Assembly (NCBI GenBank): GCA_963719225.1
Contig: CAVRAY010000001.1
Location: 3,424,001-3,488,000, forward strand
Reading direction: 5' to 3'
Origin: Thermoanaerobaculia bacterium
GTDB taxonomy: Bacteria > Acidobacteriota > Thermoanaerobaculia > UBA5066
DNA: 64,000 bases
Shown here: positions 1 through 64,000 of the stretch, piece after piece
How the letters are laid out: each line of letters starts with the position of its first letter
How positions within the stretch are numbered: position 1 is the stretch's first letter
Notes under the pieces: model-generated
What the model was told of the DNA's origin: nothing
What the model saw: the letters and a program-made list of their open reading frames with translations, nothing else
The model's database searches: none
Translations under genes and position numbers: made by a program

Positions 1-666
1 CTGCGGCTGAGGCCGGCCCGTACCGCCATTGCCTCCCGCTCCGCCGCGTCCGCGCCGTCGGCGCCGGCGGCCGCCGCCTTCGCCCGGCTGCGGCTGCTGC
101 TGTGGCTGCTGCACCTGCTGTCTCTGTCCGGCCGCGGCGCGCTCGCGGCGCTCGCGCTCCCGCTGGGCGTGGCGGCGCGCTTCTTCCTGCTGCTTGACGC
201 GCTGCCGCTCGCGGGCCCGGCGCTCTTCCTCGGCACGCCTGGCCGCCAGCTCGGCCTCGTGCTTCTTCCGCCACTCGGCTTCGATTTCGTCTCGCTCCTG
301 GCGCTCTTCCTCCGTCAGGAGTCCGGCGACGGTGACGAGGATTTCCGGGTGTGAAGCCTGGTCGCGGATGCAGGAGACGATCTGCATCTTGACGGGCGCG
401 TTCGGGTCCGCGACGACCGCCGGGAGCCGGCTCGAATCCGAGAGGAACATGCGGGTGAAGACGACGCGGCGCGCCTGGCCGAGCGCGTCGTTCGTGAGGG
501 ACAGCCAGTAGTGGTCGCGTTCGTGGTCGAGGCCGTGCGCGGCGAGCGCGAAACCCGGCAGCGCCTCGGCGGCGAGCGCGCTCAGGAGCTCGATGTGCTT
601 TTCCCCGATCTCCTGCGTCTGCTCCATGGAGACGACGCGGTCGCGAAACATGCGTACCTGACCCAT
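1..666 (-). CDS. Hypothetical protein with charged coiled-coil and Gln/Arg-rich tail; runs off the window start
   Basis: Not in ORF track. Minus frame reads MGQVRMFRDRVVSMEQTQEIGEKHIELLSALAAEALPGF...EWRKKHEAELAARRAEEERR; TAGACT lies 8 nt before ATG at 666 (alternative start 627). Confidence 0.7.
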   Translation of the reverse strand, partial: MGQVRMFRDRVVSMEQTQEIGEKHIELLSALAAEALPGFALAAHGLDHERDHYWLSLTNDALGQARRVVFTRMFLSDSSRLPAVVADPNAPVKMQIVSCIRDQASHPEILVTVAGLLTEEERQERDEIEAEWRKKHEAELAARRAEEERRARERQRVKQQEEARRHAQRERERRERAAAGQRQQVQQPQQQPQPGEGGGRRRRRRGRGGAGGNGGTGRPQPQ

Positions 667-694
667 CGGCGGCGAGTCTACCAACCGCCTTCGG

Positions 695-1876
695 TCAGAC
701 GGCCACGCCGCCCAGCGCGAGCAGGCGCCGGGCATGGGCGTCGGGCCCGAACGAGGCTCTCAGGTGCGCCGCGCCGGCCGCGAGGCGAGGTCCGAGCCCC
801 TCGCGCACGAAGCGCGCCATCGCGCGCGTGAGGGCGGGCGCATCTCCGGGCGGCACGAGAAGGCCGCTGTGCCCGTCCTCGATGATGTCCATGAGGCCCT
901 CGACCGCCGTCCCGATGACGGGGCGGCCGTACGCGAGGGCGTCGGCCGCGATACCGGAGCCCGTCGCGTGCCGGTACGGGCACACGACGGCGTCCGCGGC
1001 CGCGAACCACAGCCCGCGCTCTTTCTCGGACAGGTAGCGGAGCTCGAGACGGACGCCGGCCGGCGCCCATGCCTCGAGACGGCGCGCCTTGCCCCAGGGC
1101 TCCCCGGCGAGGACGAGCAGGGCCGATGGGATCTCTTGCCTCAGCGCCGCGAATGCGTCGAGAAGAATGTCCCAGCCCTTGTACGGCCTGAGGAGGCCGC
1201 TGAAGAGGAAGACGGGCGCGTCCGGCGGGAGGCCGAGATGGCCGCGGGCGTCGTCGCGGTCGGGCAGGACGGCGCGCGGCTCAGCCGGGTGCGGCACGAT
1301 CGCAACGGGCGCGTCCGGGCGCTCGCCGGAGATCTCGCGCGCGCTGCGCGCGTTCTGCGCGGCGAAACGATCCGCGCGGCGGAGGACGGCCCGCGTGAGG
1401 GCGTCCTTGAGGGGATGCGACTCGTGGTCGAAGACGTTGTGGCAGAGGAGGAGTCGTACGGCGGAGGGCCGCTCGGCGCCGAGGGTGGACAGGAACAGAG
1501 ACGCGTGCGCCGCGAAATACGCCGTCCACCAGGGAAGGATCACGAGAGAAACTTCTTTGAAGGAAAGATAGCGGGCCGCTCTCACGAACGAGAAAGGGTT
1601 CAACCCGTCGAGAAGCGCGGCGGCCTCTCCCAATCGAGAGCCGCGCGCCGAACCGCCGGCGTCACCCTCTTCACCTTCTAGGAAGTCTTTCTTCTCTTCT
1701 TCCGAATAGTCCGTCGTCCCCGGATAAAGAAAACGCGGATACATCCGCGAGAAGCCGACGACGAGAGGCTCGATGCCCAACCGCCGCATCGCGCGCAGGA
1801 GACGCGCGTCCTGGTCGGCGATCCCGCTGCGCCAGGGCGGGAAAGGCCCGACGAGCGCGACGACGGGAGGTGTCAT
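695..1876 (-). CDS. Glycosyltransferase family 4 (GT-B)
   Basis: N-terminal VGPFPPWRSGIA; C-terminal FSGLLRPYKG, PYRHATGSG, DALAYGRPVIGTAVEG; ATG overlaps the upstream gene's stop. Confidence 0.9.
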   Translation of the reverse strand: MTPPVVALVGPFPPWRSGIADQDARLLRAMRRLGIEPLVVGFSRMYPRFLYPGTTDYSEEEKKDFLEGEEGDAGGSARGSRLGEAAALLDGLNPFSFVRAARYLSFKEVSLVILPWWTAYFAAHASLFLSTLGAERPSAVRLLLCHNVFDHESHPLKDALTRAVLRRADRFAAQNARSAREISGERPDAPVAIVPHPAEPRAVLPDRDDARGHLGLPPDAPVFLFSGLLRPYKGWDILLDAFAALRQEIPSALLVLAGEPWGKARRLEAWAPAGVRLELRYLSEKERGLWFAAADAVVCPYRHATGSGIAADALAYGRPVIGTAVEGLMDIIEDGHSGLLVPPGDAPALTRAMARFVREGLGPRLAAGAAHLRASFGPDAHARRLLALGGVAV

Positions 1877-3060
1877 GCGGACAAGAGGAACGCCTTGAGG
1901 TATTCCCCCTCGGGGCAGTCGATCGAGACGGGATGGTCGGGACCGGCGCCGCGTTTCTCGAGGAGCCGCGCCGGACGGCGTGCGTCGAGGGCGGCCGCGA
2001 AGATCACTTTCTGGAAGAGGTCGGGCGAGACGCGACCCGAGCACGAGCACGCGAGAAGGAGTCCGCCGGGCGCGAGGAGCTGGAACGCGAGCCGGTTGAT
2101 GTCCTTGTAACCACGGCATGCCTTCTCGACGTCCGCCTTTCTCTTCGCGAACGCAGGCGGGTCCGTCACGATGAAGTCCCAGCGTTCCCCGGCCGCGACC
2201 CGGACCCTGAGGTCGTCGAAGACGTCGGCTTCCCGCAGCTCGACGCGCGATCCGGGCCCCACGACGGCCTGAGCGTTGAGAACGTGGTTCTCGCGCGCGA
2301 GCTGGAGCGCGGCGCCGGATGAGTCGACGTGGACGACGCGCGACGCGCCGCCCGCGAGCGCGGCCACACCGAAAGCGCCCGAATACGAGAACAGGTTGAG
2401 GATGCTCCGGCCCGCCGCGTGGGAACGCACGAGAAAACGATTTTCGCGCTGATCGAGGAAAAAGCCCGTCTTTTGGCCCGCGGAAATCTCCGCCACGAAG
2501 GCGAGGCCCCGCTCGCGGAACCTCGCCCGCCGGGGGCTCGTGTCGCCCGCGAGCAGTTCGTCATCGAGCGGGAGCCCTTCTCCCTGACGCGAAGGCAAAT
2601 CGTTCTTCTGGACGACCGTCGTCCCGGGGAAGGACGCGAGGATCGGAGGAAGCCAGAGCGGGCGAGCGCGCTCGGTGCCCTCGGTCGTGGCCTGCACCAC
2701 GAGGGCTCCGCCGTACCGGTCCGCGACGAGGCCGGGCAGGAAATCGCCCTCCGCATTCACGACGCGGTAGCCGTCGGTCTCGGGCGGGACGACGCGCTCC
2801 CTCAGAGCCACCGATTCGCGGACGCGCTGCGAGACGAAATCGGCGTCGAGCGGCCGGTCCTCGAACGTCCAGAAACGGGCCACGATCGACGCTGCCGGCG
2901 ACGCGAATCCGCGTGCCAGGAATGTCCCCGAAGCGTCCCGCGCCTCGACGGTGCCGTCGGTCGAGGCGCCGTCCTGTCGCGCGACCGCTCCCGAAAAAAG
3001 CCACGGGTGACGCCTTCGCGTCGCCGCACCGCGGCCCTTGACAAGATGGAGCGTCTTCAC
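1873..3060 (-). CDS. rlmI: RlmI/RlmK-type 23S rRNA SAM-dependent methyltransferase
   Basis: RRRHPWLFSG PUA-like start, NAEGDFLPGLVADRY, GQKTGFFLDQRENR, LNLFSYSGAF, DPPAF, CSCS, GPDHP, EGEYLK. Confidence 0.88.
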   Translation of the reverse strand: MKTLHLVKGRGAATRRRHPWLFSGAVARQDGASTDGTVEARDASGTFLARGFASPAASIVARFWTFEDRPLDADFVSQRVRESVALRERVVPPETDGYRVVNAEGDFLPGLVADRYGGALVVQATTEGTERARPLWLPPILASFPGTTVVQKNDLPSRQGEGLPLDDELLAGDTSPRRARFRERGLAFVAEISAGQKTGFFLDQRENRFLVRSHAAGRSILNLFSYSGAFGVAALAGGASRVVHVDSSGAALQLARENHVLNAQAVVGPGSRVELREADVFDDLRVRVAAGERWDFIVTDPPAFAKRKADVEKACRGYKDINRLAFQLLAPGGLLLACSCSGRVSPDLFQKVIFAAALDARRPARLLEKRGAGPDHPVSIDCPEGEYLKAFLLSA

Positions 3061-3134
3061 ACCGCGACGATAACCGAGGTCCGGCCGCGCCCACGCTTGA
3101 CGCATCCGGCCGCCAAGCCGAGACTGTTCGGGAA

Positions 3135-3701
3135 ATGCGCGAACGAAACCTGATCCCCGCCCATCTTCTGGCCGAGGCGGGCACGACGGATCCCATGGAG
3201 CTCACGCGCCTCGGCGTGGACGCCTCCAAGGAAGAGCGGTACGAGCGAGGTCTCATCTTCCTCACGGAGGCCTACCGCCTTTTTTCCAGCGAGAAGGACG
3301 TGAAGAGCGAGGCCCTGCGCGAAGCTGCGGGAGAGGAGGAGCCGGAGGCGCGCCGGCGGGCGCCGGGCATCATGTTCTCGTACTACGGGCTCTGCCTCGC
3401 CAACACGGCTCCGACGAGGGCCGCCGAGGCCGCGAGCTTTTGTGAGATCGCGGTCCAGAAGGAGCCCTCGCGCGTCGAACACTACGTCAACCTCGTTGGA
3501 ATCTGGCAAGCGGGGCACCATCGCCTCAAGATGGTCCAGGCTCTCGAACGCGGCATGGCGGCCCTCCCGAAAAGCGCGGTCCTCCAGGCTCTCGGGGAGG
3601 GGATCGGCATGCGCAAGTCCCCGGCATTGCCCTTTCTTCCCCGGGAGAACACGGTCAACGCGGCGATCGGAAAGCTGCTGCGAAAGCGGCCGAAGAGCTA
3701 G
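3135..3701 (+). CDS. Hypothetical TPR-like protein
   Basis: Helical TPR-like pattern (SYYGLCLA...CEIAVQKEP...HYVNL); TTGACG-N17-GAGACT promoter-like pair just upstream. Confidence 0.7.
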   Translation: MRERNLIPAHLLAEAGTTDPMELTRLGVDASKEERYERGLIFLTEAYRLFSSEKDVKSEALREAAGEEEPEARRRAPGIMFSYYGLCLANTAPTRAAEAASFCEIAVQKEPSRVEHYVNLVGIWQAGHHRLKMVQALERGMAALPKSAVLQALGEGIGMRKSPALPFLPRENTVNAAIGKLLRKRPKS

Positions 3702-3717
3702 CCCGCAGACCTCGCGT

Positions 3718-4704
3718 TCAGCGCCAGAGAGCCGACAACCCGAGCCACATCGCGGCCGACACTCCGGCGGACGCGGGGATCGTCAGGATCCACGCGATCA
3801 CGATCGAGCGGGCGACTCCCCAGCGCACGGCCGAGAAGCGCCGGACGGAGCCCATGCCCATGATCGCGCCCGTGATCGTGTGGGTCGTCGAAACCGGCAC
3901 GCCGCCCAGCGACGCGCCGATGAGCGTCACGGCTCCCGCGAACTCGGCGCACGAGCCGCCGATGGGCTTCAGCGCCGTGATGCGCATGCCCATCGTCCGC
4001 ACGATGCGCCATCCGCCCGTGAGAGTCCCGAGGCCGATCGCCGCGTGGCAGATCAGGACGATCCAGAACGGAATCTCCAAAGTCTTCAGGGTGCCCGCGG
4101 AGAAGAGGAGCACGGCGATGATGCCCATCGTCTTCTGGGCGTCGTTCATCCCGTGGCCGAACGAGAACGCCGCCGCCGAGACGAGCTGGACCCTCCGGAA
4201 TCCGCGGTCCAGGGGCTCGGGCCGCGCGTGCCGGAAGATCCACGCGACGATGAGAAAGAAGATGAAGCCGAGAACGAACCCGAGAAGGGGCGACAGAACG
4301 ATGAAAATGATCGTCTTCCCGAGCCCCTTCGGCACGAGAGAGGCCGGCCCCGCCTTCGCGACGGCCGCGCCGGCGAACCCGCCGATGAGAGCGTGCGAGG
4401 AGGACGACGGAAGGCCCCACCACCAGGTCGCGAGGTTCCACACGATCGCCCCCACGAGCGCTGCGAAGATGAGGAGAGGATCCACGACGGCCGGGTTCAC
4501 GATGTCCTTGCCGATCGTCTTGGCCACGCGCGTCTCGAGGGAGAACGCCGCGACGAAGTTGAAGAACGCCGCCCACGCGACCGCTTTTTTCGGCGTCAGG
4601 ACCCGGGTCCCGACGACGGTCGCGATGGAGTTCGCCGCGTCGTGGAAGCCGTTGATGAAGTCGAAGACGAGCGCCACGAACACGACGAAGAGAACGAAGG
4701 TCAT
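3718..4704 (-). CDS. pit: Inorganic phosphate transporter, PiT family
   Basis: PiT signatures NGFHDAANSIAT, GLPSSSSHALIGG, HGMNDAQK, PVSTTH. Confidence 0.95.
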   Translation of the reverse strand: MTFVLFVVFVALVFDFINGFHDAANSIATVVGTRVLTPKKAVAWAAFFNFVAAFSLETRVAKTIGKDIVNPAVVDPLLIFAALVGAIVWNLATWWWGLPSSSSHALIGGFAGAAVAKAGPASLVPKGLGKTIIFIVLSPLLGFVLGFIFFLIVAWIFRHARPEPLDRGFRRVQLVSAAAFSFGHGMNDAQKTMGIIAVLLFSAGTLKTLEIPFWIVLICHAAIGLGTLTGGWRIVRTMGMRITALKPIGGSCAEFAGAVTLIGASLGGVPVSTTHTITGAIMGMGSVRRFSAVRWGVARSIVIAWILTIPASAGVSAAMWLGLSALWR

Positions 4705-4720
4705 CGGCGCGGCGCGAGGC

Positions 4721-5344
4721 TCAGGAGGACTTCAGGACGATCTGCTCGAAGACGTTCGCGACGTCCTCGCAGCGGTCAGTGGCCTCTTCCAGGACCTCGT
4801 AGATCTCCTTCCATTTCATGAGCGCGATCGGGTCCTTCTCCGTCTCGAAGAGGTTCCCGATGGAAATGCGGTTCAGGGTGTCGGCTTCGTTCTCGAGGCG
4901 ATTGATCTCCACGCAGATCTCCAGGATCTTGGCGGAGTTCTTGAGGTCGCCGAGGAGGCCTGCCGCGCGGCAGATCGCCTCGGCGGACTGCACGAGAAGG
5001 GCGGTGGCCGCCTTCAGGGCGGGCGTCGGAGCGGGGATCTTGTAGAGGACGAGGCGCGCGGCCGCGGCGTCGAGATAGTCGAGCACGTCGTCGAGCGCCT
5101 TGACGAGCGCGTGAATGTCCTCCCGGTCGATCGGCGTGATCCACGTGCGCGAGAGGAGCCCGAACGTCTGGTGTGCGACCTGGTCGCCCTCGTGCTCGAG
5201 ATGCTTGATCCGCGCGACCTTCAGCTCGACCTCGGTGAAGTCCGCGGCGAGCTGGTCGAGGGCGTTCGCGGCCTCGAGGATGATCTCGGAGGCGCGGACG
5301 AATTGCGGGAGAAAGCTCTCCTCGCGCGGAAACAGCTTGATCAC
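4721..5344 (-). CDS. DUF47/PhoU-like Pit accessory protein
   Basis: LEHEGD, TWITPIDREDI, DDVLD, LENEAD, WKEIYEVLE.ATDRCEDVAN; directly upstream of pit. Confidence 0.93.
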   Translation of the reverse strand: MIKLFPREESFLPQFVRASEIILEAANALDQLAADFTEVELKVARIKHLEHEGDQVAHQTFGLLSRTWITPIDREDIHALVKALDDVLDYLDAAAARLVLYKIPAPTPALKAATALLVQSAEAICRAAGLLGDLKNSAKILEICVEINRLENEADTLNRISIGNLFETEKDPIALMKWKEIYEVLEEATDRCEDVANVFEQIVLKSS

Positions 5345-5363
5345 GCGCCGAGAGTATCAAAGC

Positions 5364-5396
5364 GACTTCACACCGATTTCATGAGGACTTCACACG
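5364..5396. promoter_or_regulatory. Pho-box-like triple 11-bp direct repeat
   Basis: GACTTCACACC/GATTTCATGAG/GACTTCACACG at exact 11-nt period between the divergent DUF47-pit and phosphatase genes. Confidence 0.65.
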
Positions 5397-5450
5397 CAGG
5401 CGAGCAGCGCCTGATCGGGTATGGAGCGCCGGGCATGGCAGGATAGAAAC

Positions 5451-7214
5451 ATGATCCGACTCGCGCGCGCCATACGCGCCCTCGCCGTCCTTATTCCGGC
5501 CTTCGCGCTCGCGGCCTCCGCTCCGCCGGCGGCTCCCACGCCGAAGCTCGCCGTCGTGATCTCCGTGGACGGCCTCGGCTTTTCCCGCCTCGACGGCTAC
5601 CGGCCGTGGTTCGTCGCCGGATTCAGGAGGCTCCTCGACGAGGGCTATGTCGAGCGCGCCGCGCGCTATCAACACCTGAACACCGAGACCGGGCCAGGGC
5701 ACGCCTCTCTCGGAACGGGCGCGCCGCCGCGGGTCACGGGGATCGTGACGAACAGCTGGTTCGAAGCCGGCGAAGACGGTTCGCTCTACACCGTCTACTG
5801 CACGGACCAGCGCGATCCGGGGGCCCCGGCCGGGACGGCGCGCGTCGTACCCGGACCCGGAAACCTGCGCGTCCCGACGCTCGGCGACCGCCTCGTCGAG
5901 GCGAAGAAGGGCGCGCGCGTCGTCTCGATTTCAGCGAAGGACCGGGGCGCGATTTTCATGGCCGGCCGGGAACGGGCCCACTCGGTTTACTGGTACGACA
6001 AGGAGACGGGCCGTTTCGTTTCCTCGACGGCGTACGACCCGCCCTCTTCCGTCCGCTCCGCCGTTCGGAAATTCAACGAGACGAAAGCGGGGACCATGCT
6101 CCCGGGCCGTTTCGGCCTCGCCTGGAAGAAATGGCCGGCGCCCCCGCCCTCTTCCGGAACGAAGGCCCTTCCGACTCCCGTCCCCGCCTCGATCGTCCAG
6201 CGCTACCAGTACCCCGTGCACGGACTCGGCTTCGACCACGACCTCTCGCGTTTCGGCGTGATGCCGACCGGAGACACGGCGGGCTACTTCGGAGGCATTT
6301 ACAGGAGCCCGATCGTGGACGAGCTCACGGCCGACCTCGCGCTCGCCCTCCTCGACGATCCGCAGGTGAAGCTCGGACATGGCGATGCCCCCGACCTCCT
6401 CTGCCTCTCTTTTTCGGCCCACGATCCCGTCTCACACGACTACGGCAACGAATCCGAGGAGGAGCTCGACACCTTGCGGCGCCTCGACGTGCAGCTCGGC
6501 CGCCTTCTCGACGCGCTGGAGGCGCGATATTCGAAGGGGAGCTTCCTCGTCGCGCTCTCGGCGGACCACGGCTTCCCTCTGATGCCCGAGGTCGCCAGGG
6601 CGGTCGACAAGACCGCTTCGGGCGGCCGGATCGACGTCGGAAAGGAGACGCTTCACAACTTCAGGGAGCGCCTGAACCGGATGCTCGACGAGACGCTCTG
6701 TCTCGACGCCGGCGCCAAGCCGATCTTCGGGATGGACGGGTGGAATCTCTTCTACGATCGATCCGCGCTCCCGGCCCGGAGCGTCGCGGGGAGCTGCGGG
6801 GCGGCGGGACGCCCCGTCACGGCGGCCGACGTCGACCGCGTCCTGCCCGGCCTCGTGAAGCTGGTCTGGGGCGCCGAGATCGAGGACGTCCTCCTCGCGT
6901 CACAGGCGTCTTCGTGGCCCGAAACTCCCGCGCTCTCCTTCGTGAAGAACGACTTCGACGCGCAACGTTCGGGAGACGCCATCCTCGTCCCGCGCTGGGG
7001 CGTCCAGACGTCGTACAACCCGGGACGCGGCTCGATGCACGGGACGCATCACGAATACGACATCCACGTGCCGCTCGTCTTCTGGGGCGCGGGCGTGAAG
7101 GCCGGGTCTTCGAACGCAGCATCCACTCCCTACGACCTCGCGCCGACCGTGGGCGCATGGCTCGGCGTCTCGCTGCCCCAGGCGGTCGGCAAGCCGCTCG
7201 CTCTGCCGCGGTGA
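5451..7214 (+). CDS. Secreted alkaline phosphatase superfamily protein (PafA/PhoK-like)
   Basis: Signal peptide; VVISVDG, TETGPGHA (Thr nucleophile), SAKDRGAI, SAHDPVSHDYG, SADHG, MHGT, DIHVPLVFWG. Confidence 0.9.
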   Translation: MIRLARAIRALAVLIPAFALAASAPPAAPTPKLAVVISVDGLGFSRLDGYRPWFVAGFRRLLDEGYVERAARYQHLNTETGPGHASLGTGAPPRVTGIVTNSWFEAGEDGSLYTVYCTDQRDPGAPAGTARVVPGPGNLRVPTLGDRLVEAKKGARVVSISAKDRGAIFMAGRERAHSVYWYDKETGRFVSSTAYDPPSSVRSAVRKFNETKAGTMLPGRFGLAWKKWPAPPPSSGTKALPTPVPASIVQRYQYPVHGLGFDHDLSRFGVMPTGDTAGYFGGIYRSPIVDELTADLALALLDDPQVKLGHGDAPDLLCLSFSAHDPVSHDYGNESEEELDTLRRLDVQLGRLLDALEARYSKGSFLVALSADHGFPLMPEVARAVDKTASGGRIDVGKETLHNFRERLNRMLDETLCLDAGAKPIFGMDGWNLFYDRSALPARSVAGSCGAAGRPVTAADVDRVLPGLVKLVWGAEIEDVLLASQASSWPETPALSFVKNDFDAQRSGDAILVPRWGVQTSYNPGRGSMHGTHHEYDIHVPLVFWGAGVKAGSSNAASTPYDLAPTVGAWLGVSLPQAVGKPLALPR

Positions 7215-8359
7215 CGGGCGAGGCGAAAGATGCGGGCGGGAAGAGACGGCGCCCTCGCTATCCGGGCACGCATCCCCGCCGCTTCGCGGAGAAATACAAG
7301 GAGCTCGATCCGGCACGTTTTCCGGAGGAACGCGAGAAGGTCCTCGCTTCCGGCAAGACACCCGCGGGCAGTCACGTCCCGGTCCTCGTCGCCGAAGTTC
7401 TCGCGGCACTCGCGCCGGCTCCCGGCGACGTCGCCGTGGACGCCACGCTCGGATACGGCGGCCACGCTTCGGAGCTCCTGACGAGGATCCTGCCCGGCGG
7501 GCGCCTCCTCGCCCTGGACGTGGATCCCGTCGAGCTGCCGAAAGCCGAAGCACGATTGAAGACGCTCGCGCTGTCGCTCGGCGACGCGGGCGCCGTGAAG
7601 ATCGTGAGGCGGAACTTCGCGGGGCTTCGGGAGCTCCTCGCGGAGGAAGACATCGCGCGCGGCGCCGACCTCATCCTCGCCGACCTCGGCGTCTCCTCCA
7701 TGCAGCTCGACGACCCCGGCCGCGGCTTCTCGTGGAAGCACGACGTTCCGCTGGACCTCAGGATGAACCCGGAGCGCGGGCAACCGGCGGGGATTCTGTT
7801 GCTTCGGATGAAGAGAGAAGAAATTGAAGATCTTCTTAGAAGGTTGGGAGACGAGCCAGAAGCGGCGGGAATCGCCAGGGCGCTCGACGCGACGATCGTT
7901 TCGCGCCGCGCAGAGGCGCAGGCGCTACACGACGTGCCGCACGCGCGCCCGAGCTCCTCTGATATTCACCTTCTAAGAAATCTTCTCCGAACTTCGGACG
8001 TCGCGGCTGCAGTCGAGTTCACCTACCAGGGACGGACATCCCGTGAAGCGTCCGAAGCAAAGAAATCTTCTCTCCAGCGAACCTTCCAGGCCATCCGCAT
8101 CCTAGTCAACGACGAGCTGACGGCGCTCGATGCGTTCCTGAAAGATCTTCCCCATTGCCTCGCCTCCGGCGGGCGCACCGCGATCCTGACCTTCCATTCG
8201 GGCGAGGACCGGCTCGTGAAAAAAGCGTTCAAGGCCGGCCGCGAAGCCGGGCTCTACGCGCGCGTGGCATGCACGGTCATCCGCGCGACGCCCCAGGAGC
8301 GGGGCCGGAACCAACGCTCCTCCGCCGCGAAGCTGCGCTGGGCGCTGCGGGCGGGGTGA
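7211..8359 (+). CDS. rsmH: 16S rRNA m4C1402 methyltransferase RsmH/MraW (paralogue outside the dcw cluster)
   Basis: HVPVL, VDATLGYGGHA, ADLGVSSMQLD..GRGFS, PLDLRM, RTFQAIRILVNDEL, LTFHSGEDRLVK, RSSAAKLR; GTG start overlaps upstream stop. Confidence 0.9.
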   Translation: MTGEAKDAGGKRRRPRYPGTHPRRFAEKYKELDPARFPEEREKVLASGKTPAGSHVPVLVAEVLAALAPAPGDVAVDATLGYGGHASELLTRILPGGRLLALDVDPVELPKAEARLKTLALSLGDAGAVKIVRRNFAGLRELLAEEDIARGADLILADLGVSSMQLDDPGRGFSWKHDVPLDLRMNPERGQPAGILLLRMKREEIEDLLRRLGDEPEAAGIARALDATIVSRRAEAQALHDVPHARPSSSDIHLLRNLLRTSDVAAAVEFTYQGRTSREASEAKKSSLQRTFQAIRILVNDELTALDAFLKDLPHCLASGGRTAILTFHSGEDRLVKKAFKAGREAGLYARVACTVIRATPQERGRNQRSSAAKLRWALRAG

Positions 8360-8450
8360 GGAAGGGCACCTCAGGAAGATCCGGACAGAGACAATCTTCC
8401 TCGGGAATCCAGCAGTATTGGGTCACGAAATGAGGAATGGAGCTCAAGAA

Positions 8451-8479
8451 GAGAGGCCGCCCTTTTCGGGCGGCCTCTC
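8451..8479 (-). terminator. Rho-independent terminator of the S8 peptidase gene (possibly bidirectional)
   Basis: 12-bp stem GAGAGGCCGCCC-TTTTC-GGGCGGCCTCTC, followed by TTCTT on the minus strand, 20 nt after the stop. Confidence 0.8.
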
Positions 8480-8499
8480 GAAATCAGCGAAGTCAGGAA

Positions 8500-10686
8500 T
8501 CAGTCGACCCGGATTTCGTACTTGTCATCCTTGCCGAAGATCGTGAACCCGTCGACGAAGATCGTCCAGGTGCCCGGCTGCGGGTTGGTGATCGTGACGA
8601 CCTCCGGGCTGTTCAACGTCGCACCGCTGGTGTTGAGGACGCCGCCGGGAGACCTGACGTACATGTCGAGATCGTTGGTGGGGTAGCTGCTCCAGTCGTT
8701 GTCCCAGGACAGGCTGAACGTGACGGACGCGGTTCCCGCCGGGATATCGACTGTATGCGTGACGAGCTCGCCCTGCGAGATCTTCCCCTTGAAGTCTTTC
8801 TTGGAGAGGGGCGCCGCGACTTCCTCGATCGCGAGGTCGGTCGCGATCTTCCCGGCGTTGGTCCAGTCTCCGTTGACGGTGACGCGCATCACCCCGTTTT
8901 CCGGCCGGTCGAAAACGTAAGATTTCGCGCCGTTGACGAAATCGAAGGCGAGGTAGTCCCCTTCGCCGATCGCGGAGGTCTTGGCGGAGTGGACGGCGAA
9001 GAGGAGGTCGTCGCCGAAGAAGGCGTTCTGCTGTGAGGCCGGGAGCGCCGGCGCCACGTTGAAGAGGGTCACGCGGACTTGAGCCGTGTTCTTGCTGACG
9101 ACGTAGTAGAACTCGCGGCGCTCCGCGGGCCGCAGATCGGGAATGTGCGTGGTGAACGATGAGCTGTTGATCGGCTGAATGCCGGCGCCCTCATGGACAT
9201 TCTGCGTCACCTTCTTCTTGGCGGGACCGGAGTCGGCGATCGGCCCGGGATTCGTGTTCAGAAGCGTTCTCGCCGCAGCCGCGTCGACGTAGCCGTGGCC
9301 CTGGTCGACGGCAGTCGCGGTCGGAATGACTGTCGAGCGCGCGGAACCGACGATCGCGGAGCGGATCTGCGCCGGCGTCGCCGACGGCTTCGCGCTGTAG
9401 AGGAGGGCCGCGACGCCGGATACGGTCGGCGAGGAGAAGGAAGTTCCGGAGACCAGGGAGATCGAGCCGTTGGCGCCCTGGGCGTAGGAGGCGAAGCCGT
9501 TGGCGACGACCTCCGGGTCGATACGGCCGTCCGCGTCGGGACCGCGCGAGCTGAAGTAGGCCATCTGCTGGTTGTCGTCCGGACGATAGAGCGCCCCGAC
9601 ACCGGTCCCGAACTGCACATCTCGCAGGATGCGCTCATGGACGGGGCTCGAGGCCGCGCCCACCGTCAGGATGCCATGCGCCGTGCCGGGACTTCCGACC
9701 GTCGTGCCGCTCGGCCCCGCGTTGCCCGCCGAGACGGCGAGGGTGATACCCGAAGTGGCCATGGAGGTCGCAAGCTCATCCTCGATGTCTCCGCCGGCAA
9801 AGACGGTCGGCCCGCCGAGGCTCATGTTGACGACCTTCATGTTCGGCAGGGTCGAGTTCTTCAGATCGATCGCGCGATCCATGGCCGCCATGATGCGACT
9901 TGTCGGCGCTCCGGCCCCCGACGCCGGGAACACCTTCAGGGCGAAGAATTGCACCGCCGGGGCCTGGCCCACCATCGGGATCCCATCGACAGTCGGACTG
10001 GCCGCGAACGAGCAGGGAGATGAAGCCGCCGGTGTGCAGTAGTTGCGGACGGCGGTCGCGAAAGTGCCGGTGTGGCTGAACCCGAACGCGGCATTCGCGC
10101 CGATCATGCAGGCGACCCAGGTTCCGTGAGCGTCGTTCGTGGAGGCCGTAGCGTCCGGCTCACCCGGGACGAAGCTCTCGCCGCCGAGGACGCGTGTCCC
10201 CGTCGCGCAGGGGCCATTACAGAGAGCCGTCGCCGTGCGAGAGGTGCCCGTGTCGATGACTCCGACCACGACCCCTTGTCCGAGGATTCCCTCCGACAGG
10301 AGCGGCCGGGCGTTTGTCAGATCGCTGTTGTAGGGGAAGTAGTTCGCCGGCGCGGCGCCGGAGCCCAGGTCCGACTGAACGTCACCCGTGACGTCGACGA
10401 CCAGCCTGGGCTTCGGGGCGGGCACCGTCTCATCGCGCACGGTGTAAAGGACCCCGGCGGTCGAGTTCAACGCGTCGACCTTGTTGTCCGGAATGGTCAC
10501 CGCCAGACCGTTTGCGTTCCTGAACTCGTATGTCACGGCCCCGCCGAGGGCGGCAATCTTCTGCTTGACCGCGCCGTACGGTTTCATCGTCCGGACGATG
10601 ACCGCCTGGTCCGCTGCGAGTTCGGCCGCGGTCAAGAGAGCCGCGACACCGAGCAGAAAGGTGGATCGGAGCATTCCTATCCTCAT
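8500..10686 (-). CDS. Secreted S8 (subtilisin) serine peptidase with C-terminal PPC-like domain
   Basis: Signal peptide; triad motifs VIDTG, HGTWVA, GTSFSSP; oxyanion SAGNAG; C-terminal DLDMYV...NSPEVV; GGAGG RBS. Confidence 0.92.
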   Translation of the reverse strand: MRIGMLRSTFLLGVAALLTAAELAADQAVIVRTMKPYGAVKQKIAALGGAVTYEFRNANGLAVTIPDNKVDALNSTAGVLYTVRDETVPAPKPRLVVDVTGDVQSDLGSGAAPANYFPYNSDLTNARPLLSEGILGQGVVVGVIDTGTSRTATALCNGPCATGTRVLGGESFVPGEPDATASTNDAHGTWVACMIGANAAFGFSHTGTFATAVRNYCTPAASSPCSFAASPTVDGIPMVGQAPAVQFFALKVFPASGAGAPTSRIMAAMDRAIDLKNSTLPNMKVVNMSLGGPTVFAGGDIEDELATSMATSGITLAVSAGNAGPSGTTVGSPGTAHGILTVGAASSPVHERILRDVQFGTGVGALYRPDDNQQMAYFSSRGPDADGRIDPEVVANGFASYAQGANGSISLVSGTSFSSPTVSGVAALLYSAKPSATPAQIRSAIVGSARSTVIPTATAVDQGHGYVDAAAARTLLNTNPGPIADSGPAKKKVTQNVHEGAGIQPINSSSFTTHIPDLRPAERREFYYVVSKNTAQVRVTLFNVAPALPASQQNAFFGDDLLFAVHSAKTSAIGEGDYLAFDFVNGAKSYVFDRPENGVMRVTVNGDWTNAGKIATDLAIEEVAAPLSKKDFKGKISQGELVTHTVDIPAGTASVTFSLSWDNDWSSYPTNDLDMYVRSPGGVLNTSGATLNSPEVVTITNPQPGTWTIFVDGFTIFGKDDKYEIRVD

Positions 10687-10847
10687 AGAAAACCTCCTTT
10701 GGCGAATTCCCAGTTGAAAGAATGAGAACGAGACACATTGACTGCTGCGATATATCACGCGCCGGCGGCTCGCTTTGTGCCTTTCTTGGTGGCATTTTTT
10801 CAGTTGCGCGCGACTCCAGAACGTAGCTGGCTGACTCGGGCCCTGGG

Positions 10848-11036
10848 TCATAACCCGGGAGACGCCCGCCGCCCCGCGCGGTACAGGAATGCGCAGACGG
10901 CGAGGATCGCGAGGGCCGTCAGAGCCTCGCCCGACATGCCCGCGACGAGAGGCAGACGGCCCTTCGGCGCGACGCCGAACGCGACGAGCGCCGCGACCAG
11001 GACGCCCGCGAGGCCCTCGCCCGCGACTAGGCCGGC
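10848..11036 (-). pseudogene. Stranded 3' fragment (62 codons) of an OPT transporter gene
   Basis: Reads AGLVAGEGLAGVLVAALVAFGVAPKGRLPLVAGMSGEALTALAILAVCAFLYRAGRRASPGL*; 59 bp (10969-11027) identical to 16253-16311 of the intact OPT gene. Confidence 0.9.
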
Positions 11037-11059
11037 TTTCGGGCCGGCCCCGTTTTCTT
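11030..11059. terminator. Terminator-like hairpin downstream of the large surface-protein gene
   Basis: GGCCGGCT-TTCG-GGCCGGCC followed by CCGTTTTCTT. Confidence 0.65.
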
Positions 11060-11073
11060 GTACGACTGAGAAG

Positions 11074-14000
11074 TCAGGGAGCGAGCGTCATCCCGATGAA
11101 GCTCCCGTCCCCCGTGCCGGCGCCGGGCACGGCGCCGTCGTTGAGGACGCCGTAGGCCACCCAGGGGGCCGTGCCCGCCGTGCGCATCAGTCGCACGTAA
11201 CCGTTCGCGAGGCCGAAGGTCTTCAGAATCGCGTTCACCTGTAACCACTGCCCGGGATAGAGCTGCACCGAGGCGCCCCCAACCTTCGCGCCCGTCGATC
11301 CGTCGAAGACGTCGTAGCGAAGCGAGACCGGACCCAGATTCGATGAGGCGTTGAGCATCGCGAAGTTCGACCGGTTAGCCGCGTTCTGCTGCAGGCCGAA
11401 GACCCACGCCTCGGCCGACGCGGACTCCGCGAGCGTCACGCCGGGATAGGACACGCCGTATCCCCCGCCACCCGCCGCCGGCGTGGAGGTCCGGGACGCC
11501 ACGTACCCGTCGGCCGTGGCCCCACCGGCCGTGAACCGCACGAAGAGCGGCCCGCCGTACGCCGCTCCTTTCGGCCCCACGGATGCTCCGTGGGAGCGGA
11601 GGTAAGCGACGGCGTCCGGAACGAACCGCTGCTCGCCCGGCTTGAGCGTCAACGTCACGAAGCCGGTCGAGTTTCCGACAGGACTCGCGAGCGATTCGAT
11701 GAAATTCAGGGTGACCGTCGCGGTGGCGGTCCCGGGGTTCACGAGCACCAGATCCGTGCCGAAGGCGCCCGTCTCGACGATCGCGGGGACGACGAGAACC
11801 GACGGCGGCCGCGCGGCCAGAACCGCGGCGAGGAATGCCCCGTCGTTCGTGACGTTGTCGTTCGAGATTCCGTACGCGTAGAACGGGTCCGTCCCCGACA
11901 CGCGCTCGACGAGCGCCCAGCCGCTCGAGTATCCGGCCGCGTTGAGGACGGAACCGATCTGGAACCATTGACCCGGTTGCAGGGAGACCGTCTGCGGGAG
12001 GACGAATCGCGCGTCGCCCGCGCCCGATACGAGCGTGACACGCAGATCGATCGGACCGGACGTGCCCGCGTTTTCCAGCGCGAGGTTCGCGCGCTCGGCC
12101 GCCGTCTCGCGCAGCCCATAGACGGCGACGCGGCCGTCGAACAGCTTCTCGGCGGCCGGAGCCGGATAGGAGAGGCCCGCTCGACCGGGACCCGACAGGG
12201 CCGTCGTACGCGCGCCGACGAACACGATCGCTCTTGCGGGCAGGTTCGTGAACGAAGACCGGACGGATCCGCCGCCCGAGGCCGCTGCGGCCAAGGAGGT
12301 GCGCACGGCTCCTTGCTGAGCGAAGAACGCAAGGGCGTCCGGAATCACGATCTGCCTGCCGGGCCCGATTTCCTGGCTCACCGTGGAGCTCGCGCCTCCG
12401 CCAAGCACCTCGGCGGGCGTCAGCGTCAGCTCGACGTGTGCGTTCGAGCCTCCCGGATTGGAGAGGGTCAGCTCCGAGCTGAACTGCGCGCCGCCGCTTC
12501 CGGCGACGCTCACGACGACCGGAACGATCCGGGTCGCGGAGAAGCCCTCGACGGGGATGACGAGGACGCCGGCTTCGGACGGGCAGCCTTGAACGGTCTT
12601 CTGGACCACCCGCAAGGTCGTCGTGCCCGGAAGGCCCGCGGTGAAAAGAACCGAATTCGTTCCCTGGCCCGCCGTCAGGGATCCGTTCTCCACCGTCCAC
12701 GTGAAGACATCGGAACCCGCCGCCGGAACGTTCGCGGTGAGGGAGGAATCCCCCGCCTTGGCTTCGGCGGGACCCGTGATGGACGGAGCCTGCGGCTTCC
12801 GGTCGATCGTGACGTCCGTTCGCCCGGAGACCTGGCAACCCGATCCGACCTTGACGATCACGGAAACGATGGATTGGCCCGAGTCGCCGGGAGTGAACGT
12901 GATGGATGGCGTTCCCTGCCCGCCGTCGATCGTTCCGTTGAGGATCGTCCACGCGTAGCTCGCTCCCGCTCCCGCGTCCGCAACGCTCGCCGTCGCGCCG
13001 GACGTTCCCGCGCACACGTCGAAGGGCGCCGCGACGAGGGCCGCCCTGGGATCGAGCCCGACGACGATCAGGGCGACGCCCGATCCCGGAACCGAGCACG
13101 AGCCGTCCGAGATCGCGTCGATCTTGTAAACCGTGGTCGACGAAGGATTGACGACGCGCGTCAGAGTGGTGGAGCCCGTCCCGGTCTGGACGACGCCGTC
13201 GTTCCACTGGGCGGTGAACGGAAGCGCCGAGGTCACGACCGCCGAGATCGTCACCGCGTCGCCCGAGCAGATCGTGCCTTCCCCGGAGACCAACGCGGAC
13301 GGCGCCTGACGGACGGTGATCGACACGCTGCCGGAAACCGTCCCGGCACAGCCGTTGCCGTCGGCGAGAGACGTCAGCGAGAACGCCGTGTCGGTCGCCA
13401 GGGTGACGACCCGCGTCGCGGGGCTCGTCTGGATCGCCTGGACGAGCCCGTCGGACCACTTCAGGCTCCAGGGGGGCTGTCCGGTCAGGCTGACGGAGAG
13501 GTTCGTGGGCTGGCCCGAGCAGGCTGAAGCGGGACCCGTGAGCGCCGCGGTCGGCGCCGGTCGGATCGGCACCGCGCGCAAGTCCGTCGAGGAGCAGCCG
13601 TTCGAGCCCGTGACCGTCAACGAGAGGTCGACATTTCCGGACGGCCCCGCCGTGAACGTGATCTGCCTCGTGCCGGCGCCGGCCGTGACCGCGCCGTTCC
13701 CGACGTTCCACACGTACGCGGCCCCGGGCCCGGCGTCCGGCGTCGACGCGGTGTTTCCGGTCGCGTTCGGGCAGACCTGTGTGGCCGAAGGCGTGATGAC
13801 TGCGCCCGGCGCCGGCTTCACGACGACGTCCGCGGCGCCGGAAGACGTCCCGGGGCAGCTCGTCGCATCTGTTACGAACGTCACGGAATAGGTCGTCGAG
13901 GTCGCCGGCGTGACGGTCCGCATCAACAGGTTGGATGCGATGCCGGTCTGAATCAGGCCGTCGCTCCAATGCAACGTCCACGGCGCGGTGCCCGTCAAGG

Positions 14001-15998
14001 AGGCCTGGAGCACGGTCGAATCTCCCGCACAGATCACCTGGCTGCCGCTCACCGTCGCGGTCGCGAGCGGCGTCACGGGGATCGTCACAGACCCGCTCTT
14101 ACTGCAGGCATTCAGCGTGACCGTCACGTCGAGCTGGGCAGGCGAGGCCGTGCTGACCGAGAAGACGATGGCGTTCGTGCCTGCGCCCGACGTGATCGTG
14201 CCGTTCGTGATCGTCCAGGCGTACGTCGCGCCCGCTCCCGCGTTCGGAACGGAGGCGGCGAGGCCGGTTGCGTTCTGGCACGAGGCGGCGGGAGCCGCGA
14301 TCGTCGCGGAGGGAACGGGCGTCACGGTGACCGTCGCGCTGCCACTTCCGGTTCCGACGCAGTTCGCGTCGGCGACGGTCGTGACGGAGTACGACGTCGT
14401 GGACGACGGCGAGACCGCCCGCGTGGCCGGACTCGAGCCAATCCCGCTCTGGACGAACCCGTCCTGCCAACTGAGCGTCCAAGGTCCGGTGCCTGTCAGC
14501 GCGGCGGAGAGATTCGTCGAGGCTCCGGCGCAGATCGAGGCCGTGCCGCTGACGGTGGCGGTCGGAACCGTCGAGGCGCACGTATACGTGAACCCGCCTG
14601 CGAGCTTCGCAAACCCGTTGTCCGGGTTCGTCACGGCGACATCCGCCGGACCGACCGCGTGTGCCCCCGTCGTCGCGAGAATCTGCGTGGGGGTGACGGA
14701 CGTGACGTTCGCGGCAGAGTCGCCGATCGTCACCGTGGTGCCCGCCTGGAAGTCCGTCCCCGTGATCGTCACAGGCGTCCCCCCGAGCGAGGGACCCGTC
14801 GGAGGACTGATGCCCGTGATGGTGGGAATCGGCCCGGAGGGGACTGTCAGACGGAAGACCACCCCGAAGCCATACTTCCCGCCGCCAAGAGCTGTGCCGT
14901 AATAGCTTCCGTCCGCGCCCTGCACCAGCCCGGCCTCCGGAACCATGCCGTCGCTTCCCGAGAACACATGAAGAGTCGTCACGTTGCCCGACGTCGTCGC
15001 ACGATAGATGGAACCGAAGCCGATGCCGGTCAAGCCCGTCGTCGTGCCGTAGAGGTAGCCGTCGCTTCCCTCCACGAGCTCTGCATAGGGCCGGTTGTTC
15101 TCGCCCTGAAATGCGTGCAGGTGGGTCAACGCGCCGGATGGAGTGATCCGGAAAATCGTCCCGCCCTGCGCGACCCCGGATGCTCCGACCGTCGTCGTGC
15201 CGTAGAAATTTCCGTCGGACGCCAGTAGGAGTCGGGATGCGGGTGCATATCCCGAGCTCGCATCGAATGAGGCCAGGGTCGTGAAAGATCCTGCCTTCGT
15301 GATCCTGTACACGATCCCGTCGAATCCGCTACCGCCCCCGGTAAAGGTCGTTCCGTAGAGATCCCCCCCGCCGGGGCCGAGAACAGGAGCAGCAGTAGGC
15401 CACTGTCCGACATCGGGCGAAAAAGAGGCGTGGTCAACGCTCCCGCCGGAGTCGTCCTGAAAACGATGCCGACCCCGGAACTACCCTGGTATTGCGTCGT
15501 CCCATAGAAGTACCCGTCGCCTCCGGATACGAGTCCGTCCTGCGGAGAGCCACCGTCCGCGAAGCCGAGAAATGAATGGAGTATGGTCAGCGCCCCCGAG
15601 GGCGTGATGCTGAACACGGTGCCTATGCCCGCGCCGCCCTGCTCGGTCGTGCCATAGAAGTTGCCGTCGCCGCCCTGAAGAAGACGGCCTCGAGGATGCG
15701 CTCCGTCGTGCAAGCCTCCCCCAGCTTGAGACTGGAACGTATGGAGGGTCGTCAGAGAACCCGACGGCGTCATCTGGAATATGGAGCCGAAGAAAACGCT
15801 GCTCCCGGTCTCGCCATACGTCACCCCGTAGAAGTTGCCATCAGTCCCCAGAGTGAGAGTGCTGACGGGGTATCGCCCGTCGTTGCCGCCCGTGAAGTCG
15901 TGGAGGACCGTCAGCACCTGCGCCTCCGATGGGGCCGCGACGAGAACGAGAAGTGTTAGCGCGACGAGCGACATGGACGCGAGAAGCGTGCGGCGCAT
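11074..15998 (-). pseudogene. Large secreted repeat protein (TIGR03803-like repeats, IPT/TIG domain, Cys-containing Ig/PKD-like repeats, duplicated C-terminal domain), frameshifted near 15430
   Basis: ORFs 15126..15998 (signal peptide, DGNFYGTT repeats) and 11074..15312 continue the same repeat family; the downstream frame is open from about 15428 (ASFSPDVGQWPTAAPVLGPGGGDLYGTT). Confidence 0.8.
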
Positions 15999-16143
15999 GG
16001 AACCCCCGTTCTTCCATGGGGTGCGCGAAAGAGACCTGTCACGAACCCTGCAGAAGAGCTTTCTGAGACTTACGGGGAGTGTTGCACTCTTCGACGGGTG
16101 GTGTCCAGTTGGTCAGTTCGAGAACGATTCCGATTCTCGAACG

Positions 16144-18042
16144 CTACGTCCGCTTTCCCGCCCGAACGAGAAACGCGCAGACGGCGAGAAGCACGAGAAG
16201 GGTCAGAGCTTCACCCGGCATGCCCGCGACGAGCGGCGGACGGCCCTTCGGTGCGACGCCGAACGCGACGAGCGCCGCGACCAGGACGCCCGCGAGGCCC
16301 TCGCCCGCGACGAGGCCGGACGCGGCGAGGACGCCGGTGTCGCTGCCTTCCAACGCCTTGTCTCCGCGCGCCCTCTCGACCAGGCGGCGGGCGCATCCGC
16401 CCACGAAGATCGGCGCCATCGACGCGAGCGGCAGGTAGACGCCGATCGCGAACGCGAGGCCCGAGATGCCGCAGAGGATGACGGCGATCGAAAGCCCCGC
16501 TCCCGTGAGGACGAGCCCCCACGGCAGCGCGCCCGAGAGGACGCCTTCGATGATCGTCTTCATGAGCATGGCCTGGGGCGCCGGGATCTCCTTCGTCCCG
16601 AACGTGTACGCGCTGCCGAGGAGAAGCACGGTCGCCGCGACGCCCCAGCACGCGAACGAGGCGCCGATGAGCTGGCCGAGCTGCTGCCGGGCGGGCGTCG
16701 CGCCCACGAGCCAGCCCGTCTTGAGGTCCTGCGAAATGTCGCCCGCTTTCGACGCCGCGATCGCGACGATCGTGCCCACGGTCAGGACGGCCGCGCGCGC
16801 GCTCCCGTCCGTCCAGCCGGCCGCGGCGAAGAGCGAGGCGACCCCGATGAGCGTCACGAGCGTGATGCCCGACGTCGGCTGCGAGGAGACGCCCACGATG
16901 CCGACGATGCGCGCGGCGACCGCGACGAAGAGGACCCCGAAGACGCCGACGCCCGCGGCGCAGACGGCCCTCGGCAGCGGGCCCATGTGGCCCGCGAAGA
17001 TTCCCGGGACGAGCGCGGCCGCGAGAACGACGAGCGCGATGCCCCCGAACACGAAGCCGCCGGGCAGATCGCGGTCCGTGCGCGGGACGGCGCCCGCTTC
17101 ATCGCCTCTCGCGCCCCGCCCCCCGCGGACTCCTCTCACGACGGCCAGGAACGCGCCGGCCATGGTGGGAAAGTTCCGCAGCACCGTGAGGATGCCCGCC
17201 GTGGCGACGGCGCCCGCGCCGATGTAACGCACGTAGCGCGACCAGATCTCCCCCGTCGACATGGCGGAGACCAGCTTGACGGCCTCGGGCGCGAGCGGCG
17301 CCGCGAGTCCCTGCCCGATGAACGCGATGAGCGGGATCAGGACGAGCGACGACACGATCGAGCCGGCGACGAGGACGCCCGACTGCCGGTATCCGAGGAT
17401 GTAGCCGACCGCGAGAAGCGCGGGAGCGAGCTCGACGGCGACCTCGGCCTTCGGCAGGAAAGGCAGCCCCGTGCCGACCTCGGAAGGCATGAGGAAAAGC
17501 AGGGACACGATGATCTTCACGAGGGCGCCCACGGCCATGCCGCGGAAGATCCAGGCGCTGCCGCTCGAGTCCACCGCCGTCGCGCGCAGCACCTCGGCGC
17601 AGGCGGTGCCCTCGGGGTACGGCAGCTCGGCGTGCGCGTCGACGATCAGGAGGCGGCGCAGCGGGATCATCGCGGAGAGGCCGAGAAGCGCTCCGAGGAA
17701 ACAGAGCGCGACGACCTGCAGGTATGGCGGCACCGCGCCCCAGAGGAACAGAGCGGGAATCGTGAAGATCGTGCCCGTCGCGAGCGCCGTCGAGGCAGAG
17801 CCGATGGTCTGCGAGAGGTTCGCCTCGAGAATCGATCCCCTCCTGCGGAGGAGACGGAAGACAGCGACGGTCAGGACCGCGGCCGGAATCGAGGCCGACA
17901 CCGTGAGCCCGACCCTCAGGCCGAGGTACGCGTTCGCGGCGCCGAACACGAGGCCGAGGACGATGCCCGTGACGACGGCCTTCGCCGTGAACTCGGGGAG
18001 AGATGACTCTTCGAGAGCTGAAAAACGCGGCGGCGCGGGCAC
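16144..18042 (-). CDS. OPT family oligopeptide transporter
   Basis: NAYLGLRVGLTVSASIPAAV, LPYPEGTACAEVL, SSQPTSG, AGDISQDLKTG.LVGATP, PAPQA, SGLVAGEG. Confidence 0.95.
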   Translation of the reverse strand: MPAPPRFSALEESSLPEFTAKAVVTGIVLGLVFGAANAYLGLRVGLTVSASIPAAVLTVAVFRLLRRRGSILEANLSQTIGSASTALATGTIFTIPALFLWGAVPPYLQVVALCFLGALLGLSAMIPLRRLLIVDAHAELPYPEGTACAEVLRATAVDSSGSAWIFRGMAVGALVKIIVSLLFLMPSEVGTGLPFLPKAEVAVELAPALLAVGYILGYRQSGVLVAGSIVSSLVLIPLIAFIGQGLAAPLAPEAVKLVSAMSTGEIWSRYVRYIGAGAVATAGILTVLRNFPTMAGAFLAVVRGVRGGRGARGDEAGAVPRTDRDLPGGFVFGGIALVVLAAALVPGIFAGHMGPLPRAVCAAGVGVFGVLFVAVAARIVGIVGVSSQPTSGITLVTLIGVASLFAAAGWTDGSARAAVLTVGTIVAIAASKAGDISQDLKTGWLVGATPARQQLGQLIGASFACWGVAATVLLLGSAYTFGTKEIPAPQAMLMKTIIEGVLSGALPWGLVLTGAGLSIAVILCGISGLAFAIGVYLPLASMAPIFVGGCARRLVERARGDKALEGSDTGVLAASGLVAGEGLAGVLVAALVAFGVAPKGRPPLVAGMPGEALTLLVLLAVCAFLVRAGKRT

Positions 18043-18145
18043 GTTCGGCGGACTCTAGCAGCGACGGCGCGTCAGCCCCAGCCCATCCGTTCCCGAAGCG
18101 ACGTGACGTGCGCGACGTGGTGGCACCCGTGCCACGCGAGGTCGC

Positions 18146-18625
18146 TCATCCTTTCCGTCCCTTCCCGTGAAGCTTCTTCAAGAGCTGGATCTGGCCGGCG
18201 TGGTAGATGTCGTGTGCGGCCACACCCGAGATCACAGCTTCCGAGGTCCTGCGCCCGAGGCGCGCCCCGAAGGCGGCCTCGGGAAGGTTCTCCACGACCG
18301 CCCGCAGCTTCCGGTGCTCGCTCTCGAGAAGCGATTTCGCATCCGCGAGCGTGCGGCCCGTCGGCCGGACCGGCGCTGGAAAGAAGTTCGAGCCCTCGAG
18401 CATGAACGAACCGCGCTTCTCGCCGGTGAGCCGGCGCCGGACCGTGTACTTCCAGTAAGCGGCATGGAGAACGAGGTCGTAGATCGTGTGTCGCTTCGGT
18501 GCGGGCCGAAAGAACGCGACGGCCGGCGTCAGGCCGCGGAGCGAGCTCTTCAGGTTCGGGCCGTGCCAAGACGTCTGGTCGTAACCGCGGTCGAGGGTCG
18601 CGAGGAGATGCGCGCGAAGGTCCAT
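18146..18625 (-). CDS. DinB family protein
   Basis: SWHGPNL, HTIYDLVLHAAYW, AHDIYHAGQI (His triad). Confidence 0.88.
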   Translation of the reverse strand: MDLRAHLLATLDRGYDQTSWHGPNLKSSLRGLTPAVAFFRPAPKRHTIYDLVLHAAYWKYTVRRRLTGEKRGSFMLEGSNFFPAPVRPTGRTLADAKSLLESEHRKLRAVVENLPEAAFGARLGRRTSEAVISGVAAHDIYHAGQIQLLKKLHGKGRKG

Positions 18626-18676
18626 GGTGCTTGGTCTATCTCCGCGCGCCGCTTCTCGCAACCCCCGGAGGCCTCC

Positions 18677-19240
18677 TCATCGCCCAAGCGCAAACGTCTG
18701 GAGCACGTCGTGGCGGGGCGGGCCGGAACCGAGCGTCGACTGAACGAGGAGAAGGCGGTCGACACGAACGCGGCCGAGAGGTCCCACGACGACGGCGCTC
18801 CGGCGCACGGCCGCGGCGACCGCCGACGAACCACGCCGGTTCCGCGCGCGCGCCAGGGTGAGGTGCGGCGAGAACGGCCGAGCGTCGCCGGCGAATCCCC
18901 GGCTCTCGAGCGCGGCCGAGAGCGCCTCCGCGAGAGCGACGAGCGCCTCCCGGCCAGCGCTGCAGCCGACCCAGAGGACCTTCGCAGGACCCCGCGGCGG
19001 AAAGCACCCGACGCCCTCCAGCTCGAGGTCGAAGGGCGCCGCGGCCGCCGCCGCCGCGCCCGCGGCCGCGCGGACCTCCTCCACGCGCTCTTCGGGAAGC
19101 GTGTCGAAGAAGCGAAGCGTCAGGTGGCGCTGCGCCGCAGGCACCCACCGGAGCCCACCTTCGGGAAAGACCACGCCGCGAACGGCGAGGGACGCGTCGA
19201 GCAGGGGATCGTGAATGGAAACGGCGAGAAACGCGCGGAT
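18677..19240 (-). CDS. thpR: RNA 2',3'-cyclic phosphodiesterase (2H family); probable non-canonical ATC start
   Basis: Two HxT motifs (HLTLRF, PHLTLAR), VLWVG; family-like N-terminus IRAFLAV begins at ATC 19240. Confidence 0.85.
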   Translation of the reverse strand: MRAFLAVSIHDPLLDASLAVRGVVFPEGGLRWVPAAQRHLTLRFFDTLPEERVEEVRAAAGAAAAAAAPFDLELEGVGCFPPRGPAKVLWVGCSAGREALVALAEALSAALESRGFAGDARPFSPHLTLARARNRRGSSAVAAAVRRSAVVVGPLGRVRVDRLLLVQSTLGSGPPRHDVLQTFALGR

Positions 19241-19474
19241 CTACGTCCTCTCCTTCTCGTCCTCCGTCTCGTCCTCGTCCGCGTCGGCGAAGAACCACGC
19301 CTTCGCGCAGGCCTTGCTGCAGAACGCCGCGTTTCCCGAGCGGATCGCGCAGTTCCGGCAGAAGGACTTGAAGCAGAACGAGCATTCCTGGATGAACACG
19401 CGCTCGAACATCTGGTCGCATTGCTCGCAGAAGATGTAAGGCGAGTCGTCCTCTTCTCCGTCGCGCCGCTTCAT
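19241..19474 (-). CDS. Small Cys-rich putative zinc-binding protein
   Basis: CEQC, CSFC, CRNC, CSKAC plus acidic tail; TATCAT 6 nt before ATG. Confidence 0.75.
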   Translation of the reverse strand: MKRRDGEEDDSPYIFCEQCDQMFERVFIQECSFCFKSFCRNCAIRSGNAAFCSKACAKAWFFADADEDETEDEKERT

Positions 19475-19502
19475 GCGGGAATGATAAGGCGACAGGGAGA
19501 GA

Positions 19503-19579
19503 TGGTGGCGGCGGGCGGAATCGAACCGCCGACAAAGGGCTTATGAGACCCCTGCTCTGGCCATCTGAGCTACGCCGCC
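19503..19579 (-). tRNA. tRNA with CAT anticodon (elongator Met more likely than Ile2)
   Basis: GGCGGCGTAGCTCAGATGGCCAGAGCAGGGGTCTCATAAGCCCTTTGTCGGCGGTTCGATTCCGCCCGCCGCCACCA: 7-bp acceptor stem, TTCGA T-loop, encoded CCA; G1-C72 pair excludes initiator. Confidence 0.95.
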
Positions 19580-19629
19580 CCGAAAAGGCGCGCCCGGGGA
19601 CCCGGGTGGAGGGCGGATGATAACGCACG

Positions 19630-20598
19630 ATGACGGAGCCGCTCGAGGACCGCTTCGCGCGACACGTCGAGGAGGGCCGCCTCTTCGCGGGCGCGCGCAC
19701 GCTCGTGGTGGCGCATTCGGGCGGCAGCGACTCCACGGCGCTTCTCCTCCTCACGACCGCATGGGCGTCTCCGCGCGGCGTCCGGGTCATGTCGGCGCAC
19801 GTCGCGCACGGCCTCCGAGGCGCGGCGGGCGACGCGGACGCGCGTTTCTGCGCACGGCTCGCCGCGACTCTTTCGGTGCCTTTCACGCTCCATTCCGTGG
19901 ACGTCCCCTCCGGACGGAGGAAGGGCGAGAGCGTCGAGGCGGCGGCGCGGCGCCTGCGGTACGCGGCGCTCCTCGACCTTTCGCGCGGCCTCGACGGCCC
20001 TCTCGTCCTCACGGGCCATACGCGCGACGATCAGGCCGAGACCGTCCTTCTCCACCTCGAGCGGAAGCTCGGCCGCGGCCGCGGCGGCATCCGCGCGCGC
20101 CGGAACGACGGCGTCGTCCGCCCGCTTCTCCCCTTCTCGCGCGCCGAGCTCCGGAAGTTCCTCGCGGAAAAAGGCGTTCCCTTCCGCGAGGACGAGACGA
20201 ACGAGAACGAGGTCTTCGCGCGGAACCGGATTCGCCGCAAGGTCCTGCCCGAGATGGAGCGAAGGGACCCCGGCAGGACCGCGCGGCTTGCGCGCGCGGG
20301 AGCGAAATGGGGTGAAAGGCTGGACGCGCTCGATGAACGGCTCGTCGAGGCGATGGCGAAAGAGAAGATTTCTTCGAAGGGTGTCTGGCCCCGTTCCTTC
20401 TTCGCCCGCCTCTCGCCCGAAGAGGCTGGCCGCCTGCTCGTGAGGGCGGCCGGAGCCGGCGGCCGCGTACCCGGAAAGGCCCAGCTGAAAAAGGTCCTGA
20501 GCCGCATCGAGAGAGGCGACAAGACCTTCGGCGAGGAGTTCGCGGGCGGGCGGATCGAGGTCGACCCTCGCCGCGTTCGGTTCGTCCCGCGACGGTAG
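19630..20598 (+). CDS. tilS: tRNA(Ile)-lysidine synthetase (short form)
   Basis: PP-loop AHSGGSDS, AHVAHGLR, EAAARRLRY, TGHTRDDQAETVL, VRPLL, EDETN, RNRIR. Confidence 0.92.
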   Translation: MTEPLEDRFARHVEEGRLFAGARTLVVAHSGGSDSTALLLLTTAWASPRGVRVMSAHVAHGLRGAAGDADARFCARLAATLSVPFTLHSVDVPSGRRKGESVEAAARRLRYAALLDLSRGLDGPLVLTGHTRDDQAETVLLHLERKLGRGRGGIRARRNDGVVRPLLPFSRAELRKFLAEKGVPFREDETNENEVFARNRIRRKVLPEMERRDPGRTARLARAGAKWGERLDALDERLVEAMAKEKISSKGVWPRSFFARLSPEEAGRLLVRAAGAGGRVPGKAQLKKVLSRIERGDKTFGEEFAGGRIEVDPRRVRFVPRR

Positions 20599-20654
20599 AT
20601 TTCAGCGCGCTTCGCGCGCCGGAGGATTTCTTAGAAGGTGATTAGGATAGGGAC

Positions 20655-22121
20655 ATGAGCATTCGCAGAAGCGCTCTTCTGGCGGCCTGCGCCGCCGCCG
20701 CCCTCTTCCTACTCGAAGAAAAATCCTCTTTCTCCGCCTCCTCCGCTCCGCCGCCTCCGGCATCGGCTGCCCCCTTCGACGCGTCGTTCACCGCACGCAC
20801 GATGCGCGTGGACCTCTTCCACACGGGCGGGCCGAAGGGCGAGATCGTGGCGCTCGATCGCGCCGTGAACGACGGACCGTGGCCGGGCAGCCGCACGCGC
20901 CTCCTCGACGAGACGAACCTCGGGACGCACTTCTTCGAGGTGCGCAGCGCACGCACGAACGGCGTCCTCTTTTCGCGCGGGTATTCCTCGATGTACGCCG
21001 AATGGGAGACGACCGGAGAACAGAAGAAGGCGTCGCGCACGTTCCCCGAGTCGCTGCGCTTCCCGTGGCCGAAAGAGCCGGTCCAGATCGTCCTGTCCCG
21101 GCGCGACGCCGCGGGCGCTTTCCAGCCGCTCTTCACGGCGACCGTCGACCCCGCCGCTGCGAACCTCGCCCCGCGCCCGCCGCTCGGGAAGGTCTGGACC
21201 GTCTTCGAGAACGGGCGCGCCGCGACGAAGCTCGACCTCCTGATGCTCGGCGAGGGCTACGCCGAAAAGGACCTTCCTAAGTTCCACGCCGACGTGAAGA
21301 AGCTCGTCGACCTCCTCTTCTCGTACGAGCCCTTCAAGTCGCGTCGCTCGGACTTCAACGTCCGCGCGCTGGACCTGCCGTCGGCCGAGAGCGGCGTCTT
21401 CCGGCCGGACTCGAAGATCTTCCGGCGCACGCCTCTCGGCGTCCAGTACGGGATCTTCGGGTCGGAGCGTTACGTCCTCACCTACGACGAGCGCGCGCTG
21501 CGGGAGGCGGCCTCGGCCGCGCCGTACGACTTCCTCGAGATCCTCGTGAACGACGCGCGCTATGGCGGCGGCGGCATCTTCAACGACCAGGCGACTGCGG
21601 CCGTCGACTCGTCGTGGGCCGAGTACCTGTTCGTGCACGAGTTCGGCCACCACTTCGCGGGCCTCGCCGACGAGTATTACGGGTCGGACGTGGCCTACGA
21701 GACGGGCGGCGAGAAGCCCGAGCCCTGGGAGCCGAACGTGACCGCCCTGAAGGACCCGAAGGCGCTGAAGTGGGCCGACCTCGTCGAGAAGGGGACGCCG
21801 CTGCCGACTCCGTGGGAGAAGGAAGCCTTCGAAAAGCAGACCCGCGCCATCCAGGTCGAGCGCAGGAAGCTCGTGGCTTCCGGCGCGCCGCCATCCGCGC
21901 TCGACGACCTCTTCCGCCGGCAGATGGCCGCCGATTCGAAGCTCCTGTCCTCGATGACGTGGTCCGGCAAGGTCGGGGCTTTCGAAGGCGCTGCATACGA
22001 GGCGAAAGGCCTTTACCGGCCGTCGGCCGACTGCATCATGTTCACGCGCGATCCGGGCGGCTTTTGTCCGGTCTGCCGGCGGGCGATCTCCCGCGTGATC
22101 GACGAGCACTCCCGGCCCTGA
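20655..22121 (+). CDS. Secreted peptidase M64 (IgA peptidase family)
   Basis: Signal peptide; LGEGY, YGGGGIFN, HEFGHHFAGLADEY, WEPNVT, GAFEGA.Y, CIM, FCPVC. Confidence 0.9.
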   Translation: MSIRRSALLAACAAAALFLLEEKSSFSASSAPPPPASAAPFDASFTARTMRVDLFHTGGPKGEIVALDRAVNDGPWPGSRTRLLDETNLGTHFFEVRSARTNGVLFSRGYSSMYAEWETTGEQKKASRTFPESLRFPWPKEPVQIVLSRRDAAGAFQPLFTATVDPAAANLAPRPPLGKVWTVFENGRAATKLDLLMLGEGYAEKDLPKFHADVKKLVDLLFSYEPFKSRRSDFNVRALDLPSAESGVFRPDSKIFRRTPLGVQYGIFGSERYVLTYDERALREAASAAPYDFLEILVNDARYGGGGIFNDQATAAVDSSWAEYLFVHEFGHHFAGLADEYYGSDVAYETGGEKPEPWEPNVTALKDPKALKWADLVEKGTPLPTPWEKEAFEKQTRAIQVERRKLVASGAPPSALDDLFRRQMAADSKLLSSMTWSGKVGAFEGAAYEAKGLYRPSADCIMFTRDPGGFCPVCRRAISRVIDEHSRP

Positions 22122-22166
22122 GGGGCCCCCTTTCCCTCGAGGTCCCCCTGCTAGACTTACACGTCT

Positions 22167-22730
22167 GTGGCTCTTGTCACCGACGAGCTCTACGGCCCCC
22201 AGGACATCGCCCGACGCGTCGCAGACGTGGGCCGGAGGATCGGCCACGACTACCCGGATGGCAACATCGTCCTCATCGCGGTCCTGAAGGGCGCGGGATT
22301 CTTCGTCGCGGACCTGGCCCGCGCCGTGTCGCGGCCGGTGCGCTGCGAATACATCGACGTGCTGCGCGACGGGGAGAGCGAGAAGGTGGTCAACTATCAC
22401 TTCCTCGCGCCCTTCGACGTCGCGGACACCCATCTCATCATCCTCAAGGACGTGATCCGGAGCGGAGTGGTCGAGACCTGGCTGCAGAATCAGCTGCGGG
22501 AAGAAAAGCCCCGTTCCATCCGTTTTGCCTGCGTGGTCGATCATCCCCAGGACAGAAAAAGTGCGCTGCGCGCCGATTACGTCTTGTTTCCCGCCGAGGA
22601 AGCGGTCCTCGTGGGCTATGGTATGGAGTATCTGGGCGAGGGCGGGAACTTCCCCTTCATCGCGCAGGTCAGAACCGAAGGGGAGGCGCCGTTCGAGTCC
22701 ACAGCGGACCGCCGCGCCCGTGCCCGATGA
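22167..22730 (+). CDS. hpt: Hypoxanthine phosphoribosyltransferase-like protein with degenerate active site
   Basis: AVLKGAGFFVADLAR and VGYGMEY...NFPFI; tilS-hpt-ftsH synteny; PRPP loop reads ILKDVIRSG. Confidence 0.75.
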   Translation: MALVTDELYGPQDIARRVADVGRRIGHDYPDGNIVLIAVLKGAGFFVADLARAVSRPVRCEYIDVLRDGESEKVVNYHFLAPFDVADTHLIILKDVIRSGVVETWLQNQLREEKPRSIRFACVVDHPQDRKSALRADYVLFPAEEAVLVGYGMEYLGEGGNFPFIAQVRTEGEAPFESTADRRARAR

Positions 22731-22772
22731 ACCGAATCCCGAGAGCCGGCGTATGAGAGGCGAGGGCACAAG

Positions 22773-24698
<1,926 letters not shown>

Positions 24699-24832
24699 GC
24701 GTCGCGCGCGCGACGGCGGCCATTTAAGGCTTTCTGCGAATGGTAATAGGGCTGGGCCACGGGCCGTTGCTTCGACGTCGCCCGAGCTCGTCCTAACCTT
24801 TCTAAGAAGAATCTCTTCGGCCTGCCGCCGAT

Positions 24833-24846
24833 GATGCATTTGCATC
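24833..24846. promoter_or_regulatory. Palindromic operator-like site upstream of cstA
   Basis: GATGCA-TT-TGCATC, about 25 nt before a TACTTT -10-like hexamer; near-copy at 28801-28814. Confidence 0.55.
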
Positions 24847-24936
24847 GACGGCGAGAGCCCGGGCTCCGCCCTACTTTGAGGGTGGGCAGGTCCGCGTCAC
24901 CGAAGGGGACCCGTCGCCCGCGAAAGGAGCCCCCTG

Positions 24937-26856
24937 ATGAACACGCTCTGGATCGTCGTGATCGCGACGGTCGTCATCTACCTGGCCTACAACTTCTACG
25001 CGCGGAAGATTGACCGGGACATCATCAAATCCGACGCGCGGAAGGCGACGCCGGCCACGATGTACATGGATGGCGTGGACTTCATGCCCACGAGCAAGAA
25101 CGTCCTCTACGGCTACCACTTCAAGTCCATTGCCGCGGCGGGCCCGATCGTCGGCCCCATCACGGCGGCGAATCTGTGGGGGTGGTTCCCGTCCCTCCTG
25201 TGGCTCGTCATCGGGGTGAGCTTCATCGGATGGGTCAGCGACTACTCCGCGATCATGGTCTCGGTCCGGAACGACGGGAACAGCCTGAGCGCGATCTCGC
25301 ACAAGCTCATCGCCCCGCGCACGCGGACGATCCTCTTCATCTTCATCTTCTTCTACCTGATGCTCCTCGCCGGAGCGTTCGTCGGAATCCTCGCGGCGAT
25401 CCTCTCCGCCCGCCCGGACGTGCCCTTCGGAATCATCACCCTGGCTCTCATGGGGCTCCTCGCGGGCCAGATGATGTACCGCTGGAAGATGAACCTGATC
25501 CTCGTCACGGCGATCGTCGTGGCCGTGACCCTCGGCGCGATGGCGCTCGGGCCGTGGGGCCAGACGAAGAACGACAAGGGAGCTCTCGTGCAGGGACCGG
25601 TCGGCGCGGCGGTCGTCTCGCTGAACGCTTCCGTCGACAACCTGAACGCCAGGCAGCCGATCCTCTCCCTCGAGGATCCGACGAACGCGGACCCGCGCAT
25701 TCCGGCTCCCGGGCCGGACGGCAAGCGTCCGACCACGGCAGCCTACGACGCGGCCACGAGGCAGATCCGGACGCTTCCGAACTACCTCCTCTGGATGGTC
25801 TTCCTCTTCGCCTTCTCCTATTGCGGCGCGAACATGCCCATCTGGCGGTTCGCCCAGCCCGTCAACTACATCGGCTTCTGGGTCATGCTGATCACGATCG
25901 TCCTCTCGGCCATCGGCGCTGTCGTCGCCCCTCTGACGGGCGTCCTGGACGCGGGCGGGAAGGCGATCGGCGCCTTCGCCCTCACGGCCGTCAAGGACCT
26001 CGGCTTCACGGCTCCGGCCAAGCCGTTCACGGCGTGGCAGCCGCTCTGGCCGATGCTCTTCGTGACGATCGCCTGCGGCGCGATCTCCGGCTGGCACGCG
26101 CTCGTCGGCTCGGTCGGGACGGCACGGCAGCTCGAGTACGAGACCGACGGCCTCCCGGTCGGCGGCGGCTCGATGTTCGGCGAGTACACGCTCGCCCTCC
26201 TTTCGCTCGTGGCCGTCTCCATCGCGGGCGTCGGAGGCGGCGGCGGCAGGTTCGCCGCAGGCGTCGGGAAGCTGATCTACGCCGGCACCTTCAAGGCGAT
26301 TCCCGAGGTTTTCGGCACCGCGCTCGGGTTCGGCGCCTTCGTCGTCATCGTCCTGACGGTGACGCAGCTCGTCTTCCGCGTCATGCGCGTCACGCTCACC
26401 GAGTGGGCGGGCGAGGCGATTCCGCTCGTGCGCAACATGCACGTCTCGAGCATCATCTCGATGCTGCTGACGCTCGCCCTCGTCCTGACGGGCACCTGGG
26501 TCTACCTGTGGCAGATGTTCGGCGCGTCGAACCAGCTCATGGCGGCGCTGAGCCTCCTCGTCGTGACCGTCTGGCTCAAGTCGGAGAAGCGGAATCCGAG
26601 CTACGCGCTCTACCCGATGCTCTTCATGTACGTCACGACGCTCTTCGCCACGGCCGTCACGGCACGCAACCTCTACGTGACGATCGCGGCAAACCCGGCG
26701 ATGACCGGGCTCCCGGTCGCGGGCGCCTGGGCGATGATCGTCCTCGCGGGTCTTCTCATCGTCGCGGCGCTCTTCATCGGATGGGACGGCCTGAAGGCCT
26801 ACAGGAAGTACAGCGCGGCGCCGGTTCCGAAGCCAGTCGTCGCGGCGGCGGCCTAG
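24937..26856 (+). CDS. cstA: Carbon starvation CstA family transporter
   Basis: TPA.MYMDGVDFMPT, LYGYHFKSIAAAGPIVGP, PMLFVTIACGAISGWHAL, WQMFGASNQL; AGGAG RBS. Confidence 0.92.
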   Translation: MNTLWIVVIATVVIYLAYNFYARKIDRDIIKSDARKATPATMYMDGVDFMPTSKNVLYGYHFKSIAAAGPIVGPITAANLWGWFPSLLWLVIGVSFIGWVSDYSAIMVSVRNDGNSLSAISHKLIAPRTRTILFIFIFFYLMLLAGAFVGILAAILSARPDVPFGIITLALMGLLAGQMMYRWKMNLILVTAIVVAVTLGAMALGPWGQTKNDKGALVQGPVGAAVVSLNASVDNLNARQPILSLEDPTNADPRIPAPGPDGKRPTTAAYDAATRQIRTLPNYLLWMVFLFAFSYCGANMPIWRFAQPVNYIGFWVMLITIVLSAIGAVVAPLTGVLDAGGKAIGAFALTAVKDLGFTAPAKPFTAWQPLWPMLFVTIACGAISGWHALVGSVGTARQLEYETDGLPVGGGSMFGEYTLALLSLVAVSIAGVGGGGGRFAAGVGKLIYAGTFKAIPEVFGTALGFGAFVVIVLTVTQLVFRVMRVTLTEWAGEAIPLVRNMHVSSIISMLLTLALVLTGTWVYLWQMFGASNQLMAALSLLVVTVWLKSEKRNPSYALYPMLFMYVTTLFATAVTARNLYVTIAANPAMTGLPVAGAWAMIVLAGLLIVAALFIGWDGLKAYRKYSAAPVPKPVVAAAA

Positions 26857-27710
26857 GAGGGTCCGCGAGCCCGGAGCGCGAGAACGAGAACGACCTTCTT
26901 CGGGGCCGGCGCGAAGTCTTCCGGCCGCCTGGAGAAGCCGTCGAAGAACGCGAGGGACAGGCGGTCTTCCTCCCGCTTGAAGATCACCCATCCCCCGCGT
27001 TCCCGCGAGGGCGGCACCGCGGCGAGCAGAAAAGAGTCTGGCGCGGCCGGATCGACGGCGAGAGTAAAACTGGCCGTCTCTCCGATTCCGTTCGTCGCGA
27101 CGAGCTTTCCGTCATGGAACGTCCAGGTGCCGCTCGAGAACTTTCGATCGGGAATGGCCAGGCCGTTCACCGTGGCGCTGCGCAGATCCCAGGTCCCGTC
27201 GAGGAGACGAAGGACGACACGCGCGCCGCCTGCGTCCGGCGAAACCGCGGTCACGACGTTCGTCGGCGCCGACGGCGGTCCCAGAGTCCCCGCGAGGGAG
27301 TCCGCCTCGGCCGGCTGGAGACCGGCGATCACGAGGACTCCATTCGTGATCCCCGCGACGACGACGGGCGCGGCGCGAAGCCGGCCAGCCACCACGATGC
27401 CGAAACGCCGCCCCACGTTTCGCGACGTCGCCTCGGCGAGCTTGCGCGTGCCGTCCGGCGTCAATACGAGCCGGATCTCTCCGCCTCCCCCCGGACCGCG
27501 TACCGCGTCGGCATTCGCTACAGCCGTTTCATCCAGCAGGGCGGCGGAATCCAGGGCGATCTCCTCGGCGCCGCCTCCGGGCAGGGCGAGGCGCCATATC
27601 CTCGAGCCGGGAGCGCCGGCCGACGTGACGAGATGGACGCCGAAGGAGCCGCCCGCCGCGGCGGCAGCGGATGAAAACGAAAAAATCGCAGCGCAAAGGG
27701 CTCGTCTCAC
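26853..27710 (-). CDS. Secreted protein with SecD P1-head-like domain and TIGR03067-like domain
   Basis: Signal peptide; LTPDGTRKLAEATSRNVGRRFGIVV.G...APVV...I.G; then LDGTW...G.WTF.DGK. Confidence 0.6.
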   Translation of the reverse strand: MRRALCAAIFSFSSAAAAAGGSFGVHLVTSAGAPGSRIWRLALPGGGAEEIALDSAALLDETAVANADAVRGPGGGGEIRLVLTPDGTRKLAEATSRNVGRRFGIVVAGRLRAAPVVVAGITNGVLVIAGLQPAEADSLAGTLGPPSAPTNVVTAVSPDAGGARVVLRLLDGTWDLRSATVNGLAIPDRKFSSGTWTFHDGKLVATNGIGETASFTLAVDPAAPDSFLLAAVPPSRERGGWVIFKREEDRLSLAFFDGFSRRPEDFAPAPKKVVLVLALRARGPS

Positions 27711-27719
27711 GTCGGGTTC

Positions 27720-28358
27720 CTAGGTCCGAAGCGCGCGCTCGCCGATCGTTCGCACCGCCGCGAAGACTTCCTCCGCGGGAGCGGACGCGGCGGGCAGGTC
27801 GACGTGGAGCTGCAGGTGAGGCTCGGTCCGGCGCACCGACAGGCGCCGGACCGTGAGGCCTCCGCCGCGGGCGAGCTCCAGGAGATCGTCGGCGAGAGGC
27901 AGCGTGCCCTCGACCTTGTAATAGACCGGCCGCGCGCCGCTTGCCGGGGCCTCGCGCACGGACCAGCGCTCCGAGCCCATGCGGCGGAGTGCATCGCGTC
28001 CCGCGAAGCTCTTGCGGTCGAGCGCCTCGAGATCGCCGTGCGGCGCGCGTCGCAGGCGCGCGCGGAGAATGAGCGCGTCGCGCCGGCCGCGGCTCCTCGA
28101 AAAACCCCAGAGCCACGGGACGTCGCGCGGCTCGAGGAAGATCACGAGCGTCACTTCCTCGAACGGGGCCTTGGGCTTCACGAGGGAGAGCTCGACCGCC
28201 GTCGTCCCGAGCCAGCGGACCGTCGTCCTCTCGCAGAGGAGGTGAAGCCCTCCCTGCATCCAGCGGAGAGTGGCCTTTCCCTTCCGCACGTTCCAGATGC
28301 TCCCGGCCGCGAACCACACCATGACGAGCGCGACCAGGAGCATGAGCGGCGTGGACAG
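27720..28358 (-). CDS. Hypothetical membrane-anchored protein
   Basis: N-terminal TM helix; GGAGGT 5 nt before an in-frame CTG at 28358 (alternative ATG 28343). Confidence 0.7.
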   Translation of the reverse strand: MSTPLMLLVALVMVWFAAGSIWNVRKGKATLRWMQGGLHLLCERTTVRWLGTTAVELSLVKPKAPFEEVTLVIFLEPRDVPWLWGFSRSRGRRDALILRARLRRAPHGDLEALDRKSFAGRDALRRMGSERWSVREAPASGARPVYYKVEGTLPLADDLLELARGGGLTVRRLSVRRTEPHLQLHVDLPAASAPAEEVFAAVRTIGERALRT

Positions 28359-28433
28359 GTGGGACCTCCCGGCGATCTCTTCGCCGGCCGGAGACGATAG
28401 CAGAGCGTCCCAAACGTGCTAGGGTTCTCTCGA

Positions 28434-28712
28434 GTGGAAACGCGCGGCAGCCGGGGAAAAGCGATCCGGGAGTTCCTGTACGGGATGTTCGGCTACGAGC
28501 ACGCGCAGCAGGCGCTCGAGATCCGCGCCTCCATGGAGTCTCTCTTCATGGTCGTCACGTTCGGCGACATGCTCGGCGTTCCGGTGATGCCCCCGTATTA
28601 CAGCCTCCGACTCCTGCCGCACATCGTCGGCAGCCTCGAGACCTGGAAGCGGCGCACGCTTCGCGAGCGGCAGTTCGGCGACGGCCACGACCAGCATCTG
28701 CACGGGGTCTGA
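28434..28712 (+). CDS. Small CstA/ArsA-associated protein, paralogue 1 (cory-CC-star-like)
   Basis: RASMESLFMVVTFGDMLGVPVMPPYYSLRLLPH, close paralogue of the next ORF; TAGGGT 8 nt before GTG at 28434. Confidence 0.8.
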   Translation: METRGSRGKAIREFLYGMFGYEHAQQALEIRASMESLFMVVTFGDMLGVPVMPPYYSLRLLPHIVGSLETWKRRTLRERQFGDGHDQHLHGV

Positions 28713-28800
28713 GAGCGGCTTTTTTCCCCGTCAAGATCGAGGAAGCGCCGGCGAGTCTCGCGACATCGCCGGCGTTGCCGTCTCCGGGCCACATTTCATT

Positions 28801-28814
28801 AATGCATCTGCATC
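28801..28814. promoter_or_regulatory. Second copy of the ATGCA-N2-TGCAT operator-like site
   Basis: AATGCA-TC-TGCATC, about 23 nt before a TACCTT -10-like hexamer. Confidence 0.55.
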
Positions 28815-28884
28815 GCGCCCGGCGGCGCCGGTTGTCCTACCTTTTAGTGGGCCGGGTCGCGTCCGGCAGCGAGAGGAGAAGACG

Positions 28885-29172
28885 GTGTCCGACAAGAACA
28901 AAGTCGTCAGGCCGGGCGGCTTCAAGGGACTCTGGCACGGCTTCAAGGAAACCATCTACGGCATGTCCGCTCACGACATGAGCCGGGCGGCGCTCCGGAC
29001 GCGGGCCTCCATGGAGCACCTGTTCATCCTGATCACGATGGGAGACCTGCTCGGGATTCCCATTCTCCCGCCGTACTACAGCCTTCGGCTCCTTCCCCAC
29101 GTCGTTCCGCAGATCGCGACGTGGAAGCGCCGGATGCTCCGGGAGAAGGACGTCTCCGACGCGATGTTCTGA
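28885..29172 (+). CDS. Small CstA/ArsA-associated protein, paralogue 2 (cory-CC-star-like)
   Basis: RASMEHLFILITMGDLLGIPILPPYYSLRLLPH; AGGAG RBS. Confidence 0.85.
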   Translation: MSDKNKVVRPGGFKGLWHGFKETIYGMSAHDMSRAALRTRASMEHLFILITMGDLLGIPILPPYYSLRLLPHVVPQIATWKRRMLREKDVSDAMF

Positions 29173-29214
29173 GGTCTTCCCGGAAAAAAGAGCCGTCGAG
29201 AAGGAGAACGCATC

Positions 29215-30201
29215 ATGGGGATGAAAGAGGTCTTCGAGCAGAACCCCGGCCGCCGGTACATCATGTTCGGCGGCAAGGGCGGCCTGGGTAAAACGACGTT
29301 CTCGGCCGCGACGGCCTACTGGCTCGCGAAGCAGGGCAAGAAGGTCCTCGTCTTCTCCGTCGATCCCCAGGCCTCGCTCACCGACATCTTCCAGAAGGAC
29401 ATCTTCGGCAAGGGCCCGGTGAAGATCATGGAGAACCTGTGGGCGCAGGAGATCGACGCCGACAGCCACATCAAGGCCTACCAGGAGGAGATCCGCAAGA
29501 AGATCCGGGACATGTACGGTCTCGAGAAGGTGCCCGAGGAGATCGAGAGTTACATCCAGGCCGCCAGCGCCGAGCCGGCCATGGAGGAGAGCGCGATCTT
29601 CGACGCCGTGGTGGACGTCGTCGTCCAGGAGAACTACGACTACTACATCTACGACCTCGTCCCGCTCGGCCACGCGCTCTACTACCTCAGCATGGCGAAG
29701 GTCTACGACGAGTGGATCAACAAGGTGACGAAGCTGCGCGAGGACATGCGCGAGTACGAGGAGATGGTCAGCCGCCTCAAGCGCGAGAAGGAGACCGAGC
29801 AGGACGCGATCCTGAACGAGCTCGTCTACATCAAGGGACGGATCAACGCGTCTTCGAAAATCCTCACGGACAAGGACAAGACGGCGTTCTTCTTCGTCGT
29901 GACGCCCGAGGACATGATCATCGTCGACACGGAGAAGGCCGCGAAACTCTTCGCCCAGTTCGACGTCCCGATCGGCGGCTACGTCGTCAACCGCGTCATC
30001 CCTCACGAGCTGATCGACCAGAACATCCCCGACTACCTGCGCAACCGGATCCAGATGCAGGACAAGTACATCGGAAGCATCCGGACGACGTTCGGAAAGG
30101 ACGTCCTCGCCTACGTGCCGGAGCTCGAGCGCGACGTTACGGGTCTTCCGATGATCGAGAAGCTCGCCGGGATCATGTACGGCAACGGAAAGCTCGGCTG
30201 A
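29215..30201 (+). CDS. ArsA/Get3 (TRC40) family ATPase, subunit 1
   Basis: GGKGGLGKTT, SVDPQASL, EIDA, altered switch II DLVPLGH, VVTPE, VVNRV; no Cys. Confidence 0.92.
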   Translation: MGMKEVFEQNPGRRYIMFGGKGGLGKTTFSAATAYWLAKQGKKVLVFSVDPQASLTDIFQKDIFGKGPVKIMENLWAQEIDADSHIKAYQEEIRKKIRDMYGLEKVPEEIESYIQAASAEPAMEESAIFDAVVDVVVQENYDYYIYDLVPLGHALYYLSMAKVYDEWINKVTKLREDMREYEEMVSRLKREKETEQDAILNELVYIKGRINASSKILTDKDKTAFFFVVTPEDMIIVDTEKAAKLFAQFDVPIGGYVVNRVIPHELIDQNIPDYLRNRIQMQDKYIGSIRTTFGKDVLAYVPELERDVTGLPMIEKLAGIMYGNGKLG

Positions 30202-30229
30202 AGCCGGGGACGCGAGGAGAGAAACGGCC

Positions 30230-31243
30230 ATGCCTGAGATCCAGACTTCCATGAGCGACTACATCAAGGACCACGCCGGCCTGAAGTACATCTTCTTCGG
30301 CGGAAAGGGCGGCGTCGGAAAGACGGTCTTCGCGGCCGCGACCGCGCTCCACAACGCCCAGCTCGGGCGCCGCACGATGCTCGCCTCGACGAACCCCGTC
30401 CACAGCCTCTCGAGCCTCCTCGGCCAGAACGTGCTCGGCAAGCACACTCCGGTCGACGGCGCTCCGAACCTGTGGGCGTACGAGATCGAGACGAAGGAGA
30501 CGATCGAGCGGTCGAAGGTCGAGATCCGCGAGAAGATCAAGTGGTTCCTCAAGTTCGCCGACATCTCCACGAAGGCCGAGGATTTCGTGGAGTCGGCCAC
30601 CATGAACCCCGCCTTCGAGGAGTCGGCAATGTTCGAGAACATGATCGACCTCATGTTCAAGGACGAGTACGACGTCTACGTCTTCGACACGGCGCCCACC
30701 GCGAACGCACGGCGCCTGCTCGGCATGTCCAAGGTCTACTCCCTCTGGGTCAACAAGATGCTCAAGAGCCGCGAGGAGGCGAAGACCCTCCGCGAGCTGC
30801 TCTCCTTCACCAAGAAGAAGGAGGAGGACCCGCTCATGGCGTACCTCCTTTCCTTCCGCGACCGGATGGAGCACGGACGCGTGCTCCTCACCGACCCGGC
30901 CAAGACGTCGTTCTTCTTCGTGACGCTCCCCGAGGCGCTTCCGATCGCCGTCATCACGCGCTTCATCCAGTGGTTCCACGATTTCGGCATCCCCGTAGGG
31001 GGCGTCCTCGTCAACATGCTGATCGACAAGGCCTCCGTCGGCGCCGGGGCGGCCGACTTCGTGAAGAACCGCGTCGCGATGCAGGACGAGCACATGAAGA
31101 CCGTCTGGCAGAAGTTCGACGGCAGCGTCCGCGCCATCGTCCCGCTCTACGAGACGGAGATCCGCGGCGTCCCGATGCTCAAGCGGCTCGGCGACGCGAT
31201 GTTCGCGGAACCGGTGGAGGCCGTCCTTTCCGGCTCCCGCTAG
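30230..31243 (+). CDS. ArsA/Get3 (TRC40) family ATPase, subunit 2 (switch I Asp to Asn)
   Basis: GGKGGVGKT, STNPVHSL, FDTAPTANA, VTLPE, LVNML; no Cys. Confidence 0.92.
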   Translation: MPEIQTSMSDYIKDHAGLKYIFFGGKGGVGKTVFAAATALHNAQLGRRTMLASTNPVHSLSSLLGQNVLGKHTPVDGAPNLWAYEIETKETIERSKVEIREKIKWFLKFADISTKAEDFVESATMNPAFEESAMFENMIDLMFKDEYDVYVFDTAPTANARRLLGMSKVYSLWVNKMLKSREEAKTLRELLSFTKKKEEDPLMAYLLSFRDRMEHGRVLLTDPAKTSFFFVTLPEALPIAVITRFIQWFHDFGIPVGGVLVNMLIDKASVGAGAADFVKNRVAMQDEHMKTVWQKFDGSVRAIVPLYETEIRGVPMLKRLGDAMFAEPVEAVLSGSR

Positions 31244-31455
31244 AGGAGGCGGCCGAACGCCGGGCGGACGCCGAACCGGCACGGTTCTGCGGAACAAGCA
31301 CCCCCTCCTGGAGACGGTTTCAAGGGGTCTTTTTCGCCCTCCGGCGCGCATGCAGATGAATCATTGCTTGCGGTCTTCGGCGCCACCAGTTTGACCCTGC
31401 GGCTTTCTGTTCTTCGCCAGGAACCGCGGGGTTAATTCATGCCCCGCGCAGGACA

Positions 31456-32715
31456 CCGGCGGGAGCTCCCTTCAACGCCGAGGTCCACCAGTGGACCTAC
31501 GACGCCATCGGGAATAGGCTGACGAGCCAGGTGAACGCCGCGATCAAGACCTACACGTACGAGAAGATCGGCGCGAACCCGAAGAACGCGCAGAAGCTGA
31601 TGAACGATGGGACGAACGCTTACGCCTACGACTTCAACGGAAGTCAGACGTCACGGACGGGCTTCGGCTTCGTGAACGACCCCGACAACCGCCTGAGCTC
31701 CATCACCGGCGGAACCGCCGCGAGCTACACGTACGACTACCAGGGGCGGAGGACCTCGAAGACGGTCGCAGGCGTGACGACGAAGTACCTGTACGACGGC
31801 CTGAATCTGATCAGAGAAGCCAAAGCAGGCGTGAACACCGACTACGCCTTCGGCCCCTCAATCGATGAACCACTGGCCCTCTATGCCTCGGGCGCCGTCA
31901 GTTACTTGAACGCGGACGGGCTTGGCAGCATCGTGGCGACGAACTCGACTGCAGGAACGGTCACGCACAGCTCGATCTTTGACGCGTGGGGCGCGGTGAA
32001 GGGCGAGACGGGCACACGGATTCATTCCTTCACCTATACGGGGAGGGAGACGGGAGAGGCCGGGCTACATTTCTATAGGGCACGGGTGATGCAGCCGGGC
32101 GTCGGACGCCTGACTCAAGAGGATCCGTTGGGTTTGGGCCCGAGCGTTTATGCGTATGCCTTCAACGACCCTGCTCGCCTTCTCGACCCGCTGGGCGCGG
32201 CGGGCGAGGCGCTCGACTTCTCGCCAGACAAAGGCCACCACTTCTTCCCCCGAGCTGAGTGGGGGAAAGTGCCCGGCCTTTCACAAGAGGCAAAAGACAT
32301 CTTCGACCATACCAAAACAGGCGGCAAGCTTCCCACTGATATTCACTACTGGAACGGCCCGAACGGTGTGCATGGTCAATACAGCACTGCGACCCGCGAG
32401 CTCTTCGACGAGTTCGTTAAGTCGCGCGGAATCGACCCTACGAAGATGACCCGCGCGGAAGCCGAGGAGTTTATTCGGACGATAATCAACTCTCGGCGCG
32501 GCCCGATTAGGAGGCTGCTCGACCCAATTCGGCGCTGGATGCGGGCGAATCGGCTACGCGGGAAGACCTTCTGCTTCGGCCCGGTCGATTTCGGCCTCGC
32601 GATCGCCGAGATGCTCTTGGAGGACCAGGAAGAGAGTCAACTCGACTCTGATTACATTCGCTGGAAGTACTTCCACGGGCCAATGCCGGGCGGCGCAGCT
32701 GGAGCGATTTACTGA
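31456..32715 (+). CDS. Orphan (5'-truncated) Rhs core with C-terminal putative nuclease toxin
   Basis: YD repeats start abruptly (WTYDAIGNRL, YTYDYQGRR); core end YTGRE..GLHFYRAR...EDPLG...YAYAFNDP..LDPLG; C-terminus with GHHFFP...H...H; first in-frame start GTG 31531 lies mid-repeat. Confidence 0.85.
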   Translation, partial: PAGAPFNAEVHQWTYDAIGNRLTSQVNAAIKTYTYEKIGANPKNAQKLMNDGTNAYAYDFNGSQTSRTGFGFVNDPDNRLSSITGGTAASYTYDYQGRRTSKTVAGVTTKYLYDGLNLIREAKAGVNTDYAFGPSIDEPLALYASGAVSYLNADGLGSIVATNSTAGTVTHSSIFDAWGAVKGETGTRIHSFTYTGRETGEAGLHFYRARVMQPGVGRLTQEDPLGLGPSVYAYAFNDPARLLDPLGAAGEALDFSPDKGHHFFPRAEWGKVPGLSQEAKDIFDHTKTGGKLPTDIHYWNGPNGVHGQYSTATRELFDEFVKSRGIDPTKMTRAEAEEFIRTIINSRRGPIRRLLDPIRRWMRANRLRGKTFCFGPVDFGLAIAEMLLEDQEESQLDSDYIRWKYFHGPMPGGAAGAIY

Positions 32716-33377
32716 TGCTGGACAACGGGTTCGTACTCACCTACGGGCCGGGTTTGCGTGGGCCTCATCGATTTTGTGGCGTTAACGAGACCGCCGATGC
32801 CCAGTGTCCGAACTGTAAGAGGCCGCTTCTGCAGCTCTTCGTATTCGACATGAACGACCGACCGTTGGAGTCGCTGGGGCACGCGCTCTCGGCTGACCGG
32901 CTCCCACTTCATTGGTGCTGGACGTGCGACATTCTCAGGGGGCCGCTAACCTACGAGTTGCTGGACCGGGGTCGACGCATCAGGCTATTGACCTACAACC
33001 ACGGGCGCTTCCAACCGGATACTCCGTACCCGGACTATCCGATCTACTTCCCAGGCACCGATTCGGGACTCGAGGAGATTCCAGCCGTCGTGAGCGGGCA
33101 GGTTAGGAACCTCAATCGACGGGAAATCCGGCTCAGTACTGTTGATGGCGAAGCGTGGGCTAGACCTAGGCATCAGCTCGGGGGGGAGCCGTTCTTTTCA
33201 GGTGGCCTACCCGGCCGGCGCGTTTGTCAGCAGTGCGGAGCCGAGATGGAGTTGCTCGGGGCCGTTGCAGACAAATGCACGGACGCCCGCGGCTTCGCCT
33301 CGAATGAGTTCGTCCAGTTGCTCTTCTGGGTCTGCCCGCCTTGCCGGATCCTGCGTGGGGAACAGGATCTAGAGTAG
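32715..33377 (+). CDS. Putative immunity protein (YwqG/DUF1963-like, CxxC pairs)
   Basis: Coupled by TGATG to the toxin; CPNC..PL.QLF, HQLGGEP, CQQCG.EM.LL, FWVCPPC; lower GC. Confidence 0.7.
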   Translation: MLDNGFVLTYGPGLRGPHRFCGVNETADAQCPNCKRPLLQLFVFDMNDRPLESLGHALSADRLPLHWCWTCDILRGPLTYELLDRGRRIRLLTYNHGRFQPDTPYPDYPIYFPGTDSGLEEIPAVVSGQVRNLNRREIRLSTVDGEAWARPRHQLGGEPFFSGGLPGRRVCQQCGAEMELLGAVADKCTDARGFASNEFVQLLFWVCPPCRILRGEQDLE

Positions 33378-34067
33378 CGGCCCGCTGGGCACGTCGCGTG
33401 CGGAAGCAAGCGTGCGGTGAGCGCACCCTGGCGCACGCGCCGCGCCCGCTACCGACTCGCACGATCGTGAGCTGATCGCGACGGCCGCGCTTCGAAGAGC
33501 ACGACCGGAGAGAGCGCCCGCCCGCGGCTCCGGCGAGAGGGCAGGAGGTGCCGGGCGCGGGGCAGCGCGCGTGCCCGTAGCCTCTTCCCCGGCCCTTCTC
33601 CCGGCACGCGCGCTGCGAAGCCCGCTGGCCGATATTTCGCGCAAATATCGTCCCCGGCGCTTGCGCTTTTTTCCGCGTCGCTCACGCGCCGCGTGGCAGC
33701 CCTCTCGCCTCCGGGCTCGCGGTAGCTCGCCTTCAACGTAACGTCGAACGCTACGTTAAACCGCGGCGGGCGTAGCGAGCGCGCGACGAAGATCGCGCGA
33801 GTTCTCGGAAGTGAAGGCCTGGCACGCCGCGTGCTGGTTTTCCGCCTCGCGCCAGGCGGGGACACGCGCTGGCATCGACGGACGGTCAGTCGGGACCACG
33901 GGGATTCTCTACGGTGGCCCTCGAAGGGACGACCCTTCGCCGGCGGACAGTTCCGGGCGAAGACACGGTCAGGATCGTCCCGGAGTGATCCGCGGCATCC
34001 TGAGGCTCATCGCGTAGGATGCGGAGCGTCCATGCCGCCCGGAGCCTTTCTCAGCGAAGGAGTCGCC

Positions 34068-34487
34068 ATGAAGAAACTGCTAGCTCTTATCGCCGCGACC
34101 TTCATTCTCGTCGGCTTCTCGGCCTCGGCGGACGACAGCGATGCCGTCGCTCAAGCCCAGATTGCCGCAAAGAGCTGGCTGGCGCTCACGGATGGCGCCA
34201 AGTACGGTAAGAGCTGGGACGACGCGGCGTCCGTCTTCAAGGCCGCCGTCACGAAGGCAGACTGGGAGAAAGCCATCAAGGGCGTCCGCGCGCCGCTCGG
34301 CGCGATGAAGGCGCGAAAGGTCAAGTCGGCCACCTTCACGCGCACTCTTCCTGGCGCCCCGGATGGGGAGTACGTCGTCATTCAATTCGACTCGCAGTTC
34401 GAGAACAAGGCCGCCGCGATCGAGACGATCACGCCCATGCGCGACAAGGACGGCGCCTGGAGGGTTTCCGGCTACTACATCAAGTAG
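34068..34487 (+). CDS. Secreted DUF4019-type protein
   Basis: Signal peptide; AKSWLAL.D...Y.KSW, LPGAPDGEYVVIQF, DGAWRVSGY; AAGGAG RBS. Confidence 0.85.
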   Translation: MKKLLALIAATFILVGFSASADDSDAVAQAQIAAKSWLALTDGAKYGKSWDDAASVFKAAVTKADWEKAIKGVRAPLGAMKARKVKSATFTRTLPGAPDGEYVVIQFDSQFENKAAAIETITPMRDKDGAWRVSGYYIK

Positions 34488-34490
34488 GCG

Positions 34491-34585
34491 GAGCTAGTCG
34501 ACCTCCCGTGGGGAATGCGGGAGTTCGGCGTCCGCGCGCCGGACGGACATGGATCATGTTCGGTCAGGAGTTAAGGAGAGGTTGA
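34491..34585 (+). pseudogene. C-terminal relic of a VOC/glyoxalase gene
   Basis: ELVDLPWGMREFGVRAPDGH, then a 1-nt shift to IMFGQEL; no 5' part. Confidence 0.6.
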
Positions 34586-34614
34586 TATCGTCGGACGGCC
34601 GGCAGGAGGACAGG

Positions 34615-34863
34615 ATGGCGCGGATCGCGTTTCGCTACTGTGCCTATTGAGTTTCGGGTTTGCATGCCGTCCGTGTGGCGGCACGGATTCGAAAAGAGCT
34701 GAAGACCGAGGTCGAGATGGTTCACGGCCGCTACGGTGAATTCAAGGTTCTCGTGGATGGAGATAGCGTGATCGATGGCGGCGCGCTCGCCGTGTTGGGC
34801 GTTCTGCCATCTGGCCGGAAGATCGTCGATGCTGTCCGGGCGCGCCTGGGAGATCGCTTGTGA
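34615..34863 (+). CDS. Rdx (SelW/SelT/SelH) family selenoprotein; TGA at 34648-34650 read as Sec
   Basis: AGGAGG RBS; MARIAFRYCAY(U)VSGLHAVRVAARI...G.YGEFKVLVDG...LP; CxxU after the first beta strand; hairpin 34665-34683. Confidence 0.8.
34665..34683 (+). promoter_or_regulatory. Bacterial SECIS-like hairpin
   Basis: TGCCGTC-CGTGT-GGCGGCA; loop begins 21 nt after the UGA, with G at loop position 2. Confidence 0.55.
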
Positions 34864-35141
34864 GCGCAAAATTTCTCATCGAAGTTCCGCACGAAGGAAA
34901 CATGGTGGTCTGCGCTCGGGCCGTCGAAGTCTTCCTCACGAGCGGCTCCCATTTCCTCAGCCATGCAGACTGGGGATGCAAGGACGGGGTGCACAAGGCG
35001 TGGATCGTGGTGGAGGTCGACAGCAAGGACGAGGCCCGGGGCATCGTCCCACCGGCGTTCCGCGCCGAGGCGAACATCGTCCAGCTCAACGCGTTCACGT
35101 TGAAGGAAATCGACGAAATCCTTCAGCATCACCAGGCCTAA
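34860..35141 (+). CDS. Hypothetical small protein
   Basis: GTGA overlap with the Rdx gene; FLIEVPH, HADWGCKDGVHKAWIVVE. Confidence 0.75.
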   Translation: MSAKFLIEVPHEGNMVVCARAVEVFLTSGSHFLSHADWGCKDGVHKAWIVVEVDSKDEARGIVPPAFRAEANIVQLNAFTLKEIDEILQHHQA

Positions 35142-35176
35142 CCATCCGGGCCCTCCGAAGCCGGGCAGGTGATTCC

Positions 35177-35569
35177 ATGCCAGCCAGCCGCAAGCCGCCG
35201 AAAGACATCGACGAATACATCGCGGCCTCCTCTCCCGAGGTAAGGGCGATTCTCACGCGAATATGGTCGACGATCCGCAAGGCGGCACCGGGCGCCCAGG
35301 AGATGATCAGCTATCGGATGCCGGCGTTCACGCAGAAGGGCGTCCTGGTGTACTTCGCCGCCTTCAAGAACCACATCGGCTTCTATCCCCCGGTGAGGGG
35401 CGATGCGAGACTGAAAAAAGCTGTTTCGCGCTATGCGGGAGAAAAAGGCAATCTGCGATTTCCGCTCGACCAACCGATGCCCTATGGCCTGATCCAGAGG
35501 ATCGTGAAGCTTCGCGTGAAGCAGAACCTCGCGAGGGCGGCTTCCAGGGGAAAGGAGGCTAAGGGCTAG
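35177..35569 (+). CDS. DUF1801/YdhG-like protein
   Basis: IDEYI, AAPGAQEMISYRMPAF, YFAAFKNHIGFYP, KGNLRFPLDQPMP. Confidence 0.9.
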   Translation: MPASRKPPKDIDEYIAASSPEVRAILTRIWSTIRKAAPGAQEMISYRMPAFTQKGVLVYFAAFKNHIGFYPPVRGDARLKKAVSRYAGEKGNLRFPLDQPMPYGLIQRIVKLRVKQNLARAASRGKEAKG

Positions 35570-37167
35570 CTCCAGTCCCGCCGTCTCTCCCAGATCCCGT
35601 CCGCCGCGCGGAGCGCCAGGGCGCCGATCGTGTTCGTGGGATTGACGGCGGCGCTCGTGACGAAGGAGCTGCCGTCGACGACGTAGAGATTCGGCACGTC
35701 GTGCGCGCGGTTCCATGCGTTCACGACGCTGTGCCGCGGGTCGTTTCCCATCCGGGCCGTGCCCATGAGATGCGCGAAGACGTTCGGGCCGGGCACCTGC
35801 AGAGTTTCCACGGCGCCCGCCGCCTCCAGCACCTGCCGCGCGCGCGCGACCCCGTGGTCGAGCATGCGGAGCGTGTTCTGTGAATAGCGGTACGTGACCT
35901 TCGCCGCCGGCATGCCGTGGAGGTCGTGCTCTTTCGAATCGAGCGTGACGCGATTCGCCTCCTCCGGCAGGTCCTCGCTCATGATCGCGATGCCGATCGT
36001 GTGCGCGAAGCGGCGCCGCATCTCGCGGTGATGCGCCGCGCCCCAGGGGACCGGCTTCGCGTCGCCCCACGCCTGGCTCAAGGGACCATACGGCCCATAC
36101 ACGACCAGCGAGTAGCCGCGCGTGAAGCCGCGGCGCGTGTCGGTTTCGTAGAACTCCTGGCTGAAGCACGGATTCGAGGCGATGCCCACGTGGCCGTCGA
36201 GGCGCTCCGGGAAGATCCCCTCGACGTAATGGCTCGGATGGACCATGTAGCGGCGGCCGAGGAGGCCGCTGGAGTTCGCGAGACCCTGCGGAAAGAGCTT
36301 CGAGCGGGAGTTCAGGAGCAGACGCGGCGTGCCGATGCCGTTGCAGCAGACGACGACGACGCGCCCCCGCTGCTCGTGGAGGGCGCCCGAGCGGTCGTGG
36401 TAGAGGACGCCGCGCGCGCGGCCGGCGGCGTCGGTCGTAACCTCGCGGACGCGCGCCCACGTCGTGATCCTCGCCCCCTCGGCCAGCGCTTTCGGCCAGT
36501 ACGTGAGATCCACCGAAGCCTTCGCCCTCCGGGGACAGCCGAAGTTGCAGCGGCCCCGGCCGTCGCAGCCGAGCCGGCCGTCGGCATCGCGCGAGAGGAT
36601 CGCGTTGTCGGAAGGCCACCAGTGCCAGCCGAGCTTCTCGAAACCGCGCACCACGACTTCTCCGCGTTTTCCGAGGCCGAGCGGAGGATGCGGGCGAGGC
36701 GCGCGCGGAGGGTTCGCGGGATCGCCCGCGAGACCCGACACGCCCATCATGCGGTCGTTGAGGTCGTAGTAGCGCTCGAGGTCCGCGTAGCCCAGCGGCC
36801 AGTCGTCCCCGACGCCGTCGAGAGACCGCACGCGGAAATCCGCGGGGTGCAAGCGCGGAAAATGACCTTCCCAGTGGATCGTGCTCCCCCCGACGCCGTT
36901 GAACATCACGATCTGCGAGGGGGTGAGGCCTTCCGTCGTCACCGGGTAGTCCTCCGCGAGGCGGCGGACGTTCGGGCTGAACGTGGAGCGTCCCCGCCGG
37001 AGGAATACCTCGACGTCGCGCTGCGACGAGGGGAGCGCGTCGCGCGCGATCCAGTCGCCCTGCTCGAGACAGACGACGCGAGCGCCGCTCGCGGCGAGAC
37101 GCCAGGAGAGCGCCGCGCCGGCGGCACCCGACCCGACGACGACGACGTCCGCGATCTCGCCCGCCAT
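35566..37167 (-). CDS. GMC family flavoprotein oxidoreductase
   Basis: DVVVVGSGAAG, VGGSTIHW, CxxxGxCxxGC, HLMGTARMG, NLYVVDGS, NPTNTI.ALA. Confidence 0.93.
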   Translation of the reverse strand: MAGEIADVVVVGSGAAGAALSWRLAASGARVVCLEQGDWIARDALPSSQRDVEVFLRRGRSTFSPNVRRLAEDYPVTTEGLTPSQIVMFNGVGGSTIHWEGHFPRLHPADFRVRSLDGVGDDWPLGYADLERYYDLNDRMMGVSGLAGDPANPPRAPRPHPPLGLGKRGEVVVRGFEKLGWHWWPSDNAILSRDADGRLGCDGRGRCNFGCPRRAKASVDLTYWPKALAEGARITTWARVREVTTDAAGRARGVLYHDRSGALHEQRGRVVVVCCNGIGTPRLLLNSRSKLFPQGLANSSGLLGRRYMVHPSHYVEGIFPERLDGHVGIASNPCFSQEFYETDTRRGFTRGYSLVVYGPYGPLSQAWGDAKPVPWGAAHHREMRRRFAHTIGIAIMSEDLPEEANRVTLDSKEHDLHGMPAAKVTYRYSQNTLRMLDHGVARARQVLEAAGAVETLQVPGPNVFAHLMGTARMGNDPRHSVVNAWNRAHDVPNLYVVDGSSFVTSAAVNPTNTIGALALRAADGIWERRRDWS

Positions 37168-37724
37168 CAGGTGACCTTGCGATAGAGCGGCGACAGCGCC
37201 CGGACGCGCTCGACCGCCGTCTCGTCGAAGGGCGGGATGCCCGGCCCCGGGCGGTCCGGCCCGTAGAACTCGAAGCCCAGCCGTTTCCAGACTTCGGGAC
37301 GCGTGTAGTAGCCCTCGTAGACGAAATCCCGAAGGGTCTCGAACATCGCGGGCTCCTTCGTCTCGAGCTCCGCCAGGGCGCGCGCACGGCGCTCGCCCGA
37401 AAGAGAGGCGAACCCGGACGGCTGTGCGCGCTTTTCGAGCGCGGTCGCGGCGCGCCGAAGCTGCAGCCTGACGTCCGCGTCGCGCGACGCGACGAGCTCG
37501 AGGTAGGCGTAAACCCCGGCCTCCCCCGCCGCCGGCATCCCTCCTTCGGCCGGCACGATCGCGTCCATGGCCGCGCGCAGGACCGCGCCGAGCGCCTCCG
37601 GCCACGCGGAAGAGGCGTCGGGGCGCGCCGCGAGAGGCGCCGCGACCGCGCGCACCGCACCGCTCGCGGCGGCCGTTCCGGCAGCCGCCGCCGTCAGGAA
37701 TCTCCGCCGCGTCCAGTCGCGCAT
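37167..37724 (-). CDS. Gluconate 2-dehydrogenase subunit-3-like protein, Tat signal
   Basis: TRRRFL Tat motif; DAIVP...PAA.EAGV; EGYY..PE; coupled to the GMC gene. Confidence 0.85.
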   Translation of the reverse strand: MRDWTRRRFLTAAAAGTAAASGAVRAVAAPLAARPDASSAWPEALGAVLRAAMDAIVPAEGGMPAAGEAGVYAYLELVASRDADVRLQLRRAATALEKRAQPSGFASLSGERRARALAELETKEPAMFETLRDFVYEGYYTRPEVWKRLGFEFYGPDRPGPGIPPFDETAVERVRALSPLYRKVT

Positions 37725-37747
37725 CAGGTGCGAGATGATAGGCCGTG

Positions 37748-38662
37748 ATGCGACTTTTCAGCTTCTCTCCTGCTCCCGGCGAAAGTATTCGCGTGGGGGC
37801 GTTCTCTCCCGGGGGCCGTGTCCTCGATCTCGGCGCGGAAGCGCGGAGGCGGAACGTCCCTCTCTCCTTCGATCCCGCCGAGATGCTTTCCCTGATCGCC
37901 GCGGGCGAGAAGGCGCTCGCCGAGGTCCGGTCGCTCGTGGACGGCTCCGCGGACGGCGGACCGCGCGTCGAGGAGGTGCATCTTTCGGCGCCGATCCCGG
38001 TCCCGCGCCGGAACGTTCATTGCGTCGGCTGGAACTACGTCGAGCACTTCGAGGAAGGCAAGTCCCTGAGGGATTCGGGCCAGACGCTGCCCGAGCATCC
38101 CGTCTTCTTCACGAAGGGCACGAACGCCGTCAACGGCCCGCACGATCCGATTCCCTACGATCCGAAGGTGTCGACGGCGATCGACTGGGAAGTCGAGCTC
38201 GCGGTGATCGTCGGACGGCGCGGCAAGAACCTTTCCGAAGAGGAGGCGATGCGCCACGTTTTCGGGTTCTGCGTCCTCAACGACACGACCGCCCGCGACA
38301 TCCAGCAGAAAAAGCACGGCGGCCAGTGGTGGAAGGGCAAGAGCCTGGACGGCCACGCGCCGATGGGCCCCTGGATCGTCACGGCGGACGGGTTCGACTG
38401 GGCATCCCGACGGCTCGTCTCGCGCGTCAACGGCGTCGTGAAGCAGGACGGGAACACGAGCCAGATGTACTTCAAGGTCCCGCGCCTCCTCGCGGAGCTC
38501 TCCCTCGGGCTGACGCTCGAGCCCGGAGACATCCTGGCGACCGGGACGCCGCCGGGCATCGGACACGCGTGCAAGCCGCCTGAATACCTGAAGCCGGGCG
38601 ACGTCCTCGAGTCCGAGATCGAAGGCATCGGCGTCCTGAGAAATCCAATCCAGGCGATCTGA
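37748..38662 (+). CDS. Fumarylacetoacetate hydrolase family protein
   Basis: CVGWNYVEH, FFTK, DWEVELAVIVG, NDTTARD, GKSLD, PGDILATGTP.G. Confidence 0.93.
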   Translation: MRLFSFSPAPGESIRVGAFSPGGRVLDLGAEARRRNVPLSFDPAEMLSLIAAGEKALAEVRSLVDGSADGGPRVEEVHLSAPIPVPRRNVHCVGWNYVEHFEEGKSLRDSGQTLPEHPVFFTKGTNAVNGPHDPIPYDPKVSTAIDWEVELAVIVGRRGKNLSEEEAMRHVFGFCVLNDTTARDIQQKKHGGQWWKGKSLDGHAPMGPWIVTADGFDWASRRLVSRVNGVVKQDGNTSQMYFKVPRLLAELSLGLTLEPGDILATGTPPGIGHACKPPEYLKPGDVLESEIEGIGVLRNPIQAI

Positions 38663-38675
38663 AGAGGACGGCGGC

Positions 38676-39611
38676 CTATCCCGCCTTCGTGGCCGCCGAA
38701 AGGGCAGCCGTGGCGGTGTCATGCACGGGCGTTTCCACGCCGGCCGCGCGGCCGAGCCGGGAGACGGCTCCGCTGAGGTCGTCCAGCTCCGTGAGTCCGC
38801 CTCTCTCCAGGTCGACGAGGAAGCTGGGCTTGATGGCAGGACCTATGGAGTCGATGAAGGAGAGAATCTTCGAAGCCTCGTCGTCGTCGAGCCGGAGTCC
38901 GCGAGCGCGCGCCACCGCCAGCACCTCCTTCGCGGCCCTCTCGAGGAGGAGCCGGCCGTAAGGAGCGTCGCGCACGGGTCCGAGGGGCGCGCGCGCCAGG
39001 CCGCAAGCCGCCGCCGTGGAGGAGATGAACGCGAACTTCCGCCACAGGTCGGCCTCGATGTCCTCGGAGACTCGCGCCTCGGCGCCCGCCTGCTGAAATG
39101 CATCGACGATCCGCCGAACCCGCTCGGACGATTTGCCCGCGCACTCTCCGATCGCCACCCTTTGGAACGGGCTCTTTCGCTCGACGACCCCGGGCCCGAC
39201 CTTGACGACGCTGACCTGCGTCAGGCCGCCGAGAATCTGACTCTCGGGCACGCCGCTCTCGACGAGCCGATCCATCGCCTCCACGCCGTTCAGGAGGGGC
39301 AGGATCGCGGCGCCCGAAGCGGCGAGAAGCCGGGCTGCCGGCGCGATCTCCTGGAGCGAATACGTCTTCACGGCCACGATCGCAACGTCGCGGGTGCCGA
39401 ACGTCTTCGGGTCGTCGGAGGCCTCCACCGCGACCGTGAATCCCCCTTCCGGAGTCCGCACCTCGAGGCCGCGCGCCCTCAGCGCGTCCAGATGCGCGCC
39501 GCGCGCGAGAAACGCGACGGCGTGACCGGCGCGGGCGAGAGTGCCGCCGTAATAGCCACCGACGCCGCCTGCTCCGAGGACCGCGATCCGCACGAGGCGA
39601 GTGTATTCCAC
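38676..39611 (-). CDS. panE: 2-dehydropantoate 2-reductase
   Basis: RIAVLGAGGVGGYYG, AVKTY, LLNG, LWRKF, PSFLVDLERG..TE (start may be GTG 39593). Confidence 0.88.
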   Translation of the reverse strand: MEYTRLVRIAVLGAGGVGGYYGGTLARAGHAVAFLARGAHLDALRARGLEVRTPEGGFTVAVEASDDPKTFGTRDVAIVAVKTYSLQEIAPAARLLAASGAAILPLLNGVEAMDRLVESGVPESQILGGLTQVSVVKVGPGVVERKSPFQRVAIGECAGKSSERVRRIVDAFQQAGAEARVSEDIEADLWRKFAFISSTAAACGLARAPLGPVRDAPYGRLLLERAAKEVLAVARARGLRLDDDEASKILSFIDSIGPAIKPSFLVDLERGGLTELDDLSGAVSRLGRAAGVETPVHDTATAALSAATKAG

Positions 39612-39634
39612 GGGCCGCCGGACATAATCGAAGC

Positions 39635-40519
39635 GTGAACGCCACGATTCCGTTGACCGAGGCGCGGATGCTGAGCTTCGGCCTTCTTCCGGGCGTCATG
39701 GCGATCCTGAACGTCACGCCCGATTCCTTCAGCGACGGCGGGCGCTTCGCGAGCGCGGAGGCGGCCGGAGAAGAAGGCGTCCGGTTCGCCGAGCTGGGCG
39801 CCTCGATTCTCGACGTGGGGGGCGAGAGCACGCGCCCCAGAGGCAGCGCATACGGAGAGGGCGCAAGAGAGATTTCTGCGAGTGAGGAAGAGGGTCGCGT
39901 CCTGCCCGTCCTCTCTTACCTTCGCAGAAATCTTCCGTCCTTCCCCCTCTCGGTCGACACGCGGCGCGCCTCCGTGGCGCGCGCGGCGCTCGACGCGGGC
40001 GCAGACATGGTCAACATCGTCACCGGTCTCGATGCGTCCGATGAAATGCTCTCCGCGATCGCCACCGCAGGCGCGGCCGTCATCCTGAATCACTGCCGCG
40101 GAACCCCGCGGACCACCTTCGAAGAATCTTCTTTCACCGACGTCATTGCCGACGTTGCCTCGGACCTTCGCACCGCCCGTGAGCGCGCGATCTCCTCCGG
40201 AATTTCCGAGCAAAAGATCTTTCTCGACCCCGGCTTCGGATTCGGCAAGACGCCCGAGCAGAACTTCGCGCTCCTCGGCGCTCTCGATCGGCTCGCGCCG
40301 CCCGGCGTCCCGCTCGTCGTCGGCGCGTCGCGCAAGGCGTTCCTCGGAACGGTCGCTGGAACGCCCGTCACGGACCGCCTCCCGGAATCGCTCGCGGCCG
40401 CGGCCGTCTGCGCTCGGGCCGCGCGCACGCGGCCCGTTCTCGTGCGCGTCCACGACGTCGGCGAGACCGTCCGGTTCCTCGCGACCCTCGGGCGAGCGGG
40501 CCGTCCCGCACTCACGTAA
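39635..40519 (+). CDS. folP: Dihydropteroate synthase
   Basis: MAILNVTPDSFSDGG, DVGGESTRP, SVDT, DPGFGFGK, GASRK, RVHDV. Confidence 0.96.
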   Translation: MNATIPLTEARMLSFGLLPGVMAILNVTPDSFSDGGRFASAEAAGEEGVRFAELGASILDVGGESTRPRGSAYGEGAREISASEEEGRVLPVLSYLRRNLPSFPLSVDTRRASVARAALDAGADMVNIVTGLDASDEMLSAIATAGAAVILNHCRGTPRTTFEESSFTDVIADVASDLRTARERAISSGISEQKIFLDPGFGFGKTPEQNFALLGALDRLAPPGVPLVVGASRKAFLGTVAGTPVTDRLPESLAAAAVCARAARTRPVLVRVHDVGETVRFLATLGRAGRPALT

Positions 40520-40532
40520 CATCGCACGGGGA

Positions 40533-41858
40533 ATGCGCACACTTTTCGGCACGGACGGAATCCGCGGCGAGGCGGGGTCTCCACCCCTCGACGAGGGAAC
40601 GGTTTCCAGGGTCGGCGCCGCGCTCGTCGCGGCGCTCGTGGACGCCGAAATGGGGCCGCCGATCTCCGTCGTGGTCGGCTGCGACACCCGTGCGTCTTCG
40701 CCCGAGATCGTGCGCGCCCTCGCGGGCGGCGTCGCGGCCTCCGGTGGCCGAACGCGTTTCGCGGGCGTCGTTCCCACGCCCGCCGTCGCCTGGCTCGTGA
40801 CGCTCACGGACGCCGACGCCGGGGTCGTCGTGTCGGCGTCTCATAATCCGTGGAAGGACAACGGCATCAAGATCTTCTCCGGCGAGGGCCGCAAGCTGCC
40901 CGACGCCGTGGAGCTGGGTATCGAGCGCCGCATCGAGACGTCCGCCGCGGCTCCTCCCGCCGACGTCCATCGCGAGCTCCTCCTCGGAGCGGACTACGTC
41001 GCGCACCTCGTCCGGAGCCTTCCCCACCGGCTCGACGGCCTCGAGGTCGTGATCGACGCCGCGCACGGGGCGGCCTTCGAAGTCGCGCCCGCCGCGTTCC
41101 GCGCCGCGGGAGCGGAAGTCGTCGCGCGAAACGTCGCGCCGGACGGCCGGAACATCAACGATGGCTGCGGCGCCCTGCACCCCGAGGGCATGGCGCGTGC
41201 CGTCGTCGAAACCGGAGCGAGCCTCGGGATCGCCCTCGACGGCGACGCGGACCGGATCATCGTCGCCGACGACACGGGAACGCTCCTCGACGGCGACGAC
41301 GTGCTCTACCTCTGGACGCTCGAGCTCGAGCGCGAGGGCCGCAAGCCCGAGGCCGTCGTGGGAACGGTCATGTCGAACTGGGGGCTGGAGCAGGCTCTGA
41401 GGGAGAGGGGCGTTCGGCTCATCCGTGCCGCCGTCGGCGACCGCTACGTCGTCGAGGAGATGGAGAAGACCGGCGCGCTCCTCGGGGGAGAGCCGTCAGG
41501 CCATCTCATCCGCTCCGACCTGACGACGACAGGAGACGGCACGCTCACGGGCCTTCACATCGCCGCGCTCGTCGCGGCATCGGGCCGGCCGCTCTCGGCT
41601 CAGCCGCGCTTCACCCATACGCCGCAGGTCCTCAAGAACGTCAGGGTCCGCGAGAAGACGCCGTTCGAGGCGATCCCCGGGTTCGCGGCGCGGCGGCGCG
41701 TCGCCGAGGAGCGCCTCGCCGGCAACGGGAGGCTCCTCCTGAGGTACTCCGGCACGGAGGCGCTCGCCCGCGTCATGGTGGAGGGCGCGGACGCCGCCCT
41801 CGTCGATTCGGTCGCGAAGGACCTCGCCGACGCACTTCGCGAGAGCGTCGGATCGTGA
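40533..41858 (+). CDS. glmM: Phosphoglucosamine mutase
   Basis: FGTDGIRG, SASHNP..DNGIK, DGDADR, VGDRYV, GGEPSGH, RYSGTE..RVMVE. Confidence 0.96.
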   Translation: MRTLFGTDGIRGEAGSPPLDEGTVSRVGAALVAALVDAEMGPPISVVVGCDTRASSPEIVRALAGGVAASGGRTRFAGVVPTPAVAWLVTLTDADAGVVVSASHNPWKDNGIKIFSGEGRKLPDAVELGIERRIETSAAAPPADVHRELLLGADYVAHLVRSLPHRLDGLEVVIDAAHGAAFEVAPAAFRAAGAEVVARNVAPDGRNINDGCGALHPEGMARAVVETGASLGIALDGDADRIIVADDTGTLLDGDDVLYLWTLELEREGRKPEAVVGTVMSNWGLEQALRERGVRLIRAAVGDRYVVEEMEKTGALLGGEPSGHLIRSDLTTTGDGTLTGLHIAALVAASGRPLSAQPRFTHTPQVLKNVRVREKTPFEAIPGFAARRRVAEERLAGNGRLLLRYSGTEALARVMVEGADAALVDSVAKDLADALRESVGS

Positions 41859-43303
41859 GCCGGGGACTCCCTCTCGAGCCTTCGGACGACGAGCTGCGCC
41901 GCCTCTTCGACGAGGCCGTCCGGCGCGTCGTCGCGCACATCGGCTCGCTCGCCGACCAGCCTGCCGACGGGTCGGCCGGGGCCGCGGCGCTCGCACGCAC
42001 CCTGATCGAACGCGTGGCTCCGGAGGAGGGCAAGCCGGCGGGGCCGCTTCTCGATCTCCTGTTCGAGAAGGCGATTCCCGCGAGCTTCAACAATGCCGGC
42101 CCGGGATTCCTCGCTTACATCCCCGGGGGCGGGCAGCCGTACGCGGCGGTCGCGGACCTGATCTCCGCCGGCGTGAACCGCTACGTGGGCGTCTTCGCGC
42201 CGGCGCCGGCGCTCGTCCAGCTCGAGACGAACGTGGTCCGCTGGTTCGCGCGCGCCGTCGGCTATCCCCCGAGCGCCGGCGGATTCCTGACGACGGGCGG
42301 GTCTCTCGCGAACTTCTCCGCGATCGTCGCGGCCCGGCACGAGAAGCTGCCCGAGGATTTCCTCAAGGGCACGCTCTACGTGTCGGACCAGGGCCACCAC
42401 TGCATCCGCAAGGCGGCGCTACTCGCCGGCTTCCCCTCCGCGAACGTGCGCGAGATCCCCTCCGACGGCGCGTTCCGCCTCCGGCTCGACGCCCTTGCGA
42501 AGCAGGTCGCGGACGACCGGGCCGCCGGCTTCACGCCGTTCCTCGTGGCCGCGAGCGCAGGCACGACGAACACCGGCGCCGTCGACGATCTCGACGCGCT
42601 CGCCGATTTCGCCGGCCAAGAAGGCCTCTGGCTCCACACGGACGCGGCCTACGGAGGGTTCTTCGCGCTCACGTCGCGCGGCCGCGCGGTCATGAAGGGC
42701 CTCGAGCGCGCAGACTCGATCGTCCTCGATCCCCACAAGGGGCTCTTCATGCCGTACGGCACGGGCAGCCTCCTCGTGAAGGACCCCGGGACCCTGCGCC
42801 AGTCGCACAGCGTCCAGGCGCATTACATGCCGGGCATGCAGGACGACCCGGATTCCGTGGACTTCTGCGAGATCTCCCCCGAGCTCTCGCGCAACTTCCG
42901 CGGGCTCGAGGTGTGGCTCGCCGTCGAGCTCTGCGGCCTCGCGGCGTTCCGGAAGGCGCTCGACGAGAAGCTCGACCTCGCACGGGAAGCGGCCGATGCC
43001 GTGCGCGCGATCCCGGACATGAAAATCGTGGCCGAGCCGGAGCTCTCCCTTTTCGCGTTCCGGCTCGCGCCCCCGGGCGCGTCCGTCGAGGAGGCGAACC
43101 GGATGAACCGCGACTTGATGTCGCGCGTGAACGCCCGGAAGAGGGTGCTCATGACGGGCACTCTCCTCGGCGACGTCTTCGCTCTCCGCATCTGCATCCT
43201 GAACTTCCGGACGCATCGGGACCGCATCCTCATGGCCCTCGAGGACCTGCGGGCGGCCGCGCGCGAGGTCGCAGGGAATAATCCGGCCCGAAAGGGCATT
43301 TAA
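41855..43303 (+). CDS. Group II PLP-dependent decarboxylase (aromatic amino acid/GAD-like)
   Basis: GGSLAN, AGTTNTGAVD, LHTDAAYGG, DPHK (PLP lysine), ELSR. Confidence 0.9.
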   Translation: MSRGLPLEPSDDELRRLFDEAVRRVVAHIGSLADQPADGSAGAAALARTLIERVAPEEGKPAGPLLDLLFEKAIPASFNNAGPGFLAYIPGGGQPYAAVADLISAGVNRYVGVFAPAPALVQLETNVVRWFARAVGYPPSAGGFLTTGGSLANFSAIVAARHEKLPEDFLKGTLYVSDQGHHCIRKAALLAGFPSANVREIPSDGAFRLRLDALAKQVADDRAAGFTPFLVAASAGTTNTGAVDDLDALADFAGQEGLWLHTDAAYGGFFALTSRGRAVMKGLERADSIVLDPHKGLFMPYGTGSLLVKDPGTLRQSHSVQAHYMPGMQDDPDSVDFCEISPELSRNFRGLEVWLAVELCGLAAFRKALDEKLDLAREAADAVRAIPDMKIVAEPELSLFAFRLAPPGASVEEANRMNRDLMSRVNARKRVLMTGTLLGDVFALRICILNFRTHRDRILMALEDLRAAAREVAGNNPARKGI

Positions 43304-43320
43304 CGGGCGTCAGGTGACCC

Positions 43321-43863
43321 ATGAGACGACGTGATTTCCTCGCCCTGACCCTCCCCGCCCTCGCGGGCGCGGGCATTCTCGCCGCGATCGGCTCCTCCGG
43401 TCCCGAGAAGGGCCCGGCCCAGAAAGGATCCGCCATGCCGGACACCGCCACCGCCGCCGATCGGCTCCCCGACCACATCGTGAAGACCGACGCCGAGTGG
43501 AAGAAGCTCCTGACGCCCGAGCAGTACCACGTCACCCGGAACAAGGGCACGGAGCGCGCCTTCACGGGCCCGAACTGGGACAACCACGCGAAGGGCACGT
43601 ACGTGTGCGTGTGCTGCGACCTGCCCCTCTTCTCGTCGGATACGAAGTTCGACTCGGGCACCGGCTGGCCGAGCTTCTGGCAGCCCCTCACGCCGAACTC
43701 CGTGAAGACGGCGGAGGACCGGAGCTTCTTCTCCGTCCGCACCGAAGTGATGTGCCGGCGCTGCGACGCCCACCTCGGCCACGTCTTCGACGACGGCCCG
43801 AAGCCCACGGGCCTGCGCTACTGCATGAACGGGACGGCGATGAAGTTCGTGGCCGCGAAGTAA
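43321..43863 (+). CDS. msrB: Methionine-R-sulfoxide reductase with Tat signal
   Basis: MRRRDFL; [33 protein letters not shown]. Confidence 0.95.
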
Positions 43864-43891
43864 GAAGCATCCGGGTCCGCGGCGCTGGCTG

Positions 43892-45544
43892 TCATGGTGC
43901 CGTCAACACGCGGTCGAGGGTCTTCTGGAGGTCCGTCCCGTGCAGGTCCGTGGCGAGGATCGTGCCGTCCCGATCGACGAGGATCTGCCTCGGGATCCAG
44001 AATATCTCGAACCGCTTCAGGGCGTCGCTTTTGAACTCGCCTCCCGCCCACGCGTTCATCCAGGGGAGCTTCCATTTGTCCTTGCGAAACGACGCGACGA
44101 CCTCCGGCTTCTCGTCGATCGAAACGCTCAGGATCTGAAACGCCCTGGACGCGTACCGCTCGTACGCTCGATGGAGGCTGCCCATCTCGCCGACGCACGG
44201 CAGGCACCAGGTCGCCCAGAAGTCGATCAGGGTTACCTTTCCTTTGAGCGTGTCGGCGGTGAGGGAGACGTTCGAGTCGTTCAGGGAGGGGAGCGTGAAG
44301 CTTGGGATCCTCTTTCCGACCGCGATCTCGCCCCCGAGACCCGAGTCCTTTGCGTGCTTCGTCTCGGGATCATCGGGAAACTCCGCGAGGAGCCGGTCGT
44401 AGAAACGCCTGGCGACCGCCGAGTCGCCCGCGTCGCGAGCCCCCTTGAACGCCGCAGCCAGAACGATCGGGCGCACCGTCGGGTCTTTCTGCGCCTCGGC
44501 CACGTGCCACGCGTATTCCGAACCGCCGCTGACACGACTCTCCCTTAAGTGTGCGAAGGCGGAGCTCAGCACCCACGGGTTAAGCGTCCAGACGCGCGAA
44601 CTCGGCGGAAGGTTCTCGAGTGCGCGGTGTGCCAGGCGGGGCTCGAGCTTGCTCCCGTAGAACTCGGTGGAGAGGATGCTCAGCGCGAGCATCTGGCGCA
44701 CAAGCGGGTCTTTCTCCCGTTCCATCCGATCCGAAAGGACGGCAAGGCTGTCGGACTCCTTCCCGTGCTCCGCAGGCGCTGCTCCCCCGTTTCGAGACGC
44801 GGTATCCCGGCGGTTCATGTCGTCGTACGCCGCGGCAAGCCGGGCTGCCGGGGACGCCGGTTTGCCGAATCGGGTCTCGCCCGGCTTTGACGAGCGTTTG
44901 ACCTCCAACGGCCGGAGCGTGATCCGGACCTTCCCGTCCTTTGCCGCCACGACCGAACGGTAGTCGCCGTCGCCGTCATACTCGAAGGTGTCGGCCTGCG
45001 GGCCGTTCACCCACCTGCCGCTTTTCTCGAAGCCCATCAGCTGGTACGCAATGCGGGGCTTCGCCGTCTCCAGTTCCACGGACCAGCTTCCGTCCGGCTG
45101 CTTCTCCATCGGTCGCGCAGTCTTCGGGGAAAAATCGTTGAAGTCGCCGACAACCTTGACGTCGGAGAAGTCATCAACGTATTCGTAGCTCGCGAGGCGG
45201 ACATCCACTTGAAGCGTCTGGGGCGTCCCGGCAACGAACGGAATCGCGGCAGACATGTGATTGATCCCCGTAAACCGGATGAAGAAGGCCCCGGTCTCAT
45301 CCGCCGACAGCCGGAACCGCCCGCGCCGGTCTGGCTCGACCGACACGTCGGGCTTGTCGTGCTGAGGTCGGGTGAGGTGGACGTGCGCGACCCTTAATGG
45401 ATTTCCGTCCTGATCGAGCAGGCTTCCCCAGACGACCGTTTCTCGAGCCTTGCGACCAGCCGCGCTGGCCGGCACGCAGAGCGGGGCGCCGAGACAAAAA
45501 ACGGAAAGGAAGGTGAACGCCGACTTCAGCATCGTGCTTTTCAT
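43892..45544 (-). CDS. Secreted TlpA-family thiol-disulfide oxidoreductase with N-terminal beta domains
   Basis: Signal peptide; VVGDFNDF (CBM48-like); C-terminal [12 protein letters not shown] and IP..ILVDRDG. Confidence 0.85.
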
Positions 45545-45948
45545 TCTAGGAGTTCCGTCGCACCTCCGGGGAGCGCTCGCGTGACGATGGCGTACTCCTC
45601 GACGGGCCTGCCGCCGATGAGATGCTCCTGGATGATCCGCTCGAGGACGGGCGGATCGCAGGCGCGGTACCAGACGCCTTCGGGATAGACCACGGCGATG
45701 GGGCCGCCGGCGCAGATCCTGAGGCAGTTCGCCTTGTTCCGCTGAACGCGGCCGCTCGTCGAGAGGCCGAGCTCCTTCAGTCGCGTCTTCAGGTAGTCCC
45801 ACGCCGCGTTCGAGCGGTCGCGCTCGGAGCACTTCGGCTTCGTCTGGTCGCAGCACAGGAAGATGTGCCGCCGCGCCTCGGGGACGCCGATGCCTCTCGC
45901 GATCTCCGCGAGCTTTTCCGGCGAGCCCTCCCCGTTCGTGCCGTCCAC
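45541..45948 (-). CDS. Thioredoxin-like [2Fe-2S] ferredoxin
   Basis: [45 protein letters not shown]. Confidence 0.9.
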
Positions 45949-45982
45949 TTGGTTTTCCCGCTCTGAAGGATAATCCGCCCCC

Positions 45983-46879
45983 ATGAAAGTCTTCGTCACC
46001 GGGGCCACGGGCCACGTCGGATTCCGTATCGCGCACGCTTTTCGGCGGGCCGGTCATCAGGTCTGGGGACTGACGCGCTCCGACAACGGCGCCACGCGCC
46101 TCGACCGGCACGAGATCCGCCCCGTCATCGGGTCGCTGCAGGAACCCGGCTCGTGGAAGGACGCAGAGGACGCCGCCGTCCTCGTCCACGCGGCGTTCGA
46201 TTACAAGGGCGACTCGTGGGCCGTGGACCGCGACGCCGTCGTGGCGCTCCTCGCGCTCGCGACCCGCGGCGCCGCACCGAAGACCCTGCTCTACACGAGC
46301 GGCGTCTGGGTTTACGGCGACACGGGTCACGGAGTAGCCGACGAGACGACGCCCCTTTCGCCGCTTCCGATGAGCCTGCCGCGCGTCGAGACCGAGAAGC
46401 GCGTCCTGTCGGCCGGAGGCGTCAAGGGAATCGTCATGCGTCCCGGCTGTGTGTACGGCTACGGCGGCAGCCTGACCGGGATGTGGTTCGAGGGGGCCGC
46501 GAAAGGAGCGCTCGAGGTCGTCGGCGACGGCCACAACCGCTGGGCGACCGTGCACGCCGACGACTGCGCCGACGCGTACGTCCGCGCGGCCTCGAGCGGA
46601 CTCTCCGGGGAAATCTTCAACGTGACGGACCGTTCCCGCGCGCCGGTCCGCCGCCTCGTGACGGCCGCGGCGCGCGCCGCCGGTTTCAAGGGCGAAATTC
46701 GATGGATCCCGGTGGAGGACGCGCACAAGAACATGGGCGACTTCGCGAATGCTCTCGCGCTCGACCAGCACGTGGAGTCGCGGAAAGCGGTCGCACGCCT
46801 CGGCTGGCAGCCCGCGCACGGGGGATTCGAGGACGAGGTCGAGACGTACCACGCCGCGTGGAAGGCCTCCCGCGGCTGA
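45983..46879 (+). CDS. NAD-dependent epimerase/dehydratase (atypical SDR)
   Basis: [37 protein letters not shown]. Confidence 0.9.
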
Positions 46880-46904
46880 TCGAGGCCCCGAGAGTCGCGC
46901 GCGC

Positions 46905-48185
46905 ATGGAAAAGGAAGTGTTTTCCTCCGAGGACCGCGCCCGGATCGAGGCGCAGGGCCTGACCGTGGAAGAGGTGCAGCGGCAGGCGGCGTTCCTTCGA
47001 GACCCGCCGCCCGCGGCGAAGCTCCTCAGGCCCTGCACGGTCGGGGACGGAATCGTACGGATCGACGAGAGCGAGCACGAGGAGCTCCTCGCTCTCTCGG
47101 ACGACGCGGCCCGCGCGGGCAGGCTTTCGAAGTTCGTGCCCGCGTCCGGCGCCGCGAGCCGCATGTTCGATTTCCTTTCCCGCGGCCCCGAGAGCCCGGA
47201 GAGAAAGAGATTCTTCGAGAGTGTGGACGCGTTCGCCTTTTCCTTCGCGGGCGACTTCGATCGCCTCGCGGCCACGCCCAAGGGCCTTCTCGCGTTCCAC
47301 CGGTATCCCGACGGCAACCGCACCGCGTTCGAGGAGCATTTCTTCGAGGCCGCGTACACGATCCGCGACGGGGCCGGGAACTGCCGGATCCACTTCACCG
47401 TCCTGCCCGCTCATCGTGCCTCGTTCGAGCGGGCGCTCTCACAGTTTCTCCCGCTCGTCGAGCGCCTGACGGGCGCGCGCTTCATCGTCTCCTTCTCCGA
47501 GCAGTCGCCGTCCACCGACACCGTCGCGATCGACGAGTCGGGACGTCTCTTCCGGGATTCGGAGGGGCGCCTGCTCTTCCGGCCGGGAGGACACGGCGCG
47601 CTCCTGAAGAACCTCGCCGAGACGGGTGGCAACGTCGTCCTCGTCAAGAACATCGACAACGTCGTTCCCGACGACCTCCGCGCGCCGACGCTCCTCTGGA
47701 AGAGGCTCCTCAGCGGCCTTCTCTTGCGGATCGAGCGTACGAGCCCGCGGGACCGACCGCTCCGCGCCTGCGGGGTCGTGCGCAACGAGGGAGAGCCTGG
47801 CGGCGGCCCGTTCTGGGTCGGCGAACCCGGCGGAGAGACGCGGCAGATCGTGGAGTCCGCCCAGGTGGATCTCGCGAATCCCGCGCAGGAGGCGATCTGG
47901 CGCGCGGCGACGCACTTCAACCCCGTGGACCTCGCATGCTCCCTGCGCGATTCGTCGGGCCGGCCCTTCGAGCTTTCGCGCTTCGTGGATGAAAGCGCCG
48001 TCTTCGTCGCGAAAAAGACGCACGAGGGGCGGACGCTTTTCGCCCTCGAGCGGCCGGGACTGTGGAACGGCGCGATGGCCTTCTGGGAGACGGTCTTCGT
48101 CGAGGTGCCGAAGGAGACGTTCGCGCCCGTCAAGACGGCCCTCGACCTCCTGCGCCCGGAGCACGCCCGCGCCGATAAAGTTTAA
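46905..48185 (+). CDS. DUF4301 family protein
   Basis: KFVPASGAASRMF, PKGL, FRPGGHGALL.NL, KNIDNV, NEGEPGGGPFW, THFNPVD, PGLWNGAM. Confidence 0.9.
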   Translation: MEKEVFSSEDRARIEAQGLTVEEVQRQAAFLRDPPPAAKLLRPCTVGDGIVRIDESEHEELLALSDDAARAGRLSKFVPASGAASRMFDFLSRGPESPERKRFFESVDAFAFSFAGDFDRLAATPKGLLAFHRYPDGNRTAFEEHFFEAAYTIRDGAGNCRIHFTVLPAHRASFERALSQFLPLVERLTGARFIVSFSEQSPSTDTVAIDESGRLFRDSEGRLLFRPGGHGALLKNLAETGGNVVLVKNIDNVVPDDLRAPTLLWKRLLSGLLLRIERTSPRDRPLRACGVVRNEGEPGGGPFWVGEPGGETRQIVESAQVDLANPAQEAIWRAATHFNPVDLACSLRDSSGRPFELSRFVDESAVFVAKKTHEGRTLFALERPGLWNGAMAFWETVFVEVPKETFAPVKTALDLLRPEHARADKV

Positions 48186-48210
48186 TAAGTTATTTAATAT
48201 CAATCTGTTA
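48181..48210 (+). promoter_or_regulatory. IHF-consensus binding site upstream of ppk1
   Basis: TATCAA-TCTG-TTA (48198-48210) matches WATCAANNNNTTR and follows an A/T tract in a GC-rich context. Confidence 0.6.
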
Positions 48211-48278
48211 CGTCAATAGAGGCGGGGCCGGGCCACGCACGGGGGGCCCGGGTCGCGGTATTCTCGCGGCCCCCCGGA

Positions 48279-50534
48279 ATGCCGATGTTTCGCCGCAACG
48301 AGCTGAGACCCAGGAAGAAGCGCCCGCTGAGGCTCGTGCAGGAAGAGCCGATCGCGCCGGGATCCGCGACATCGGCCGGTCCCTCGCCCACTCTCCCGCT
48401 GCTGAATCGGGAGCTCTCCTGGCTGGCATTCAACGAGCGCGTGATCGAGGAGGCTTACGACGAGCGCTGGCCGCTCCTGGAACGCCTGAAGTTCCTGGCG
48501 ATCAGCCAGACGAACCTCGACGAATTCTTCATGATCCGCGTCTCGGGCCTCCTCGACCAGCTCTCCTCGGAGATCGTCGAGCCCACGGACGACGGCCTGC
48601 CGACGACCGATGCGCTCGCGCGCGTGCGGGTCGCGGTCCAGGGGATGCAAGGGAGGCAGATCTCCTGCCTCGTGAACGATCTCCTGCCGAAGCTCGCGGC
48701 CGAGGGCATCTCGGTCCTCACGTGGGCCGACCTCTCCGAGACGCAGCACGAGGCGGCGAGCGTGCACTTCCGTCGCAACGTGCTCCCGGTCCTCACGCCT
48801 CTCGCGGTGGATCCCGGCCATCCGTTCCCGTTCCTCTCGAACCTCTCGCTGAACCTCGCGGTCGAGGTGAAGAACACGGAGACGAGCGAGACGAAATTCG
48901 CGCGCGTCAAGGTGCCGCAGGCCATGCCGCGCCTCCTCCCCCTTCGCGAGCTCCTCGAGGGCAAGAAGAAGATCAAGCCGGAGAAGGCCGAGTACCTTCT
49001 TCTCGAGTCGCTCATCCAGGCGAATCTCGGAGAGCTCTTCCCGGGGCTCGAAATCGTCTCCTCGCACCTCTTTCGGGTCACGCGCGACGCGGACATCGAG
49101 ATCCAGGAGGACGAGGCTTCCGACCTCCTCGCGACGATCGAGCAGGAAGTGAGACGCCGCCGCTTCGGCGCGGTCGTGCGCCTCGAGGTCGCCCCGAAGA
49201 CGCCCAAGCGCGTGCGCAAGCTCCTCCAGAAGCAGCTGGAGATCTCCGAGAACGAGGTCTACGAGGTGGACGGGCCGCTCGGCGCGGGCGACCTCATGTC
49301 CCTCACACGCCTCGACCGGCGCGAGCTGAAGGATCCGCCCTTTTCTCCGGCCGTGCCCGCCGTCTTCAACCAGCCCGACCAGTCGGTCTTCTCGGCCATC
49401 CGCGCGGGCGACATCCTGCTGCACCACCCGTACGACTCTTTCTCGCCCGTCGCCGAGATGATCGAGCGCGCGTCCACCGACTCGAAGACGGTGGCCATCA
49501 AGATGACCCTGTACCGGACGAACGCGGACTCGGCGATCCTCCCCGCGCTCATCCGCGCGGCCGAGAACGGCAAGCAGGTTGCCGTCCTCGTGGAGCTGAA
49601 GGCGCGCTTCGACGAGGAAAAGAACATCGAGTGGGCGAAGTCGCTCGAGCAGGCGGGCGTCCACGTGGTCTACGGCGTCGTCGGCCTCAAGACCCACTGC
49701 AAGATCGCGCTCGTCGTCCGGCGCGAGAAGGACGAGATCCGCCGCTACGTGCACCTCGGCACGGGCAACTACAACGAGACGACCGCGCGGATCTACACGG
49801 ACTTCGGTCTCATGACCTGCCGTCCCGAGTTCGGAGAGGACGCGACGCGCCTCTTCAACGCGCTGACGGGCTTCGCGGGCCGGACCAGCTACGCGCGTCT
49901 CGTGACGGCCCCGAAGGACATGCACCGGTCCGTCCTCGAGTGGATCGCGAAAGAGACGGCGCACGCCCGCGCGGGCCGCCCCGCGGGCATCAAGGCGAAG
50001 ATGAACGCGCTCGTCGATCCGCCCGTCATCGCGGCGCTCTACGAGGCCTCGCAGGCCGGCGTGAGCATCGATCTCCTCGTCCGCGGCATCTGCTGCCTGA
50101 AGCCCGGCGTTCCTGGCGTCTCGGAGACGATCCGCGTGCGCTCCATCGTCGGGAGGTTCCTCGAGCACAGCCGCGCGTTCGTCTTCGAGAACGGCGGCGA
50201 CCGGAAGGTCTGGCTCTCCTCGGCCGACTGGATGCCGCGCAATTTCTTCCGCAGGGTCGAGACGGCCTTCCCCGTCGAGGAGCCCGCTCTCGCGCAGCAG
50301 GTCGTCGACGCGCTCGACACGATGCTGAAGGACAACGTGCGCGCGCGCCGCCTCAACGAGGACGGAACGTACGAACGCCTCAAGCCCGCCGCGGACGAGA
50401 CACCCCTCGACTCGCAGGCCGCGTTCGTCGAGGACGCGCGCCGCCGCGTCCTCAAGGCCGTCGAAGCGTTCGAGCGGCGCGGCGCCGAGGCGTTCGAGAA
50501 GTCCGAAGAGACCGTCCCGGCGGAAACCGAGTAG
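48279..50534 (+). CDS. ppk1: Polyphosphate kinase 1
   Basis: NRELSWLAFNERV, NLDEFFMIRV, HPFP, LHHPYDSF, ELKARFDE, LKTHCK, GTGNYN, GRFLEHSR, SADWM.RN. Confidence 0.97.
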   Translation: MPMFRRNELRPRKKRPLRLVQEEPIAPGSATSAGPSPTLPLLNRELSWLAFNERVIEEAYDERWPLLERLKFLAISQTNLDEFFMIRVSGLLDQLSSEIVEPTDDGLPTTDALARVRVAVQGMQGRQISCLVNDLLPKLAAEGISVLTWADLSETQHEAASVHFRRNVLPVLTPLAVDPGHPFPFLSNLSLNLAVEVKNTETSETKFARVKVPQAMPRLLPLRELLEGKKKIKPEKAEYLLLESLIQANLGELFPGLEIVSSHLFRVTRDADIEIQEDEASDLLATIEQEVRRRRFGAVVRLEVAPKTPKRVRKLLQKQLEISENEVYEVDGPLGAGDLMSLTRLDRRELKDPPFSPAVPAVFNQPDQSVFSAIRAGDILLHHPYDSFSPVAEMIERASTDSKTVAIKMTLYRTNADSAILPALIRAAENGKQVAVLVELKARFDEEKNIEWAKSLEQAGVHVVYGVVGLKTHCKIALVVRREKDEIRRYVHLGTGNYNETTARIYTDFGLMTCRPEFGEDATRLFNALTGFAGRTSYARLVTAPKDMHRSVLEWIAKETAHARAGRPAGIKAKMNALVDPPVIAALYEASQAGVSIDLLVRGICCLKPGVPGVSETIRVRSIVGRFLEHSRAFVFENGGDRKVWLSSADWMPRNFFRRVETAFPVEEPALAQQVVDALDTMLKDNVRARRLNEDGTYERLKPAADETPLDSQAAFVEDARRRVLKAVEAFERRGAEAFEKSEETVPAETE

Positions 50535-50539
50535 AGCGC

Positions 50540-50755
50540 CTAGCGCTCGACCTCGAAGCTGGGCGCGGGGCTGAGGACGGGCTCCTGCGCGGTCAGCGTG
50601 GTTCCCGTGATCGGCACCAGGATCAGGTGCGTGTTCGAGCCGTAGTTCAGGTTGATCTCGTAGAAGCCGTTGGCCGAGACGGAGATGAGCGTCCCCGGCA
50701 CCTGCTTGAGCTCCGCCATCGGACAGGTCACGTAGACCTTCATCGGAATGTCCAT
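50540..50755 (-). CDS. Hypothetical small protein (71 aa)
   Basis: AGGAGG RBS; MDIPMKVYVTC...SFEVER with GC3-biased codons. Confidence 0.7.
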   Translation of the reverse strand: MDIPMKVYVTCPMAELKQVPGTLISVSANGFYEINLNYGSNTHLILVPITGTTLTAQEPVLSPAPSFEVER

Positions 50756-50793
50756 CGGACCTCCTGTCCCGTGAAGGATAACCTCGGGGGCGC

Positions 50794-54455
<3,662 letters not shown>

Positions 54456-54519
54456 CTAGGGTGTGAGAGCCCGCGCGCCGGCCCCGGGGAAAGCGTCTCC
54501 CCTGCTAGCATCCGCGCTC

Positions 54520-56541
54520 GTGACGACCCTCGGCCCGCGGAAGGGTTCACTCGCCTCCGCTCTCCTCGCCGCGGTCGCGGGAATCGTTCCAGCCTTAGCC
54601 GAAGCGGGGCCACGTGTCCCTCCGGTCGCTTCGTACACGATCGAGGCACAGGTGAAGGCCGACCACGGCATCACCGGGCGGGAGACGGTGCGCTTCACGA
54701 ATCGCACCCGGTTCTCGTTCGAGGATCTCCGCCTTCACCTCTACCTGAATGCCTGGAAGAACAACCGCTCTACGTGGCTCACCGAGCAGGCGCGCGGCGG
54801 CGGCAGGAACGACCGCGGAGTGCTGACGCCCGAGGCGAGCCGCTGGGGCTTTACCGAGATCCACCGGATCGCCCTCGAGGACGGCACCGACCTCACGCCG
54901 TCGCTGCAATACCTCTCGCCGGACGACGGGAATCCCGAGGACCGGACTCTCGTCTCGGTCGCGCTGCCGCGGCCCGTGGCGCCCGGCGAGACGCTCGTCT
55001 TTCGCGTGGACTGGGAGGGCCGGTTTCCGCGTGCGGTGGCGCGCACGGGCTGGAAGGACGACTACATCCTCGGCGCCCAGTGGTTTCCGAAGCTGGGTGT
55101 CGCGACCGACACGGGATGGAACGCGCACCAGTTCCACGCCGCGACCGAGTTCTTCGCCGACTTCGGCGACTACGACGTGACGCTCACGCTCCCGAAGGCC
55201 GTCAAGGGCCGCGTCGGCGCGACGGGCGTCTTCAAGGAAGAGGCCGAGATCCCCGGCGACCTCGTGCGTGTGCGCTTTCTGGCCGAGGACGTGCACGACT
55301 TCGCCTTCACGGCCTGCCCGCGCTTCGAGGTCGTGCGGGACACTTTCAGCGCGCCCGGCCTCCCGAACGTCGAGATCGTCCTGCTCCTGCAGCCCGACCA
55401 CCGCCGCGTCCGCGACCGGTATCTCAAGGCCGTCAAGGCCGCTCTCGCGGACTACGGGACGCGGTACGTCCCGTACCCCTACCCGCTCGTCACGGTCGTC
55501 GACCCGCCCTGGGGCAGCCACACGGAAGGCATGGAGTACCCGACCCTGTTCGTGGGCGGCGCGCACTGGCTCGCACCGGCCGCCGCGCATTCCCCCGAAG
55601 GTGTCACGATTCACGAGTTCGGCCACCAGGTGTTCTACGGAGTGCTCGCCTCGAACGAGTTCGAGGAAGCGCACCTCGACGAGGGTTTCAACACCTATGC
55701 GACGCTCCGGACGCACAAGGCCGCTTTCGGCGATCCGTCTCTCGTCGTGCGGTTCTTCGGCGTTCCTGTCGTGTTCCCTTCCGTGCCCCTGCCCCTCCCC
55801 ATGGCATTCAACGAGCGCTTCCACCGCTGGACGCAGGCCTCGCGGTCGGATGCGACGGACGTGCCGACCTTCCGCCAGCTCGACGGCAACGCCGTGCGCG
55901 TGAACGCTTACAACCGCACGGCTCTCCTCCTCGCCTCCGCCGAGCGCACCTTCGGCGAGAAGACGTGGGCGAAGGTCATGAAGACGTACGCGACGCGCTG
56001 GGCCTTCAAGCACCCCACCTCGGCGGACTTCCTCGCCGTCGTCGGCGAGGTCGCGGGCGAGGCGGCGACCCGAGCGATCGCGGAGATCTGGAAGACGCCG
56101 GGATCCGTGGACTACGCCGTGACGTCGGCCTCGGCGCATCGCGTGCGACCTCCGGCGGGATACACGGGTGAAGGCGAAGCGCGCACGCTCGCGATTCCCC
56201 GAGAAGGCGCGGGAAGCTGGGAGTCGACGGCCGTCGTCCAACGGCTCGGCGAGGCATCGTGGCCGGTCGAGGTGGAGCTGCGCTTCGCGGATGGAACGCG
56301 GGTCCGCCGCCCGTGGATCGGCGACGAGCGCTGGATCCGCTACCGCGCGACGGGTCCGAAGCTCCTCTCGGTGGAGGTCGATCCGGACGGCAAGTGCCTT
56401 CTCGACTCGAACCCTCTCAACAACGGACGTCGCACGGAGGAAGCGCCCGCAGCGTCGCGCCGCTGGAGCGCCCGCCTGCGCTTCTGGGCGCAGAACGTCC
56501 TCGAGCTCTTCGCCCTGCTCGGCTTCGCGGGGGCCGTATGA
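54520..56541 (+). CDS. Secreted M1 family metallopeptidase
   Basis: GMEYP, HEFGHQ.F and downstream LDEGF; TAGCAT 8 nt before GTG at 54520. Confidence 0.9.
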   Translation: MTTLGPRKGSLASALLAAVAGIVPALAEAGPRVPPVASYTIEAQVKADHGITGRETVRFTNRTRFSFEDLRLHLYLNAWKNNRSTWLTEQARGGGRNDRGVLTPEASRWGFTEIHRIALEDGTDLTPSLQYLSPDDGNPEDRTLVSVALPRPVAPGETLVFRVDWEGRFPRAVARTGWKDDYILGAQWFPKLGVATDTGWNAHQFHAATEFFADFGDYDVTLTLPKAVKGRVGATGVFKEEAEIPGDLVRVRFLAEDVHDFAFTACPRFEVVRDTFSAPGLPNVEIVLLLQPDHRRVRDRYLKAVKAALADYGTRYVPYPYPLVTVVDPPWGSHTEGMEYPTLFVGGAHWLAPAAAHSPEGVTIHEFGHQVFYGVLASNEFEEAHLDEGFNTYATLRTHKAAFGDPSLVVRFFGVPVVFPSVPLPLPMAFNERFHRWTQASRSDATDVPTFRQLDGNAVRVNAYNRTALLLASAERTFGEKTWAKVMKTYATRWAFKHPTSADFLAVVGEVAGEAATRAIAEIWKTPGSVDYAVTSASAHRVRPPAGYTGEGEARTLAIPREGAGSWESTAVVQRLGEASWPVEVELRFADGTRVRRPWIGDERWIRYRATGPKLLSVEVDPDGKCLLDSNPLNNGRRTEEAPAASRRWSARLRFWAQNVLELFALLGFAGAV

Positions 56542-57584
56542 CGCGCGATTCCGTCCCCGTCCTCGCGATGCGAGGCCTCGTCTCGGCCCTCGAGACGTGG
56601 AAAGCGCTCCTCCTTTTCCTCGTCCTGAACGCGGCGCTCGCGTTCGCCTTCACGCATCCTCTGGCGTCCGCGCTCCGGCAAACGCTCGACAAGAGCCCGT
56701 GGGCCGAACGCCTCGCGGCGGGCAACGCCGACCTCCACACGTTCTTCACCTCTTTTGCCCGCACGCGCCCCGACGTTCTCGGCGATCTTTCGAAATGGGA
56801 AGAGGCCGTGACGGGAGAGCGCCAGGAGAGGAGGCCTTCGGGACGGCCGGCGCCCCTCGCGGGTTTCTTCGAGACGTCCGGGCTCTCGGCCTCGGCCGTC
56901 GGGTTCGGGGTGCTGACGGCTCTTCTCGCGGCCCTCTTCTCGGGCGGATTTGCCGGTCGCTTCGGCTCCGAGCGCGAGCGCGCGAGCTTCTCCGCGTTCG
57001 GCGCGGACGTCGCGCGTTTCGCGGTTCCGTCGCTGCTGCTGGGGGCGGTCTCTCTCGGGGGGATCGTCGCCGCGTACCGCTTCCTCTTCGCGGCCACGGG
57101 CACTCTCTACGAACCCGACGAGCTCCGTTACGAGTGGGAGGCCGTCGGGCTCCTCCTTCTGCGGCTCGGGCTCTTCCTCCTCGTGGCGGGATACATCCGG
57201 CTCGTCGTCCTCTACGCGCGCGCGGCACTGGGACAAGGCACGCCGAATCCGATGAACGCGCTCATGCGCGGCCTCGGCTTCGTCCTCGGGAGGCCCGCGC
57301 GCACGCTCGCGCTGGAGATCGTCTTCGGCGGCCTCGGTCTCCTGCCCCTCCTCGCCTGGCTGTTCCTCGGCCCCGTCTGGGACGGCAAGCAGGTTGGCGA
57401 CTTCGCCCTGATCCTCGCCGGCCAGCAGGTCGTCGTCCTGCTGAGGATCCTGACGCGCGCCGGGCACCTGGGCGCGGCTTCTTCCTATCTCAGACGCTCG
57501 AACGAAGCGGACGCTTCGTCCCCGGCGCCCGCCGTCCGGGGTTCCGGCACGTCGCCGGAGCCCGCCTCCGCGCCCGTCCTGTGA
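56538..57584 (+). CDS. Hypothetical multi-pass membrane protein
   Basis: ATGA overlap with the M1 peptidase gene; about 6 hydrophobic helices. Confidence 0.75.
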   Translation: MTRDSVPVLAMRGLVSALETWKALLLFLVLNAALAFAFTHPLASALRQTLDKSPWAERLAAGNADLHTFFTSFARTRPDVLGDLSKWEEAVTGERQERRPSGRPAPLAGFFETSGLSASAVGFGVLTALLAALFSGGFAGRFGSERERASFSAFGADVARFAVPSLLLGAVSLGGIVAAYRFLFAATGTLYEPDELRYEWEAVGLLLLRLGLFLLVAGYIRLVVLYARAALGQGTPNPMNALMRGLGFVLGRPARTLALEIVFGGLGLLPLLAWLFLGPVWDGKQVGDFALILAGQQVVVLLRILTRAGHLGAASSYLRRSNEADASSPAPAVRGSGTSPEPASAPVL

Positions 57585-58180
57585 ACGCGATCCGCCTGAG
57601 GTCCAAGACTCCCGAGTCGTGGGCGGCGCGCGTGACGGCCGTGGAGAACCTGCCCGCCTTCGTCGCGGACCACGCGGTCTGCGAGCTTCAGGCTTCGGTG
57701 CAGGCGCTCTCCCTCGTCGGCACGTACCCGCGGAACGCGGCGCTCGTCGACCGCCTCTCGGCGCTCGCGGCCGAAGAGCTGCGCCACTTCCGCAAGGTTT
57801 CGCGCGAAGCGCGCCGCCTGGGGGCGCCGATGCTCACGACGAGGCGCAATTTCTACGTGGCTGAGCTCCGCGCCGCGTGCCGCAGGGAACGCGAGCCCGA
57901 AAAGGGCCTCGACCTCCTGCTCGTCGCCGCGCTCATCGAGGCGCGCAGCCAGGAGAGGTTCGAGCGCCTTCTCGGGCAGTTGAAGGACGCGCGCCTCGCG
58001 CGGCTCTACGCGGAGCTCGCCGAGGCCGAGGCCCGGCACGGCCCGATCTATCTCGACCTCGCGATCGCCCATGCGGGGGAAGAGCCCGCGAAGAGCCGGC
58101 TCGAGGAGCTCCTCGACGTCGAGGCGCGTGTCCTCCTGCATCCGCCGAAGGTCGAGATCGCGGTCCACGGGGCGGCGTAG
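57581..58180 (+). CDS. miaE: MiaE-like ferritin-fold di-iron protein (tRNA ms2i6A hydroxylase family)
   Basis: DHAVCE, EELRHF, ALIEARS.ERF, Y.EL..AEARH, terminal VHG. Confidence 0.8.
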   Translation: MNAIRLRSKTPESWAARVTAVENLPAFVADHAVCELQASVQALSLVGTYPRNAALVDRLSALAAEELRHFRKVSREARRLGAPMLTTRRNFYVAELRAACRREREPEKGLDLLLVAALIEARSQERFERLLGQLKDARLARLYAELAEAEARHGPIYLDLAIAHAGEEPAKSRLEELLDVEARVLLHPPKVEIAVHGAA

Positions 58181-58183
58181 GGA

Positions 58184-58519
58184 ATGTTCCTTCGCCTGCT
58201 TCCGGCGGCTCTCTCCTTCCTCGTCCTGGGCGCGCACTTCCTGCGCGCGGGACATCTTGCGCTCGTCGCCACGGCCCTGGCGGCCATCGCGCTTCTCTTC
58301 GTGCGACGGGCGTGGGCGGCGCGGATCGTTCAAGTCGCTCTCGGCCTCGGAGTCCTCGAATGGCTGCGCACGCTCGCGCTCCTCGCCGGAGAGCGCCGCG
58401 CCCTAGGTGCGCCGTACCTGCGCATGACGCTGATCCTCGCGGGCGTCGCGCTCGCGACGGCCCTCTCCCTCCTCGCGTTCCGCTCGCGCGCCGTGAAGAA
58501 GCACTTCCGGCTCCTCTGA
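58184..58519 (+). CDS. Hypothetical membrane protein
   Basis: LGAHFLRAG, EWLRT, PYLRMTLILAGV; 3-4 TM helices. Confidence 0.75.
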   Translation: MFLRLLPAALSFLVLGAHFLRAGHLALVATALAAIALLFVRRAWAARIVQVALGLGVLEWLRTLALLAGERRALGAPYLRMTLILAGVALATALSLLAFRSRAVKKHFRLL

Positions 58520-58528
58520 GAGAACGGC

Positions 58529-58699
58529 TCAGCCGAACAGTACGGCCGGCATCGAGAGAGAGCCGAGGTCGAAGCCCGTGATCGGGAAGCGCACCGCGTC
58601 GCCTTCGTCCGCGGCGCCGGCCGCGTAGAGGATCGGCAGCCAGCGCTCCGCCGTCGGGTGCGCCCGGCGGCCGCCGTGGCCGACGAAGAGAACCGGCAT
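58529..58699 (-). pseudogene. Internally deleted 4,5-DOPA extradiol dioxygenase (YgiD/LigB family)
   Basis: MPVLFVGHG joined in frame to GRRAHPTAERWLPILYAAGA...GFDLGSLSMPAVLFG*. Confidence 0.75.
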
Positions 58700-58718
58700 G
58701 CGCTTCAGAAGCGGTCTC

Positions 58719-59861
58719 CTATCGCGCGGCGCCGACGGCGCGCGGCGAGGCTTCTCGGCTCCAGCGCGAGGACGGGAATCCCGAGGAGAGAAGCCGTCCC
58801 TTCAGGGAATACCTCACGATGTACGTGAACGGGTCGATTTCCTTCGAGAGGTAGCCGAACCGCACGTCCCGAAGCAGGACCTCCACCGAGTCGCCCCGCA
58901 CCTCCTCCCGGGCGGCGGGGAACCGTGCGAAGCGGCCGAACACGCCCGCGACGCCGTTCTCGAGCGTCGTGCGCGCCAGCGGACCGTTCGACTTCTCGAT
59001 GACCCGCGGCGCGAGGTCGTCGGGTGAACGGTAAACGCCGGCGAGATTCCGGAAGAGGTTCAGGGCGCCTCCGCGGAATCCCGTGCGCGCGAGCTCCTCG
59101 ATTTCAGCAGGACGGGAGATCTCGCGCCCCCGCTTGCCGAGATCCACGAACGTCGCGGTCACGGTGGATCCGTCGTCGGAGAGAAGGAGCCAACGGTCTG
59201 GCGATCCCGGCTGGGGAATCGCCGCGCGAGCCGACGAAAGGGGCGCGCGCTCCCGGCCGAGACGCAATGCCTCCCCATGCCGGACTCCGCAGAAAAGGAC
59301 ATACGCGGTCGCCGCGACGAGTCCCGCGCGCGCCGCGATTCTCGACCGCGGGAACGAACGTCTCGAGACGGCGCGGACCCCGACGAGGCCGAGCACGAGA
59401 AGCCCGGACAGGACCGCGTCGAGGATGAAAGTCCAGTCCAGCGAAAAGCGCGCCGAAGAGATCGGCGAGAGGAACATCGTGCCCCACGACGTGATCCAGT
59501 CGAGAAGAATGTGCGACACGAGACCGAGCGCGACGACGAGCCCCAGGCGTCTCATCGCCATTCGCCGGCCGGGGGCGCCGGGCGGGCCGAGCGCCGGCGA
59601 GAGGCGGATCGAGGCGAGAAGCGTGAGGACGACGACCCACGCCGGCAGCGTCACGAACGAGTGCGTGAACTCGCGGTGATGCGTGATGTAGAACTCGGCG
59701 GAAAAAGGCGACAGGAAGACGTCGGCATCCGGGAACGTCGCCGCGGCGAAACCCACCCAGGCCTCGCGCCGCGCGAGCGTGCGGTCGAGCGCTTCGTCCC
59801 CCGTGGACGGCACGGCGCGTGCGAGGAGGGCGCCGGCGAGGCCATGGGTGAGGGTATCCAT
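58719..59861 (-). CDS. Membrane-bound metal-dependent hydrolase (YdjM-like)
   Basis: MDTLTHGL, FPDAD, HHREFTHS, SHILLDWITSWGT. Confidence 0.88.
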   Translation of the reverse strand: MDTLTHGLAGALLARAVPSTGDEALDRTLARREAWVGFAAATFPDADVFLSPFSAEFYITHHREFTHSFVTLPAWVVVLTLLASIRLSPALGPPGAPGRRMAMRRLGLVVALGLVSHILLDWITSWGTMFLSPISSARFSLDWTFILDAVLSGLLVLGLVGVRAVSRRSFPRSRIAARAGLVAATAYVLFCGVRHGEALRLGRERAPLSSARAAIPQPGSPDRWLLLSDDGSTVTATFVDLGKRGREISRPAEIEELARTGFRGGALNLFRNLAGVYRSPDDLAPRVIEKSNGPLARTTLENGVAGVFGRFARFPAAREEVRGDSVEVLLRDVRFGYLSKEIDPFTYIVRYSLKGRLLSSGFPSSRWSREASPRAVGAAR

Positions 59862-59909
59862 CCCCGGTAACTTTAACCCCGAAGCCTGGTTGAGCGCCGG
59901 GGAGAGGGA

Positions 59910-62852
59910 TCAGAACGAGACGCGCAGTCCTGCTCGGAAAGACCGTGGTGGAGAGCGCCACGTGACTTGTCCGTACGTTGGATTGTCTTGCTTCTGTTTC
60001 GGGTCGTAGATCGTGCCCGGGTACCCGGCTGGCGGTAAATCGGACCCCCAGACCTCGTCGACCGTGGTCGCGATCTGGTTGTTGAAGACGTTGTAGACGT
60101 ATGCCTGAAGTGTCGCGGTCACCGGCCCGAAGACGATCGGATATGCCAGCTGGAGGTTGGCCTCCCAAAGGGTCGGCAGGCGCCCCGCCGAGCCGCGCGG
60201 CTCGAGATAAATGGCCGGCCCGTAATTCCCGTTGAAGTACCCCAGCTTGTTGTACGGCGCTCCCGACTCGGCGAACGCCTGGACTCCGATCGAAAGCCGC
60301 CTCGGTGTCACCCAGTAGCCATCCAGCCGAAAGCGGTTCGGCCGGTCGAGAGCGAGCGTTCCGTAGGCGTTGTGCCACTTCGCGGGATAGGAGAACGCCC
60401 CGGTGATGCCCGGAGATGTCTCATTGTGGCCAGCCTCGTTGATGCCGCCGTCGAAGTTGCCGCGCAGCGAGGAATAGACATAGCTTGCCTGGAGCCAGAG
60501 CCGATCCCCGAGAGATTGCCGCGCGACGACCTCGATGCCACGGTACAGCCGCCGTGCTGGCGGCGAAGCGGGGCCCGTAGGCGAGCACTCGTTGTCGGGA
60601 GGGTCGAGGCCGTTGCAGGTTGGAACGGCTCCGCTTGCGAACTTCCCGTTCGACCCGGGGTTGATGACGGCGAGAGAGCTGTAATTGGTCAGAGGGCTCG
60701 TGTAGTCGAGGTCGCCTCGCACCGCGATGGCGTTGTTCAGACTCCTGTAAGTCCCCTTGACGCCAACCGTCAGTCCGGGTCCGAGCACACGTTCGATGCC
60801 TACGAGGAATTCGTTCTGGGAGAAGCCCTTGAGGCCGGCATCCACCGGCAAGCTGATGCCGCCCGTCGAAACACTGGCCCTCTCGTGGTGAAGCACGCTC
60901 GGGTCCTGAACGACGCTCACGGAGTCGAGGTTGTACGACGTGACCGTTGTGTAGCTGTTGAAGATACTGGTGGCGGCGGCCGTCGGCAGCGCGTAGGAGA
61001 AGCGTCCGGCAGACGCGTACACCTTCGTGGCGCCGTTCCGCCAGGGGTCCCATGCGACGCCGATCCGAGGCTGCCACTGGGTGTTGTCCTGAAAAACCGT
61101 CTGCCCGGCGTAATTGCGCGTGGTCTCGCCGTCCCAGCGGAGCCCCAGGTTGACTGTGAGGCCCGGGGCCGCCTTCCACGTATCCTGGAGGTAGGCGCCG
61201 TAGTCGAGCACCTCGGCGCCAATGTGAAGGCTCGGAATCGGGGTCGGGTCGGCTGTGCTCGCCGCGAAAAACTGGTGCACGTAGTAGGTCTGCCCCCACT
61301 CGTTGCGCACATTCACGGCCTGCTCGCCCGTCCTGGCGACTATCTGGTCCGACCGACCGTTCATGTAATCGCCGCCTACCTTGATCTCGTGCGGGCCGAT
61401 GTAAAACGTGGCGGCGGCGCTCACCTGCCCGCGAGAGGAGACGTTGTTGTCGCCTCCGGGGATGGGTCCGTAGCCGCCCGTGATGGAGTTTGGCCGCGAA
61501 TTGGGTGGGGCCTTACAGGGAGCGCCGGGCGTACCGCCGGCGCACGTAAAGTCCTGGTACCGGACCTCGTCGGCTGCCGTCAGGCTGCTGCGGTCCCGAT
61601 GATAGGAGCCCTGCAGGTTCGTCAGGACATCAGCCCCGAAGAGCCGGGTTCCCCGGACACCGTAATCGGCGCCCCCCTGCGACCGAGTGGAATCCCAGGT
61701 GGATGGCACGGGGCTCACGGGCGGAAAGACGAGCATGAAGGCAGCGTCCCGCCGAGGGTCCGCTCCCGAAAGGCCCGAAGTCGAGGATGGATCCGCGAAC
61801 ACGCTGCCGACGACCGAGGTCGAAGCTGTGGCGTTCCAGGTGAGCTTCAGCGAATACAGGTTGTCCACGGCGGCGAACGGGAACTGGTCGTCCTTCGAGA
61901 CAAACGCCGAGGACTCGAGCCTCGACACATGGCCGTCGAGTGACACGCGGTCGTAGGCGCCGAAAAACCACAGACGGTCCTTCAGGAGATACCCGCCGAG
62001 AGCCGCTCCATAGTCGAAGCGAGACCCGTCGTCGGTCTTCATCGCGACGAGTGTCGTGTCTACGACCCCGGTCCGCCGCCGCGCCGCGGTTTCCGAAGAG
62101 TCGTAGTAGACGAAGCCGTCGCCATGAAAATCGTTGCCGCCCGACTTCGTGACGGCGTTGATCACGCCCCCGAGGGCGCGGCCGTACTCGGCCTGGTAGC
62201 CGCCCGTCTTCACCTCGACCTCCTGGACGAACTCGTTGCTCAACGCCTTGCCTTGGGTCCCCTTGTTGACGCTGGTGGTGTTGACGCCGTCGATGATCCA
62301 CTGATTCTCGGCCGAGGTTGCCCCGTAGATCGTCAGAGGGAGCATGCGGCCGTCCGTATAGCCGCGGTCGGTCGAGACGCCGGGATTCGAACGTACGATT
62401 TCGGCATAGTTGCGGTCGACGGGGAGATGGCCGATGACCCCGCTCGTGTACTTCGTGCCGGTCGTCGTCGAGGTCACATCGATCGGCGGGGCCTCGCCGG
62501 AGACGATGACCTGCGTCTCCGCCTCGAGCCGCATCGTGAGATCCACGGTCATGGCGGAGCCGAGCGACACCGTGCACGCCTTGTCGGCCGGCCGAAAGCC
62601 GGACAGCCTTGCCAGAATGCGATAGGTACCCGGTGGAATCGCCGGGATTCGGTACAGGCCGTCGTGGCTGGTCACGCTGACGCGTGCTCCCTGGAGGCTC
62701 GGGCTCGTGGCCTCGACCGCGACACCGGGAACGGGCGCCCCCGAGGCGTCGGTCACGCGGCCGGAGATGTCGCCTGTCGTCTGAGCCACCGCGACCGCCC
62801 CCGGGAAGACGATGGCCGCGGCAACAACGAGGAAAAAGTACGTCCGTCCCAT
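59910..62852 (-). CDS. TonB-dependent receptor (Oar-like, carboxypeptidase-regulatory N domain)
   Basis: AQTTGDISGRVTD, VQEVEVKTGGYQAEYGRALGG.INAVTKSG.N, YLQDTW, NLGLRW, QPRIG, C-terminal Phe. Confidence 0.92.
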   Translation of the reverse strand: MGRTYFFLVVAAAIVFPGAVAVAQTTGDISGRVTDASGAPVPGVAVEATSPSLQGARVSVTSHDGLYRIPAIPPGTYRILARLSGFRPADKACTVSLGSAMTVDLTMRLEAETQVIVSGEAPPIDVTSTTTGTKYTSGVIGHLPVDRNYAEIVRSNPGVSTDRGYTDGRMLPLTIYGATSAENQWIIDGVNTTSVNKGTQGKALSNEFVQEVEVKTGGYQAEYGRALGGVINAVTKSGGNDFHGDGFVYYDSSETAARRRTGVVDTTLVAMKTDDGSRFDYGAALGGYLLKDRLWFFGAYDRVSLDGHVSRLESSAFVSKDDQFPFAAVDNLYSLKLTWNATASTSVVGSVFADPSSTSGLSGADPRRDAAFMLVFPPVSPVPSTWDSTRSQGGADYGVRGTRLFGADVLTNLQGSYHRDRSSLTAADEVRYQDFTCAGGTPGAPCKAPPNSRPNSITGGYGPIPGGDNNVSSRGQVSAAATFYIGPHEIKVGGDYMNGRSDQIVARTGEQAVNVRNEWGQTYYVHQFFAASTADPTPIPSLHIGAEVLDYGAYLQDTWKAAPGLTVNLGLRWDGETTRNYAGQTVFQDNTQWQPRIGVAWDPWRNGATKVYASAGRFSYALPTAAATSIFNSYTTVTSYNLDSVSVVQDPSVLHHERASVSTGGISLPVDAGLKGFSQNEFLVGIERVLGPGLTVGVKGTYRSLNNAIAVRGDLDYTSPLTNYSSLAVINPGSNGKFASGAVPTCNGLDPPDNECSPTGPASPPARRLYRGIEVVARQSLGDRLWLQASYVYSSLRGNFDGGINEAGHNETSPGITGAFSYPAKWHNAYGTLALDRPNRFRLDGYWVTPRRLSIGVQAFAESGAPYNKLGYFNGNYGPAIYLEPRGSAGRLPTLWEANLQLAYPIVFGPVTATLQAYVYNVFNNQIATTVDEVWGSDLPPAGYPGTIYDPKQKQDNPTYGQVTWRSPPRSFRAGLRVSF

Positions 62853-62870
62853 ACATTCCCTCCTGCCGAG

Positions 62871-64000
62871 CTACGGCGACGTGGCCTGGGGTAGGAAATT
62901 CTCGAAGACCCAGATGCCTTGATCCGGGAAGCCCGACGTAAACGCAATGCGGCCCCCGTCCGGGCTTACACGCACATCGCGTAACGCGGGCATCGAGAGC
63001 CCGAGGCTGCGCGCCGGTCCCCCGTCAAACGGCACCGTCCAGAGTTCGCCATGTTGCTTTTGCTCCTTACCAACGGGGACGGTGCGAACAAACAGGACGT
63101 GTCTTCCGTCGCGCGTCCATCCTCCGGCGGCAAGCCGGCTCGGTCTGGGCACATTGACGAGCTCTCTAGAGCCGCCCCCGCGCGTCGGAATCACAATCAA
63201 CCGGGAACTTTTCGCTTGACGCATGTTGAGGTTAAAGGCGAGCCAGCGGCCATCGGGGGAGATGGATAGATTTCCCAGGATGGAATCCGGAGGCGGCTCG
63301 TAGACGAGCTCTTCCTCTCCGGTCTTCGTGTCGATTCTCGAGATGCGCTGCGGGTCGCGTCTCAAGTAGGCGTGTCTTTCATCCGGGCCCCAGGCGACGC
63401 TGTTGAACGCGGGCACATCGCCAGGCTGGGAGAGAAACGTGGACACAATGCTTCCCGACTCGGCGTCGACCAGTCGAAGTCCGTGGACTCCCCTCCGGTC
63501 TGCACCTCCGATGGCAATCGATCGCCCGTCGGGAGACCAGCGCGTCCCGTTGACGAAATCCACATCCAACTCGAGCTCTCGCTCGCGCCCCGTAGCCATG
63601 GAATGGAGTACCAGAATGTTCCGTCCCGGTCCAAACAACGTCCGCCACGAGGCAAAGACAAGGGTGTTTCCATCGGGAGACCAGTCCGGAGAGATGTTCG
63701 AGCCAAGGAAGCTGCCTGCGGCGTTGGTCGGCTTGTCTTTGATCTCCGCAGTGACTGGATCGATCGGGACTGTGTAGACATCCATCAGGCCCGTTCTGTG
63801 GTTGTAGAAGAGAGATCCTTGCCGGGTGAGCGTGATAGGACCGAAGGGTCCCATGTCTTTGTCCAGAAACCGGGGCTGCCCGTCGGGCCGCCCGTCCTTG
63901 ATCGGCTGCAGCCAGAGTCCCGGTCCGCCGGTGCGCATGCTCGCAAACACCAGGCCCGCGCCGTCCGGCGTCCACATGGGATGTGAATCGTACGTCGGCC
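62871..64000 (-). CDS. TolB-like PD40 beta-propeller protein; 5' end outside the window
   Basis: Repeated WTPDG/WSPDG/ISPDG motifs. Confidence 0.85.
   Translation of the reverse strand, partial: PTYDSHPMWTPDGAGLVFASMRTGGPGLWLQPIKDGRPDGQPRFLDKDMGPFGPITLTRQGSLFYNHRTGLMDVYTVPIDPVTAEIKDKPTNAAGSFLGSNISPDWSPDGNTLVFASWRTLFGPGRNILVLHSMATGRERELELDVDFVNGTRWSPDGRSIAIGGADRRGVHGLRLVDAESGSIVSTFLSQPGDVPAFNSVAWGPDERHAYLRRDPQRISRIDTKTGEEELVYEPPPDSILGNLSISPDGRWLAFNLNMRQAKSSRLIVIPTRGGGSRELVNVPRPSRLAAGGWTRDGRHVLFVRTVPVGKEQKQHGELWTVPFDGGPARSLGLSMPALRDVRVSPDGGRIAFTSGFPDQGIWVFENFLPQATSP

Follow-up and report, generated by a model that had tools for sequence, protein, structure and literature searches.

Among the short repeated signals of bacterial chromosomes, REP/BIME sequences and the REPIN doublets with their RAYT are dispersed in hundreds of copies as inverted doublets whose members stand tens of bases apart, and the highly repetitive motif of Lactococcus lactis is short, unexplained, present in about 900 copies, mostly downstream of genes, and non-randomly placed with a helical spacing. 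The DNA uptake sequences (USS/DUS) of Pasteurellaceae and Neisseria are lineage-specific, present in hundreds of copies on both strands, located to about two thirds in genes, of mutational origin and able to reshape the proteome (PMC2817400). The MatP/matS system of E. coli and the XerD/XDS system of B. subtilis use dispersed, terminus-weighted sites near dif in a genome with SMC (PMC11840125, PMC11894783, PMC10117906). The chromosomal hairpins (CHINs) of H-NS and StpA form on silenced DNA that is AT-rich and was acquired horizontally, with a protein bridging both arms of the hairpin (PMC12460168). Here, we describe a paired sequence signal that is closest to matS/XDS sites or H-NS hairpins in its proposed mode of action and to uptake sequences in its distribution, and that departs in a defining feature from each family that could be tested. 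Literature searches, with most subscription journals outside their coverage, found no description of its motif.

The window is a stretch of 64,000 nucleotides. It contains all 12 sites of the six clusters listed in an initial annotation of this DNA (23-33 bits); each pair consists of a reverse copy followed by a forward copy, and the spacing of 47-138 bp given there matches all six pairs. The longest of these lies in an rsmH gene, where the minus-strand copy (7821..7851, 31.7 bits) rewrites a conserved helix of RsmH in rare codons that are AT-rich and the plus-strand copy (7961..7991, 32.8 bits) falls in a length-variable loop of the protein, at a centre-to-centre distance of 138 bp across a GC-rich spacer (7852..7960). 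The host gene (7211..8359, + strand; TIGR00006 above cut-off, start from our own gene caller) is a second rsmH paralogue with an N-terminal extension; the canonical copy lies at 271 kb of contig C1. The second paralogue is present across the genus and was not found in the two sister families searched. The other pairs, again minus before plus, lie in a GT4 glycosyltransferase gene (1541..1571, 28.9 bits; 1666..1696, 33.0 bits; 123 bp), upstream of and in the 5' end of a peptidase M64 reading frame (20616..20646, 31.6 bits; 20702..20732, 30.5 bits; 84 bp), directly past the ftsH stop codon with an intergenic partner (24720..24750, 23.3 bits; 24790..24820, 26.5 bits; 68 bp), in folP (39862..39892, 23.3 bits; 39911..39941, 30.9 bits, an in-place recoding; 47 bp) and in a loop insertion of ligA (53853..53883, 28.1 bits; 53931..53961, 29.2 bits; 76 bp). 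Five further sites of 17-29 bits, centred at 10686, 20374, 40122, 47215 and 53590, are unpaired: a weak plus-strand copy (10672..10702, 19.4 bits), a minus-strand copy in tilS with no adjacent partner (20358..20388, 29.4 bits), a weak plus-strand copy in folP (40108..40138, 17.4 bits), a minus-strand copy at 47199..47229 (23.3 bits) and an extra minus-strand copy in ligA (53574..53604, 23.7 bits). Thus, the six pairs stand, and the claim that the motif always occurs in pairs was too strong.

The genome of the window (G000) comprises 4.75 Mb at 68% GC on two contigs (C1 and C2), in a bin with 6% contamination, and our gene caller predicts 4088 genes, with 90% of the sequence coding. Two tmRNA genes, each near a tRNA-Pro and in inverted arrangement (G000 C2:217541-222743 and C2:609793-615051), represent a duplication or contamination. 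A matrix trained on this genome converges on about 830 sites at 18 bits and yields 876 sites at 16 bits once overlaps are merged. At 25 bits or more, 565 hits were found in the real genome versus 41 in the reversed one, and at 16 bits or more there were 3 in 2.4 Mb of control DNA from two other families. The consensus is roughly cctcttcaCcTTCtAAGAAatcttc on the strand that we name '+', with a pseudo-palindromic core, TTC-N3-GAA, between pyrimidine-rich flanks; the core with two free bases that had been proposed has 0 matches in the window. Between about -20 and +45, the plus strand has many pyrimidines and few G; the inner edge is sharp, and the outer tail, in which TCTTC/TCTCT is frequent, fades over 40-50 bp. 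The motif was real but described too short, as its pyrimidine-rich flank reaches about -20 on the inner side and its tail extends 40-50 bp outward; the whole signal is polar and 30-50 bp long, a core plus an outward TCTTC-rich tail. The 3' end of the 16S gene together with the start of the ITS (G000 C1:905530-905550; L001) resembles the consensus at most positions, misses two core bases and was treated as a chance match.

Is the paired arrangement common beyond the window? Across its genome, 381 neighbouring sites lie 21-300 bp apart where about 44 are expected by chance, and random orientation was not seen: 283 neighbours are -/+, 10 +/-, 40 +/+ and 48 -/- (binomial p about 1e-70), in agreement with the reverse-then-forward order first noted. 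Adjacent pairs account for 566 of the 876 sites. About 200 clusters are single sites, and a weak inverted partner lies on the inner side in 59 of 201 versus on the outer side in four. Strict-pattern matches over 29 genomes of the genus gave 1157 of the right polarity versus 18 opposite. Few pairs (15 of 283) are spaced more closely than 65 bp, the approximate floor; the distribution peaks at 75-79 bp and trails off towards about 250 bp, and among the 85 intergenic pairs a spacing of 68-85 bp was seen in 38. The suggested phasing of 10.5 bp is absent (maximum Rayleigh Z 1.6, p 0.38; intergenic p 0.6); strict pairs of relatives gave a weak hint (Z about 4) that is confounded by codon multiples.

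In the genomes searched, the signal is confined to a narrow lineage of uncultured Acidobacteria. Every genus genome (29/29) carries pairs, one sister genus has them sparsely in 7/8 genomes, and none was found in eight further genera of the family (26 genomes). Strict pairs number 12-115 per genome in the genus versus 0-16 in the sister genus, a roughly 100-fold range of load among close relatives. A search of the GTDB collection with the pair pattern gave at least 118 loci; among the matches listed, 76 of 80 titles name Acidobacteriota or Thermoanaerobaculia, and the remaining four are without a strong pair. A sample of 91 class and 401 phylum genomes otherwise showed short cores at the same level as the controls. 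All these searches follow the letters of the motif, and a different motif of the same layout would escape them; G025, which is marked unpublished, serves as one negative outgroup row among several, and no claim is based on it alone. Phage searches returned 1 and 69 pattern matches, nearly all of them low-GC chance matches, with two strong sites in 0/2 high-GC loci. Among insertion sequences, a 1.34-kb element (IS5-like by eye, with a 4-base target; G000 C1:2033786-2035122 and eight other copies) carries a weak copy of the signal 82 bp inside its right end, and a 29-bit copy lies 68 bp inside the end of an IS110-like element, of which five copies (G000 C1:1111421-1112942, C1:2198825-2210162) are inserted in the attC-like repeats found in integron-like arrays. 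IS circle junctions create no new pair.

Along the chromosome, the sites increase from origin to terminus. The dnaA gene lies on C2 and a dif-like site, conserved in 24/25 genomes of the genus, at 2.0376 Mb of C1 near the GC-skew turn. With C2 assumed to be joined to C1 in reverse orientation, as is consistent with where dif and the GC-skew turn lie, the site clusters in eight bins from oriC to terminus number 32, 28, 37, 54, 64, 86, 87 and 106, a roughly 3.5-fold rise (Spearman 0.78 between site density and distance from oriC over 46 bins). The rise is seen on both arms, in coding and in intergenic DNA, and persists within old shared genes (3.5, 13.6 and 21.2 per 100 kb), where a codon-score proxy hardly changes. 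The density rises smoothly, and sites occur near oriC as well. The dif-like site itself is flanked by two pairs, and four sites were found in only 1/117 comparable intergenic regions. In the genus, 17/22 dif loci have a site within 220 bp versus 0/8 loci of other families, counts in which kin are not independent and for which the base rate in similar intergenic regions is about 21%. The signal core matches the left dif arm of the window's genome at 6/11 positions by eye, a possible likeness to a Xer arm. A further dif-like site was observed in L187 (G037 C2:64890-67910), an AT-rich stretch in a GC-rich bin with a second topoisomerase II A gene nearby, which is probably foreign sequence in the assembly.

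Based on these features, we speculate that the pairs are sites of a putative lineage-specific nucleoid protein that bridges the arms of a small DNA loop, a tentative reading to which we give a little less than an even chance. Such a protein would grip both copies at once, so that the 65-250 bp of double-stranded DNA between them form a small loop; the core would be read by a dimer, and additional subunits would extend outward over the tails. Where inverted copies lie symmetrically about a U-turn they run side by side, and the protein could zip both arms as in a supercoil's end loop. The tip loop of a supercoil has been modelled at about 73 bp, with a range of 40-120 bp (PMC6301789), and it is the combination of side-by-side inverted sites with a spacing peak matching this loop that favours a bridging nucleoid protein. 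What suggests a CHIN-like, protein-bridged hairpin at the pairs is their symmetry and spacing; compared with the CHINs (PMC12460168), the pairs are short and sequence-specific, enclose DNA that is GC-rich and are located in core genes. About 500 anchors, weighted to the terminus half, might shape or constrain the late-replicated chromosome, as matS/XDS sites and H-NS hairpins do elsewhere. In support of bridging we count the polarity of 283 versus 10, the spacing floor, the conservation of pair positions, the lack of partner covariation (both below) and the terminus weighting. Against it stand the missing helical phasing, which rigid short loops should show; the range of load among close relatives, odd for an essential architecture; the 5/22 dif loci of the genus without a nearby site, together with a gradient that is not confined to the terminus; and the bare DNA of the pairs, in which neither intrinsic curvature at the pair centres nor supercoil pinning is predicted (log W -30.91 vs -30.82 at random positions, parameters of PMC6301789 supplement 1). 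The looping or bridging reading of the initial annotation is thus the best survivor of the tests, though the phasing predicted from it is absent and proteome subtraction against parts of two outgroup genomes yielded no convincing binding protein.

A bolder form of the bridging reading is possible but rather doubtful: several hundred pairs fitted to the supercoil end loop, weighted to the terminus and zipped into fixed hairpins by a new bridging protein, would constitute a sequence-encoded code for chromosome folding, for which selection would have rewritten conserved proteins and driven loop insertions. Most known chromosome-shaping sequence signals stem from a few model species; this one arose in one small clade, has about 900 copies and visibly rewrites conserved proteins. 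Its load, from 0 to more than 100 strict pairs among close relatives, makes gain and loss traceable by comparison. Once found, the reader would reveal either a new system of nucleoid architecture with addressable loop anchors or a new two-site molecular drive, and the origin-terminus gradient, the dif-flanking pairs and the spacing floor render both ideas testable.

Molecular drive, by a bias of uptake, packaging or recombination for fragments with two facing-away sites, would let sites pile up wherever proteins tolerate them and assign them no chromosomal role. We consider it unlikely, although much of the distribution resembles that of uptake sequences: an over-represented, lineage-specific motif on both strands with many coding copies. 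Coding sites make up 596/876 (68%), in all six frames and both orientations, near the 65% reported for the H. influenzae USS (PMC2817400). In addition, site density in codon-optimised genes is low (1.3 vs 40 per 100 kb, a partly circular comparison), the load varies widely among relatives, and sites arise through mutation and not by insertion. Compared with outgroup homologues, two modes of origin were seen. Kinase genes, folP and others are recoded in place with no change of length; for folP, the enclosed DNA was correctly described as conserved coding sequence, its length being almost unchanged. In ligA and others, the whole pair sits in a loop insertion, of about 37 residues in ligA. Orthologue alignments show tails growing via short in-frame duplications, and we infer that new sites may arise from existing seeds by point change and slippage, with no insertion of an element. 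The most regular case of recoding is a tandem array of Ser/Thr kinase genes (G000 C1:2295924-2319751), in which each gene carries the same 93-bp pair across two kinase-domain segments. Drive is opposed by the fixed polarity, the lower spacing limit and the origin-terminus gradient. Uptake sequences are reportedly more evenly spaced than random, with no required partner (PMC2817400), whereas the sites here are clumped in polar pairs 65-250 bp apart around unrelated DNA. No competence link was found for the signal; comEC is present, but occurs in motif-free families too.

Each site might instead act independently, as a polar roadblock or unloader for a translocating machine such as SMC, FtsK or a topoisomerase, a pair then working in both directions with no bridging. 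This is quite unlikely in our estimate. XDS and matS sites are described to unload condensins near ter (PMC11840125 and PMC11894783); the terminus-weighted density, the sites beside dif and the missing phasing fit such a role, and the genome has genes for SMC, FtsK, XerC/D and a Topo IV-like pair. However, independent sites need neither the narrow peak at 68-85 bp nor the upper limit near 250 bp. Relatives that lack the motif have these machines too, and Topo IV occurs in families and genera free of it; an additional Xer paralogue shared by the three genus genomes searched was not seen. Unlike matS and XDS, and matS in particular with its confinement to a terminus macrodomain, the roughly 900 sites here extend chromosome-wide as back-to-back pairs with a smooth 3-4-fold gradient.

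The divergence of pairs within genes bears on a further alternative, in which a two-site enzyme (nuclease, translocase or repair enzyme) uses the pair as its substrate and introduces cuts or nicks between its sites, error-prone repair then causing spacer turnover. In 26 genes, gap columns amount to 14% inside pairs vs 0.4% far away, amino-acid divergence to 0.38 vs 0.18 and four-fold-site GC to 0.815 vs 0.89-0.90 elsewhere, domain-like spacers included, all in favour of such cutting; synonymous divergence, however, is hardly raised (0.40 vs 0.39), and the pairs prefer tolerant loops. A self-cutting site should vanish, yet pairs are kept in ligA and in recG-like and tRNA-synthetase-like genes (the last two named by eye), and we regard cutting as improbable. 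Pair positions are conserved between species while the spacers gain and lose bases. The rsmH pair is kept in 20/22 loci covering the region, with a spacing of 81-174 bp that is always a multiple of 3 in orthologues (the outgroup rows of this alignment are canonical RsmH and not strict orthologues), and at 47/55 spanning homologous loci of relatives a pair stands at the same place as in the window's genome (background 2%, loci not independent).

Pairing of the arms with each other, as an RNA stem, a single-strand hairpin or a cruciform, is very improbable. A duplex of about -30 kcal/mol is possible between any two copies, and the purine-rich copy comes first in a transcript from either strand. 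Nevertheless, partner-specific complementarity is absent in three tests: the members of a pair resemble each other no more than randomly matched copies do (z 0.66), their duplex energy is -29.89 vs -29.74 +/- 0.39, and the free core base is identical in 0.404 vs 0.399 in 114 pairs from relatives. The cruciform reading put forward initially, like that of a hairpin, thus lost its support, and the missing covariation is what is expected if a protein reads each site independently. The spacers, of 70% GC, fold no better than shuffles (z -0.14 and -0.30), and the signal pair has neither a covarying stem nor a match to an Rfam family, nor the gene-end position of terminators. Intergenic DNA is about 4x richer in sites per base than coding DNA; in the window's genome there is no excess of sites between convergent genes and no SD-like spacing, hence no link to promoters or terminators. 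A Shine-Dalgarno role was ruled out, since the distance to start codons is not fixed.

The weakest alternative, that the pairs are decayed miniature transposons, REPIN-like units or invertase/recombinase sites, can point to those pairs that form protein-loop insertions together with their spacer, and is the least probable of all and largely refuted by unrelated spacers, the many pairs that recode conserved sequence with no length change, the lack of target duplication in 89 intergenic pairs, the lack of inverted spacers and the lack of a Y1 transposase in the window's genome and G019. The enclosed DNA is unrelated, as first noted: 283 spacers fall into 231 similarity clusters, the largest of which (16) holds mostly paralogous kinase genes. 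Nor do the repeats match their own partner better than other copies (z 0.66), as those of a miniature transposon would, and the argument against a simple MITE holds. The same spacer orientation is favoured in 46/56 between-species comparisons (33/40 coding, 13/16 intergenic), the reverse in 8 with small margins, where an invertase would leave the segment in both orientations; this, and the 167/283 pairs that lie within one gene, leaves the recombinase reading unsupported. In contrast to REP and REPIN sequences, which are mostly extragenic and accompanied by a RAYT, the arms here are not GC-rich hairpins, spacers are unrelated, 68% of the copies are coding and RAYT (Y1 transposase, PF01797) is absent from G000 and G019, with one match in G013. 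In contrast to the L. lactis motif, there is no phasing and most sites lie in genes.

Which protein could read the sites under the bridging reading? No convincing candidate for a binding protein emerged when the proteome was subtracted against two outgroups, with 52% of one genome and 0.4 Mb of the other covered. Seven small basic candidates had weak Pfam matches at most and were rejected, the one tested being family-wide. A basic protein of 70 residues with no Pfam match (G000 C1:3738401-3738613) was observed in 53/61 genomes of the family. The bacterial histone DUF1931 was not found in 5 genomes. Topo IV, whose motif in E. coli is short and weak (PMC10117906), was encountered across 25 genomes of the genus (partial or broken in some fragmented ones) versus 1/16 of two sister families, there on a probably foreign contig. 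The parC-like and parE-like genes are unlinked (G000 C1:1029222-1031546 and C1:3740723-3742639); such genes occur in the family and in several other families of the class and were not found in two sister families. The two strongest leads, Topo IV and a ParB encoded beside dif, were both rejected as not specific, because both occur in motif-free relatives, Topo IV in several families and genera and the dif-linked ParB order-wide, with nearly the same recognition helix in motif-free families and a separate palindrome beside dif. A ParB paralogue of matching distribution, as parS/NBS sites would have, was thus not among the proteins found.

The locus of this ParB is an observation in its own right. 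A second parAB operon adjoins dif (G000 C1:2037865-2039524, L238; also L230, L232, L235 and L236) in 5/5 genomes checked from three families, and has the appearance of a partition system linked to the terminus. Its ParB shares about 32% identity with that of oriC, and an imperfect palindrome of 17 bp, located about 34 bp from dif in the genus, may be its site.

Follow-up and report, generated by a model that had tools for sequence, protein, structure and literature searches.

The window analyzed here, a stretch of 64,000 nucleotides from a Thermoanaerobaculia bacterium, contains a module of six genes in the order cstA (plus strand), Y (minus strand), and X1, X2, A1, and A2 (plus strand), with a passenger gene lying between cstA and Y. 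The features are as follows:

24937..26856, plus strand: cstA, 639 aa (PF02554, 337 bits)
26853..27710, minus strand: passenger gene, 285 aa, SecDF P1-head plus TIGR03067-like
27720..28343, minus strand: Y, described by its AF2 model, Foldseek/VIA-align matches, and codon-position pattern
28434..28712, plus strand: X1, about 92 aa (NF041419, 37 bits, below cut-off); the longest ORF runs from 28416
28885..29172, plus strand: X2, 95 aa, CstX/DUF7990 paralog
29215..30201, plus strand: A1, Get3/ArsA-like ATPase, 328 aa
30230..31243, plus strand: A2, Get3/ArsA-like ATPase, 337 aa

The genes listed by the first-pass annotation, namely cstA, two small genes, and two tandem single-domain ArsA/Get3 ATPases, are all present at these positions. 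It also reported one divergent transmembrane (TM)-anchored gene; Y is indeed a minus-strand gene with a TM segment, but two minus-strand genes, rather than one, lie between cstA and X1. The 285-aa gene, found in 3 of the 80 related loci, is a passenger outside the module. The start of X1 is probably the GTG at 28434, which is an ATG in a close relative.

The full six-gene order recurs in 62 of the 80 related loci, spanning four phyla, with 16 further loci interrupted at contig ends; given this count, the arrangement is far beyond chance, and the neighborhood survey thereby bears out the suggestion that two small genes and two ATPase genes co-occur in other genomes. The copy numbers of X and ATPase match, either 1:1 or 2:2: in each of the four single-X loci examined, X ends in Cys-Cys and a lone canonical ATPase is encoded, and paired ATPases are accompanied by at least two X genes wherever the contig covers the region. 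The spread is patchy, X being present in 10/151, 16/151, and 2/201 genomes of three samples. One locus with X and ArsA (L091) has no cstA in the 13 kb examined, so the X–ArsA pair may have other partners. Three apparent X–X fusions were not counted, as P0128 looks chimeric, P0129 has a frameshift-like join, and P0130 lies on a 1.1-kb contig.

A promoter scan of the locus returned 0 sigma-70 sites, and terminator-like sites are at chance level (3 seen versus 3.8 expected). RNA runs with matches come from relatives only (share at most 0.16); contigs of four such runs cover the module and bridge cstA–Y, X2–A1, and A1–A2, while strand and single-transcript status are invisible in contigs.

The CstA carrier and earlier accounts of its clusters

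CstA of this locus is a multipass carrier of a divergent clade, sharing 28–35% identity with the product of the second cstA of the genome, a gene with neither X nor ArsA found in its vicinity; across the 80 related loci, the module is linked to one cstA clade. The characterized member of the family is named a pyruvate/proton symporter, and ATP is thus not obviously required for transport. In proteobacterial loci, genes for an acyl-CoA synthetase and a 2-oxoacid dehydrogenase come after the module.

Clusters of cstA, cstX, cstY, and arsA have been described by Castillo & Saier 2010 (PMC2963123), among them that of Pyrobaculum arsenaticum, with two copies each of CstX and ArsA, and a cluster 15 with adjacent ArsA pairs. 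As in the present locus, those clusters combine CstA, a CstX of about 90 aa, and a single-domain, Cys-free ArsA of about 330 aa, and have no ars genes. In the same paper, co-evolution of CstA, CstX, and ArsA is reported, an SXD motif with N in place of D is noted, homodimers are suggested, and CstY is recorded from archaea only and not alongside the paired ATPases. By contrast, its sections consulted here give no CstY fold, complementary A1/A2 motifs, antisense Y position, or His tail. What is new beyond Castillo & Saier 2010 is the complementarity of the ATPase motifs, the inclusion of Y, with a CCDC47-like model, in the module, and the His tail of X1. Of the overall interpretation in the first-pass annotation, the 2+2 module, the kinship of the small proteins with cory-CC-star/DUF7990, the implied ATPase heterodimer, and the improbability of an arsenite pump have stood; parts of it had already been published, and the membership of Y and the dead ATP site were missed.

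CstX was proposed in 2010 to couple ArsA to CstA (PMC2963123), and no test of this proposal was found in the literature. Applied here, A1–A2 docked on CstA through X1/X2 would make it an ATP-driven importer, with Y serving only as a scaffold. The precedent of ArsA–ArsB, the reported co-evolution, the divergence of this CstA from the ordinary one of the genome, and the high conservation of all core parts speak for such energization, and the acyl-CoA synthetase and 2-oxoacid dehydrogenase genes after proteobacterial modules fit carboxylate scavenging. Nevertheless, it is somewhat unlikely, as the characterized CstA is a proton symporter, the ATPases are nearer to the single-domain Get3 type than to ArsA, one of their ATP sites is predicted to be dead, and the modeled fold of Y appears to be of a chaperone type.

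A complementary pair of Get3-like ATPases

A1 and A2 share 34% identity, and both have the P-loop GKGGxGKT and, as first noted, no Cys (0 each). They score above the cut-off of TIGR00345 (233 and 204 bits versus 135) and resemble Get3/TRC40 and archaeal proteins over their full length, the closest solved relatives being the archaeal single-domain 3UG6 and 3ZQ6 (E 1e-52 to 1e-62). E. coli ArsA trails at about 1e-30, and the arsenite-pump ArsA profile TIGR04291 gives 106 and 102 bits against a cut-off of 650.

The two proteins differ in their catalytic motifs. A1 retains the catalytic Asp in 73/73 sequences (SVDPQASL here), but its signature Lys is absent in 23/73; this loss occurred once on the tree and therefore counts as one natural experiment, not 23. 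In A2, the catalytic Asp is replaced by Asn in 79/79 (STNPVHSL here), while the signature Lys is retained in 79/79. Switch II reads DLVPLGH in A1, an altered form, and DTAPTAN in A2. The catalytic switch-I Asp, expected in both subunits of a Get3/TRC40/ArsA protein, is thus lacking from one, owing to the Asn of A2. In Get3, the D57N substitution blocks hydrolysis but keeps ATP binding (PMC12506534). The A1 site is accordingly predicted to be live and the A2 site dead, and such complementary motifs strongly imply a heterodimer, as had been proposed, with a single live site. Unlike Get3/TRC40, this predicted heterodimer has one Asp-to-Asn site and no CxxC, and a tail-anchored client was not identified.

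X2, A1, and A2 are very highly conserved, which fits a permanent complex and a transient one equally well.

Could A1 and A2 be a two-piece ArsA of an arsenite-resistance pump? A split two-gene ArsA acting with Acr3 is cited in PMC2963123, and one SBF/Acr3-family gene exists elsewhere in the genome. Pump ArsA, however, is a two-domain protein of about 580 aa with metalloid-binding Cys, whereas A1 and A2 are single-domain, Cys-free, and without a linked arsB or acr3. The genome, which is 97% complete, yielded no ArsB, and its sole SBF/Acr3-family match lies about 3.08 Mb from the locus; ars genes and cstA clusters were moreover mutually exclusive in the 2010 paper. A pump is very unlikely, with hardly any probability left to it, in agreement with the first-pass annotation. 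Its statement that arsB, acr3, arsC, and arsR are missing largely stands, no ArsB having been found genome-wide and arsC and arsR having no match among the scanned genes of the locus and its flanks, but it has to be qualified for the distant SBF/Acr3-family gene.

The small proteins X1 and X2 and their tails

X1 and X2 are 55% identical over 73 aa, and both carry the motif RASME.LF...GD.LG.P..PPYYSLRLLPH recorded at the outset; the core of X2 is near-invariant across relatives. The HMM search suggested for them leads to relatives of cory-CC-star/DUF7990: the cory-CC-star profile NF041419 gives 37.1 and 34.6 bits for X1 and X2, below its cut-off of 80, and DUF7990 (PF25952) is carried by 120/120 relatives among the matches listed (Atlas score 0.96), although X1 and X2 themselves were unmatched by PF25952 in the Pfam scan of the locus. 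Their description as small membrane proteins overstated their hydrophobicity. By the best 19-residue Kyte–Doolittle window, 0/75 X2-type and 6/64 X1 proteins reach the threshold of 1.8, versus 52/59 for Y, and both are modeled as weakly hydrophobic helical hairpins. The structure model of X2 is of low confidence (pLDDT 71, pTM 0.32), and neither Foldseek with this model nor sequence search found a match, Asterix included.

E. coli CstA requires the small protein YbdD (PMC5847655), and this pyruvate importer resembles the present locus in that the small partner is encoded adjacently and that YbdD and single-copy X both end in Cys-Cys. YbdD belongs to DUF466 and X to DUF7990, and the excerpted description of CstA–YbdD includes neither a Get3-like ATPase nor Y (PMC5847655). 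The Cys-Cys end is also found on YjiX, and a selenocysteine version exists. The terminal Cys-Cys is absent from X1 and X2, as was pointed out initially. In its place, X1 has a His-rich tail (ending HLHGV here), with at least 3 His among the last 10 residues in 61/64, and X2 ends in DAMF, with neither a His-rich nor a Cys-Cys tail.

Such tails raise the idea of metal or redox handling, in which the X tails would bind a metal that the ATPase dimer brings or takes, CstA being a metal-dependent or metal-complex carrier. ArsD/ArsA and G3E/CooC-type NTPases deliver or remove metal in this manner. The His-rich tail of X1, the Cys-Cys tail in 4/4 single-copy X, the ends of YbdD and YjiX, the selenocysteine version, and an HCxHC-containing thioredoxin-like protein that adjoins the module in 15/109 loci are all consistent with it. 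Still, it is distinctly unlikely: the X2 tail lacks any His/Cys feature, several X1-position proteins have acidic or hydrophobic tails with neither His nor Cys, the ATPases lack a conserved Cys, the recurring neighbors listed include no prominent metal transporter or metalloregulator, and this genome yielded no HCxHC protein.

Protein Y and a putative assembly kit for CstA

Y, of 207 aa, consists of an N-terminal TM helix and a predicted cytoplasmic alpha/beta domain. Its AlphaFold (AF2) model (pLDDT 94) fits CCDC47, a subunit of the PAT chaperone of the ER, with Z 16.4 and an rmsd of 2.9 Å over 203/207 residues; the top Foldseek and VIA-align matches are CCDC47 chains (Z 16.4 and 14.7), recognized in PDB entries by length and residue range. 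In the PAT complex of CCDC47 and Asterix (7TM3, 7TUT, 6W6L, 9I78), the TM and globular domain of CCDC47 superpose on those of Y, whose gene sits with those of small hydrophobic helical proteins and of a multipass protein. The last residue of Y corresponds to residue 396 in 7TUT or 366 in 9I78, the end of the globular domain, and Y is therefore without the C-terminal latch helices for the ribosome and Sec61. It is only 9–11% identical to CCDC47, with no latch/coiled coil and no luminal domain, and, unlike in PAT, Y can be missing and is linked to a single carrier, and X has no demonstrated likeness to Asterix.

PF07946 is the commonest Pfam match in the Y family, but it occurs in 8/94 members, all weak, the best at 16.3 bits against a gathering score of 27.7. 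The match aligns in register with the TM helix and the juxtamembrane part and is restricted to the hydrophobic stretch; CCDC47 grips Asterix through TMD contact. When PDB sequences were searched with profiles from two alignments of Y, CCDC47 was not recovered. The next structural match is mycobacterial TtfA (6T84), an accessory of the MmpL3 transporter, which is far weaker (Z 9.0, 151 residues) and serves a different transporter family. As TtfA also belongs to this fold class, with type III secretion chaperones as weaker members, the shared fold of Y and CCDC47 is not proof of a common function.

Y is conserved but dispensable. It occurs in only 12/26 X-bearing genomes, many 2+2 loci being without it, and is almost confined to such genomes (9/10). 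Longer or fused forms of Y were not found among proteins of 427–2000 aa, the only lengths searched, which is weak evidence, and scanning metagenomes twice with distant members of the Y family gave no loci. A reading in which the genuine gene is on the plus strand, antisense to Y, was discarded: in the Y frame, the three codon positions vary by 0.24/0.20/0.37, and the plus-strand frames that could have their wobble position in common with Y stay open in no more than 6/56. In size, single N-terminal TM, and location, Y fits the description of CstY by Castillo & Saier (about 210 aa, a single TMS), which makes it a candidate CstY.

Because Get3-like ATPases are encoded together with a CCDC47-like protein, a general GET/PAT-like targeting route for many membrane proteins, with cstA just adjacent, might be considered. 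This is highly improbable given the patchy occurrence of the module, its link to one cstA clade, and the near confinement of Y to X-bearing genomes. The combination of a carrier, helical proteins, a lopsided Get3-like pair, and a CCDC47-like Y more likely serves the assembly or switching on of the carrier. Hence, the six genes are tentatively read as a kit dedicated to assembling and activating a single CstA carrier, an explanation given somewhat less than an even chance. It builds on the observed linkage, the matched copies of X and ATPase, the complementary motifs, and the predicted Y fold; dimerization, hydrolysis solely by A1, the partner role and route of X, and the role of Y are what we infer.

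In detail, A1 and A2 would pair as a Get3-like heterodimer in which only the A1 site is live and hydrolyzes ATP, the A1 Asp acting there with the A2 Lys in trans. The pair would load the hairpins X1/X2 onto CstA, which may depend on these small partners in the way that E. coli CstA depends on YbdD; X1/X2 would lie at the membrane surface, passing via the ATPase. Y may be an optional intramembrane chaperone or scaffold holding X1/X2 steady in the membrane. CstA would still import a small carboxylate or peptide by secondary transport, likely coupled to protons, and ATP would pay for assembly or switching, not for individual transport cycles. Against the kit stand the dispensability of Y, its lack of a latch, the below-threshold PF07946 matches, and the X proteins without Asterix likeness. 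A complex prediction of CstA (residues 1–621) with X1, X2, and Y, in which Y was the scored partner without controls, scored 0.00 ("no answer") and carries no weight either way.

A bolder version, in which Y is a true prokaryotic CCDC47 homolog and, with Asterix-like hairpins X1/X2 and the single-site Get3 heterodimer, forms a client-specific, ribosome-independent PAT/GET-like machine building CstA, is rather doubtful. Prokaryotes are said to lack the PAT complex or obvious homologs (PMC9630114; PMC13261788), and the bacterial shielding of marginally hydrophobic helices has been called largely uncharacterized (PMC13261788). If Y is such a homolog, it would be a prokaryotic root of an ER multipass-protein chaperone, found in a non-contiguous operon. 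The CCDC47-like predicted fold of Y, together with an ATPase pair and one client, offers a compact system for the role of this domain free of the ribosome, and one that bears on the origin of PAT. The half-dead ATPase pair also provides a handle on the role of CstA-linked ArsA homologs, a question dating from 2010, since a single point mutation in A1 should inactivate the entire predicted dimer.

Gene content and distribution of the cstA module

The stretch carries a cstA module together with flanking genes, and the same genome a further homologue of its ATPases:

19630-24698, co-oriented with cstA and upstream of it: M64 peptidase, phosphoribosyltransferase, ftsH-like candidate and, presumably, a tilS-like gene identified by motif
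24937-26856, plus strand: cstA (639 aa)
26853-27710, minus strand: passenger gene (285 aa), found in 3/80 related loci
27720-28343, minus strand: Y (207 aa), not a passenger
28434-28712, plus strand: X1
28885-29172, plus strand: X2
29215-30201, plus strand: ATPase A1
30230-31243, plus strand: ATPase A2
31531-33377, GC below the window average: RHS-core gene (short, 394 aa), then a 220-aa Cys-rich gene; together they look like an orphan polymorphic-toxin and immunity pair
G000:C2:361087-362340 (L104): third ArsA/Get3 homologue, 26-27% identical and not linked to the module, which is extended by ~100 residues at its C-terminus

As the first-pass annotation had stated, cstA is accompanied by two small paralogues (X1 and X2, sharing 55% identity over 73 aa) and by a pair of ArsA/Get3 ATPases (A1 and A2, 34% identical), each single-domain and devoid of cysteine; the one divergent gene it described is instead two minus-strand genes between cstA and the small genes. 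The small proteins belong to the DUF7990 family, but their designation as membrane proteins is weakened by low hydrophobicity, and in profile searches their match to cory-CC-star falls below the cut-off; X2 is predicted, at low confidence, to form a two-helix hairpin. With ATPases of this family an arsenite pump might be considered, but it is hardly credible, as ArsB was not found in the genome and the sole SBF/Acr3 gene lies ~3 Mb from the module, in line with the missing pump partner noted earlier.

The available text of Castillo & Saier (2010) records CstA together with an ArsA homologue, without the metal cysteines, in 26 cases, 24 of which include a ~90-aa CstX, and an additional ~210-aa single-TMS CstY in five archaea; two organisms have neighbouring ArsA pairs and two have a pair of CstX, Pyrobaculum arsenaticum showing both features, and CstX was proposed to couple ATP hydrolysis to CstA (PMC2963123). 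Thus, both the system and the coupling inferred in the first-pass annotation were already in print. Going by the description only, Y would be the archaeal CstY. An experimental test of CstA-ArsA/Get3 coupling was not found in a literature search with few subscription papers within reach.

An A2-based scan confirmed 531 relatives, the best 80 of which, a sample biased to close kin, come from Acidobacteriota, Myxococcota, Pseudomonadota and Chloroflexota. By hand count, the order cstA(+) Y(-) X1 X2 A1 A2(+) is complete in 62/80 loci, so the two-plus-two arrangement does recur; 16 others end at contig ends, agreeing up to the break, L047 is rearranged, and in L064 cstA and Y were not seen within 7 kb. 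Within its family, the window's locus is unremarkable. In even genome samples, each X count including the sample's centre genome, X was found in 10/151 genomes of the window's phylum, 16/151 of the phylum of L047 and 2/201 of that of L045, a proteobacterial locus; the module thus has a wide but patchy distribution. One X+ArsA locus (L091) has no cstA in the 13 kb examined. A third, sometimes fourth, X paralogue downstream of A2 is frequent in Chloroflexota (L057, L072, L075, L108, L109, L123).

Within the even samples, all four single-X loci examined combine one canonical ATPase with an X ending in Cys-Cys, and paired ATPases accompany at least two X genes wherever the contig covers the region. 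X1 has at least three His among its last ten residues in 61/64 loci, and some X1-position proteins bear an acidic tail instead. Metal or redox delivery, which such termini might recall, is improbable for a module with cysteine-free ATPases.

The predicted fold of Y

Y is a real gene, represented by at least 548 clusters at 50% identity, and optional (12/26 X-bearing genomes). It is rare without X: in a sample of 151, X was present in nine of ten Y-positive genomes, and in the tenth the contig ends ~0.8 kb from Y. In a language-model search, Y pointed weakly (0.79) to CCDC47, a subunit of the eukaryotic PAT chaperone, and this lead was then tested. With an AlphaFold2 model (75 sequences, pLDDT 94, pTM 0.88), Foldseek returned only three matches at E <0.001: 7TM3 chain 4, 9I78 chain 4 and 6W6L chain 7. 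Independently, a search covering 48,161 chains was led by 7TUT chain 4 (Z 16.4, rmsd 2.9 A, 203/207 residues), followed by 9I78 chain 4 (Z 14.7) and then by TtfA (Z 9.0), reportedly an accessory of a transporter, whose fold is more distantly like Y than that of CCDC47; the rest scored ≤7.3. In the available description of 9I78, CCDC47 is modelled over residues 76-447, with a TMD-plus-globular block at 76-370 (PMC12572126). The listed length of chain 4 (371) fits the former and its Y-aligned range (81-366) falls within the latter, which identifies the chain as CCDC47; for 7TM3 chain 4, 6W6L chain 7 and 7TUT chain 4 we infer the same from their entries and shared match.

Y is thus predicted to fold like CCDC47, although it lacks the C-terminal latch of the latter. 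CCDC47 was missed by Y profile searches of PDB sequences. Across 94 diverse Y proteins, Pfam hits are most often to the CCDC47 family PF07946, which matches eight of them (best E 0.0056), and in 47 rescanned it matches six, all in register on residues 6-46, in both cases below threshold. The available texts of Sundaram et al. (2022; PMC9630114) and a 2026 review (PMC13261788) describe PAT components as absent from prokaryotes and PAT as without obvious bacterial homologues, respectively, and a literature search, including CCDC47 with Asgard, found no prokaryotic CCDC47.

Y lies antisense within the module (window 26853-28434; L006-L080), where signals have hardly any space: in 41/56 loci 2-25 nt separate the final sense codon of cstA from that of Y, and in 5/42 the start codons of Y and X1, assigned heuristically, overlap. 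The arrangement may represent a non-contiguous operon. Y has the same orientation as X in some Chloroflexota (L047, L119, L121).

Asymmetry of the paired ATPases

The two ATPases differ consistently in their motifs: A2 carries STNPVHSL in all 79 P-loop-containing ORFs and DTAPTAN in 80/80, and A1 has SVDPQASL in 73/73 and DLVPLGH in 74/74. An independent Chloroflexota sample gave the same motifs in 10/11 pairs, the divergent eleventh still keeping the Asp/Asn split. ATPases of the ArsA/Get3 class use their first P-loop lysine on the nucleotide bound by the partner subunit. This lysine is kept by A2 in 79/79 and missing from A1 in 23/73, its loss being one event (support 98/89) in a 72-protein A1 tree that omitted two short ORFs and had the P-loop masked. 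The A2 Asn aligns with the Asp of the STDPAH motif in 3UG6 and 3ZQ6, which we take to be D57 of yeast Get3. According to the accessible text, Get3 D57N keeps ATP binding and loses hydrolysis (PMC12506534). The lysine losses, a single natural experiment, are as expected if the A1 lysine faces a dead site and the A2 lysine completes the live one. Neither this predicted single-site ATPase pair nor a CCDC47-like Y was found in print.

Proposed role and neighbouring genes

In the portions of the sources available, pyruvate uptake by E. coli CstA depends on a small neighbour, YbdD (PMC5847655), which ends in Cys-Cys (bioRxiv 2022.07.06.499078), as does single-copy X. X copy number tracks ATPase copy number, which suggests an X2:A2 core that turned into X1X2:A1A2. 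An ArsAB-like system, in which the ATPases would energise CstA, suits the coupling proposed for CstX but is somewhat less likely than the reading favoured below, A1 and A2 resembling single-domain Get3-type proteins more than ArsA; a general targeting pathway, which that likeness recalls, is very improbable for genes linked to cstA. Given the need for YbdD, the matching X and ATPase copies, the likeness to Get3 and a predicted fold of Y that is like a chaperone subunit and, more remotely, a transporter accessory, we tentatively favour an ATP-driven kit that would assemble or activate this CstA carrier, with linkage, motifs and the predicted fold observed and every interaction and the substrate putative.

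Several neighbours recur. A thioredoxin-like protein (130-145 aa, HCxHC motif) adjoins the module in 15/109 loci, mostly directly upstream of cstA (among them L105-L109, L112, L113, L065, L066, L073, L075, L125), and is a candidate seventh component; the window's genome yielded no such gene. Downstream of A2, at L045:7960-13312 and in related proteobacterial loci, lie genes for acyl-CoA synthetase, 2-oxoacid dehydrogenase E1a/E1b/E2 and acyl carrier protein, with E1b present in 14 loci; they hint, from one related clade, at a carboxylate substrate. A ketopantoate-reductase-family gene lies near the module in L006 and 14 other loci of Acidobacteriota and some Chloroflexota. The genes at 19630-24698 are not among the recurring neighbours listed for related loci. 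With its CCDC47-like member and predicted single-site ATPase pair, the system is directly testable.

What the first reader, a model, noticed from the sequence alone, without database searches (positions are those of the whole stretch)
34615..34863. Hidden selenoprotein: Rdx family CxxU with SECIS-like hairpin, missed by the ORF track
Seen: AGGAGG, ATG at 34615, then RYCAY-TGA in frame with the 67-aa ORF at 34660 (GEFKVLVDG...LP), and hairpin TGCCGTC-CGTGT-GGCGGCA just downstream. Known: SelW/SelT/SelH proteins have YCxx(C/U) after beta1 and G.FEV.V.G later; bacterial SECIS elements lie just 3' of the UGA. Inference: a Sec-containing redox protein in an accessory island, translationally coupled to an uncharacterised His/Cys-containing 93-aa protein.
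Basis: partly seen in the sequence, partly recalled or inferred. Interest (0 to 1): 0.7.

Follow-up and report, generated by a model that had tools for sequence, protein, structure and literature searches.

The report
SelW-like selenoprotein gene, usually mis-called short
This is a real 82-codon gene for a small SelW/Rdx-type protein whose internal UGA is very likely read as selenocysteine with the help of a strongly conserved RNA hairpin; gene callers cut it short, but the family is well known in bacteria, so the finding is correct and ordinary.

Summary
AGGAGG (34604-09), ATG 34615, Cys-Ala-Tyr-TGA (codon 12) and the hairpin at 34665-83 are all there. The genome has selA, selB, selC and selD. 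All 90 other homologous DNA loci examined have TGA at this codon. The hairpin is frozen at synonymous sites, keeps its inner 6 pairs in 84 of 84 distinct sequences and fits the bacterial SECIS model. Only the read-through protein passes Pfam Rdx, and its predicted fold matches bacterial SelW-like structures. It is therefore very likely a CxxU selenoprotein of the long-known SelW-like family; redox activity is inferred and the substrate is unknown. It belongs to a divergent group that falls below the NCBIfam cut-offs, has a hydrophobic loop where canonical members have a charged one, and is mostly annotated as a truncated hypothetical protein. The gene sits in a variable slot of the chromosome. 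A conserved link to the 93-aa neighbour is not supported: the two were adjacent in no other locus examined, and the neighbour has its own ribosome-binding site. The scan's notes already hold 187 findings with the same key words (unchecked). Ordinary; interest low.

The parts
34604..34609 (+). Shine-Dalgarno AGGAGG, 5 nt before the ATG
   Evidence: an SD-like word (loose pattern) precedes the start in 76 of 82 distinct loci with enough upstream DNA, this one included
34615..34863 (+). CDS of an 82-aa Rdx/SelW-like selenoprotein (TGA at codon 12 read as Sec; true stop 34861-63)
   Evidence: Pfam Rdx 23.4 bits against a cut-off of 22.6, only with read-through; AF2 model matches SelW-like structures; start at this codon in 81 of 84 distinct loci
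34639..34650 (+). CxxU motif: Cys9 (TGT) to Sec12 (TGA 34648-34650), between beta1 and helix 1
   Evidence: Cys9 and TGA12 in 84 of 84 distinct sequences; model secondary structure
34665..34683 (+). Bacterial SECIS hairpin: 7-bp stem, 5-nt loop C-G-(G/U)-G-U at 34672-34676, 21 nt after the UGA
   Evidence: RNAalifold consensus; 98.8% of cells paired, 18 cells with changes on both sides; synonymous sites frozen; fits the model in PMC13188914
34735..34749 (+). G-E-F-K-V, this group's version of the Rdx tGxFEI(V) motif (Lys in place of Glu)
   Evidence: alignment A1; motif as given in PMC10650576
34777..34809 (+). Residues 55-65: uncharged hydrophobic loop with a short predicted helix, distinctive of this group
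   Evidence: mean Kyte-Doolittle +1.52 over 82 members against -1.85 for the 8-residue counterpart in 14 canonical Rdx selenoproteins; helix 56-60 in the model
34848..34856 (+). Own Shine-Dalgarno region of the downstream 93-aa gene, lying in the last codons of the Rdx gene
   Evidence: GGAGAT stands upstream of the start in 11 of 19 other loci of the 93-aa gene, none of which has Rdx
34860..35141 (+). 93-aa hypothetical protein; a neighbour, not a conserved partner
   Evidence: no Pfam hit over cut-off; found in 28 of 100 relatives against 6 of 100 for the Rdx gene; weak atlas lead to DUF3303, score 0.88, 13% of members

Best explanation
The gene has an in-frame UGA at codon 12 followed by a conserved hairpin in a genome carrying selA, selB, selC and selD, and it very likely makes an 82-residue SelW/Rdx-fold selenoprotein whose Cys-x-x-Sec pair is predicted to act as a thiol/selenol redox switch. 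Shown here: the gene anatomy, the conservation of UGA and hairpin, the machinery and the family match. Inferred from established bacterial Sec biology: SelB-GTP carrying Sec-tRNA(Sec) binds the apical loop 21 nt downstream and delivers Sec at the UGA; without selenium the ribosome stops after 11 residues, so the amount of protein would follow selenium supply. Inferred from the fold and motif: Sec12 attacks a disulfide, sulfenic acid or peroxide on a client, Cys9 resolves the intermediate to a selenenylsulfide, and a cellular thiol system re-reduces it. No signal peptide is apparent by eye, so it is probably cytoplasmic. The client is unknown; the hydrophobic loop at residues 55-65 is the likeliest specificity surface (membrane or partner binding, untested). 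The gene behaves as a stand-alone cassette that here landed in a variable slot upstream of an unrelated 93-aa gene.
For: Machinery: selA E 1.4e-108; tRNA-Sec with UCA anticodon, 59.9 bits; selB over cut-off; selD over cut-off and itself with one in-frame TGA. Six further candidate selenoprotein genes with hairpins. TGA at codon 12 in 90 of 90 other loci, although the search patterns carried Cys there. Codons under the hairpin are frozen: Ala18 GCC 82 of 84, Val19 GTC 76 of 76, Val21 GTG 83 of 83, Ala22 GCG 83 of 84, and Arg20 only CGT (54) or CGG (30), never CGC, which is 47% of Arg codons in this genome. That matches the 'G followed by G or U' loop rule. One fully compensatory synonymous swap (L098) and 17 C-G to U-A swaps at the base pair; 0 of 500 shuffles reach the score. 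Canonical Rdx selenoproteins of the same bacterial family mostly place a similar 7-bp stem at the same 21-nt spacing. True Cys versions exist (P0004, P0005, P0123, P0272); in P0004 and P0272 the otherwise invariant loop Arg is His, as expected once the SECIS is released (one cluster only). Pfam Rdx in 82 of 82 members at E<=0.1. Foldseek top hit 2fa8, E 3.4e-5, TM 0.77; VIA-align Z 11.4, rmsd 2.5, 79 aligned. 9 of 10 other carrier genomes have selA, and the tenth has selB and tRNA-Sec.
Against: No expression, proteomic or 75Se evidence. The hairpin is unremarkable on its own, and a shifted register competes in this copy. In the covariation control a -3 slide still pairs 90.5% of cells, and 3 of 7 pairs never vary. 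Among database proteins that cover the motif, Trp (2 of the top 120) and Arg (4), Gly (1) and Glu (1) (among the 150 listed) also occur at this position; their DNA could not be seen. Sec machinery is nearly universal among the relatives (selB in 92 of 101), so co-occurrence does not discriminate there. Codon usage after the UGA is atypical for the genome (score about 0.0). The protein misses the NCBIfam cut-offs. No redox activity or substrate has been shown here.
Confidence: 0.93

Rival explanations
1. The TGA is a real stop. The true gene is the 67-68-aa ORF that gene callers report, or the gene is a pseudogene, and the upstream SD, ATG and Cys are incidental.
For: 116 of the top 120 database homologues begin after the motif. 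Codons 13 and 16 can be GTG/TTG/ATG starts. TGA is the commonest stop in this genome, 898 of 1305 long ORFs.
Against: The 11 upstream codons, their start and their SD are conserved. The short form lacks beta1 and both redox residues and has no Pfam match. A nonsense mutation would not be kept as TGA, never TAA or TAG, in 90 of 90 loci with a frozen hairpin, while the true stops vary (TGA 51, TAG 17, TAA 12). The short database entries are the expected caller artefact.
Confidence: 0.02
2. UGA is read through as Cys or Trp (leaky read-through, a tRNA-Sec pathway loading Cys, or an altered genetic code) rather than as Sec.
For: Two Trp and several Cys variants occur in protein databases.
Against: TGA closes most genes in this genome, so it is not globally reassigned. 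The only UCA-anticodon tRNA found is tRNA-Sec. selA and selD are present. The hairpin has SelB-type features. The two Trp entries are single-member clusters, and TGG is one base from TGA (inference: mutation, read error or code mis-call).
Confidence: 0.03
3. The selenoprotein and the 93-aa His/Cys protein form a two-gene module in which Sec read-through controls translation of the second gene, making it selenium-responsive. This rival concerns the partnership only.
For: 4-nt GTGA stop/start overlap. The 93-aa protein has Cys and His residues that recur in its relatives.
Against: The 93-aa gene was found in 0 of 88 other Rdx loci (71 of the 89 loci had 300 nt or more downstream), and Rdx in 0 of 19 other loci of the 93-aa gene. 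The two genomes with both genes carry them on different contigs. Three same-genus genomes hold the 93-aa gene in this slot behind other genes. It has its own SD. Soil contigs cover either gene and run on unlike at the junction.
Confidence: 0.1

Closest known systems
Bacterial SelW-like (SELENOW-like) selenoproteins, Pfam Rdx PF10262 (formerly PF05169), CxxU
   Same: Size near 80 aa, CxxU after beta1, GxF motif before beta3, in-ORF SECIS, Sec form outnumbering Cys form. Listed as a high-confidence predicted family in PMC13188914; 48 genes in Sargasso Sea data (PMC1088965) and 427 in GOS (PMC2398784).
   Different: Only just over the Pfam cut-off (23.4 against 22.6 bits). Lys replaces Glu in GxFE. 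An 11-residue hydrophobic loop replaces the 8-residue charged one. The C-terminal third is not matched by the Pfam profile (residues 3-52 only). It forms its own clade in a rough tree (98/95 support).
NCBIfam TIGR02174 (CXXU_selWTH) and NF041051 (SelTWH_Campy)
   Same: The only NCBIfam hits for this protein; NF041051 matches 82 of 82 members and TIGR02174 39 of 82 at E<=0.1.
   Different: Far below both cut-offs (13.6 against 34.2; 32.2 against 88 bits); TIGR02174 misses the gene in a genome search.
Solved Cys-type bacterial SelW-related proteins (PDB 2fa8, 2ojl, 3dex, 2p0g, 2oka, 2obk), mouse SelW (2npb), human MIEN1 (2ljk)
   Same: Same predicted minimal thioredoxin-like fold; TM 0.65-0.80. 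The first three are also the sequence hits of the profile.
   Different: 18-27% identity. 2fa8 and 2ojl carry CxxC. The model has an extra short helix at residues 56-60.
Bacterial SECIS consensus model (as summarised in PMC13188914)
   Same: Loop 5 nt (3-9 allowed), stem 7 bp (4-16), G at loop position 2 followed by G or U, spacing 21 nt (16-37), energy below -7.5 kcal/mol.
   Different: The first and last loop bases (C, U) do not form the standard pair that most loops of the model have; no lower stem is conserved across the group.

Membership tests
Rdx / SelW-like (PF10262) | Score over the Pfam gathering cut-off | tested here: met
   23.4 against 22.6 bits, E 6.9e-5, with read-through; no hit for the 67-aa form
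Rdx / SelW-like (PF10262) | CxxC or CxxU after the first strand | tested here: met
   Cys9 and TGA12 in 84 of 84; strand 4-8, helix 13-29 in the model
Rdx / SelW-like (PF10262) | tGxFEI(V) motif (PMC10650576) | tested here: inconclusive
   G-E-F-K-V at 41-45: G-x-F and V are kept, Lys stands for Glu in 75 of 84
Rdx / SelW-like (PF10262) | Thioredoxin-like SelW fold | tested here: met
   Predicted model only (pLDDT 82.8); top Foldseek and VIA-align hits are SelW-related
Rdx / SelW-like (PF10262) | Thiol/selenol oxidoreductase activity | not testable with these tools
   inferred from motif and fold
TIGR02174 CXXU_selWTH | Score over 34.2 bits | tested here: not met
   13.6 bits
NF041051 SelTWH_Campy | Score over 88 bits | tested here: not met
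   32.2 bits
Bacterial selenoprotein gene | selA, selB, selC, selD in the genome | tested here: met
Bacterial selenoprotein gene | UGA conserved and aligned to Cys in homologues | tested here: met
   TGA in 90 of 90 other loci; Cys in P0004, P0005, P0123, P0272
Bacterial selenoprotein gene | bSECIS geometry: loop 3-9 nt, stem 4-16 bp, G in first two loop positions, spacing 16-37 nt, MFE <= -7.5 | tested here: met
   checked by hand and script; bSECISearch itself was not available
Bacterial selenoprotein gene | Selenium in the protein product | not testable with these tools
   needs 75Se or MS
Conserved two-gene operon with the 93-aa protein | Adjacent in other genomes | tested here: not met
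   0 of 88 and 0 of 19 loci
Mobile genomic island | Region absent or replaced in close relatives | tested here: met
   flanks about 30 nt apart in G012 and about 0.8 kb apart in G017; other cargo in G006, G013, G020, G022
Mobile genomic island | Integrase, tRNA target or attachment repeats | not tested
   only tRNA in the window is at 19.5 kb; no repeat search was run, and only the main ORFs of the slot were scanned

The most novel reading that the evidence does not exclude
This is a distinct, widespread and almost always Sec-encoding Rdx subfamily (named hosts: Acidobacteriota, including Vicinamibacterales and Blastocatellia, and Gemmatimonadaceae), hidden in databases as 60-68-aa hypothetical proteins. 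Its hydrophobic loop and basic surface (pI near 9.6) would tether it to the membrane or to one specific partner, giving a peripheral-membrane selenol redox catalyst unlike the soluble SelW-like proteins. Its SECIS would also dictate part of the helix-1 sequence.
Probability: 0.25. Interest if true: 0.45.

Novelty: new member of a known kind. Interest (0 to 1): 0.24.

Why it matters
Mostly annotation. The search returned 725 homologues, and 116 of the 120 listed are N-terminally truncated entries, nearly all unnamed or called hypothetical. A new profile would fix them and enlarge the known selenoproteome of Acidobacteriota and similar bacteria. The alignment is a clean example of a SECIS imprinting itself on codon choice, useful for training SECIS models for GC-rich bacteria. 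The function of bacterial SelW-like proteins is still open, and the natural Sec and Cys versions of this group would be convenient to compare, but this locus gives no new clue to the substrate.

Tried and rejected
Conserved neighbourhood: all-against-all comparison of ORFs around 89 loci gave no cluster larger than 5 loci, so there is no guilt-by-association clue. Homodimer prediction with a Cys homologue (P0005, alignment A3): no verdict, not used. Sequencing runs: no RNA holder listed, shares 0.05-0.08; the contigs laid are relatives, so they say nothing about expression. Promoter scan 33800-35700: 0 sigma-70-like sites and 2 terminator-like sites on the minus strand, at chance level. TIGR02174 and PF10262 genome searches missed the gene in its own genome. 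My codon-score scan for selenoproteins also missed it because of its atypical codon usage. GC content as island evidence was rejected as unspecific: the 60-64% dip also covers the conserved arsA-like pair. Global UGA reassignment was rejected. The query ran 13 residues past the true stop, which wasted one search pattern; hits covered residues 1-78 only. BSepDB paper text had no hit for SelW, Rdx, SELENOW or Acidobacteri. Look-ups in earlier notes by place and by sequence gave nothing relevant. The DNA behind the Trp and Arg database variants could not be examined.

Full report
Observation. The hairpin lies at 34665-34683, with a 7-bp stem and a 5-nt loop starting 21 nt after the UGA. On its own the hairpin is weak evidence. 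Its folding z-score is -1.2 to -2.4 for three short fragments, 320 of 3000 random TGAs in the genome pass a simple SECIS filter, and in this copy a shifted register is the best short hairpin.

Machinery. The genome (97% complete, 2 contigs) has selA, tRNA-Sec with a UCA anticodon, selB and selD, which itself has one in-frame TGA. TGA is otherwise an ordinary stop: 898 of 1305 long coding-like ORFs end in it. A rough scan gave 32 read-through candidates, many of them plain gene junctions. I followed up six: four match AhpC-TSA, thioredoxin-like, OsmC and molybdopterin-oxidoreductase profiles over cut-off, one matches thioredoxin weakly and one matches nothing. So the organism very likely uses Sec widely.

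Homologous DNA. A script scored 89: 88 had TGA at codon 12 and one (L017) was misregistered by an alignment gap. L017 and L018 show Cys-x-x-TGA on inspection and L081 shows TGA with its Cys codon off the contig. So 90 of 90 loci other than this one have TGA; none has Cys, Trp or Arg, although the search patterns carried Cys. True stops of the same genes vary (TGA 51, TAG 17, TAA 12). Of 84 distinct sequences, 81 have a start codon at codon 1, and 76 of 82 with enough upstream DNA have an SD-like word by a loose pattern. Of 10 other carrier genomes, 9 have selA; the tenth, in 480 contigs, has selB and tRNA-Sec. This co-occurrence carries little weight, since selB is in 92 of 101 relatives (G061, flagged unpublished, is counted in the 101-genome tallies).

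SECIS. Across 84 distinct sequences (of 88; this one included) the codons under the hairpin are frozen: Ala18 GCC 82 of 84, Val19 GTC 76 of 76, Val21 GTG 83 of 83, Ala22 GCG 83 of 84, entropy 0-0.19 bits against 1.0-1.9 at other Ala and Val positions. Arg20 is CGT (54) or CGG (30) and never CGC, which makes up 47% of Arg codons in the genome. This is the 'G followed by G or U' rule of the bacterial SECIS model (PMC13188914, passages read). The inner six pairs hold in 84 of 84. RNAalifold finds the same single helix. 98.8% of cells pair, 18 cells show changes on both sides, including a C-G to G-C swap at two synonymous sites in L098, and 0 of 500 shuffles reach the covariation score; but three pairs never vary and the -3 slide control still pairs 90.5%. 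Loop size, stem length, spacing and energy fit the model; the first and last loop bases do not pair. Canonical Rdx selenoproteins from other genera of the same family mostly put a similar stem at the same spacing.

Protein. With read-through the protein scores 23.4 bits on Pfam Rdx (cut-off 22.6); the 67-aa form has no match. All 82 aligned members match Rdx at E<=0.1. It is well below the TIGR02174 and NF041051 cut-offs. AlphaFold2 gives pLDDT 82.8, with CxxU between strand 4-8 and helix 13-29. Foldseek ranks bacterial SelW-related structures first (2fa8, E 3.4e-5, TM 0.77), and the wide search gives 2fa8 Z 11.4 (rmsd 2.5, 79 aligned), MIEN1 8.6 and mouse SelW 8.3. The atlas returns Rdx clusters at 0.90 for a Cys homologue. 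The protein search found 725 homologues; of the 120 listed, 116 start after the motif, 2 have Cys and 2 have Trp. Among the 150 listed of 212 cluster representatives, 135 do not cover the motif, 10 have Cys, 4 Arg, 1 Gly and 1 Glu. The Trp and Arg forms count against my reading. The three checked are single-member clusters, and TGG and CGA are one base from TGA; full-length entries are also enriched for non-TGA variants because TGA forms get truncated (inference). In one Cys cluster (P0004, P0272) the loop Arg has become His, which suggests the RNA rather than the protein holds that residue; this rests on one cluster.

What is distinctive. After strand 4 the group has an 11-residue uncharged loop (mean hydropathy +1.52, 0.05 charged residues, n=82), where 14 canonical Rdx selenoproteins parsed from 15 loci have an 8-residue charged one (-1.85). 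The model puts a short helix there. Lys replaces Glu in the tGxFEI(V) motif (motif from PMC10650576, passage read). In a rough 43-row, 82-column tree using 14 of the 82 members, the group forms a clade with 98/95 support that also takes in one long-branch row.

Neighbourhood. The stretch from about 31.2 to 37.7 kb is a variable slot. Its flanks lie about 30 nt apart in G012 and about 0.8 kb apart in G017, and other same-genus genomes carry different cargo. No mobility genes were shown. The 93-aa gene is in 28 of 100 relatives and the Rdx gene in 6 of 100; the two genomes with both have them on different contigs. The 93-aa, DUF4019 and DUF1801 genes were found in none of 88 other Rdx loci (71 of 89 loci had at least 300 nt downstream), and Rdx in none of 19 other loci of the 93-aa gene. 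The purine-rich stretch at 34848-56 recurs upstream of the 93-aa gene in 11 of those 19 loci, so it is that gene's own SD. The GTGA overlap is real and local coupling is possible, but it is not conserved.

Mechanism. Shown: gene anatomy, conservation, machinery, family match. Inferred from established bacterial Sec biology: SelB binds the loop and delivers Sec-tRNA at the UGA, and failure ends translation after 11 residues. Inferred from fold and motif: selenolate attack by Sec12, resolution by Cys9, re-reduction by a thiol system. The client and the role of the hydrophobic loop are open.

Literature. SelW-like CxxU proteins were the most abundant family in Sargasso Sea data (48 genes; PMC1088965, passages) and in GOS (427; PMC2398784, passages). 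They appear among 25 bacterial families, with few Cys homologues in Sec-using organisms (PMC1794560, passages), and in a 2026 review as predicted with high confidence and without a worked-out function (PMC13188914, passages). PMC12013277 and PMC3316567 (passages) added nothing specific; PMC13326102 had no hit for my terms. Five searches showed no description of this hydrophobic-loop group, but they were aimed at the family, and I opened no supplements or the BSepDB database, where members may be listed. The scan's own notes hold 187 findings with the same key words in at least 186 genomes (unchecked AI notes, not evidence).

Verdict. A real, well-supported but ordinary selenoprotein gene: a new member of a known kind, from a divergent and under-annotated group. 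The partnership with the 93-aa protein is not supported. Interest 0.24.

Noticed in passing
G000:C1:116472 (+), 251373 (+), 2228558 (+), 736134 (-), 208487 (-); C2:437698 (-); loci L145-L150: Six more candidate selenoprotein genes with in-frame TGA and downstream hairpins: AhpC-TSA peroxiredoxin-like (TxxU), thioredoxin-like (UxxC), OsmC-like, molybdopterin oxidoreductase (probably formate dehydrogenase alpha), a thioredoxin-like UxxC protein with an apparent signal peptide, and a UxxC protein with no Pfam match (PrdB-like by recall only).
   Followed up: partly
G000:C1:3641398-3642363 (-), L006: selD itself has an in-frame TGA (G-U-A-C); its hairpin has the same 5-nt loop as that of the formate-dehydrogenase-like gene, different from the Rdx loop.
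   Followed up: partly
window 24937-31243: CstA-like transporter, two cory-CC-star-like small proteins (below cut-off) and two tandem ArsA/Get3-type ATPases. The arsA-like pair is 88-94% identical in DNA in many same-genus genomes, more than the other flank.
   Followed up: partly
window 31531-33377: An orphan Rhs-core ORF (394 aa, TIGR03696 over cut-off) with an uncharacterised C-terminal domain, followed by a 220-aa Cys-rich ORF; looks like a polymorphic toxin tip with a likely immunity gene.
   Followed up: no
window about 33378-33845: A non-coding stretch of about 450 nt that recurs twice more in this genome (C1:3645366 and C1:3663423, 76% identical) and in many same-genus genomes, in some near Rhs-like sequence. 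A possible repeat element or structured RNA.
   Followed up: no
window 34860-35141: The 93-aa protein belongs to a conserved unnamed family (64-78% identity in 28 relatives) with a recurring H-A-D-W-G-C motif; weak atlas lead to DUF3303.
   Followed up: partly
L017/L136 (G075) and L018/L137 (G068): A second divergent Rdx selenoprotein group with four extra residues after Sec and an even longer loop before the last helix.
   Followed up: partly
L120-L134: Canonical Rdx genes with in-frame TGA in 14 genomes of other genera of the same family; the canonical form was not found in the 28 genomes of this genus, and no genome in the sample had both it and the group described here.
   Followed up: partly
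P0068: A database entry in which the truncated Rdx runs into a PF04237 domain (132 aa, single contig); a fusion or a frameshift artefact.
   Followed up: no
G000:C2:222382-222743 and 609793-610153: Two tmRNA genes with nearly identical tags in one assembly; may reflect the 6% contamination estimate.
   Followed up: no
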